Source: Gammaproteobacteria bacterium
Lineage (GTDB): Bacteria > Pseudomonadota > Gammaproteobacteria > GCA-001735895
Direction: 5' to 3'
Assembly: GCA_041821565.1 (NCBI GenBank)
Contig: JBGUEB010000003.1
Span: 1-36,313, forward strand
DNA length: 36,313 nt
The notes under the pieces were generated by a model, which made no database searches, had not been told where the DNA came from, and saw nothing but the letters and a program-made list of their open reading frames with translations. How positions within the stretch are numbered: position 1 is the stretch's first letter; each line of letters starts with the position of its first letter. Shown here piece after piece: positions 1 through 36,313 of the stretch. The position numbers and the translations under genes were made by a program.

Positions 1-1
1 G

Positions 2-712
2 CTTCAGGGCGATGACAATACTGTGCTCACTACTCTGATCCTGAAGCATTTCAATCGAAGCATTATAGACCAGTTTTCCCTCGCGAATTATTTGCACACG
101 GTCGCAGGTGGCCTGTACCTCCGTCAATATGTGGGTCGAAAGTATAACGCTACGCTCGGACCCGAGGGTCTTGATCAGGCTGCGTATTTCGCGTATCTGG
201 ATGGGATCGAGTCCAACAGTGGGTTCGTCCAGGATTACCACTGGGGGATTGTGGATGATAGCCTGGGCAATTCCAACACGCTGCTGGTAACCCTTCGACA
301 GGTTACCGATCAGCCGATTGCCGACCTCGCTGAGGCCGCAATCTGATTTAGCCTGATCCATTGCCCGGCCGATTGCGGAACGCTCCAGGCGACGTAATTT
401 TGCGCAATACCTGAGGAATTCGTCAACCGTTGCTTCTCGATAGACCGGCGGATGTTCAGGCAGGTAGCCAATATGCTGTTTAGCCTGCCTGGGCGACTCA
501 ATAATATCGAAACCATTGATACTCACCTGGCCTTCACTAGGTGCGAGGTTGCCGGTGATAATCTGCATCGTGGTCGATTTCCCAGCACCATTAGGACCCA
601 GGAAACCGAGTACTTCCCCGGGTTCGAGGGAGAAACTTAGCTGGCTAATTGCACAATGTTTCTGGTAAAAACGAGACAGGTTTTCAACTTTGACTAAAGC
701 CGTCGAATCCAT
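2..712 (-). CDS. ABC transporter ATP-binding protein, ABC-2/GldA-like (C-terminus runs off the left edge)
   Basis: Manual translation from ATG at 712: MDSTALVKVENLSRFY...[23 protein letters not shown] (Walker A)...IGYLPEHPPVY...IGNLSKGYQQRVGIAQAIIHNPPVVILDEPTVGLDP (signature, Walker B)...VILSTHIL (H-loop). Absent from the ORF track because there is no stop in the window. Confidence 0.93.
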   Translation of the reverse strand, partial: MDSTALVKVENLSRFYQKHCAISQLSFSLEPGEVLGFLGPNGAGKSTTMQIITGNLAPSEGQVSINGFDIIESPRQAKQHIGYLPEHPPVYREATVDEFLRYCAKLRRLERSAIGRAMDQAKSDCGLSEVGNRLIGNLSKGYQQRVGIAQAIIHNPPVVILDEPTVGLDPIQIREIRSLIKTLGSERSVILSTHILTEVQATCDRVQIIREGKLVYNASIEMLQDQSSEHSIVIALK

Positions 713-852
713 AATTGAATCTTATTAAAGGAGCCGCCTCATGATACCGATATATCTGTGATATTAAAGCCGGCTGACTCTAAAAGTGGAATTTTTCATG
801 ATCGCTTGTTGCTCAGTTAGCTAATCATATGGGCTAGCACTGGTCCGGGCAC

Positions 853-880
853 AAAAAAACCGGCCTTAGCCGGTTTCTTT
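853..880. terminator. Intrinsic terminator downstream of rpmG (probably bidirectional)
   Basis: AAAAAAACCGGC-CTTA-GCCGGTTTCTTT: GC stem with A-tract on the left and T-rich tail on the right, just after the rpmG stop. Confidence 0.85.
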
Positions 881-901
881 TAATCTCCTGGTGATAGGCG
901 A

Positions 902-1057
902 CTACTTAATCTTGGCTTCCTTGTAATCTACGTGCTTACGTATTACGGGATCGTACTTTTTAAACACCAGTTTGTCCGGTGTATTTTTCTTGTTTTTATC
1001 AGTTGTGTAGTAGTGACCAGTGCCGGCGCTGGAAACTAGTTTGATTAAATCTCTCAT
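902..1057 (-). CDS. rpmG: 50S ribosomal protein L33 (Cys-free, non-zinc form)
   Basis: [51 protein letters not shown]; AGGAG RBS upstream; follows rpmB. Alternative start at 1060. Confidence 0.97.
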
Positions 1058-1067
1058 CATAATTCTC

Positions 1068-1304
1068 CTAAAACTTTTCGCCGCGTTTACGCATCTCGGC
1101 GATGACCGTATCGATGCCATTCTTGTCGATTATGCGCATTCCCTTGGTGGATAGGCGCAGTTTTAGCCAGCGATTTTCCGACTCGACCCAGAATTTGTGG
1201 TTTTGCAGGTTAGGCAAAAAACGACGACGCGTCCTGTTGTTCGCATGCGATACGTTATTTCCGGCGACAGGCTTTTTACCTGTGACTTGACATACCCGGG
1301 ACAT
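1068..1304 (-). CDS. rpmB: 50S ribosomal protein L28
   Basis: [34 protein letters not shown]...; 78 aa; GGAG RBS upstream. Confidence 0.97.
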
Positions 1305-1347
1305 GGTTAACTCCGTGATTAAAGCGTGATTGCTTTCGAGGGCGCGA

Positions 1348-1376
1348 ACTCTACCAGAAGCAATACCTATATTCAA
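1348..1376 (-). promoter_or_regulatory. Sigma70 promoter of rpmBG
   Basis: Minus strand TTGAAT-17 bp-TAGAGT with TG extension, followed by a GC-rich discriminator (TCGCGCCC) typical of stringently controlled r-protein promoters. Confidence 0.7.
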
Positions 1377-1483
1377 GCATCTCCCGGCCGATTAAAGCGG
1401 GATTATCCGCTATTTGCAGATTCCCTTTACGCAACATGCGGGCTAAGATGCGGGATGATATTTTAGGCCCAGGTAAAGCATTA

Positions 1484-1843
1484 ATGGATATAGTTTTTAT
1501 TCGCGATTTACAGATCGAAACCGTCATTGGTATCTATGACTGGGAAAGAAAAGTGAAGCAAATTATCAGTCTCGATATCGATATGGCGGCTGATATTAAA
1601 AAAGCCGCCTCTAGTGATAATATCGACGATACGCTGAGTTACAAAACGGTCGCCAAGCATTTGATTGCATTTGTCGAACAAAGCGAGTTCGAACTGGTCG
1701 AAACCCTGGCCGAGAAAATATGTGAAATTATTCGTGAAGAATTCAACGTACCCTGGGTACGTTTAACACTTAACAAGCCGGGTGCCGTGCGCGGGTCTAA
1801 ATCGGTGGGTGTCATGATCGAACGTGGACAGAAACCAGAATGA
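1484..1843 (+). CDS. folB: Dihydroneopterin aldolase
   Basis: MDIVFIRDLQIETVIGIYDWERKVKQ...LSYKTV...FELVETLAE...KPGAVRGSKSVGVMIERG; start trimmed to MDIVF. Confidence 0.96.
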   Translation: MDIVFIRDLQIETVIGIYDWERKVKQIISLDIDMAADIKKAASSDNIDDTLSYKTVAKHLIAFVEQSEFELVETLAEKICEIIREEFNVPWVRLTLNKPGAVRGSKSVGVMIERGQKPE

Positions 1844-2334
1844 CTGCAGTGGTTTATGTCAGTCTGGGTAGCAATGTTGATCGCGAAAGCAATATTCGAC
1901 TCGCGGTTGGGGGGATGCGACAGGTTTTTGGCAGGCTCAGGCTTTCACCGGTTTATGAATCAGAGGCAGTAGGTTTTGATGGCGATGATTTTTTAAACCT
2001 GGTGGCCGGTTTCGAGTGCGATATTGATGTTCGTGAAGTGGTTCTCGCATTACGGGAGATAGAGGACCAACAAGGTCGGGACCGGACTCTGCCCAGATTT
2101 TCGCATCGACCGATCGATCTGGATATTCTGACCTACGATGATCTTGAAATAGATGAAGAGGGGATTCAGATACCGCGTCACGAAATACTGGTAAATGCTT
2201 TTGTGCTTAGACCCCTGCAAGATCTAGCGCCGCATACGTTGCACCCGCTGGCGAAAAAAAGTTACAGAGAATTGTGGCAGGCGATGCTGCCTACCGCGAT
2301 TCACACCGAAATCTACGATTTGTCGCTGGATTAA
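1840..2334 (+). CDS. folK: 2-amino-4-hydroxy-6-hydroxymethyldihydropteridine diphosphokinase
   Basis: YVSLGSN, SPVYES, FLNLV, RPIDLDIL, AFVLRPL motifs; ATGA overlap with folB. Confidence 0.94.
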   Translation: MTAVVYVSLGSNVDRESNIRLAVGGMRQVFGRLRLSPVYESEAVGFDGDDFLNLVAGFECDIDVREVVLALREIEDQQGRDRTLPRFSHRPIDLDILTYDDLEIDEEGIQIPRHEILVNAFVLRPLQDLAPHTLHPLAKKSYRELWQAMLPTAIHTEIYDLSLD

Positions 2335-2362
2335 GTGACGGTGTTAAAGTTTGCGCAGACTG

Positions 2363-3415
2363 CTAAAGCAATTCCTTCAAGGTCTCAATCAGGGCCAAAC
2401 ATTCGTCATCGGTGCCGATTGATATACGAATAAAGTTCTCGATACGTGAAGTTTCGAAATGGCGTACCAGAATTCCTGCGGTTTTAAGCTCCGTATAGAG
2501 CTGCGCTGCAGGGCATGAAGAATGGCGGGCGAAAAGAAAATTGGTATTCGAGTCTAACACTTCGAATTCCAGGTCTCGCAAGGCGCCGGCCAGCCAGTTT
2601 CGAGATTCGATGATTTTATTTTTGCATTGCTGGAAGTATTCCTCATCGCCTAATGATGCGATTGCTGCAGCACTGGCGAGTCGATCCACAGGATAAGAAT
2701 TGAAAGAATTCTTGACCCGGTTCAAACCCTCGATTAATTCGACATGACCCATTGCGTAGCCAAGGCGTAATCCAGCCAGACTGCGTGATTTGGAAAAGGT
2801 TTGTACTACCAGCAAATTTGGATATTCGTTTATTAATGCCTGGCATGATTCGGCGCCAAAGTCGACGTAGGCCTCGTCAATGACGACCACTGAATCCGTG
2901 AATTCGAGTAATTCCCTGATGGCCGTTATAGTCAGGGTGATGCCGGTAGGGGCATTCGGATTGGCGATGATGATGCCGCCGTTAGGCAGGCGATAGTCGC
3001 TTACATCGATAGTGAAACCAGGGTCAAGCGCAATCGTCCGGTAGTTGACCCGGTACAACGAACAGTAGACCGGGTAAAAGCTATAACCGATGTCGGGGAA
3101 AAGAATGTTGTCCCGACCCTGGAAAAACGTCTTGAAACTATGCGCCAAAACCTCGTCGGAACCGTTGCCAACAAATATCTGTTCGCATTCGAGGCCTGTG
3201 TAGACCGCCAGGGCCTGCCTCAGCTCCCTGGATTCCGGATCGGGGTATCGCCGCAGATCATCAACCGCGTAACTGTTAATGGCCTTTGTTACAGCCGGCG
3301 ATGGCGGATAGGGATTCTCGTTAGTGTTTAACTTGATATATTGCTGATCCTGCGGCTGCTCTCCCGGTACATAGGGATCTAGCTGCTGCACGATATCAGT
3401 CCAAAATTTGCTCAT
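2363..3415 (-). CDS. hisC: Histidinol-phosphate aminotransferase
   Basis: PYVPGEQP, KLNTNENPY, GNGSDE, NPNAPTG, DEAYVDF, TFSKSRSLAGLRLG (PLP lysine). Confidence 0.93.
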   Translation of the reverse strand: MSKFWTDIVQQLDPYVPGEQPQDQQYIKLNTNENPYPPSPAVTKAINSYAVDDLRRYPDPESRELRQALAVYTGLECEQIFVGNGSDEVLAHSFKTFFQGRDNILFPDIGYSFYPVYCSLYRVNYRTIALDPGFTIDVSDYRLPNGGIIIANPNAPTGITLTITAIRELLEFTDSVVVIDEAYVDFGAESCQALINEYPNLLVVQTFSKSRSLAGLRLGYAMGHVELIEGLNRVKNSFNSYPVDRLASAAAIASLGDEEYFQQCKNKIIESRNWLAGALRDLEFEVLDSNTNFLFARHSSCPAAQLYTELKTAGILVRHFETSRIENFIRISIGTDDECLALIETLKELL

Positions 3416-3427
3416 ATTTTGTTGGTC

Positions 3428-4171
3428 TCAACTAGTCAGCAAGCGTCCGCCATCGACGCGGATAACTTCGCCAGTGATATAGCTGTTGGTCACCAGGAAC
3501 ATAATCGTCTGGGTGATTGATTGCGGGCTTCCTGTTTTTTGCAAAGGGATTTTTTTCAAAATAGCCTCCTGTTGCTCAGGCTGCGAAGTTTTGCCGCTTT
3601 CAGGCCAGAGAATGGCGCCGGGAGCGATACCATTGACGCGTACCTGCGGCGCCATTTCCAGGGCTAGTGATTTTACCAGCATAGCGTTTGCAGCCTTGGC
3701 ACAACAGTACAGGCTATGGTTTCTCAAGGGTGAGCTGGCATAGATATCGAGCATATTGATGATGATCCCATTGGTTGCGCGTAAACAGGGGTAACACGCC
3801 TGTGATAAAAACAGGGGTGCCTTGAAGTTACTGCCGAGTATTTGATCCCAGTCCTGCTCGCTGATCTCGCCGATCGGGGTTGGGTAGAAACTGGAGGCGT
3901 TGTTGATCAGGATATCGAGACCCTCGAAAGCCTGTGAAGCTCTATGCGCGAGGCCTTTAATATCTTCGAGATTGGATAACTCGGCCTTTACAGAGCAGGC
4001 GGAGCCTGAGCGTAGCGAATTCAATTGCTGTTCGAGCAATTGCGCGTTGGTAACTGAATCATGGTAATGGATGATGAGATTTGCGCCGTTTTGATGTAGA
4101 GTGCGAGCGATTTGTGCGCCTATTCGATTGGCGGCGCCAGTGACCAGGGCGGTTTTTCCAGCAAGCAACAT
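3428..4171 (-). CDS. Pteridine/dihydromonapterin reductase (SDR, FolM/PTR1-like)
   Basis: TGAANRIG, IHYH, NNASSFYPTP, YCCAK (YxxxK), VNGIAPGAILWPE, VDGGR; located near folB/folK. Start chosen at ATG 4171 (ORF track TTG 4189). Confidence 0.88.
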   Translation of the reverse strand: MLLAGKTALVTGAANRIGAQIARTLHQNGANLIIHYHDSVTNAQLLEQQLNSLRSGSACSVKAELSNLEDIKGLAHRASQAFEGLDILINNASSFYPTPIGEISEQDWDQILGSNFKAPLFLSQACYPCLRATNGIIINMLDIYASSPLRNHSLYCCAKAANAMLVKSLALEMAPQVRVNGIAPGAILWPESGKTSQPEQQEAILKKIPLQKTGSPQSITQTIMFLVTNSYITGEVIRVDGGRLLTS

Positions 4172-4196
4172 GGCAATTGAGGGCAACAAAAAAAGA

Positions 4197-5423
4197 ATGT
4201 CATCATATCATTCTGAGGAGCAGACGCTAGCCCGCTTTCATGCAACAGACGGGCTATCGCAATTGCCTGTGCCGAGCGCCGCCGAGATTGCACATAGTAA
4301 CCGCCTTATCGATTTTTTGATTGCCGAGATCGAACAACATGCGGGTGTTATTTCATTCCGCGATTACATGAATCATGTGCTCTATCGGCCAGAGCTTGGT
4401 TATTACAGCGCTGGCTTGACGAAGCTTGGTATCGATGGCGATTTCGTTACCGCACCTGAAATTTCAATACTGTTTGGACGGACCCTGGCCAGGCAATGTG
4501 AGTCGATCTTCGAACAGGGCTGTGTACGGCAGATACTGGAGTTTGGCGCCGGTAGCGGTCGAATGTGTGAACAAATTTTACTGGCGCTGGCCGAACCCTG
4601 TCGGTATCGCATTCTTGAACTTAGTGCAGATTTGCGCAGCAGACAACAGGATTATTTACAGGCAAGGCTGCCGGTAGAATTGTTTGATCGGATCGATTGG
4701 CTTGAGGCATTACCGACTGATTTCAATGGAATTGTACTCGGTAACGAGGTGCTGGACGCGATGCCTGTGCATCTGGTGTGCAAAGAGCGAGCCTGGTTCG
4801 AGTTGGGAGTTGGCTTCGATGGTCGGCGCCTTTGCTGGCGTCGCTATGCGGATGACAGCGAGGCCATATCGATGATGCAGTTGATTGAGTCCAGCCACCA
4901 GGTATTGCCCGAGGGTTATACCAGTGAAATTAACCTGAACTACCGTCCCTGGCTTGCCGGATTACAAGGCTCCTGCAATCAGGTTGTTGTGCTGATGATC
5001 GACTATGGCTACCTGCAGGGACAGTATTATCATCCCGAAAGGGCAGGTGGGACACTGGTTTGTCATTACCATCATCGTGTTCATTACGATCCGCTGATTT
5101 ATCCGGGATTACAGGATGTGACGGCTTCGGTGGATTTTGATGCGCTTGCGGATGCAGCCCTGTTATGCGATTTTGGTATTTGCGGACTATCGACCCAGGC
5201 TCAGTTTCTACTCGCCAATGGATTGCTTGAAGAGGCAGGATGTGCTGAACTGGAAATGAATACGAAGTCGCAATTAGAACTTGCCCAGCAAATTAAAACA
5301 CTAACCTTACCGGGCGAGATGGGAGATAGATTTAAGGTGATCGGCCTGCAAAAAAACCTGAGCATTGAAATTGGCGCCTTTAATAGCAGACGATTAGTAG
5401 CAGACGATAATAGCAGGCGATAA
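4197..5423 (+). CDS. SAM-dependent methyltransferase, MidA/NDUFAF7 family
   Basis: YMNHVLY..LGYY, GDFVTAPEIS, LEFGAGSG, NEVLDAMP, IDYG, PGLQDVTASVDF, LTLPGEMGDRFKV. Start uncertain and may be later (e.g. TTG near 4263). Confidence 0.9.
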   Translation: MSSYHSEEQTLARFHATDGLSQLPVPSAAEIAHSNRLIDFLIAEIEQHAGVISFRDYMNHVLYRPELGYYSAGLTKLGIDGDFVTAPEISILFGRTLARQCESIFEQGCVRQILEFGAGSGRMCEQILLALAEPCRYRILELSADLRSRQQDYLQARLPVELFDRIDWLEALPTDFNGIVLGNEVLDAMPVHLVCKERAWFELGVGFDGRRLCWRRYADDSEAISMMQLIESSHQVLPEGYTSEINLNYRPWLAGLQGSCNQVVVLMIDYGYLQGQYYHPERAGGTLVCHYHHRVHYDPLIYPGLQDVTASVDFDALADAALLCDFGICGLSTQAQFLLANGLLEEAGCAELEMNTKSQLELAQQIKTLTLPGEMGDRFKVIGLQKNLSIEIGAFNSRRLVADDNSRR

Positions 5424-5429
5424 TTGATT

Positions 5430-6227
5430 ATGGATATCGCTCACATCGTAATCCTCGCAATCGTGCAGGGACTCACCGAGTTTCTGCCGATTTCTAGTTC
5501 GGCGCATTTGATTCTGGTTCCGCTAATCCTGCAATGGCCAGATCAAGGGCTGGTATTTGACGTAGCCGTGCATCTTGGATCATTGTTGGCTGTGCTGATT
5601 TATTTTCGCAGTGATGTGATAGCAATGGCGATTGCCTGGGGCAGAAACCTTACTGGCGGAACTTCCAGCGACGCAAGCCGACTCGCCTGGTGGGTAATAC
5701 TGGGCACTTTACCGGCAGTAATAGCGGGATTGATCTTCAAGGATATTATCGAAATTGAATTGCGCTCCCCCTGGGTGATCGCGATAGCAACGATCTTTTT
5801 TGCCCTGTTGTTATGGGTTGCCGATTTATATAAACCGAAAATAAGAAATGAGTACCAGCTTAAATGGTCAGAAGCCTTGATTATTGGTTGTTTTCAGGTG
5901 CTTGCGCTGATACCCGGCACATCGCGCTCTGGAATAACCATGACTGCCGGACTGCTGCTGGGTTTAACTCGGCAGGCTGCAGCCAGATTTTCTTTTTTAC
6001 TCTCGATACCGGTTATATTTGCCAGCGGTAGTTTGCAAACCTATGAATTATTGCAGACGCCACAGTCAATAGACTGGTTGGCGCTGTTGCTGTCGGTGGC
6101 TCTGTCGGCGTTGAGCGCTGGAATCTGCATCCATTTGTTTCTGGGATTGATTGAAAAAATCGGTATGTTGCCCTTTGTAATATACCGTATGCTGCTTGGC
6201 ATTGTCTTGATAGCTCTTCTTGTCTAG
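5430..6227 (+). CDS. uppP: Undecaprenyl-diphosphate phosphatase (BacA)
   Basis: QGLTEFLPISSSAH and ALIPGTSRSGIT motifs, AARFSFLLSIP; highly hydrophobic. Confidence 0.96.
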   Translation: MDIAHIVILAIVQGLTEFLPISSSAHLILVPLILQWPDQGLVFDVAVHLGSLLAVLIYFRSDVIAMAIAWGRNLTGGTSSDASRLAWWVILGTLPAVIAGLIFKDIIEIELRSPWVIAIATIFFALLLWVADLYKPKIRNEYQLKWSEALIIGCFQVLALIPGTSRSGITMTAGLLLGLTRQAAARFSFLLSIPVIFASGSLQTYELLQTPQSIDWLALLLSVALSALSAGICIHLFLGLIEKIGMLPFVIYRMLLGIVLIALLV

Positions 6228-6309
6228 AGAACTCTCTGGCCAGTCAGAATTATTCATCACCAGGCTTTATGCAGATCATCTTACAGGGATCATTCATTTT
6301 TTAAAAATC

Positions 6310-6708
6310 ATGCTAGACCCAGACTCGATCGACACCGAATTACAGATACCAAAACTCTGGTTTGCGCTGGCTTACGGCTTAACCCTGGCGGTAGGTGTGC
6401 TGTCACTGATACCTGGTCCCGATATTGGCGCTAGTGACAAGCTCGCGCATTTTCTCACCTATGCGATGTTATCTGCAGGTTTCAGCATGATTGTCGAGCA
6501 GCGAAAATCACTCTGGCTGATTTTACTTGGGTTGATTAGTTACGGCCTATTGCTGGAAATGTTACAGGGGTTAACCGGTTATCGGTTTGAGGATATGGCC
6601 GATGCGCTGGCGAATAGTCTTGGCGTTATCACGGGCCTGGGTTTTTATTTTTCGCCACTGCGCGGAATCTTGAGACGATTCGAGCGATGGTTACTGTCCC
6701 GCTGGTAA
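6310..6708 (+). CDS. VanZ family membrane protein
   Basis: DKLAHFLTYAML, LEMLQ, R...DMADALANSLG motifs; start trimmed to ATG 6310; 3' end overlaps cca convergently. Confidence 0.85.
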   Translation: MLDPDSIDTELQIPKLWFALAYGLTLAVGVLSLIPGPDIGASDKLAHFLTYAMLSAGFSMIVEQRKSLWLILLGLISYGLLLEMLQGLTGYRFEDMADALANSLGVITGLGFYFSPLRGILRRFERWLLSRW

Positions 6709-7926
6709 TGCCTGCTTGTATTGTTTTATCAGGTTCAGACGAAATTCACGGATAGCTTCCCCCAACTCACTGCCTTGTAGTCCACTTTGCTTAACACTGG
6801 ACAAATCGGCTGCACGTAATTTGTCAGCCAGGTCAATGAGAAATTCTGCCTGGGGATAGGCAGCATCTTCGAAATTAAGGCGTCCGCGCAGGTCGGCCAG
6901 GCATGCCAGAGTCATTTTTTCGAATCTTTCAGGTTTACGAAACATGTCGGTACTGGTAAAAAGTTTTAGCAAGGTAGAGGGTTTCAAGTCGAGTGCACGA
7001 TGTACATGGCTGTGATATTCGGTAGTGATCAGGGCCAGTTCGGTATGCGCCCGGGGTACGCGCCAGCGGCGGCAAAATTCTTTTACCAGGCGAATGCCCT
7101 GCTGTTCATGTCCATGGTGAGCTGGCAATATGTGCTCCGGTGTAGTCGCCTTACCCAGGTCATGCATTAGTACGGCGAAACGTGTTTCATTGTCGAGATT
7201 GAGTTCAGCACTTTTTTGCAGTGCCATCATGACATGCACGCCAGTATCCACTTCGGGATGATATTTCGCAGTTTGTGGTACGCCGAACAGCACCTCGATT
7301 TCGGGAAATAAAACACCTAATACATCACAGTCACGCAGGGTTTGAAAAAACACCTCGGGATTCGGCTCGTTTAACGCCCGCGACATTTCTGACCATACGC
7401 GCTCCGCTACCAACGATGCCAATTCCCCTGATGCACCCATCTGACGGATTAGATCCACGGTCTCGGCCGCAACGGTAAAGCCGAGGTGATGATATCGGGC
7501 CGCAAACCTGGCGACACGCAATACACGCACCGGGTCTTCACTGAAAGCAGACGAGACATGGCGTAGGATGCGGGCTTCTAGATCCGCTTGCCCACCATAG
7601 GGATCTATGAGCTCCCCATGCTCATTTTCCGCTATCGCGTTAATAGTCAGGTCACGACGCAGTAAGTCCTGTGCGATAGTTATGTCTGCATCGGTGATGA
7701 ACTCGAATCCACGGTATCCAGGCCCTGTTTTTCTTTCACTGCGGGCGAGGGCGTACTCCTGTTTGGTTTCAGGGTGCAGGAATACCGGGAAATCCTTACC
7801 GATGGGCTTATATCCAAGAGATGTCATCGTCTCGACAGTGGCGCCGGTTACTACCCAATCGATATCGACTAGCGGTAATCCGAGTAAGCGATCTCGAACG
7901 CAGCCGCCAACACGATAAATATTCAT
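6691..7926 (-). CDS. cca: Multifunctional CCA tRNA nucleotidyltransferase with HD domain
   Basis: VGGCVRDRLLG..DIDWVV, ARSERK, DLLRRDLTINA, EDPVRVLRVARF, HPEVDTGVH, HDLGK. Confidence 0.97.
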   Translation of the reverse strand: MNIYRVGGCVRDRLLGLPLVDIDWVVTGATVETMTSLGYKPIGKDFPVFLHPETKQEYALARSERKTGPGYRGFEFITDADITIAQDLLRRDLTINAIAENEHGELIDPYGGQADLEARILRHVSSAFSEDPVRVLRVARFAARYHHLGFTVAAETVDLIRQMGASGELASLVAERVWSEMSRALNEPNPEVFFQTLRDCDVLGVLFPEIEVLFGVPQTAKYHPEVDTGVHVMMALQKSAELNLDNETRFAVLMHDLGKATTPEHILPAHHGHEQQGIRLVKEFCRRWRVPRAHTELALITTEYHSHVHRALDLKPSTLLKLFTSTDMFRKPERFEKMTLACLADLRGRLNFEDAAYPQAEFLIDLADKLRAADLSSVKQSGLQGSELGEAIREFRLNLIKQYKQALPAGQ

Positions 7927-7953
7927 TGCCTCGAACTCAGCAACCGAGTCGAA

Positions 7954-8895
7954 TCACCGGGGTAGTTGTTGCCTGAAACGATCATAGTTCTTTTTGTTAC
8001 TGAACATTACACCGATGTCCTGAATGTACTGGCGAAGGCTGCTGCTGCAATTTTCACCTTCCGCGCATATATTCGGTGTTTGCAAGGAATTGTAATTATC
8101 CATGGTAAACATTTTACCTGGCAGGAGTTGCAAAATCATGGCCTGAAGTTTTGACATACCGTTTCCGAGCGGGATGATGCGGCAGGATGAACCCATAGAG
8201 CTGATAATCAGTTCGACTAACTGCTGCAGGGTAAATTCTTCAGGACCACAGACAGTATAGCGCTGTGAAAATGTGCTTTTATCTTCGACCGCATCCGCTA
8301 TTTTTTCAACCAGATCACCCACGTAAACAGGTGCTAATTTGCTTTGCGGGCAAGCCAGTGGGAAAAACCATGGGCTGAATTTCAGGATACCCGCAAACCG
8401 ATTAATAAATTGATCATTTTTACCGAATACAACCGAGGGCTGAAAACTGGTGACCTGCAGATCTTTTTGACCAAAAGTATGCAGCAAATTTTCACCTTCA
8501 CCCTTACTGCGAAGATAGCGACTCGTACCGGTCGCCTGGTCGGCGCCGAGGGCGCTGAGATGTAACAGGCGCTTTATATTATTTCGGCTACATGCCGATA
8601 CCAGGGTCTTGATAAAGTCGACATGTATTCTTCTGAAATCGTTACGTTTACGTTCGTGCAGTATGCCGACCAGGTTAACCATTGCATCCTGGTCCTGGCA
8701 TAATTTTTCGAGCATCGCAGAATCAAATATATCGGCTTCGATTACAGAAATACTGGGGTGTACCTGGAGTGCCTTGTTTCGATGGGGGCGGCGACTGGGA
8801 ATAGTGATCGCATAACCTCGATTAGCTAGCGTAAAAGCCAATTGCCTGCCGATGAAACCATCGCCTCCGAGGAGTATGATTTTACTGTACTTCAT
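7954..8895 (-). CDS. NAD(P)-dependent epimerase-like protein, complex I NDUFA9 family
   Basis: GGDGFIG Rossmann motif, VNLVGIL, HLSALGA, SRYLRSKGEGE, PSVVFG, PVYVGD. Confidence 0.85.
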   Translation of the reverse strand: MKYSKIILLGGDGFIGRQLAFTLANRGYAITIPSRRPHRNKALQVHPSISVIEADIFDSAMLEKLCQDQDAMVNLVGILHERKRNDFRRIHVDFIKTLVSACSRNNIKRLLHLSALGADQATGTSRYLRSKGEGENLLHTFGQKDLQVTSFQPSVVFGKNDQFINRFAGILKFSPWFFPLACPQSKLAPVYVGDLVEKIADAVEDKSTFSQRYTVCGPEEFTLQQLVELIISSMGSSCRIIPLGNGMSKLQAMILQLLPGKMFTMDNYNSLQTPNICAEGENCSSSLRQYIQDIGVMFSNKKNYDRFRQQLPR

Positions 8896-8908
8896 AGAAT
8901 TCTGGCTC

Positions 8909-10219
8909 TCAACCGGTTTGCCGCTGTGTTCTGTTTTTTGCTGTCTGATGCCGTTTTACGCCCTGTCGCGAACGCCCACCACCTTTCTTCGGACTGTTAG
9001 AGGTATTGTATGGTGGCTTCGATCTTTTCATTCTTACTGGCGGCAGGGGCTTCGCAAGCAAATCATTGGTGATTGCAATAGTTGGAATCGAGCGCTCGGT
9101 ATAAGCCTCGATATCCATCAAATTCATAGCATAGTCTTCGCAAGCAAAACTAATCGCATGGCCAGATTTACCAACCCGTGCGGTTCGGCCGATACGGTGA
9201 ACATAGTCTTCCCCGAGTTCCGGCAAATCATAATTAAAAATATGCGTGACATCGGGGATGTGCAGACCTCGAGAGGCAACGTCGGTTGCGACCAGGATGG
9301 CATATTCACCATCGTGGAACTTTTTCAACAGGCTTTCACGTTTGTTCTGCGGAATATCGCCAGAGATTAGCGCGGCCTGGTAGCCATTACCCTGAAGATA
9401 TTCCCATATGCGTATTGTGGCGTGCTTTGTATTGGCGAATATAATGCTGCGTTCCGGATTAAATTTTTTAATTAGCCCCAAAAGCAGTGGTATTTTCTCA
9501 CGATTTGCGGGGTGGTATACGCTCTGCTCAATGCGTTCGACCGCTGGGCTATCCGATTGAATTTTTACCAGTTGTGCCAGATTCATGTGTTCGTAGGCAA
9601 GCTCCAGTACCTTGTGCGCCATGGTAGCGGAAAACAGCATACTGAGTCGCTTATCAGGGTCTGACAGGCGCCGCAACATAAAGCGAACGTCCTGGATGAA
9701 GCCCATGTCGAACATACGGTCGGCTTCATCGAGCACCATCGCCTCGACCGATTTGAGGCTATATAATTTTTGTTTAAAAAAATCGATTAAGCGACCGGGA
9801 GTCCCAATTAGTATATCTACCTCTCTGCTAAACTGATTTTTTTGCTCTTCGTAAGCTTTGCCGCCATAGCAAATTGCGAGTTTAAGCGGGATATCCCTGA
9901 GCAGGTTCTGAGCATCCTTGTGAATCTGTATTGCCAGCTCCCGGGTTGGTGCGAGTATCAAAACCCTGGGTTTACCGATTATGGTGGGCGTTTCCCCTGC
10001 ACTCAGCAGTCGTTGGGCGCAGGCCAGTAAGAAAGCCAGGGTTTTCCCGGTGCCGGTTTGGGCCTGGCCTGAAACATCTTTCTGTGCCAGTAGCAGTGGC
10101 AGGGATTCTGCCTGAATCGGCGTGCAGAATTTAAAATTCTGTCGGTCAAGAGCAACTAACAGGCGATCGTCCAGCGGTAACGAACTGAATTCTATTTTAG
10201 TTAAATGTTGGTCGCTCAT
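8909..10219 (-). CDS. rhlB: DEAD-box RNA helicase RhlB
   Basis: CTPIQA (Q motif), AQTGTGKT, PTRELA, DEAD, SAT, HRIGRTAR; N-terminal MSDQHLT; divergent from trxA as is typical of rhlB. Confidence 0.92.
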   Translation of the reverse strand: MSDQHLTKIEFSSLPLDDRLLVALDRQNFKFCTPIQAESLPLLLAQKDVSGQAQTGTGKTLAFLLACAQRLLSAGETPTIIGKPRVLILAPTRELAIQIHKDAQNLLRDIPLKLAICYGGKAYEEQKNQFSREVDILIGTPGRLIDFFKQKLYSLKSVEAMVLDEADRMFDMGFIQDVRFMLRRLSDPDKRLSMLFSATMAHKVLELAYEHMNLAQLVKIQSDSPAVERIEQSVYHPANREKIPLLLGLIKKFNPERSIIFANTKHATIRIWEYLQGNGYQAALISGDIPQNKRESLLKKFHDGEYAILVATDVASRGLHIPDVTHIFNYDLPELGEDYVHRIGRTARVGKSGHAISFACEDYAMNLMDIEAYTERSIPTIAITNDLLAKPLPPVRMKRSKPPYNTSNSPKKGGGRSRQGVKRHQTAKNRTQRQTG

Positions 10220-10505
10220 TTTGAGGGGTAGCCGCCTGGTTAAGATCAAATGTCTATGGTAACAGATTGTTCTAGAGCTGAATAAATCATATATGAATTG
10301 ATCGGAGATTCCCTAAAGTGAAATCCTTCTGTATCTGGTTACTCTGCTACTGAGCATAGTAACTGTAACTCTAGTTTGCGTGAAATATTACAGAATGAAC
10401 CAGTTTTCGGCGAAAATTGGGCGATTTGGTTTGAAATACTGGTGAATTGTCCCTATATAGTTTGGGTCCAGTCGACAAACACAAGGCTTCGTGATCGGTG
10501 TATTG

Positions 10506-10534
10506 TTGACAGTTAAATCTGATAATATTAAATT
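10506..10534 (+). promoter_or_regulatory. Sigma70 promoter of trxA
   Basis: TTGACA(10506-10511)-17 bp-TAAATT(10529-10534), about 40 nt upstream of the GTG start. Confidence 0.65.
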
Positions 10535-10572
10535 GTCAGTCCATATGATTAGCCCCAGGGCTGGAGAAACTC

Positions 10573-10899
10573 GTGAGTGACAAAATTGTTTACCTTTCAG
10601 ACGATAGCTTTGAGACCGACGTGCTACAGGCAGACGGGCCTGTGCTGGTGGATTACTGGGCTGAATGGTGCGGACCATGCAAAATGATTGCGCCGATCCT
10701 GGAAGAGATTGCTGACGAGTACAATGGACGGGTTACTGTAGCCAAATTAAATATCGACGAAAACGCCGGAACTCCGCCAAAGTATGGAATTCGTGGAATT
10801 CCTACCTTAATGTTATTCAAGGGTGGCGCAGTCGAGGCAACTAAAGTAGGCGCCCTGTCGAAATCTCAGTTAACCGCTTTTATTGACAGCAATATTTGA
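10573..10899 (+). CDS. trxA: Thioredoxin 1
   Basis: WCGPC active site, GIPTL; GGAG RBS, GTG start; rhlB-trxA-rho synteny. Confidence 0.98.
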
Positions 10900-11043
10900 T
10901 TTCAGCGTGTGTCCCCAGGTTGCCCAGGGCTATCCTGGCGTCTGTCCAATTCAAGCTTTTGAGCTGAGTTATCCGGCAAGTTGGAAAGCAGTATTGTCGG
11001 ACTTCCGAATTATAACTGAATATACCAATTCAAATTTGTAGCA

Positions 11044-11075
11044 ATAAGGTCGTCCATTGTGGTAGACGACCTTAT
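11044..11075. repeat. Perfect 11-bp inverted repeat between trxA and rho (terminator or operator)
   Basis: ATAAGGTCGTC-10 nt-GACGACCTTAT; overlaps a candidate rho promoter TAGACG-17-TAGGCT. Confidence 0.7.
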
Positions 11076-11225
11076 ATTACTGTGCTAGGCTCTATTTATA
11101 AGTCGCGATCTTCCTGTTAGCGACTGCCATAAAAAACTCAAAACCGTTTCCATTTCTCTAAACCTGTTGTAGTTCAACTATTGGTTCGATCCCTTTCCGT
11201 AAACCTTCCGCCTGTGCACTCCACT

Positions 11226-12482
11226 ATGAATCTTAGCGAACTTAAGCAAAAATCCGTTCCTGACCTGATAGAAATATTTAAAGACATGGGTGGCGATCAT
11301 TCGTCGCGCATGCGTAGGCAGGACATCGTCTTCAGCATTCTGAAATCCCAGGCCAAAAAGGGTGAGGATATATTTAGCGAGGGTGTCCTCGAAATTTTGC
11401 AGGATGGATTTGGTTTTCTGCGCTCTGCTGACAGTTCATACCTGGCTGGTCCGGATGATATTTATGTATCACCAAGCCAGATCAGACGTTTTAATTTGCG
11501 TACCGGCGATACCATTAGCGGTAAAATCAGGCCGCCGAAGGACAACGAAAGATATTTTGCCCTGCTAAAAGTTGACGAGATCAACTTCGACCTGCCTGAA
11601 AACGTCAAGCACAAGGTATTATTTGAAAATCTGACGCCACTGCACGCTGAAAGCCGACTCAAACTGGAACGCGGGAATGGAAGTACCGAGGACATAACGG
11701 CACGTATCATAGATCTGGTTTCACCGATTGGTATGGGCCAACGGGGGCTGATAGTGTCGCCGCCGAAGGCGGGTAAAACTTTAATACTACAGAATATAGC
11801 GCAGAGTATTGCGAGTAATCATCCAGAATGTTATCTCATCGTTTTACTGATCGACGAGCGACCCGAAGAGGTGACTGAAATGGCACGCATGGTAAAAGGT
11901 GAAGTAGTCGCCTCTACCTTCGACGAACCGGCGAGTCGCCATGTACAGGTGGCCGAGATGGTTATTGAAAAAGCCAAGCGCCTGGTCGAGCATAAACGCG
12001 ATGTAGTCATTCTTCTCGACTCAATCACACGTCTCGCACGTGCCTATAACACGACTATTCCATCGTCCGGAAAGGTGTTAACCGGTGGTGTCGATGCGCA
12101 TGCGTTGCACCGGCCAAAACGTTTTTTTGGCGCAGCCAGGAATATCGAAGAAGGTGGAAGTCTTACCATTCTTGCTACCGCGCTGGTCGAGACCGGTTCG
12201 AAAATGGACGAAGTAATTTATGAAGAATTCAAGGGTACTGGAAACATGGAACTTCATCTCGATCGGAAGATTGCTGAGAAACGAGTATTCCCGGCAATAC
12301 ACATTAACCGTTCCGGTACTCGTCGCGAAGAACTTCTGCTGGATCCGGAAGAGTTGCAAAAAGTATGGATTTTACGCAAATTTTTACACTCGATGGATGA
12401 AATTGAAGCGATGGAATTTGTGCTTGGGCGAATGCAAAATAGCAAAACAAATGTTGAATTCTTTGACCAGATGAAAAAATAG
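11226..12482 (+). CDS. rho: Transcription termination factor Rho
   Basis: MNLSELK..., [45 protein letters not shown]; start trimmed to ATG 11226. Confidence 0.98.
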
Positions 12483-12484
12483 CA

Positions 12485-12991
12485 GTGTCACTGGTTCATT
12501 CGTTTGAGCCAATTATCGGTCGAGACCCCTGTGTCCTCATTCTCGGCAGTATGCCCGGCGTAATATCCCTGCAGGCGATTGAATACTACGCTAATCCTCG
12601 TAACGCTTTCTGGAAGATTGTTGCCGAGCTGTTTGAGCTTGATATCGATTGTAGTTACGAACTGCGTGTTCAACAAATATCTGAATTACCAATAGTTCTG
12701 TGGGATACGCTGCGAGCCTGTCAGCGCCCGGGTAGTCTGGATTCCAGTATCCTCAGGCAACAAATCCAAGCGAATGACATTCGCGGGTTACTGGAACAAT
12801 ACAGTGGTCTGCGGGCAATAATTTTTAATGGTGCCGCTTCGGAAAAATATTTTAATCAACTGGTGAAGCCGCATTTACCCGCTAATCGCGAACTGGCGTT
12901 GTTGAGAATGCCTTCGACTAGCCCGGCCAATGCCGGCATGAAATTTGAACAGAAACTCCTGGCCTGGCGTCGGCTGCTGGATTATTTGTAG
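12485..12991 (+). CDS. DNA-deoxyinosine (hypoxanthine-DNA) glycosylase, UDG superfamily
   Basis: LILGSMPGVISL..YYANPRNAFW, LWD..C.RPGSLDSSI, FNG, MPSTSPANA. Confidence 0.88.
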   Translation: MSLVHSFEPIIGRDPCVLILGSMPGVISLQAIEYYANPRNAFWKIVAELFELDIDCSYELRVQQISELPIVLWDTLRACQRPGSLDSSILRQQIQANDIRGLLEQYSGLRAIIFNGAASEKYFNQLVKPHLPANRELALLRMPSTSPANAGMKFEQKLLAWRRLLDYL

Positions 12992-13008
12992 CTTAACTCA
13001 AATGTTAA

Positions 13009-13965
13009 TTATGGTTTTAACATTTGCTCACGGACATAAGCCAACGACGCTTCCGCGTTGTACACAACCTGGTCATTTTTTAAATCGACCCCGAGATCAA
13101 ACCAGAGTGCCTGCAAATCAACCAGCATCGGATCGGCACGCATTTTCTGATAGAGATTGACCAGTACCGGCACGCCGGTCGCGGCGTCTCCAGATTTGAA
13201 GATCTGCATCGGCGTGGCGTCGGACTCCATAGAATAGCCATCACTGAGGATACCCCGTAGGGCGTCACGCAGGCTCATCTGGTTGTTGGTTAGCCTTCTT
13301 ATTTCGATGTCGGCGAGCAAACAGAACATTGCGCCACCCCAGTAGGTACGACCCCAGGTCGGTGTGTGGTCCAGGCCCTCATCGCCCGCGGCTGGCAGGC
13401 CCTGGGGCATGCGATTGATAAACCCGTTCCAGACAAATTCTTCGGATAGGTAACCCTGTTGTGCGCGTGCAATGGATTCGACGTAGGTCGCCAGTCCTTC
13501 GAGCAACCAGCGATTGGAGCGCGGCACATCGGCCATCGCCAGGTGTACCATTTCATGGACCATGATCCAGTCCTTGCGCAACATCTCCTGATTAATATCT
13601 TCTCCGACTACAATTCGCAGATGGGGTGACTCGCCGCCAAAAGCCTGACCAAAACGAACCGCAAATCCACCCGCTACATTCAATTCAATCTTCAGTCGGT
13701 CAACCGGAAACCTGCCGTAGTACTGATGTACTACCTGCGCCGAATACTTTATCCATTCGAGTAGAATGTCCTGTTTCGACAGCAAAACCTTATCGCGGAT
13801 GTTAACCTCAAGTTGGCTGCTATCGATTGTCAGTCGGAAATGAGTTCGATCGATTGGTTCGATGGATATATCACTGATTCCGGCTTCGACATTCATCGAT
13901 CCGATCGTGAAAAATAACCATGCAAACAAATAATGACGCAGTAATAAGCATGGTTTCAATTTCAT
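13009..13965 (-). CDS. Putative secreted gluzincin-type zinc metallopeptidase (hypothetical family)
   Basis: Signal-peptide-like N-terminus; HEMVH followed by WLLEGLATY (third ligand Glu); TYWGG resembles the M1/M61 catalytic Tyr motif. Start uncertain. Confidence 0.65.
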   Translation of the reverse strand: MKLKPCLLLRHYLFAWLFFTIGSMNVEAGISDISIEPIDRTHFRLTIDSSQLEVNIRDKVLLSKQDILLEWIKYSAQVVHQYYGRFPVDRLKIELNVAGGFAVRFGQAFGGESPHLRIVVGEDINQEMLRKDWIMVHEMVHLAMADVPRSNRWLLEGLATYVESIARAQQGYLSEEFVWNGFINRMPQGLPAAGDEGLDHTPTWGRTYWGGAMFCLLADIEIRRLTNNQMSLRDALRGILSDGYSMESDATPMQIFKSGDAATGVPVLVNLYQKMRADPMLVDLQALWFDLGVDLKNDQVVYNAEASLAYVREQMLKP

Positions 13966-14099
13966 GCAGCAGATTCCTGGAGTTTGCACCCGGAGATAAA
14001 CAAAGGCATTATTATTTTTGCTGTTGGTTATGCCGACCCATATTGTGACTGCTTAGATTCGGCCAAGTTCAACTTCCCGTAGGCTAGCAGTTTGTCGGA

Positions 14100-14516
14100 T
14101 TACAAATCCGCTTCGGCGTCGTAACGGGGTGCCTGTGGTACAGCGTCGTACCAGTCTGCCCGATCGGGCCAGTAAATATTATCCTGCGGCCTGATACCTG
14201 GATCACTCTCGAGGCCTCCCGCGGGAATGATCAGCCTGCCGCTAGAGGCACTGATATAAGGCACCAGGGAGCCGCAGTGGGTGCAGAAAGCTTTCGATAT
14301 AACACCGGGTTCGACGGGATCATAGCGCTTCGTGAGCTCCTCTCCTGCGAGCCACTGGAGTCGGTCTTTGGTGCTGAAAATGTTAGAAGCGTGAGCCGTT
14401 CCGGTCGAGCGACGACACTGGCTGCAATGGCAGATGTGAAACGCATCAAATGGACCTCGAACTATGTACTTCACCTGGCCGCAGAGACAGGAACCCTTAA
14501 TTTCTTCATTCATCAT
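14100..14516 (-). CDS. GFA (glutathione-dependent formaldehyde-activating)/CENP-V family protein
   Basis: GSCLCG, CHCSQCRR, FCTHCGS zinc motifs. Confidence 0.92.
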   Translation of the reverse strand: MMNEEIKGSCLCGQVKYIVRGPFDAFHICHCSQCRRSTGTAHASNIFSTKDRLQWLAGEELTKRYDPVEPGVISKAFCTHCGSLVPYISASSGRLIIPAGGLESDPGIRPQDNIYWPDRADWYDAVPQAPRYDAEADL

Positions 14517-14522
14517 ATTTCC

Positions 14523-15677
14523 TCAAATCTGACTCTCAATCAGGCGTCTGGATACTTCTTCAAAACGATCTTCACTGACGTTTGCGAAGGCCAGGCGTAT
14601 AAATTGATTTTGTTGCGGACCAAAATAGCTGCCGGGCAGACTGATCAGGTCAAAATCCTGTATCAGGCGTTTGACCACTGAGCGTGATGATTCGTCAAAA
14701 GGATGTTCGATATAGGCAAAATAGGCGCCTGCAGACAGCAGACGATATTTCAACTCGGGATTTTCAAACATTGTCCTGATAGCGGCTGCCCGAAGCTGTA
14801 ATTCCCGTGCTTTTTCCAGCTTCCAGTGTTCCAGGTTCTGGAGTCCAAACAGGGCTGCTAACTGCCCAATGTGCGGTGCGCAGATCGCTGTGCAGTCCTG
14901 TATCTTGCGTAACTGCTCTAGTAACCCTGCGCCAGCGACAACCGCTCCAGTGCGGTGTCCGGTAAGGCTGTAAACCTTGGAAAAGCTATATAGATGGATG
15001 AAATTTTCACGCCAGTCGTGGTGTTCGAAAAGCCTGTGAATAGTGCTTTGAGGGTCAATAAAATCACGATAGGTCTCATCGATGATGAGTACGATATTGT
15101 GTGATCTGGCGACCTCATAAAATTGTTCGATACATTCAGGGCTGTAGGTAGAACCACTGGGATTATTGGGTGTTACGAGCACGATTGCCCTGGTTTGCGG
15201 CGAAACCAGGGAGGCTACCTGGTCGGGGTCTGGCATGGCTGTATTTGCATTGAAAGACAGGAAAGCGGGCTTTATACCCCGAATCGAAAGCCACATTAAG
15301 TGATTGAAGTAGCTGGGCAGGGGAATTATTACCTCGTCACCCTGGTCGCAAAGGCTATCAATAACCGAGCAAAATGCCTGGTTGCAGCCAGCGGTAATGA
15401 CAATATCGTCTGCGCTTACCTGGCCTTGATAGCGTGATTCTATGTTTTTCGCCAGTTCCTGGCGTAGCGGTAAAATACCGCGAATATCGGTATAGCCGGC
15501 TGCTTCACCCTTGATTATAGTTTCGCCGAGATAGTCGCGCAGCGACTGTGGCGGTAAATGGGCCGGAACTGCCTGACACATGTCGATCAATTGATGCGAG
15601 TCTGGATTGCTAACCCAGGACCATGCTTCGGCGATGGGAGCCGATGCACAGTCGAGTACATTTGGATTGAAGTTCAT
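14523..15677 (-). CDS. Class I/II PLP-dependent aminotransferase
   Basis: ITAGCNQAF, LVTPNNPSG, DETYRDF, SFSKVYSLTGHRTG, IRLAFAN. Confidence 0.92.
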   Translation of the reverse strand: MNFNPNVLDCASAPIAEAWSWVSNPDSHQLIDMCQAVPAHLPPQSLRDYLGETIIKGEAAGYTDIRGILPLRQELAKNIESRYQGQVSADDIVITAGCNQAFCSVIDSLCDQGDEVIIPLPSYFNHLMWLSIRGIKPAFLSFNANTAMPDPDQVASLVSPQTRAIVLVTPNNPSGSTYSPECIEQFYEVARSHNIVLIIDETYRDFIDPQSTIHRLFEHHDWRENFIHLYSFSKVYSLTGHRTGAVVAGAGLLEQLRKIQDCTAICAPHIGQLAALFGLQNLEHWKLEKARELQLRAAAIRTMFENPELKYRLLSAGAYFAYIEHPFDESSRSVVKRLIQDFDLISLPGSYFGPQQNQFIRLAFANVSEDRFEEVSRRLIESQI

Positions 15678-15776
15678 CTTGTCGGATCGGGAGTTCGAAT
15701 TGAGGTGAATTATACAGACATACGATGAAAACCGGTGGTCATTGTGGAATAATGCTGCTCCTCGTTTTTTGGAAGC

Positions 15777-16223
15777 ATGTTGATGAAATATTTACATACC
15801 ATGGTAAGAGTAAACAACCTCGAGCAATCACTATTCTTTTACTGTGATGTTTTGGGTCTGGTGGAGACCGACCGCTACGAAAGTGAGGCGGGTGAATTTA
15901 CTCTGGTTTATCTGGCGGCACCGGACGATATAACCCAGGCGAATGCCGAGCGCTCACCACTACTGGAGTTAACCTATAATTGGGATGGTGAGGTATATAG
16001 CGGCGGTCGAAACTTTGGTCACCTGGCTTATGAAGTAGATGATATTTACGCTTTATGTCAAAAAGTAGTGGATCATAATATTACCCTCAACGTTCCTCCG
16101 GGCGATGGCCACATGGCATTTTTCCGCTCGCCTGACAATGTATCGATTGAACTACTGCAAAAAGGAGAGCCGCTGCTGCCCAGCGAGCCCTGGACTTCGA
16201 TGCCGGTAAGCGGGGAGTGGTAA
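15777..16223 (+). CDS. gloA: Lactoylglutathione lyase (glyoxalase I), VOC family
   Basis: YLHTMVRV, LELTYNW, GRNFGHLAYEVDDIY, MAFFRSPDNVSIELLQ; start may be 15783. Confidence 0.88.
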   Translation: MLMKYLHTMVRVNNLEQSLFFYCDVLGLVETDRYESEAGEFTLVYLAAPDDITQANAERSPLLELTYNWDGEVYSGGRNFGHLAYEVDDIYALCQKVVDHNITLNVPPGDGHMAFFRSPDNVSIELLQKGEPLLPSEPWTSMPVSGEW

Positions 16224-16253
16224 GTTTGTAATCTTGAGTCTGGAGCGATTTGC

Positions 16254-16793
16254 ATGGCTTTAGCACAGTATTTACACGGCAGTTATTTTTCGATTGAGAA
16301 TCCGCTACGGCTGTTTGATCGCTGGATAAACCCTTATTGTCATGAATGCCTTGTTCGACTGGGAGAAAAAGAACTACTGGTAAAGTGGAGCGCGCGTGCC
16401 GAAGAGGCACTTTCGTATAAATCGGAGCCTTTAATCGTTGAAATGCAGCTTTATTTTTCCTGCGTAGTGAAGAAGCGGATTGTTTTCCACGATCAGGCTA
16501 GCTTTGAAACCCTGGCGGTAAATGAGCGTTTACAGATAGCGTTTCGCTCGATCCGGGCAGCCAAATGCGACCCGCAAGAATTTGCCAGAAACTATCCACC
16601 CGGAGGCGTGCTGGATTCCCCTGCCGCTGCCAAAATGATTCCCTCATGGTTGGGCCTGGATTTCAGACAGGGGCAGTGGCAAGCTGAGTTTGGTTATCAG
16701 GTTCAAGAACCAAAAAACAAAAAAACCAGGACACCGATAGTAGGGCTACTATCAGGTGCCTGGTTCAAGGTTACGACCGAAGAGCGCGGGTAA
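16254..16793 (+). CDS. Hypothetical protein
   Basis: 179-aa ORF with protein-like core (PLIVEMQLYFSCVVKKRIVF...PSWLGLDFRQGQWQAEFGY); the last ~31 codons run through the RNA repeat and look non-native. Confidence 0.7.
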   Translation: MALAQYLHGSYFSIENPLRLFDRWINPYCHECLVRLGEKELLVKWSARAEEALSYKSEPLIVEMQLYFSCVVKKRIVFHDQASFETLAVNERLQIAFRSIRAAKCDPQEFARNYPPGGVLDSPAAAKMIPSWLGLDFRQGQWQAEFGYQVQEPKNKKTRTPIVGLLSGAWFKVTTEERG

Positions 16794-16800
16794 CACTAAT
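16711..16800 (-). ncRNA. Candidate structured RNA element, distal copy (hairpin with CGCUCUU loop plus intrinsic terminator)
   Basis: Minus strand AUUAGU-GUUAC-CCG-CGCUCUU-CGG-UC-GUAAC-CUUG-AACCAGGCACCUGAUAGUA-GCCC-UACUAUCGGUGUCCUGGUU-UUUUUGUUUUUU; duplicate of 16860-16948. Confidence 0.55.
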
Positions 16801-16859
16801 TTGTTTCTAGCCGCCAGTATCCCAAAGTTGATTTCAATTATGCTCAGTTGTGTAACGGG

Positions 16860-16948
16860 CAAACAACAAACGAACCAGATACCAGTAAGTGTTCAACTAC
16901 CTGGTATCTGGCCCAAAGTTACAACCGAAGAGCGCGTGTAACACTAAT
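16860..16948 (-). ncRNA. Candidate structured RNA element, proximal copy beginning at the nrdB stop codon
   Basis: Minus strand AUUAGU-GUUACA-CG-CGCUCUU-CG-GU-UGUAAC-UUU-GGGCCAGAUACCAG...CUGGUAUCUGGUUC-GUUUGUUGUUU; 32/35 nt identical to the distal copy over the first hairpin region. Confidence 0.55.
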
Positions 16949-18131
16949 CCCAGTTAAGCGCACCACCAGTCTGGTACTCGGTGACGCGTGTTTCAAAAAA
17001 ATTCTTTTCCTTTTTCAGATTGGCCTGTTCATCGAGCCAGGGCAGTGCGTTTTCAGCGCCCGGAAACGGGATCGCATGATCTAGTTTATTGGCACGGCGA
17101 TTGGCGATAAAACGGAACTGTGCAATATGATCTTCTGCACTATATCCAAGAATAGGTTCGGGCAGCAGAAAGTGGGCATACTGGGTTTCAGCGGCTTCCG
17201 CCTCTTCCCACATGTGCTGGATAATTTTCGGGTCGAGCTTTACTTTTTCTTCCAGAATTATTTGTTTGACTACGCGTATTCCAAACGACGCATGTAAAAC
17301 TTCGTCGCGCATGATGTACTGCAGTTGTTCAGCGGTTCCCTTCATCAGGCCTCGACGTTGCAATGCAAAAATAGGACTGAATCCGTTATAGAACCAGGTG
17401 CCTTCGAAAACCCCGGCAAAAAAGGTGTAAGCAAGAACGAAACTCTCCAGTTCATCGCGATCATTCAAATCCATATTAGAGCGTAACACCGAATCGAGCC
17501 TTTGATTGCAAAGCTGGATCTTATGGTGAATTTCGGGAACGACGCGGTAGCGGTTGTATATTTCTCCCTGATCGAGGCCAATCGATTCGATGCAATGTTG
17601 ATAAGTCCAGGTATGCATGGCTTCTTCATAAACCTGGCGCGCCTGGTAAATTTGTAACTCGGGGGCAGTCATTTTTTCCATTACTGCGAGGCCGATATTG
17701 CGCATTGCCAGAATATCTGAGGTAGTTAAATAGGACAGTACGTTTTCATAAACATGACGTTCTTCCAGGGTTAGCTTGTGCTGGTAATCATGTACATCCT
17801 GGGTCATGTTGATGTCCAGTGGTGTCCAGTGATTTTTGTTGGCGTTTAAAAAATATTCCCAGGCCCAGGGATATTTGAATGGCGCCAACTGGTTAATATC
17901 CGCCAGCCCATTAACCACTCGTTTGTCGTCGGCGTTAATCGGTTTGGCAACAACCGGACTGATAACCGGTCTTGGGATATCGATTATTTCTGACTCGGTA
18001 GCTGGCGCCTGGCGCAGATCGAGACCAACGGGTTTACCGTCAGTGGATTCGACGCTAGCAATAGAAGCTTCCAGACTCGGTGCTGGCATCCTCGGTGTGG
18101 TCGGTGCTAACGGGTCATCCCAATTAAACAT
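16944..18131 (-). CDS. nrdB: Ribonucleoside-diphosphate reductase class Ia beta subunit
   Basis: Diiron ligands TSD, EEAMH, FEG, DEVLH; radical Tyr retained (HTWTY); C-terminal EKNFFETRVTEYQ. Confidence 0.96.
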   Translation of the reverse strand: MFNWDDPLAPTTPRMPAPSLEASIASVESTDGKPVGLDLRQAPATESEIIDIPRPVISPVVAKPINADDKRVVNGLADINQLAPFKYPWAWEYFLNANKNHWTPLDINMTQDVHDYQHKLTLEERHVYENVLSYLTTSDILAMRNIGLAVMEKMTAPELQIYQARQVYEEAMHTWTYQHCIESIGLDQGEIYNRYRVVPEIHHKIQLCNQRLDSVLRSNMDLNDRDELESFVLAYTFFAGVFEGTWFYNGFSPIFALQRRGLMKGTAEQLQYIMRDEVLHASFGIRVVKQIILEEKVKLDPKIIQHMWEEAEAAETQYAHFLLPEPILGYSAEDHIAQFRFIANRRANKLDHAIPFPGAENALPWLDEQANLKKEKNFFETRVTEYQTGGALNWD

Positions 18132-18176
18132 AGTGGTCTCCTGATTTAACGTTATTGTCGGTACGGATCTGGCTGA

Positions 18177-21032
18177 CTACTGACATGCTTCACAATCCGG
18201 GTCAAGAATTGAACAGACCTTTGGTTCAGGCTCTACCAGGGTGGCTACTGGCTCCCGCGTGTCAGATTTTTCTACCGATGTGGCGCCAAGAGAACGTAGG
18301 TAATAAGTAGTCTTCAGTCCGCGAGCCCATGCCAGCTTGTAGAGATTATCGAGCTTCTTGCCTGAAGGTTCAGCCATATAAAGATTTAGCGACTGGCCCT
18401 GATCGATCCACTTTTGACGGCGAGAACCAGCCTCGACCAGCCAGCGCGAGTCAATTTCAAAAGCAGTTGAATATATCGCCTTTAGTTCGTCCGGTACCCG
18501 GTCAATACTTTGCACGCTGCCGTCGTAGTACTTGAGATCGTTGACCATGACTTCATCCCAAATACCATGCGCTTTGAGATCGTCGACCAGGTAGGGATTT
18601 ACCACCGTAAATTCGCCGGACAGGTTCGATTTGACATATAAGTTCTGGTAAATCGGTTCGATCGACTGGCTAACACCACAGATATTTGAAATTGTGGCGG
18701 TTGGCGCAATCGCCATCGTATTCGAATTACGCATGCCTATATTCATCACCCGCTCCCGCAGACTGTCCCAGTTCATACAGGAGCTTTCATCCTGCTGGAG
18801 GTAGTCGCCGCGAGCTGCCTTTAGATTGGCGATCGAGTCGATGGGTAGAATTCCCTGACTCCAGAGTGATCCCTGATAGCTGGAATAAATACCGCGTTCT
18901 TCAGCCAGTTGAGTCGAAGCCTGGATTGCATAATAGCTGACGGCCTCCATTGACTGGTCGGCAAAATCTATCGCCTGTTCCGAGGTATATGGAATGTGCT
19001 GTATGTACAGTGCATCCTGAAATCCCATGATGCCCAGGCCTACCGGTCTATGGCGAAGGTTAGAAGTGCGTGCCTGTTGGACACTGTAGTAGTTGTAATC
19101 GATTACATTGTCGAGCATACGCATTGCGGTGTTGATGGTTTTCTCGAGCTTTTCCAGATTCAAACCATTTTCATCCACGTGCTGCGGCAGGTTGACCGAG
19201 CCCAGGTTGCATACTGCAATTTCAGTGTCCGATGTATTCAGGGTAATTTCCGTACACAGGTTGGATGAATGCACCACGCCTGAATGGCGCTGCGGTGAAC
19301 GGATATTGCATGGGTCCTTGAAGGTTATCCATGGATGTCCGGTTTCAAACAACATGCCAAGCATCTTGCGCCACAGGTCAGTGGCAGCTACACGCCGGTA
19401 ATAACTAATCTCACCCCTGTCGGCTTTTTCTTCGTAGGCAATATAAGCGGTCTCAAACTCCAGCCCGTACAATTCGTGCAATTCGGGTACTTCGTTGGGT
19501 GAAAACAGGGTCCATTGCTGTTCCTCGGCGACGCGTTTCATGAACAGATCGGGAATCCAGTTTGCCGTATTCATATCATGCGTACGACGGCGTTCTTCGC
19601 CTGTGTTTTTACGCAGATCAAGAAAGTCTTCAATATCCAGGTGCCAGGTTTCGAGATAGGCACACATTGCGCCTTTACGCTTGCCGCCCTGGTTGACAGC
19701 TACTGCCGTATCATTGGCCACCTTGAGGAATGGAACCACTCCCTGAGATTTGCCGTTGGTACCCTTGATGTGTGATCCCATCGCTCGAACCCGGGTCCAG
19801 TCATTACCGAGCCCCCCGGCAAATTTAGAAAGCATGGCATCGTCCTTGACTGCGCTAAATATGCCGTCCAGGTCATCAGGAACCGTGGTTAGATAGCAAC
19901 TGGATAATTGCGGACGCAAGGTGCCTGAATTGAACAGGGTGGGTGTGCTGCTCATGAAATCGAACGAAGACAACAAGTTATAGAATTCGATTGCCCTTTC
20001 TTCCCGATGAACTTCATTGATCGCCAGACCCATCGCAACTCGCATGAAGAATGCCTGGGGTAACTCAAAGCGTAGATCGCGGTAATGGATGAAGTAACGG
20101 TCATACAGAGTTTGTAATCCCAGGTAGGTAAACGCGTGATCGCGTTGTGGCTTCAGGGCCTTGCCGAGTTTTATCAGGTCAAATTTCAACAGCTCCTTAT
20201 CTAGCAGTTCGAGATCGGCTGCTTTTTTAATGTAATGTCTGAAGTATTCGGGGTAGCGCTGGGTCATTTCCTCAAAGGTGGCAGTGGGAATACCATCATT
20301 GATGAATGTCAGCGATTCAGTACGCAATTCATCCAGCAGTAATCGTGCGGCGACCTGTGAATATTCTGGTTCGTGATCGATTAATCCGCGGGCACTCATG
20401 ACTAATGTGGGACTGACATCCTTTGCCGAAACGCCATCGTACAGATTCTTCATGGTTTCAGCGTAAACACGATCCGCGTCAGCGCTCTCAAGACCGTTGC
20501 AGGCTTCGCTGATAATGGTTTTAAGACGCGAGGTGTCTAGCGCAATCGTGCTGCCATCCTTTAGCTTGACACTGAGATTGATAATTTCATCGAGGTCCGG
20601 GGTTTCTGGTTCTTCGATGCGTTCCTGTGCCCTGGCGTTCGATCGTTCTTCACGATATAGCACGTAAGCGCGCGCAATTTTTTGGTCGCCATTGCGCATC
20701 ATTGCCAGTTCAACCTGATCCTGGATGTCTTCTATATGGAAGGTGCCGCCGTCTGGTTGGCGTCGAGTCAGGGTTTCGACTACGAGGTCAGTGAGTTTTT
20801 CTACGGTTTCGTGAACTCGTGTGGACGCCGCCGCCTGACCTCCCTCTACAGCGAGGAATGCCTTGGTCATCGCAATTGCGATTTTGTTTTTGTCAAAACC
20901 GGTTAATTTACCATTGCGGCGGACGACCTTGTAATTAGTGATGAGTGAACTATTGTATCCCTCGGTTATAGTACCGAGTGGTTTTTCAGAGGTTATAGAC
21001 GCCGCGGTGAGAGGTGATTCAATGTTTTGCAT
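18177..21032 (-). CDS. nrdA: Ribonucleoside-diphosphate reductase class Ia alpha subunit (two ATP-cone-like N-terminal domains)
   Basis: TPTLFNSG, QLSSCYL, SNLCTEI, VCNLGS, APTATIS, TTYYLR, C-terminal CEAC redox pair. Confidence 0.97.
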   Translation of the reverse strand: MQNIESPLTAASITSEKPLGTITEGYNSSLITNYKVVRRNGKLTGFDKNKIAIAMTKAFLAVEGGQAAASTRVHETVEKLTDLVVETLTRRQPDGGTFHIEDIQDQVELAMMRNGDQKIARAYVLYREERSNARAQERIEEPETPDLDEIINLSVKLKDGSTIALDTSRLKTIISEACNGLESADADRVYAETMKNLYDGVSAKDVSPTLVMSARGLIDHEPEYSQVAARLLLDELRTESLTFINDGIPTATFEEMTQRYPEYFRHYIKKAADLELLDKELLKFDLIKLGKALKPQRDHAFTYLGLQTLYDRYFIHYRDLRFELPQAFFMRVAMGLAINEVHREERAIEFYNLLSSFDFMSSTPTLFNSGTLRPQLSSCYLTTVPDDLDGIFSAVKDDAMLSKFAGGLGNDWTRVRAMGSHIKGTNGKSQGVVPFLKVANDTAVAVNQGGKRKGAMCAYLETWHLDIEDFLDLRKNTGEERRRTHDMNTANWIPDLFMKRVAEEQQWTLFSPNEVPELHELYGLEFETAYIAYEEKADRGEISYYRRVAATDLWRKMLGMLFETGHPWITFKDPCNIRSPQRHSGVVHSSNLCTEITLNTSDTEIAVCNLGSVNLPQHVDENGLNLEKLEKTINTAMRMLDNVIDYNYYSVQQARTSNLRHRPVGLGIMGFQDALYIQHIPYTSEQAIDFADQSMEAVSYYAIQASTQLAEERGIYSSYQGSLWSQGILPIDSIANLKAARGDYLQQDESSCMNWDSLRERVMNIGMRNSNTMAIAPTATISNICGVSQSIEPIYQNLYVKSNLSGEFTVVNPYLVDDLKAHGIWDEVMVNDLKYYDGSVQSIDRVPDELKAIYSTAFEIDSRWLVEAGSRRQKWIDQGQSLNLYMAEPSGKKLDNLYKLAWARGLKTTYYLRSLGATSVEKSDTREPVATLVEPEPKVCSILDPDCEACQ

Positions 21033-21161
21033 TTAAATATTATTCCGTGATATTCAAGTTTTTGCTTTTTTATCAGCTTTGTGAAATTTATCGAACTCGC
21101 AAAGCGGTGTTTTCCAGAATCCAGATTCATGTTGCCAATGTGCCCGGCAATTCCATCCTTG

Positions 21162-21197
21162 TTGGTAGTTAAAGTGATTTATAACTTTTACTACCAA
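21162..21197. repeat. 14-bp inverted repeat (13/14) in the nrdA 5' leader
   Basis: TTGGTAGTTAAAGT-8 nt-ACTTTTACTACCAA. Confidence 0.75.
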
Positions 21198-21264
21198 AGT
21201 AGTTGTAATTTTACGAAACCGAGGTGTCTTTAGCCCGTGCAATATTGTAAAAAACTATGATGTA

Positions 21265-21294
21265 ATTATAGCACCTCAATTCGGGAAAACACAA
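21265..21294 (-). promoter_or_regulatory. nrdA promoter (extended -10)
   Basis: Minus strand TGcTATAAT (21273-21265); candidate -35 TTGTGT 18 bp upstream, inside NrdR box 1. Confidence 0.65.
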
Positions 21295-21304
21295 TATAAT
21301 GTGT
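21289..21304. promoter_or_regulatory. NrdR box 1
   Basis: ACACAATATAATGTGT matches the NrdR consensus acaCwAtATaTwGtgt, upstream of nrdA. Confidence 0.88.
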
Positions 21305-21320
21305 TTTGAATTCACGCCAA

Positions 21321-21336
21321 CTACCTTATATTGTGT
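21321..21336. promoter_or_regulatory. NrdR box 2
   Basis: CTACCTTATATTGTGT (reverse ACACAATATAAGGTAG), offset 32 bp from box 1, the usual tandem spacing. Confidence 0.8.
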
Positions 21337-21365
21337 ATTGAACTGTGGACTGGCCGGGTAAAACT

Positions 21366-21374
21366 TGTGGATAA
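21366..21374 (-). promoter_or_regulatory. DnaA box
   Basis: TGTGGATAA = reverse complement of the consensus TTATCCACA, upstream of the nrdA promoter. Confidence 0.7.
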
Positions 21375-21508
21375 ACGGGTATAAACCAGTAAAAATGGTG
21401 CTGGCAATGACTTTTAGTAAATAATTCACAAATCTATTGCTGGTTCAGAATATCGGCCAATTCAGGATCATAAAAAATTGGTAGATTATGCAGAGACAGG
21501 ATAACAGG

Positions 21509-22411
21509 ATGAGCGGTCAGTCGAGCTTGAGGTTGGGTATTGATCTAGGAGGTACCAAAACCGAGGTGGCTGTTCTGGACGATAGACTGCAGACAGTTTT
21601 TCGAAAGCGTGTCGACACACCAGCACAAGACTACGAGGCAATTCTCGTTATGATCGCGGAGCTGGTGCATGAAGCCAGAGATACTTTAGGTGGCAGACCG
21701 ACTGTTGGTATAGGAACACCCGGTGCCCTGTCTCCGAGCACCGGCATGTTGAGAAATTCTAATACTAGTTGTTTGAACGGAAAGCCTTTCCGTAGCGATA
21801 TCGAAAAGCGCCTTGATTGTTCGGTCAAGCTTGAAAATGACGCCAATTGTTTTACCCTGTCGGAGGCTCTGATTGGTGCTGGACAGGGTTTTATGACTGT
21901 GTTTGGCGTGATACTGGGAACTGGCACCGGTGGGGGGCTGGCGGTAGCCCGGCAATTATTGACTGGCCCCAATGCCATTGCGGGGGAATGGGGTCATAAT
22001 CCCTTGCCCTGGGTAAACGAATCCGATGGTTCACCACGTTGTTACTGCGGTAAAACAGGCTGTATCGAGACCTATATTTCGGGCAGCGGCCTGGCGCATA
22101 ACTTTCAATATAAAACTGGCATTGCCCTGAGTAGTGAGGAGATTGTACGGGCGGCCGAGCAGGGCGATAAGAGCTGCGAGCAGGCGATGGACCTCTACTA
22201 CGACCAATTGGCCCGTTCGCTCGCACATGTGATTAACATTGTCGATCCTGATGTAATCGTGCTCGGCGGAGGCATGTCAAATATCGACGAAATTTATCGG
22301 CAGTTGCCAGGCAGGCTCCAATCCTGGGTATTTTCCGACACCATTGTCACGCCAATATTGCCAGCTCAGCATGGCGATGCGAGCGGAGTATTCGGCGCGG
22401 CAATGCTTTAG
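21509..22411 (+). CDS. ROK family sugar kinase (fructokinase Mak/YajF-like)
   Basis: GIDLGGTK, GIGTPG, ENDANCF, ILGTGTGGG, GEWGH, CYCGKTGCIE, HGDASGVFGAA. Confidence 0.92.
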   Translation: MSGQSSLRLGIDLGGTKTEVAVLDDRLQTVFRKRVDTPAQDYEAILVMIAELVHEARDTLGGRPTVGIGTPGALSPSTGMLRNSNTSCLNGKPFRSDIEKRLDCSVKLENDANCFTLSEALIGAGQGFMTVFGVILGTGTGGGLAVARQLLTGPNAIAGEWGHNPLPWVNESDGSPRCYCGKTGCIETYISGSGLAHNFQYKTGIALSSEEIVRAAEQGDKSCEQAMDLYYDQLARSLAHVINIVDPDVIVLGGGMSNIDEIYRQLPGRLQSWVFSDTIVTPILPAQHGDASGVFGAAML

Positions 22412-22442
22412 CTCATATTTTACCCGAAGGGTGCCTAAGCAG

Positions 22443-23792
22443 TTACGACAGCACCAGGGTGGCGAGACCAAGAAACGCGACTATCCCCACCACATCAGTA
22501 ACAGTAGTTAGCACAACCCCTCCGGCAATCGCTGGATCTATACCCATCTGGCGTAACAGGACTGGAATGACTGCGCCGGCGAAAGCCCCGGCTACGAGAT
22601 TTACTATTAACGCGAAGCCAATAATGGCACCAATGTTAAAGTTTCCAAACCAGATGATAGAAAAAGACGCGACCACTAAAGCCCAGATCAAACCGTTTAA
22701 TATTCCTATAGATATTTCCTTTTTTATCAAAGATTTATAATTTGAACTACCAAGTTGTCCAAGGGCCAGCCCGCGAATCGCGAGGGTCAATGTTTGCGAA
22801 CCGGCGATGCCGCCCATGCTGGGGACGATGGTAATCAGAATCGCCAGGGCAACCACCTGGTCGAGAATATCTTCGAAAAATCCAATCACCGCTGCAGCCA
22901 GAAATGCGGTTAGCAGGTTTATTCCCAACCATACACCGCGTCGCTTTGCGCTCGTGAATGCGGATGAAAAGATATCTTCGTCTTCGGCCAGGCCAGCCAT
23001 ACTCATGATCGAGTGTTCACTTTCGTCGCGGATGACATCAATTACGTCATCGATAGTGATGCGGCCAATTAACTTGTGCTGTTCGTCGACTATCGGGGCA
23101 CTGACAAGGTCATAATTTTCGAATTCACGCGCCACTTCAGTATCGGGTAAATGCGCATACATCGCGCTGACGTCGCTACGCATGATGCTTTTTACCATAA
23201 CATCAGGATCATTAGTGAGCAGGTCACGCAAATAGAGCGCACCTAAATAATGGTCGTGGCGGTCAGTGACGAACAGCTGGTCGGTATGATCGGGCATTTC
23301 ACCGCGGATTCGAAGATATCGTAGTACAACATCCAGGCTCACATCCGCTCGGATAGTGATCTGGTCGATGTTCATCAACCCGCCGGCGGTATCGTCGCTA
23401 TAGGATAATACAGACTCGAGCTTTTCCCGTTTCTGGGCATCGAGGGTGTGTAAAACATTGACCAGGTTTTCGGTAGGCAGCGAAAGAATGATATCGGCCT
23501 GGTCGTCTACATCGGTCAAGGTTTCGATGATGGTTGCGATTTCTCTTGAACTGAGCTCCTTTAAAATATTGTCACGTACCTCGTCGCCGGTTTCGAGTAG
23601 AACCGCGCCCAGATAAACAGGTTCTATCTTTGGCCAGAGAAGATCGCGTTGTTGGGAAGGCAACGAATCGAGCAGGCTGGAAGTTTCCGCAATGTTAATC
23701 GTTTGCAGAATTTTTGAAATAGTTTCGCCGCTATCGGATTCGAGAGCTGCCGACACTTCTTGCCTTAATCGTTCTATATTGTCTTCAATCAT
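22443..23792 (-). CDS. mgtE: Magnesium transporter MgtE
   Basis: DTAGGLM, CBS pair, GRITIDD, WLGINL, MGGIAGSQ, DPAIAGGVVLTTVTDVVG. Confidence 0.96.
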   Translation of the reverse strand: MIEDNIERLRQEVSAALESDSGETISKILQTINIAETSSLLDSLPSQQRDLLWPKIEPVYLGAVLLETGDEVRDNILKELSSREIATIIETLTDVDDQADIILSLPTENLVNVLHTLDAQKREKLESVLSYSDDTAGGLMNIDQITIRADVSLDVVLRYLRIRGEMPDHTDQLFVTDRHDHYLGALYLRDLLTNDPDVMVKSIMRSDVSAMYAHLPDTEVAREFENYDLVSAPIVDEQHKLIGRITIDDVIDVIRDESEHSIMSMAGLAEDEDIFSSAFTSAKRRGVWLGINLLTAFLAAAVIGFFEDILDQVVALAILITIVPSMGGIAGSQTLTLAIRGLALGQLGSSNYKSLIKKEISIGILNGLIWALVVASFSIIWFGNFNIGAIIGFALIVNLVAGAFAGAVIPVLLRQMGIDPAIAGGVVLTTVTDVVGIVAFLGLATLVLS

Positions 23793-24095
23793 GCTTCTGA
23801 TTGTGGGTTAAATAGAGCGGAGTGTAACAGACAGTTTGTTATCTGTTAGCCTGCATATTGTATGATGGGGAATAAGGCCAGGGGAAATCTGGCTTTGCGG
23901 CAACTGCCTGTAAATACCAATGCGGTCTCATTAATAAAATGAAATATTACAAGTAAGCGGTTATGTAGCGGGGTTTTGGTGTTTTACGATGCGCCCAATC
24001 CATGTCTCTACGAGTTAAGCGGGGATCATTGAATGAGCCTGTTTCAATGCCGGTTCGGAAACCCTGAGATTCGCCAGACACCGCAAGGATTGCTA

Positions 24096-24365
24096 TTACT
24101 CGGTTTCCTCAAATCGATCTTCGATTAGTTGAACAACGGCCTTCATGCAGTCTTCTTCGTCGCCACCATCGACCTCGAGCAGGATTTCAGTACCCTTGCT
24201 TGCGGCCAGCATCATCACACCCATGATGCTTTTGGCATTAATTCGATTTTCCTGTTTAACGATGAATACATCGCTTTCAAACTGATTTGCTTTATTGACT
24301 AGTTTAGATGCAGCACGGGCGTGTAAGCCGAGTTTATTAATAATTGTCACTTTTTCAGAAATCAT
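24096..24365 (-). CDS. ptsH: HPr/NPr family phosphocarrier
   Basis: NKLGLHARAA (His15) and AKSIMGVMML (Ser46); could equally be named ptsO/npr by position. Confidence 0.93.
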   Translation of the reverse strand: MISEKVTIINKLGLHARAASKLVNKANQFESDVFIVKQENRINAKSIMGVMMLAASKGTEILLEVDGGDEEDCMKAVVQLIEDRFEETE

Positions 24366-24367
24366 AA

Positions 24368-24469
24368 TTACTGGCCCCGTATGATGCCTCTTTTAGCGCT
24401 TTCGACGGCTGCCGCTACCAGTTCCTGACCAATTTTATTGTGGGTGATGATTATCAGACCGACACTCAT
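24368..24469 (-). pseudogene. Internally deleted PTS EIIA (mannose/fructose family) gene, intact 33-codon ORF
   Basis: MSVGLIIITHNKIGQELVAAAVESAKRGIIRGQ*: EIIA-Man-like N-terminus with His10 joined in frame to an EIIA-like C-terminal helix; ATGA overlap with the rapZ stop; syntenic slot between rapZ and ptsH. Confidence 0.8.
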
Positions 24470-25323
24470 GACAGGTCTCTGTGATGTATCGAGGCGTTGT
24501 AGGGTACCCGGAGTAATTCGGTTGCGATTTTTTCAACCAGGTAAACTGACCGATGGCGACCACCGGTACAACCAACTGAAATAGTCATGTAGCTACGGTT
24601 TTCTTTTTCGAAGCTGGGAATCCAGGTTTTCAGAAAGCCGCTGATCGAATCGAGCATGTCGTTTACCTCGGTAAAGTTCTGCAGATACTGAATCACCAAA
24701 TCATCCTTACCGGTGAGCAATTTTAAACGCTCCTCCCAATGAGGATTAGGCAGGCAGCGAACGTCAAATATGAAATCGGTGTCTGCCGGTAGACCGTGCT
24801 TGAACCCGAATGACTGAATCAATATCGACAGGTCGGCACCAGTGCTCGGTAAAAGTCGGGTTATAATGGTTTGGCGCAATTCGTGAACATTAAATGTCGT
24901 CGTATCTATGATGAGATCGGCACTGGCATAAATATTATTTAACAGGACCCGTTCCAGTTGTATGACCTCGACTAGCGGTAAACCTCGTTTGGACAGGGGA
25001 TGTTTGCGCCTGGTCTCACTGAAGCGAGACAACAATTTTTTAATATCAGAGGTTAAGAACAATATTTTCAGAGAGATTTCCAATTCCCTGATTTGATTAA
25101 TTATATCGTCATATCGATCCATGTCGTCGACGCCACTTCGCGCATCGATGGCCACCGCAATCAGATCGTAAAGTGCCGGTTTCGAGTGGATCATCTTGTT
25201 GATGAAGTCGAGTAACAGCCCCACTGGAAGATTGTCGACACAAAAATAACCAGCGTCTTCGAGCGTATGCAGGGCGACGGTTTTACCAGATCCCGAGAGA
25301 CCGCTAACAATAACCAGTTTCAC
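24466..25323 (-). CDS. rapZ: RNase adapter RapZ (YhbJ)
   Basis: SGLSGSGKT, VDNLP, RFSETRRKHPL, SFGFKHG, FDVRCLPNPHW, GCTGGRHRSV. Confidence 0.96.
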   Translation of the reverse strand: MKLVIVSGLSGSGKTVALHTLEDAGYFCVDNLPVGLLLDFINKMIHSKPALYDLIAVAIDARSGVDDMDRYDDIINQIRELEISLKILFLTSDIKKLLSRFSETRRKHPLSKRGLPLVEVIQLERVLLNNIYASADLIIDTTTFNVHELRQTIITRLLPSTGADLSILIQSFGFKHGLPADTDFIFDVRCLPNPHWEERLKLLTGKDDLVIQYLQNFTEVNDMLDSISGFLKTWIPSFEKENRSYMTISVGCTGGRHRSVYLVEKIATELLRVPYNASIHHRDLS

Positions 25324-25360
25324 TTCCTGATACCCGCTTAACCAGCAATATAGAGTTTAT

Positions 25361-26314
25361 TCATAGAGTTCTTTCATTCTCTTGGATCGCCTGATTCTGA
25401 CGCTTAATAAATTCTTCCGCGGCATTGTAGCCGTTTAGATTCAACAGGTAGTTACGTGCAGCAGCTTCTACCAGAACAGCAAGGTTGCGACCGGGTGCGA
25501 CAGGCAGGGTGATTTCTGGTATATCGAGACCCAGTATGTTTCGGGTTTGCAAGTTGTCCCCAATACGATCGAATTGGGTGGAGTTATCGCTGGTGAGCCC
25601 AATCATATTGATAATGAGCCGTAAAGCCTTATTTTTTTTCAAAACATTGGCTCCGAACATCGCCCGGATGTTGACAATACCCAGGCCACGAACTTCCATA
25701 AAGTCACTCAGCAGGCTGGGGCTATGGCCTTCGATCAGGTCAGGCGATAGTCTTGAAAACCGGGTAATATCGTCTGATATGAGACGATGCCCCCTGGCAA
25801 TCAGGGCGAGCGCGAGTTCACTTTTACCGACGCCGCTCTCACCGGTTAAAAACACGCCCAGGCTATAGACTTCTATATAAACGCCGTGCTCATCAGTATG
25901 TTCCGCAAGTACATGAGATAGAAGGTAGCGGCTATTATCGATTAATTCCGAGTCGCTGAGGTCGGACTGGAATACCGAAATATTATGATCTTCACATTGT
26001 CGGATCATCGATTCCGGCATGCGGTTACCCTGGCTTATTATTATTGTACTTACTGGTCCCTGAAACAGTGTCCTGAGTAATTTTTTCTGTTCATCCTGGG
26101 TCAGTTTATTGATAAACCGGGATTCCTGGTAACCCACCACGACGACGCTCGATGTCCGAATAACATTAAAATAATCGACTGCTTCAAAAGTATCGCCTGC
26201 CTGGCGTGAGAGTTTGATCTCACGTTCCAGACCTATTTCGGCCGAACTAAAGCTTAGTTGTAGTTTTTGTTGATATCGATGGAAAAATTCACGGATTTCG
26301 AGGGCAGGTCTCAT
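25361..26314 (-). CDS. hprK: HPr(Ser) kinase/phosphorylase
   Basis: HGV, GESGVGKSELAL, RGHRLISDD, EVRGLGIVNI, PVAPGRNLAVLVEAA. Confidence 0.95.
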   Translation of the reverse strand: MRPALEIREFFHRYQQKLQLSFSSAEIGLEREIKLSRQAGDTFEAVDYFNVIRTSSVVVVGYQESRFINKLTQDEQKKLLRTLFQGPVSTIIISQGNRMPESMIRQCEDHNISVFQSDLSDSELIDNSRYLLSHVLAEHTDEHGVYIEVYSLGVFLTGESGVGKSELALALIARGHRLISDDITRFSRLSPDLIEGHSPSLLSDFMEVRGLGIVNIRAMFGANVLKKNKALRLIINMIGLTSDNSTQFDRIGDNLQTRNILGLDIPEITLPVAPGRNLAVLVEAAARNYLLNLNGYNAAEEFIKRQNQAIQENERTL

Positions 26315-26763
26315 TGCTCGGCCATCTTGATTATACGGGCTATTTCGTCGCTGGAGCCGGCATTACGAATCGCGTCGCAAATTTCGGCCTGCGAAAATAT
26401 TTTTGCCAGTGATGACAATATTTCTAAATGCTCATCTGTCGCCTTTTCAGGGATGATGATGGTGAACACCAGATCGACTGGCTTATTGTCCGGCGCCTCG
26501 AATTTTACTGGCTGGTTGAGCCTGATGAAACAAGCTATGGTTGCATCGAGGTCATTTAGCCGGGCGTGGGGTATGGCAAAGCCATTACCCAGTCCTGTAC
26601 TACCGAGTCTCTCACGATCAAGAAGATTATTGTATATCGTGTTCTGGGGTAAATCGAACTGGTCGGCAATGTTGTCAGAGATGAATTCCAGGAGCCTTTT
26701 TTTACTCGAGATATCTGTATTAACGAAGATACGTTCTGGAGACAAAAGTGCTGAGATTGTCAT
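26311..26763 (-). CDS. ptsN: PTS IIA-like nitrogen regulatory protein
   Basis: SKKRLLE, RERLGSTGLGNGFAIPHAR, FEAPDNKPVDL. Confidence 0.94.
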   Translation of the reverse strand: MTISALLSPERIFVNTDISSKKRLLEFISDNIADQFDLPQNTIYNNLLDRERLGSTGLGNGFAIPHARLNDLDATIACFIRLNQPVKFEAPDNKPVDLVFTIIIPEKATDEHLEILSSLAKIFSQAEICDAIRNAGSSDEIARIIKMAEQ

Positions 26764-26806
26764 GAATTGGAAAGCTTTGGAGTCCGGTTGCCTTGAATAT
26801 GCGCGA

Positions 26807-26834
26807 ATCTTATCCCAATCCTTCGAGTATGCAA
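26807..26834 (-). promoter_or_regulatory. Internal sigma70-like promoter for ptsN-hprK-rapZ-ptsH
   Basis: Minus strand TTGCAT-16 bp-TAAGAT, then a GC-rich discriminator; lies downstream of the hpf terminator. Confidence 0.5.
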
Positions 26835-26873
26835 GTTCTATTAACCAGACGACAATATAGTCGCCGGGATAAT

Positions 26874-26902
26874 AAAAAAGGCGGAGTATTAATTACTCCG
26901 CC
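26874..26902 (-). terminator. Intrinsic terminator after hpf
   Basis: Minus strand GGCGGAGTA-ATTAA-TACTCCGCC-TTTTTT. Confidence 0.88.
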
Positions 26903-26909
26903 CCTGTGA

Positions 26910-27227
26910 TTATGCCTCTTCGGGAATATCTCCTTTGACGCGATGATTTTTTAATTTTTCTTTATGTTTTTTACCCTGTCGGTCAAGTTTATCTACGAGT
27001 CCGTCAATGGCTGCGTACATATCCTCCTGTACACTATCGGCGTGCAAACTGCTGCCGCTAACATGTAAGGTCGCCTCGGCTTTGTGCCGCAGTTTTTCAA
27101 CAGTTAAAACAACATGTATGTCCAGCGCCTGATCAAAATGTCGATCCAGTTTGGCTATTTTTTCGTTGACATAATTTCGCATAGAATCCGTAATTTCTAC
27201 ATGGTGACCGCTCAGACTTATTTGCAT
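26910..27227 (-). CDS. hpf: Ribosome hibernation promoting factor (short HPF/RaiA family)
   Basis: MQISLSGHHVEITDSMRNYV..K, DMYAAIDGLVDKLDRQ; AGGAGG RBS; follows rpoN. Confidence 0.95.
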   Translation of the reverse strand: MQISLSGHHVEITDSMRNYVNEKIAKLDRHFDQALDIHVVLTVEKLRHKAEATLHVSGSSLHADSVQEDMYAAIDGLVDKLDRQGKKHKEKLKNHRVKGDIPEEA

Positions 27228-27278
27228 CAGTAACCTCCTTCGGTTGCTTGATTCGCATTGCTACGAATCGTTAGTGTC

Positions 27279-28772
27279 TCAGAAGAGACGTTTTCGCTCA
27301 TTAGATGGTGGAATATGCATCGCCTCTCGATATTTGGCTATCGTTCTTCGCGCTACCTTTACACCCTGATCACCTAACAACAGAGTAATTTTATTATCGC
27401 TTAAGGGCTTGCTGGGGGATTCGGCGGCAACTAATTTCTTGATAATGGCTCTTATCGCAGTAGAAGAACATTCGCCTCCATCTGAGGTGCTGACATGACT
27501 GGAAAAAAAATACTTGAATTCCAGTATACCACGCGGTGTATGCATATACTTTTGTGTGGTTACACGCGATACGGTCGATTCGTGCATATCGAGTAAATCT
27601 GCGATATCACGAAGCACCATCGGTTGCATCGCCTCTTCCCCGTATTCAAAAAAAGCCTGCTGGCGTTCGATGATGGCGCGCGCTACGCGAATTAACGTGT
27701 CATTGCGGCTTTGTAAACTCTTGATAAACCAGCGCGCCTCCTGTAAATGGTCTTTCAGGTAGGTATTTTGCGCACTATTGTCACTGCGTTTAATGAGGTC
27801 GGCGTAACCCGTATTAACCTTTAATCCAGGTGCATTTTCTGGATTAATGCTGACATGCCACTTACCCGCCTGTTTGCTGACGTAAACGTCGGGAATAATA
27901 TATTCGGCATGATTTTCACTTACCATATGCCCGGGATGCGGATTGCTGGTCTGTATGAGTTTGATTATCTCAGCCAGTTCACCCTCTTTGATGCGAAGGC
28001 GCCTTTTCAGAAAAGCGAAATCATTGCTCGCCAGTTGCTCCAGATATTTGTCTACGAGGATCAGTGCTTTACTGAGATGAGGGGTTTTGGCGTCGAGTTG
28101 ACTCAATTGTATGGTCATGCATTCAGACGGAGAGCTGGCGGCGACACCGACAGGATCGAAGTGTTGAATTAAATGTAGTACTGCCATTACCTCGTCAAAT
28201 TCGATCTCTTCAAGCTGTTTCTGTAAACCTGTATAGATATCTTCAAGGCTCTGGGTCAGGTAACCGGTATCATCGATCGAATCGATAATCGCTAGTCCGA
28301 CCTCGTGGTCGGTATCGGTGAGGTGAGCTGCATTGAGTTGCCAAAGCAGGTGTTCGTTGAGGACATCTACGGCGGGCGCCTGGTTTTCAAACATATCCCT
28401 GTTATCGTCACGGTTATTTTGCGACTGCGTCGGCGATACCGGAATATTATCGTAGACATCATCCCAACGACTGTCGATCTCCAGGTCTTCCGGCAGAGTC
28501 TGATTGGCGCGATTCTCGCTGACTGCATCAGCGCTGGTCTTAATATTGGTGGGGTCCTCGTCATCAGATCCATTGATGCCGCTAGCGTCCAGATCCAGTA
28601 CCGTTATCTCGCCCAGATTATCTTCCTGCTCCAGCAAGGGATTGCTATCGAGGGTTTCCTGGATTTCTACCTGCAACTCCAATGAAGACATTTGCAACAG
28701 CTTGATTGCCTGCTGCAGTTGTGGGGTCATCGTAAGGCTTTGGCCTATTCGCAGTTGTAGACTTTGCTTCAT
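27279..28772 (-). CDS. rpoN: RNA polymerase sigma-54 factor
   Basis: MTPQLQQAIKLLQ region I, HESTVSR HTH, RpoN box ARRTIAKYRE. Confidence 0.98.
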   Translation of the reverse strand: MKQSLQLRIGQSLTMTPQLQQAIKLLQMSSLELQVEIQETLDSNPLLEQEDNLGEITVLDLDASGINGSDDEDPTNIKTSADAVSENRANQTLPEDLEIDSRWDDVYDNIPVSPTQSQNNRDDNRDMFENQAPAVDVLNEHLLWQLNAAHLTDTDHEVGLAIIDSIDDTGYLTQSLEDIYTGLQKQLEEIEFDEVMAVLHLIQHFDPVGVAASSPSECMTIQLSQLDAKTPHLSKALILVDKYLEQLASNDFAFLKRRLRIKEGELAEIIKLIQTSNPHPGHMVSENHAEYIIPDVYVSKQAGKWHVSINPENAPGLKVNTGYADLIKRSDNSAQNTYLKDHLQEARWFIKSLQSRNDTLIRVARAIIERQQAFFEYGEEAMQPMVLRDIADLLDMHESTVSRVTTQKYMHTPRGILEFKYFFSSHVSTSDGGECSSTAIRAIIKKLVAAESPSKPLSDNKITLLLGDQGVKVARRTIAKYREAMHIPPSNERKRLF

Positions 28773-28833
28773 AGGCGAGGCTGATCCTGATATGAGATTA
28801 TGTTCTGATTATCATTGTCTCTCATAGATACTG

Positions 28834-29589
28834 TTATAGCTTAAAATCCTCTCCCAAGTAAATCTTTCTGACGATTTTATTCTCTAAAATGTGTTCAGGC
28901 TCACCCTCGGCGAGTATTTTGCCCTCGGCCATGACATAGGCCCGGTGGCAGATACCCAGGGTTTCACGTACATTATGATCGGTAATGAGTACGCCGATAT
29001 TACGATCGGCTAGCTGCTGAATGATGTCCTGAATATCGATCACCGAGATAGGGTCCACCCCGGCGAAAGGCTCATCTAGTAGTATAAAACGGGGTTCATT
29101 AGCCAGGGCCCTTGCTATTTCTACTCGCCGTCGCTCACCACCGGAAAGTGAAATACCAATGTTTTCACGAATATGAGTGATTTGAAAATCTTCCAGCAAA
29201 CGCTCGAGCGTATCCAGTTTTTGCTGGCGGGTCAGCTCCTTACGCAGCTGTAGTACAGCCATGATATTGTCCTCTACCGACAGGTTGCGAAATACTGAGG
29301 CTTCCTGGGGCAGGTAACCAATGCCCATACGTGCGCGATGGTGTATCGGCAGGTGATCAATAGCCTGACCATTCAGGGTAATAGTTCCGCGATCGTTATC
29401 GACGAGGCCGACGATCATGTAAAAGCAGGTGGTTTTACCGGCGCCGTTGGGACCGAGTAAACCAACGATGTCGCCACTTTCGATGTACAGGGATACCGAT
29501 GCTACTACTTCACGTTTGCCGTAGGATTTGGCCAGGTCGGCCGCTTCGAGGCGGTTTTCCTGGTAATTCGCTGAGACCGGATTTTGCAT
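28834..29589 (-). CDS. lptB: LPS export ABC transporter ATPase LptB
   Basis: [60 protein letters not shown]. Confidence 0.97.
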
Positions 29590-29595
29590 AGATTG

Positions 29596-30117
29596 CTATT
29601 CTTGTGTGGGTTGAATCAGCATTCGTACCCGGCCTTCAGAGTTAATACCGCCAGCCTTCATACCTCCGGTAATGGTATCGATTTGAATTTTATTACTCTC
29701 GATGGTATCGCCGACGTGAGTGACCCTGGCATTCTCAAGTAGAATCAAGGTTGACTCCGATTGGTTATATTCTATTTGTTCTCCCTCGCCGTGTATTTCC
29801 TGCTGTAGGTCGTCAAGCTGTCTAAAAGTAGCTGGCGAACCTGTCATTTTCATCATGGTAATTTCTTTATTATCATTAAAAAACAGCGTTAATTGCTCGC
29901 TGCTAATCTCGAGACTGCCCTGCTTGAGGTGAACATTACCCGAGTAAATGCTTATTTTTTCCATTTCCCTGACTTCCAGGCTGTCGGCTTCGACTTGAAT
30001 CGGCTGCTGTCTATCGCTTGATAAGGCATTCGCGTGCAGTGTTATGGACGAGAGAAAAGCGAACAGCAGGAGCCCTAGCATCAGGTCCGCGGCTTTTCTA
30101 TCTGATCTAACTTTCAT
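29596..30117 (-). CDS. lptA: LPS transport periplasmic protein LptA
   Basis: Signal peptide, ALSSDRQQPIQVEAD, GNV.LKQG, GSPATFRQ, C-terminal RVRMLIQP; synteny. Confidence 0.92.
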   Translation of the reverse strand: MKVRSDRKAADLMLGLLLFAFLSSITLHANALSSDRQQPIQVEADSLEVREMEKISIYSGNVHLKQGSLEISSEQLTLFFNDNKEITMMKMTGSPATFRQLDDLQQEIHGEGEQIEYNQSESTLILLENARVTHVGDTIESNKIQIDTITGGMKAGGINSEGRVRMLIQPTQE

Positions 30118-30664
30118 GATTGTAAATAGACCTGGTGTTCTTCATTAAATATACCTGATTGTGTAAATCAAACACGGCCATGTCACCGCTTATTCTGGAA
30201 TTATCCGACTCAATAACGACATTTTTCTCGCTCGTTATACGATCATTGTCTGGCTCAAACAACATACTCTCAGAGCTGATTTGTATCGCGTTTGGCCCGA
30301 GTCTTTTCACTACCACATTATCACTCAACTGAAGTACATTTTGTTGATGCAATAACTCGCCATTGCGTGCATTTACATTCCAGTCACCATTTTCGCGATA
30401 AACATTTACGATGGGATATTTTATGTGACTGATATCATTTAGTGGGAAGTGTTCGATGTAGGGGCTGTACACTTGATAATCGAGGGTACCAGTCCTGTCA
30501 AAAATCTGATATTTCACTTCGGCGAAGAAATAGTCGATATCGGTTGGTATCTCTAGTTCCGGTCTGGCCGTAGCCAGTTTCGATCGCGATTCGAAAATCC
30601 AGCCGGCTGCTATTGCGCCAATAATTACGACTATAACAACAACGATGATGTAATAGGGCCTCAT
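30107..30664 (-). CDS. lptC: LPS export protein LptC
   Basis: Single N-terminal TM helix, DYF, W.V.A..G, beta-rich body; position between kdsC and lptA. Confidence 0.88.
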   Translation of the reverse strand: MRPYYIIVVVIVVIIGAIAAGWIFESRSKLATARPELEIPTDIDYFFAEVKYQIFDRTGTLDYQVYSPYIEHFPLNDISHIKYPIVNVYRENGDWNVNARNGELLHQQNVLQLSDNVVVKRLGPNAIQISSESMLFEPDNDRITSEKNVVIESDNSRISGDMAVFDLHNQVYLMKNTRSIYNHES

Positions 30665-31185
30665 TGTAGATAAGAAGCCTGCTTGGCATCGAGTAAATTT
30701 TGCGCTTCCAGGATAAAATCAGTTACTTCCCGCACCGCACCGGCGCCGCCGTTGGCAAGGGTGACCCAGTGCGCCTGTTGTTTAACAAAAGCATGAGCAT
30801 TGTTTACCGCGATTGACATTCCCACCTGGCCCATAATAGCAAGATCCGGCAGGTCATCTCCGAGATAGGCAATCTGGGAGGGTGCGAGTCCCGTTTTTTT
30901 TAGCAGCTCGGAAAATGCGGGGCGTTTGTCTCGATTACCCTGAAACACCAGTTTTACCCCTAAATCATTCATGCGATGATTGACAAGCTTTGACTTGCGG
31001 CCGGTAATCACGGCTATCTGGATGCCACACTCGAGCAGCATACGCATGCCCTGGCCATCAAGAGAATTGAAAGTCTTATACTCACGACCCTGGGCATCGA
31101 ATTGCAAGCCACCGTTTGTCATTACTCCATCGACATCCAGTATCAGCAGTTGAATTTGCCGGGCTTTAAGTTGTATTTCACTCAT
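30661..31185 (-). CDS. kdsC: KDO 8-phosphate phosphatase
   Basis: LDVDGVMT HAD motif, ITGR, GDDLPDL, GGAGAVRE. Confidence 0.96.
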   Translation of the reverse strand: MSEIQLKARQIQLLILDVDGVMTNGGLQFDAQGREYKTFNSLDGQGMRMLLECGIQIAVITGRKSKLVNHRMNDLGVKLVFQGNRDKRPAFSELLKKTGLAPSQIAYLGDDLPDLAIMGQVGMSIAVNNAHAFVKQQAHWVTLANGGAGAVREVTDFILEAQNLLDAKQASYLQ

Positions 31186-31197
31186 TCATGAAAACTC

Positions 31198-32172
31198 TTA
31201 GACCACACCGGCTCTTAGTAAATCATGCATGTTTAACGCACCCTCAACCATACCGGCCTGGTCAATCACCATCAAAGCATTGATCTTGCGGTCATGCATA
31301 ATTTTTAACGCCTCGCTGGCGATCCGCTCAGCTTCGATTGTTACCGGGTTTGAGGTCATGAAATCTTTCACCTGGGCGCTATTGATATCGGGCATTTTTT
31401 CGAAGGTCCGGCGCAGATCACCGTCTGTGTAAATGCCGACCAGTCTCCTGTTTACTGGATCTATGACCCCCGCCACGCCGAGGCCCTTGTTGCTCATCTC
31501 CAGCAGGGTCTGCTTCAGGCTGCTATCAGTCGGCACCAGTGGAATTGCATCGCCGGTGTGCATGATATCGCTGACGCGTAGTAATAATCGTCGTCCCAAA
31601 TTGCCACCGGGATGGGAGAGGGCGAAATCCTCTTCGGTGAATCCACGCGCTTCTAGTACCGCAACGGCGAGCGCATCACCCATCGCGAGCGAGGCTGTGG
31701 TGGATGATGTCGGCGCCAGTCCAAGCGGGCAGGCCTCCTTGCTGACACCGACATCCAGATTAATATCAGCGACACGGGCGATAGTCGAATGTGGCTTACC
31801 GGTGAGTGCGATTAAGGGGATGCCGAGACGTTTTAGCAGGGGCAATAACAGGGTTATTTCACTGGTCTCGCCTGAGTTGGACAGTGCAATCACCAGATCA
31901 TCGGCGGTGATCATGCCGAGATCTCCATGGCTGGCCTCTCCGGGGTGCATAAAAAATGCGGGTGTTCCAGTGCTTGCCAGGGTTGCTGCGATTTTATTAC
32001 TGATGTGCCCCGATTTCCCCATTCCAGTTACAACAATGCGGCCTTCGCAACCAAGAATCATATCGCAGGCTTGATAAAAAGACTGGTCGAGCCGCTTGAT
32101 GAGGGCTGAGATTGCTTCAGATTCGGTTTTTAAAACAGCGACACCGAGTTCAATGTAAGAGTGTTTGGTCAT
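31198..32172 (-). CDS. kdsD: Arabinose 5-phosphate isomerase (KpsF/GutQ family)
   Basis: GMGKSGHI, HPGEASHGDLG, SNSGET, EACPLGLAPTSST, SHPGG, CBS pair. Confidence 0.96.
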   Translation of the reverse strand: MTKHSYIELGVAVLKTESEAISALIKRLDQSFYQACDMILGCEGRIVVTGMGKSGHISNKIAATLASTGTPAFFMHPGEASHGDLGMITADDLVIALSNSGETSEITLLLPLLKRLGIPLIALTGKPHSTIARVADINLDVGVSKEACPLGLAPTSSTTASLAMGDALAVAVLEARGFTEEDFALSHPGGNLGRRLLLRVSDIMHTGDAIPLVPTDSSLKQTLLEMSNKGLGVAGVIDPVNRRLVGIYTDGDLRRTFEKMPDINSAQVKDFMTSNPVTIEAERIASEALKIMHDRKINALMVIDQAGMVEGALNMHDLLRAGVV

Positions 32173-32174
32173 AA

Positions 32175-33155
32175 TTAGGCCTTCCCAGCTATCACCCCAT
32201 AATACAAATATAACTGGTAAATGACAAAAACACTCAGTAGACAGAAACCTTTCAGGCGGGTAATGCTGCGTTCATTTGAAAGTGAAAATCGTGAAAGTCC
32301 ATAGAATAGTAGAGTGATCGCGATGACAACGGGTAAATCCCGGGTCACTGCCAGGTCACTGATGCTGAAACTGGTGATAAAAGCCGGGATACCGATTACA
32401 GCAAGCGAGTTAAACAGGTTAGAGCCAATAATGTTACCAATTGCCAAATCGGGGTCACCTTTTTTTATACTGGCTATCGAGGCGGCGAGTTCTGGCAAGC
32501 TGGTACCCAGTGCCACAATTGTGAGGCCAATCACCAATTCGCTAATGCCAAGGGAATGAGCAACCTGGGTGGCACCCCAGATCAGCAGCTTTGAGCTACC
32601 AACAAGCAATATCAGGCCTGACAATATCCAGCCGCTAGAGGCCAAAAACCCCATTTCTTCATTGTCGCTGTTTGATGGTCCATTTTCCGACGGATCGGAA
32701 TTGGAATCTTTTTGGTGTGCTTTCACCAGGTACCAGAGCATAAGCACAAGTAGCGTTAACAGGAGTACGCCATCGAGTGTATCTAGCACACCGTCGTACA
32801 GGCACCAGCTCATAACGGCTGTTGCGAGTAGAAGCAAAGGAAATTCACGATCGAGAATTTGTTTAGCTATTGGTAAAGCTGTGACTAGCGCTGTTATGCC
32901 GAGTATCAGGCCAATATTGGCGATATTGGAGCCCAGCGCATTGCCAATTGCTATATCTGGCGTTTGTTCCAGCACTGCAATCACCGAAATCAGAATTTCC
33001 GGGGCCGAAGTTCCAAAACCGACGATAGTAATACCGATGATCATCGAAGATACGCCCAGGTGCCTGGCAATGGAGGCGGCGCCATCGACGAACCGGTCAG
33101 CGCTCCACACTAGTACAGCGAGTCCTGCTATGATCGCGGCTAAGGACAGAAACAT
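32175..33155 (-). CDS. yrbG: Ca2+/Na+ antiporter family protein YrbG
   Basis: Two alpha repeats GTSAPE/GTSLPE and GNALGSNI/GNIIGSNL; upstream of kdsD. Confidence 0.93.
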   Translation of the reverse strand: MFLSLAAIIAGLAVLVWSADRFVDGAASIARHLGVSSMIIGITIVGFGTSAPEILISVIAVLEQTPDIAIGNALGSNIANIGLILGITALVTALPIAKQILDREFPLLLLATAVMSWCLYDGVLDTLDGVLLLTLLVLMLWYLVKAHQKDSNSDPSENGPSNSDNEEMGFLASSGWILSGLILLVGSSKLLIWGATQVAHSLGISELVIGLTIVALGTSLPELAASIASIKKGDPDLAIGNIIGSNLFNSLAVIGIPAFITSFSISDLAVTRDLPVVIAITLLFYGLSRFSLSNERSITRLKGFCLLSVFVIYQLYLYYGVIAGKA

Positions 33156-33194
33156 AATGGTTGGGGCAGAACTCGATCGACGCTTAGGAGGGTA

Positions 33195-33722
33195 TTAAAA
33201 ATTGGCTGTTGAGGTAAACAGGCCGACGCGTAAATCCTTTGCTGAATAGATTTCACGGCCATCTACTTCCATAGAAGCATCACCTATACCCATCACCAGT
33301 TTGCGCATGATAATGCGTTTAATATCAATTCGGTAAGTCACCATCCTGGCGCTAGGCAAAACCTGCCCGAAATATTTCACTTCGCCAGCACCGAGTGCGC
33401 GGCCGTGACCGGGCCCACCTTTCCAGCCCAGATAAAAGCCTATTAATTGCCACATCGCATCAAGGCCGAGGCAGCCCGGCATGACAGGATCGGTTTCAAA
33501 ATGACATTTGAAAAACCATAGTTCTGGATCGACATCGAGCTCGGCGACTATTTTGCCCTTGCCGAACTTACCACCGTCCTCGGTAATATCGACGATACGG
33601 TCAAACATCAACATGGGCGGTTTCGGCAACAGTGCATTGCCCTCGCCAAAAAGTTTTCCTTTCCCACAACGAATGAGGTCGTCGTAGCTAAAACTATGTT
33701 GTTCGGTCAGAGGTTTTGACAT
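33195..33722 (-). CDS. fabA: 3-hydroxydecanoyl-ACP dehydratase/isomerase
   Basis: [47 protein letters not shown]. Confidence 0.97.
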
Positions 33723-34038
33723 ATCGATTTATGAAAACTCAGAGCAAGGTTGCGAACACTAACTATTATAAGAAGAATATTCCAGCAAAAAGTATTCAAA
33801 TTCGGAACTGAAAATTCAGGGTCGAGTCTAATCGCTCATATAGTGAAGTAGTTCTCGTGCCGGGCGCTAGACTGTTCCATGAGGATATCAATGGTAGTAT
33901 ATTCATAACCTGTCTCCCAGTTATAGAATTTTTACCAGCCTGGAACTAGTTAAGAATTGTACAGGGGAGGGTAAAATTGCAGGATTTTTTGATGTTTAGC
34001 CAATTTCCATTAAGCCCGGTTAAAGGACGATATCGCTT

Positions 34039-35409
34039 ATGAAGAGCTGTATATTGCCAGTCCCACTGCTGTTAGTGTTGCTGCTTTTATCACAGGCTAC
34101 AAACGCTGAAGTGCGATTGAGTCTGGATCAGGCGATCAAGCTAGCTTATGAGCATGATCCCAGAATCGAAGAAAAAAGAGCCTTTGTTCGCAAGGCGGAG
34201 GCAGTGTTGGCGGAGGCCAAAGGATCTGGCGAGTTTAGCTACGGAGCAACCAGTTTTCTAGCGATTACGCGGGGGCTCGAAGGCGGATTTTATGAGGGCG
34301 GGGCCGAGTCCTGTTCCGACAATTGTAGACCCAGGGGCGACAATTATGATCTTGAAGATGGCCTCTCATTCTGGGCCGGGTTGACTTTCAGTATCATCAA
34401 ACCGTTAATGACTTTTGGCAGACTGGAAAGCTATGAGCATGCCGCGCAGCAAAATATTCTGGTTAAACAACAGGATGTTGCACTACAGCGCGACAGGATT
34501 CGTCTCGATGTTGTAAAGGCTTACTTCGGCTATTTAACCGCCAGGGATAGCCGTTATTTACTCGAGGATACCCGTAAAAGGCTCGACAGCGCATTGCGAC
34601 TCGCAATTGACTGGATCGAAGAAGGTAAGGGAGATATCAATTTGTCGGACCGTTATGCGATTGAATCGGGCCAGGGTTTGATCGACAGTTTTCTGGCAGA
34701 CGCCAAAGGCGTTGAAGCTATTGCAATGGATGGTTTAAAGTTACTGACTGGCTTGCAGACAGAGACCCTGGTATTGGAAGACAGCCGCCTGCAGGCGCTC
34801 GCACTACCGGACCAGAGTATAGAGGAATGGGTAGAGCTGGCGCTAAATAATCGCGTCGAAATGCGGCAGGTCGAAGCTGGCTTGTCAGCGCGACGCGCAT
34901 TGGTGGAGGCCAACAAGGCTGGCAAAAAACCTATTGTGTTTGCCGGACTCGCTGGATCACTGACCTATTCTCCGGGGCGAGATCGGCTCGATAACCCGCA
35001 TATATACGATCCTTTTAATAATGTCGCGATTTCACCCCTGGTCGGCATGCGTTGGCAGTTTGAAGAGGGGACTCACCTGGCCCGGATTTCGCAGGCGCAG
35101 GCAGACCTGGATGCGCTTATCCACAAGGCTTCATTTGCGCGACAGGGAATTCCGTTTGAGGTTCGGGAACAGTATCACCTGGTGCAGTCCAAATACGAGT
35201 CTATCCAGGCGATGAAATCGAGTGCAAAATCCGCCAGGCGCTGGATGATTTCGAGCTATGCCGATTTTGAAGCAGGCATCGAAGATGCCGACAGGATTCT
35301 GAGGGCGATGCAGGTTTATGTCGTTGCTTATGCCGAGTATCTGAAACATGTAAATGATTTCAATAATCACGTGTTCAAATTAAAAAGTGTCAGTGGTATT
35401 TACGAATGA
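34039..35409 (+). CDS. TolC/outer-membrane efflux protein family
   Basis: Signal peptide, LSLDQAIKLAYEHDP, PLMTFG, DVVKAYF, second repeat ALNNRVE, coiled-coil rich. Confidence 0.85.
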   Translation: MKSCILPVPLLLVLLLLSQATNAEVRLSLDQAIKLAYEHDPRIEEKRAFVRKAEAVLAEAKGSGEFSYGATSFLAITRGLEGGFYEGGAESCSDNCRPRGDNYDLEDGLSFWAGLTFSIIKPLMTFGRLESYEHAAQQNILVKQQDVALQRDRIRLDVVKAYFGYLTARDSRYLLEDTRKRLDSALRLAIDWIEEGKGDINLSDRYAIESGQGLIDSFLADAKGVEAIAMDGLKLLTGLQTETLVLEDSRLQALALPDQSIEEWVELALNNRVEMRQVEAGLSARRALVEANKAGKKPIVFAGLAGSLTYSPGRDRLDNPHIYDPFNNVAISPLVGMRWQFEEGTHLARISQAQADLDALIHKASFARQGIPFEVREQYHLVQSKYESIQAMKSSAKSARRWMISSYADFEAGIEDADRILRAMQVYVVAYAEYLKHVNDFNNHVFKLKSVSGIYE

Positions 35410-36008
35410 AAAAATTGACAGGACTATTATTGTTCTTGTTTTGTCTACAGACGGTTATAGCGGTTGAAATTGGCCCTCAGGAACTGATCGAACAAACCAC
35501 TAGCCGCTTGTTAATAGAGATCAAATCTAACTCGGAGAAATTTCAGCAAGACCCCAGCAAACTGTATTCGCTGGTCGATGAGGTCGTGTTACCGCATTTT
35601 GATTTCGAAAGCATGATCGATCTGGTACTGGGTCGTTATCGGAATAAGGTTAGCGCCGAGCAACGCCCCCTGATTGTCAAGGAATTCCAGGCTTTACTGG
35701 TACGGACTTATAGCAGAGCCCTGCTCGACTACAATGACCAGGAAATTATCTATTTGCCGATGGAAATTTCTATTGAAACCGGTAGTGCGACGGTTAAAAC
35801 CGAAATAGAGCAAGCTGGCGGTTTCCCGATTCCGCTAAACTATAGCCTGAAACAGAGTGACCATGGTTGGAAGGTCTACGATATCAGTGTCGATGATGTC
35901 AGTCTGGTTACCAACTATAGCGCCAGTTTTGCGCGCCAGATCAGGAAACATGGCGTCGATGGTTTGATCGAGACCCTGCGTGAGCGCAATCAGGATCGGC
36001 AAATTTAG
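35406..36008 (+). CDS. MlaC/Ttg2D family phospholipid-binding periplasmic protein
   Basis: VLPHFDF, F..LLVRTY..AL, WKVYDISVDDVSLVTNY...F, GVDGLI; ATGA overlap with the TolC gene. Confidence 0.92.
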   Translation: MKKLTGLLLFLFCLQTVIAVEIGPQELIEQTTSRLLIEIKSNSEKFQQDPSKLYSLVDEVVLPHFDFESMIDLVLGRYRNKVSAEQRPLIVKEFQALLVRTYSRALLDYNDQEIIYLPMEISIETGSATVKTEIEQAGGFPIPLNYSLKQSDHGWKVYDISVDDVSLVTNYSASFARQIRKHGVDGLIETLRERNQDRQI

Positions 36009-36180
36009 TCTGACTTCCTCGCAGGGAAGCAGGGCCCAGGTTACAAACTAAGCCGCACATTCCTTTCAGGCTTCTGATAGAATACTCGCCGTAAAATTGC
36101 TTCCGTTAAAACATAACGTTAGCCCGAATATTGCACGAGGGCGGCACCTAAATGGGTAAATATTTTTATAATTAAATAAT

Positions 36181-36313
36181 TTATATCAGAATGTCGATAT
36201 GATTCAAAATTACAGTTTGTGCCTGAACGAATTCAGGAAAAATCTGGCTGCTCTCGGCAACTGCTCCCTGCATTGCTCTACCACCTACGTCCATGTAGGC
36301 GATCTTGATCGAT
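36181..36313. other. Probable edge-truncated CDS, strand unresolved
   Basis: Mirror frames are both open: plus from ATG 36199 (MIQNYSLCLNEFRKNLAALGNCSLHCSTTYVHVGDLDR) and minus ending TAA at 36181 (SIKIAYMDVGG...HIDILI*). Confidence 0.35.

Follow-up and report, generated by a model that had tools for sequence, protein, structure and literature searches.

The 36,313-nucleotide stretch of DNA analysed here (the window) carries on its minus strand a class Ia ribonucleotide reductase (RNR) operon, in which nrdB follows nrdA. At the end of the operon lie two copies of a short module in the same orientation, and a gene on the plus strand converges on them:

18177..21032, minus strand: nrdA, the operon gene upstream of nrdB, large subunit of 951 aa (Pfam Ribonuc_red_lgC, E 1.4e-194, and Ribonuc_red_lgN)
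16944..18131, minus strand: nrdB, class Ia RNR small subunit of 395 aa (Pfam Ribonuc_red_sm, E 1.4e-59)
16861..16948, minus strand: proximal module copy, a direct repeat (covariance model 16864-16956, 81 bits)
16918..16942, minus strand: proximal core GUUACACGCGCUCUUCGGUUGUAAC, 25 nt, with GUUAC...GUAAC arms (hairpin 1 of the initial annotation, here fold A)
16875..16911, minus strand: proximal hairpin 2, stem CCAGAUACCAG/CUGGUAUCUGG, arms 16875-16890/16896-16911, 88% complementary, the minimum free energy (MFE) structure
16860..16874, minus strand: proximal tail UUCGUUUGUUGUUUG, an interrupted U-tract in which U never occurs 5 times in a row
16801..16859, minus strand: inter-copy spacer, homologous by pairwise alignment to the spacer of a sister species, G016
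16713..16800, minus strand: distal module copy, a direct repeat (covariance model 16715-16808, 76.5 bits)
16770..16794, minus strand: distal core GUUACCCGCGCUCUUCGGUCGUAAC, with two changes at the inner stem
16724..16765, minus strand: distal hairpin 2, the terminator stem, arms 16724-16743/16746-16765, 80% complementary, the MFE structure
16712..16725, minus strand: distal U-tract, U7-G-U6, read from the sequence
16254..16793, plus strand: convergent conserved gene of unknown family, with no Pfam family matched

The TAG stop codon of nrdB (16946-16944) falls within the repeated AUUAG of the proximal copy. The convergent gene covers the entire distal copy in antisense with its last 29 codons and TAA stop, and its product is 74% identical over 150 aa to a relative's homologue ending in ...GYSV. 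The ATP-cone match of NrdA in Pfam is split over two stretches.

The initial annotation had described two copies of about 90 nt, 148 nt apart and starting at the nrdB stop codon, with a region identical at 32 of 35 positions. Our analysis confirms both points: the window holds one direct-repeat family, made of two copies of 88 nt that are 70% identical and separated start to start by 148 nt, and in the 35 nt from AUUAG onward the copies differ at three positions. BLAST and a pattern search allowing up to 3 mismatches found these two copies only in the 3.54-Mb assembly, and 1-2 copies per genome are present in the 45 genomes that carry the module, so that a dispersed REP or MITE repeat was rejected. 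Likewise, the module matches no named RNA family, as had been suspected: searching the entire window against Rfam gave no match at the gathering score, and a relaxed search returned just two chance matches to microRNA models (E 0.69 and 2.1). The tandem pair is no quirk of assembly, since contigs from two other studies bridge the inter-copy spacer (X2 record 3, 16766-16894, with 0 differences; X7 records 20 and 21, 16714-16887). Each copy folds better than all of its 200 shuffled versions (z of -4.56 and -4.71). Folding energy alone cannot pick the strand, because the plus strand folds about as well (z of -4.60 and -5.22).

The module is built of a block of 25-38 nt, a linker of 4-5 nt, and a terminator hairpin (hairpin 2) with its U-tract. 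It had been proposed that hairpin 2 diverges in sequence while keeping its pairing, and this is what we observe, both as compensating changes between the proximal and distal copies and among relatives, where 9 of the 15 pairs of the helix change on both sides. The covariation score of this helix is 0.203, against 0.123 in shuffled alignments (0 of 500 reach the observed value) and a maximum of 0.088 with the partners slid. The helix contains 38 G-U cells versus 4 A-C cells, and this excess fixes the nrdB-sense strand, the minus strand that the initial annotation had favoured on the same grounds. A bidirectional terminator was rejected on sequence inspection. The reported difference between tails is also real, the proximal one being interrupted and the distal one strong. 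Of the 40 copies listed, 38 have five or more consecutive U after hairpin 2, the exceptions being the proximal copies of the two tandem loci; in G016 the tails of both copies are interrupted. The distal copy and 38 of the 40 relative copies listed thus have the form of an intrinsic terminator, a hairpin followed by a U-run. A simple terminator scan flagged neither copy of the window, because their stems and loops do not fit the limits of the scan.

Within the genus, a search with the covariance model recovered the module from 45 of 61 genomes; three sister genera (18 genomes) and 150 other families of the class gave no hit. The gene directly upstream is nrdB in 37 of 39 gammaproteobacterial loci; of the two that remain, one is cut 66 nt before the element yet shows the nrdB end, and the other is a second copy. 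Stop codon and core are 1 to 123 nt apart (69-123 nt in three species), whereas the terminator hairpin keeps a fixed distance from the core across relatives, the linker staying at 4-5 nt. The element is hence coupled to the terminator and not to the stop codon. The genes that follow represent at least 12 Pfam families, lie in either orientation and are often convergent. Since they differ, the module is not a leader, and beyond the terminator the sequence is unrelated between species. The general form is a single module directly 3′ of nrdB, and the tandem pair, which had been taken as a layout of sibling units, is a local peculiarity: it occurs in 2 of the 45 genomes, here and in G016, where the loop of the distal copy has decayed. 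The duplication predates the split between this genome and its sister species. A second copy of another kind is found in G029, where it follows an unrelated ORF at about 320 nt and nrdB is 8 kb away; this free copy retains the stem arms, UCUUCGG and a U8 tail. The element is absent from three genomes (G025, G082 and G080) despite an intact nrdB 3′ flank, and decayed in a fourth (G003). Being absent or decayed in several genomes, it is dispensable.

The most constrained part of the module is the core. Its 25 nt are identical in 35 of 44 nrdB-linked copies (44 genomes, covariance-model set), while the adjoining 120 nt of nrdB are variable at 38 of their 40 third codon positions, which average 63% pairwise identity, in a set partly gathered with a pattern that fixes some core letters. 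This bears out the argument that a terminator alone is insufficient to account for the conserved first part. The hairpin 1 proposed for this part fared less well. Its GUUAC...GUAAC arms are indeed present at 16918-16942 and 16770-16794, and in the distal core fold A is the MFE structure, with CGCUCUU in the loop; however, fold A is rivalled by a second structure, fold B. In fold B of the proximal copy, letters of the core are taken up by the last nrdB codons, CAACUGGG, alongside a pairing between AGUGU and GCGCU. In its general form, fold B joins the conserved upstream strand (A)ACCGAA to UUCGGU(U) and likewise AGUGU to GCGCU. Fold B reaches -9 to -14 kcal/mol and is the MFE structure in most copies, compared with -5 to -10 kcal/mol for fold A. 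The two folds are mutually exclusive and both pairings are kept across the genus. In a clade without spacer, AACUGGG from the nrdB codons stands in for AACCGAA, and at each of the three differing positions the pairing survives as G-U; in a variant where AGUG becomes AGAG, pairing is recovered two letters further along GCGCUCU. Nevertheless, covariation was detected for neither fold across relatives. A pseudoknot of CCGAA/UUCGG and GUUACA/UGUAAC was discarded; its third loop of one letter makes a classical H-type knot sterically implausible, and we therefore treat the two pairings as alternatives.

The arms of the core form a perfect, invariant 6-bp inverted repeat, GTTACA-N13-TGTAAC, and the 13-nt spacer is equally invariant. 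Stem letters that are invariant and do not covary fit recognition by a protein or at the DNA level equally well. A small ORF or read-through of the stop codon was rejected, as the GUG found here is GAG in a third of the relatives and spacer lengths break any frame. Sequence inspection also led us to reject an integron attC site and an iron-responsive-element-like loop. The string CUUCGG-UUGUAA may resemble helix 16 of 16S rRNA; the only 16S gene found here has its 5′ part as N. The 5′ border of the module reads R-N-A-U-U/C, in which AU is invariant, and fits the RNase E consensus RN↓WUU.

RNR is the gate to DNA precursors, and in bacteria it is known to be regulated at the promoter, by NrdR and DnaA, or through the 5′ leader. 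Among titles and abstracts of the literature on nrdB or nrdAB together with sRNA, Hfq or UTR, none describes a conserved RNA at the nrdAB 3′ end, and one paper concerns a 5′UTR. Judged from sequence, the module probably represents a regulatory RNA, not described before, that derives from the end of the nrdAB mRNA. If so, the RNR operon gains an RNA output, and the module would be an alignable candidate for a new RNA family, with 49 full-length instances, in bacteria known only from marine-sediment metagenomes.

The reading that we tentatively favour, at somewhat less than even chances, is that the module is a 3′UTR-derived base-pairing sRNA from the end of the nrdAB mRNA. The 3′ end of this mRNA would carry the conserved block, the linker and the operon's own intrinsic terminator, and cleavage of the nrdAB transcript, not a dedicated promoter, would supply an RNA of about 85-90 nt. 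The terminator hairpin and U-tail would be retained as the 3′ end of the sRNA and as a possible Hfq handle, and part of the invariant block (CUCUUCGG / UUGUAAC) would pair with other RNAs, so that targets would follow RNR expression. In this scheme we infer transcription within nrdAB, processing, action in trans and involvement of Hfq. RNAs of one and of two modules may both arise at this locus by read-through, because the proximal terminator has no U-run and the distal one is strong. Conservation of the core, covariation of hairpin 2, the strand, and the presence of genes for Hfq (99.8 bits) and RNase E/G all fit a 3′UTR-derived sRNA. The linkage of the module to nrdB, its restriction to one genus, its coupling to the terminator, the varied genes downstream, the copy that is free of nrdB in G029, and the match of the 5′ border to the RNase E consensus also speak in its favour.

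Such an organization has precedents. CpxQ, SdhX (PMC6393394), NarS (PMC7038943), GlnZ and OppZ, RNase E-processed Hfq sRNAs of enterobacteria and Vibrio, likewise have a short conserved block between the stop codon and a Rho-independent terminator. In the CpxQ/SdhX type as in the module, the block is better conserved than its neighbours, the terminator is the shared 3′ end and the parent operon is one of central metabolism. This conserved-block signature is named in a review of 3′-end sRNAs, according to which a conserved stretch between stop codon and terminator may flag the seeds of such sRNAs (PMC9438474); in that review 'nrd' and 'ribonucleotide' occur 0 times and nrdB is not among the parents. 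The module differs in that its block is longer (25-38 nt), has two competing folds and belongs to one uncultured genus, and in being known from sequence alone.

The initial annotation had instead compared the pair with PrrF1/PrrF2 of Pseudomonas aeruginosa, tandem sibling sRNAs that are intergenic and each have their own Fur-controlled promoter. The likeness holds for the two head-to-tail units about 150 nt apart, from which read-through could yield a longer RNA. In other respects the two differ: scanning 16200-17400 for promoter consensus, a weak test, gave one site, within nrdB at 17284-17257, and none before either copy, and here the first unit begins in the nrdB stop codon. As no promoter-like site lies near either copy, a separate small RNA would depend on processing. 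A contig of 156 nt from a relative in metatranscriptome X20 spans 16914-17044, with the nrdB 3′ end and the core, and extends 30 letters past the stop, one fewer than the bridging criterion requires; with DNA carry-over as a possible source, we give it no weight as evidence of transcription.

Several observations count against the sRNA reading. Target scans did not rise clearly above their controls. When 40-nt and 29-nt queries were scanned for duplexes in this genome, the top energy was -31.2 kcal/mol, against -31.6 kcal/mol for the reversed query, with no excess of sites. Exact 11-mer complements of the loop are slightly commoner than the reversed control over the 61 genomes; the recurrent sites sampled lie in coding sequence (E-E-R motifs, nuoD-like). 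In the own genome, 9- to 11-nt complements near start codons occur in about the number expected by chance. A 14-nt complement, counting G-U pairs, lies within a repeat that the assembly contains at least 4 times (contigs C70, C154, C198 and C226), at chance expectation, and the repeat has no Rfam match. In addition, the stem letters are invariant instead of covarying, the element is missing or decayed in several genomes, a ProQ gene was searched for and not found, and there is no promoter-like site. Finally, every copy except one goes with nrdB, which is what a purely cis-acting element would show.

This last point brings up the main competitor of the sRNA, a cis-acting element at the mRNA end, which we consider possible, if rather unlikely. 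The block would govern stability of the nrdAB mRNA, its 3′ protection or binding of a protein sensing nucleotide or iron state, possibly by switching between the two exclusive folds, the stop-proximal one of which would be opened by the terminating ribosome. Besides the linkage of all copies but one to nrdB, the two alternative pairings kept genus-wide (the AACUGGG and AGAG variants retaining that of fold B) and the invariant stem letters, as for sequence-specific recognition, argue for it. On the other hand, covariation statistics support neither fold, and the free copy of G029 keeps the block away from nrdB. Coupling to the ribosome is weakened by the spacer of 69-123 nt in three species. 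A conserved complement of the block was found neither in the nrdA leader nor in the nrdA-nrdB spacer: in the nrdA leader, the strongest duplexes gather around -75, where they fall on a small G+C-rich hairpin of unconserved sequence, and the nrdA-nrdB spacer and the nrdB ribosome site form at most 5 pairs with the block. If true, a cis element would be a bacterial counterpart to the 3′UTR control of RNR messages. Mammalian R1 and R2 mRNAs carry protein-bound stability elements in their 3′UTRs, proposed to tie the fate of the message to the state of the cell; being eukaryotic and unrelated in sequence, they are an analogy for the cis reading only. The two folds could also be combined with an sRNA, making the very end of the nrdAB mRNA a two-state RNA switch, which we hold to be a long shot. 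UUCGGUU would pair back to the region at the nrdB stop codon or immediately past it (fold B), the terminating ribosome or a cut by RNase E would remove this partner, and the block would refold into the GUUACA/UGUAAC hairpin (fold A), displaying its CU-rich loop. With its partner removed in this way, the released sRNA would report translation of RNR and not just its transcription, and dNTP supply would be linked to other pathways in this marine-sediment genus.

The remaining explanations give the block a different role or none. That the module is a plain intrinsic terminator, with a flank conserved through recent descent, a low local mutation rate or gene conversion, seems improbable. Hairpin 2 and the U-tract are of standard form, and the restriction of the element to one genus and its loss or decay in several genomes would suit this idea; but the core is identical in 35 of 44 genomes against 63% identity at neighbouring third codon positions, the terminator stem has diverged through compensating changes while the core stayed, and past the terminator the sequence is unrelated between species. 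Still more doubtful is a site acting in the DNA, where GTTACA-N13-TGTAAC would be bound by a dimeric protein. The perfect, invariant 6-bp arms are what recommends it, yet the arms are no more invariant than the 13-nt spacer, the core has as its fixed partner a terminator of RNA type whose one-strand G-U bias indicates selection at the RNA level, flanking genes other than nrdB are unconserved, and each genome has a single site. The initial annotation had raised a boxA-like site for NusB-NusE that would modulate termination at the nrdAB end, which we regard as very improbable. boxA is found in lambda nut sites and rrn leaders, and CGCUCUU is the start of the lambda boxA, placed here about 25 nt before the terminator. 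The resemblance ends there: 6-7 letters agree with the 12-letter consensus, of which (C)GCUCUU is all that is shared, and the next letters are CGGUUG, not UAACAA. Relatives alter the shared letters themselves (CGUCUCUU, CUCUCUU, GGCUAUU) yet keep UUCGGUUGUAAC. Moreover, the site stands not in a leader but at the end of an operon, before its own terminator and with unrelated or convergent genes beyond, and the single full-consensus match in the assembly is inside an ORF, not in an rRNA leader. Lastly, the loop ACACGCGCUCUUC resembles a common Illumina adapter stem, with one letter missing. An assembly or sequencing artefact is effectively refuted as an explanation, given that the element occurs mid-contig (including in a 3.7-Mb single-contig genome) in many separate projects, always after nrdB and flanked by arms absent from the adapter, with species-specific substitutions and a covarying terminator.

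The genus is uncultured and its source is marine-sediment metagenomes. A scan of metagenomes for variants of the stem gave at least 10 true elements among the 122 stretches listed, the rest being chance matches. Nine of the elements listed carry the arms seen elsewhere, and in the tenth, L199, the inner A of the 5′ arm is replaced by C.

The nrdA and nrdB genes of the window make up an operon for class Ia ribonucleotide reductase, at the end of which a repeat search located two direct copies of an 88-nt element, the proximal one being nearer nrdB.

Features of the nrdAB locus
18177–21032, minus strand: nrdA (Pfam)
16944–18131, minus strand: nrdB (Pfam)
16861–16948, minus strand: proximal copy of the 88-nt direct repeat
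16713–16800, minus strand: distal copy of the 88-nt direct repeat
16254–16793, plus strand: convergent ORF, with a homologue in a relative (74% identity)

Both copies lie 148 nt apart with 70% identity, and the proximal one starts within the TAG stop codon of nrdB. Each consists of a block, AUUAGUGUUAC(A/C)CGCGCUCUUCGGU(U/C)GUAAC, with 3 differences in 35 nt between copies; a long hairpin, in which compensating changes separate the proximal from the distal version; and a tail, UUCGUUUGUUGUUUG in the proximal copy and U7GU6 in the distal one. In two other studies, contigs span the spacer that separates the copies, and the tandem arrangement is thus no artefact of assembly. Repeats, coordinates and bridging contigs hence agree with the initial annotation, which had placed a tandem pair of RNA elements at the nrdB stop. 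That annotation had recognised no named RNA family, and the Rfam search of the window matched neither copy to one; nor is the element a dispersed REP or MITE sequence, since the 3.54-Mb assembly holds just these two copies.

Comparison with other genomes points to a conserved 3′UTR RNA element, and candidate sRNA, that is confined to one uncultured genus. BLAST against relatives recovered its first 45 nt from 24 of the 36 genus genomes compared, at 82–98% identity. An exact pattern run against about 185,000 species genomes matched 38 stretches: 37 are uncultured gammaproteobacterial MAG records and the remaining one, from Paenibacillus, has neither nrdB nor a terminator. In 37 of 39 gammaproteobacterial loci nrdB lies directly upstream (tblastn); one exception is cut 66 nt before the element, with the nrdB end still visible, and the other is a second copy within a genome. 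A covariance model of the element (91 positions, 23 pairs) detected it in 45 of the 61 genus genomes, in none of 18 genomes of three sister genera and nowhere among 150 other families belonging to the class. Its usual form is a single-copy tail of nrdB. Ten of the 16 genus genomes lacking a model match were inspected: in three (G025, G082 and G080) nrdB is intact and other sequence comes after it, in two a contig end truncates nrdB, and in five the C-terminal half of nrdB was not found. The sequence after nrdB is unrelated to the element in five genomes of sister genera. Downstream of nrdB, element-less genomes (L103 in G082, and L155 and L157 in the genera g26 and g27) have arrays of a short repeated AAAWCTRGATTT-like motif, such as AAATCTGGATTTGCC and AAAACTAGATTG, and such arrays also flank a free second copy in another genome of the genus, G029 (L031, 1340–1480).

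The consensus of the element reads (A)ACCGAAU(U/C)AG(U/A)-GUUACACGCGCUCUUCGGUUGUAAC-(C/U)UU, then a hairpin on a CCAGG/CCUGG base, then U6–8. The 25-nt core of the block (proximal 16918–16942, distal 16770–16794, minus strand) is identical in 35 of the 44 nrdB-linked copies that the model search supplied, and the other nine show 1–4 differences, most of them in the loop's 5′ half. In the adjoining 120 nt of nrdB, from a set partly ascertained with a pattern, the third position varies in 38 of 40 codons, with a mean pairwise identity of 63%. The terminator helix has turned over among relatives, with both sides changed in 9 of 15 pairs and 91% of cells paired. The covariation score of the whole structure was 0.203, versus 0.123 in shuffles (0 of 500 reached 0.203) and at most 0.088 when partners were slid. 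Folding energy alone did not decide the strand; G-U cells exceed A-C cells (38 versus 4), and the selected RNA is therefore the nrdB-sense strand. The covarying second hairpin proposed for that strand is thus borne out. The distance from stop to core ranges from 1 to 123 nt, and that from core to terminator is constant. The genes past the terminator come from at least 12 families and occur in either orientation (a heptosyltransferase is co-directional in 8 loci, a TPP enzyme convergent in 5), so that the element belongs to nrdB and not to the downstream gene.

Tandem siblings had been proposed as the layout, but among the 61 genus genomes the covariance-model search found adjacent copies only here and in the closest relative, G016, whose NrdB is 96.6% identical over residues 73–395. 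As the spacers are homologous, the duplication predates the split of these two genomes. The two genomes hardly differ in their proximal copies; the distal ones have drifted, and the G016 distal loop has decayed to UGCUCCUCUG. The suggested succession of a leaky and a strong tail holds in the window but not in G016, where both tails lack the U-run; among the 40 copies listed, a T5 run is absent only from the two proximal copies of the tandem loci. Elsewhere, a distal-type copy in G003, now decayed, lies about 130 nt past a different hairpin, the second copy of G029 is well kept, 8 kb away and about 320 nt beyond an unrelated ORF, and two matches at contig ends in G068 may be a single locus. The convergent ORF is a real, conserved gene. 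Its homologue ends 29 codons earlier; the gene has lost that stop, and the 29-codon extension (16704–16793, plus strand) runs antisense through the whole distal copy, the TAA stop lying inside the distal core. Both convergent genes, nrdB and this ORF, stop within a copy of the element.

The arms of the first hairpin of the initial annotation (fold A, GUUACA/UGUAAC) are indeed paired almost universally (99.4% of cells), but their letters never covary and, once the 13 upstream nt are added, the minimum-energy structure of most copies is a mutually exclusive fold B (−9 to −14 versus −5 to −10 kcal/mol). Fold B pairs (A)ACCGAA with UUCGGU(U) and AGUGU with GCGCU, which accounts for the conservation of the upstream ACCGAA and for the tolerance of AGUG to AGAG, as the variant can pair again after a shift of two letters within GCGCUCU. 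Members of the clade whose element starts in the stop codon, window included, have the nrdB codons AACUGGG in place of AACCGAA, and all three differences still pair, as G-U. Fold B was no better than its own shuffles. Two changes in the distal copy make fold A, with its CGCUCUU loop, the minimum-energy fold. A pseudoknot joining both folds looks sterically implausible. NrdB starts M-F-N-W-D here (18117–18131, minus strand) and M-L-N-W-D in most relatives, and ends L-N-W-D (16947–16958, minus strand). Its end codons, AACUGGGAU, closely resemble AACCGAAU of the element, a likeness that may explain the spacer deletion in the stop-codon clade.

According to PMC9438474, a block that is conserved upstream of the terminator and downstream of the stop codon can mark 3′-end-derived sRNAs, and PMC6393394 and PMC7038943 are cited for this signature in SdhX and NarS, respectively. 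Here too, the block in this position is better kept than its surroundings. A trans-acting sRNA is the reading of the element that we tentatively prefer. The genome encodes Hfq and RNase E/G, and at its 5′ border the element has an invariant A-U that fits the RNase E consensus, both of which count for an sRNA; ProQ was looked for in the genome and not found. The small RNA would arise by processing of the nrdAB mRNA, the likelier origin because a consensus scan found no promoter-like site before either copy, which also separates the pair from PrrF-type genes with their own promoters. Against an sRNA, target duplex scans did no better than a reversed-query control. Loop complements across the 61 genomes occurred at about control frequency, the recurrent ones sampled being coding; complementary sites close to start codons came in chance numbers; and no conserved complement was found in the nrdA leader, the nrdA–nrdB spacer or the nrdB ribosome site. 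RNA data came from a single contig-level run, to which we give no weight.

A cis-acting element at the end of the message, possibly a two-state switch, comes next and is somewhat less likely, and the remaining weight falls to a flank that is conserved but functionless, a site in the DNA, an artefact or the boxA that had been offered as an alternative. This last fares poorly: with the boxA consensus only GCUCUU is in common, relatives vary exactly these letters while UUCGGUUGUAAC stays, and the end of an operon is the wrong position. No reference boxA was found in the genome itself. In the literature searched, we found no conserved RNA described for the 3′ end of nrdAB.

Some 130–165 nt before the nrdA start, a leader hairpin (21164–21195, minus strand) has a conserved loop, ..GUUAUAAAUCACUUUAAC.., and a stem that varies in a paired way (GGUAGU/ACUACC here, GAUAGUU/AACUAUC in most relatives); the Rfam search of the window gave no match for it. 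Also upstream of nrdA, with features at about 21288–21336 and 21365–21373 (minus strand), are two A/T-rich palindromes, ACACAAUAUAAGGUAG and AACACAUUAUAUUGUGUU, resembling NrdR boxes, and a perfect TTATCCACA 9-mer, presumably DnaA-box-like. The genome further contains a repeat, about 100 nt long or longer, in at least four copies, often at contig ends (C70, ~8237; C154, start; C198, ~3900; C226, end; loci L136–L139). It looks structured (..GCGAGACGGCGAAAGGUCGUGCC..GACCGAAGAGUGCGCAGGCAUAGUCGAC..), has no Rfam match and contains a 14-nt complement, with G-U, to the element loop, within chance expectation. Finally, the core loop (16923–16939, minus strand) resembles the stem of a common Illumina adapter bar one missing letter, and this likeness could trouble adapter trimming or assembly there. 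One RNA contig at the core loop apparently carries adapter-like remnants at both ends.
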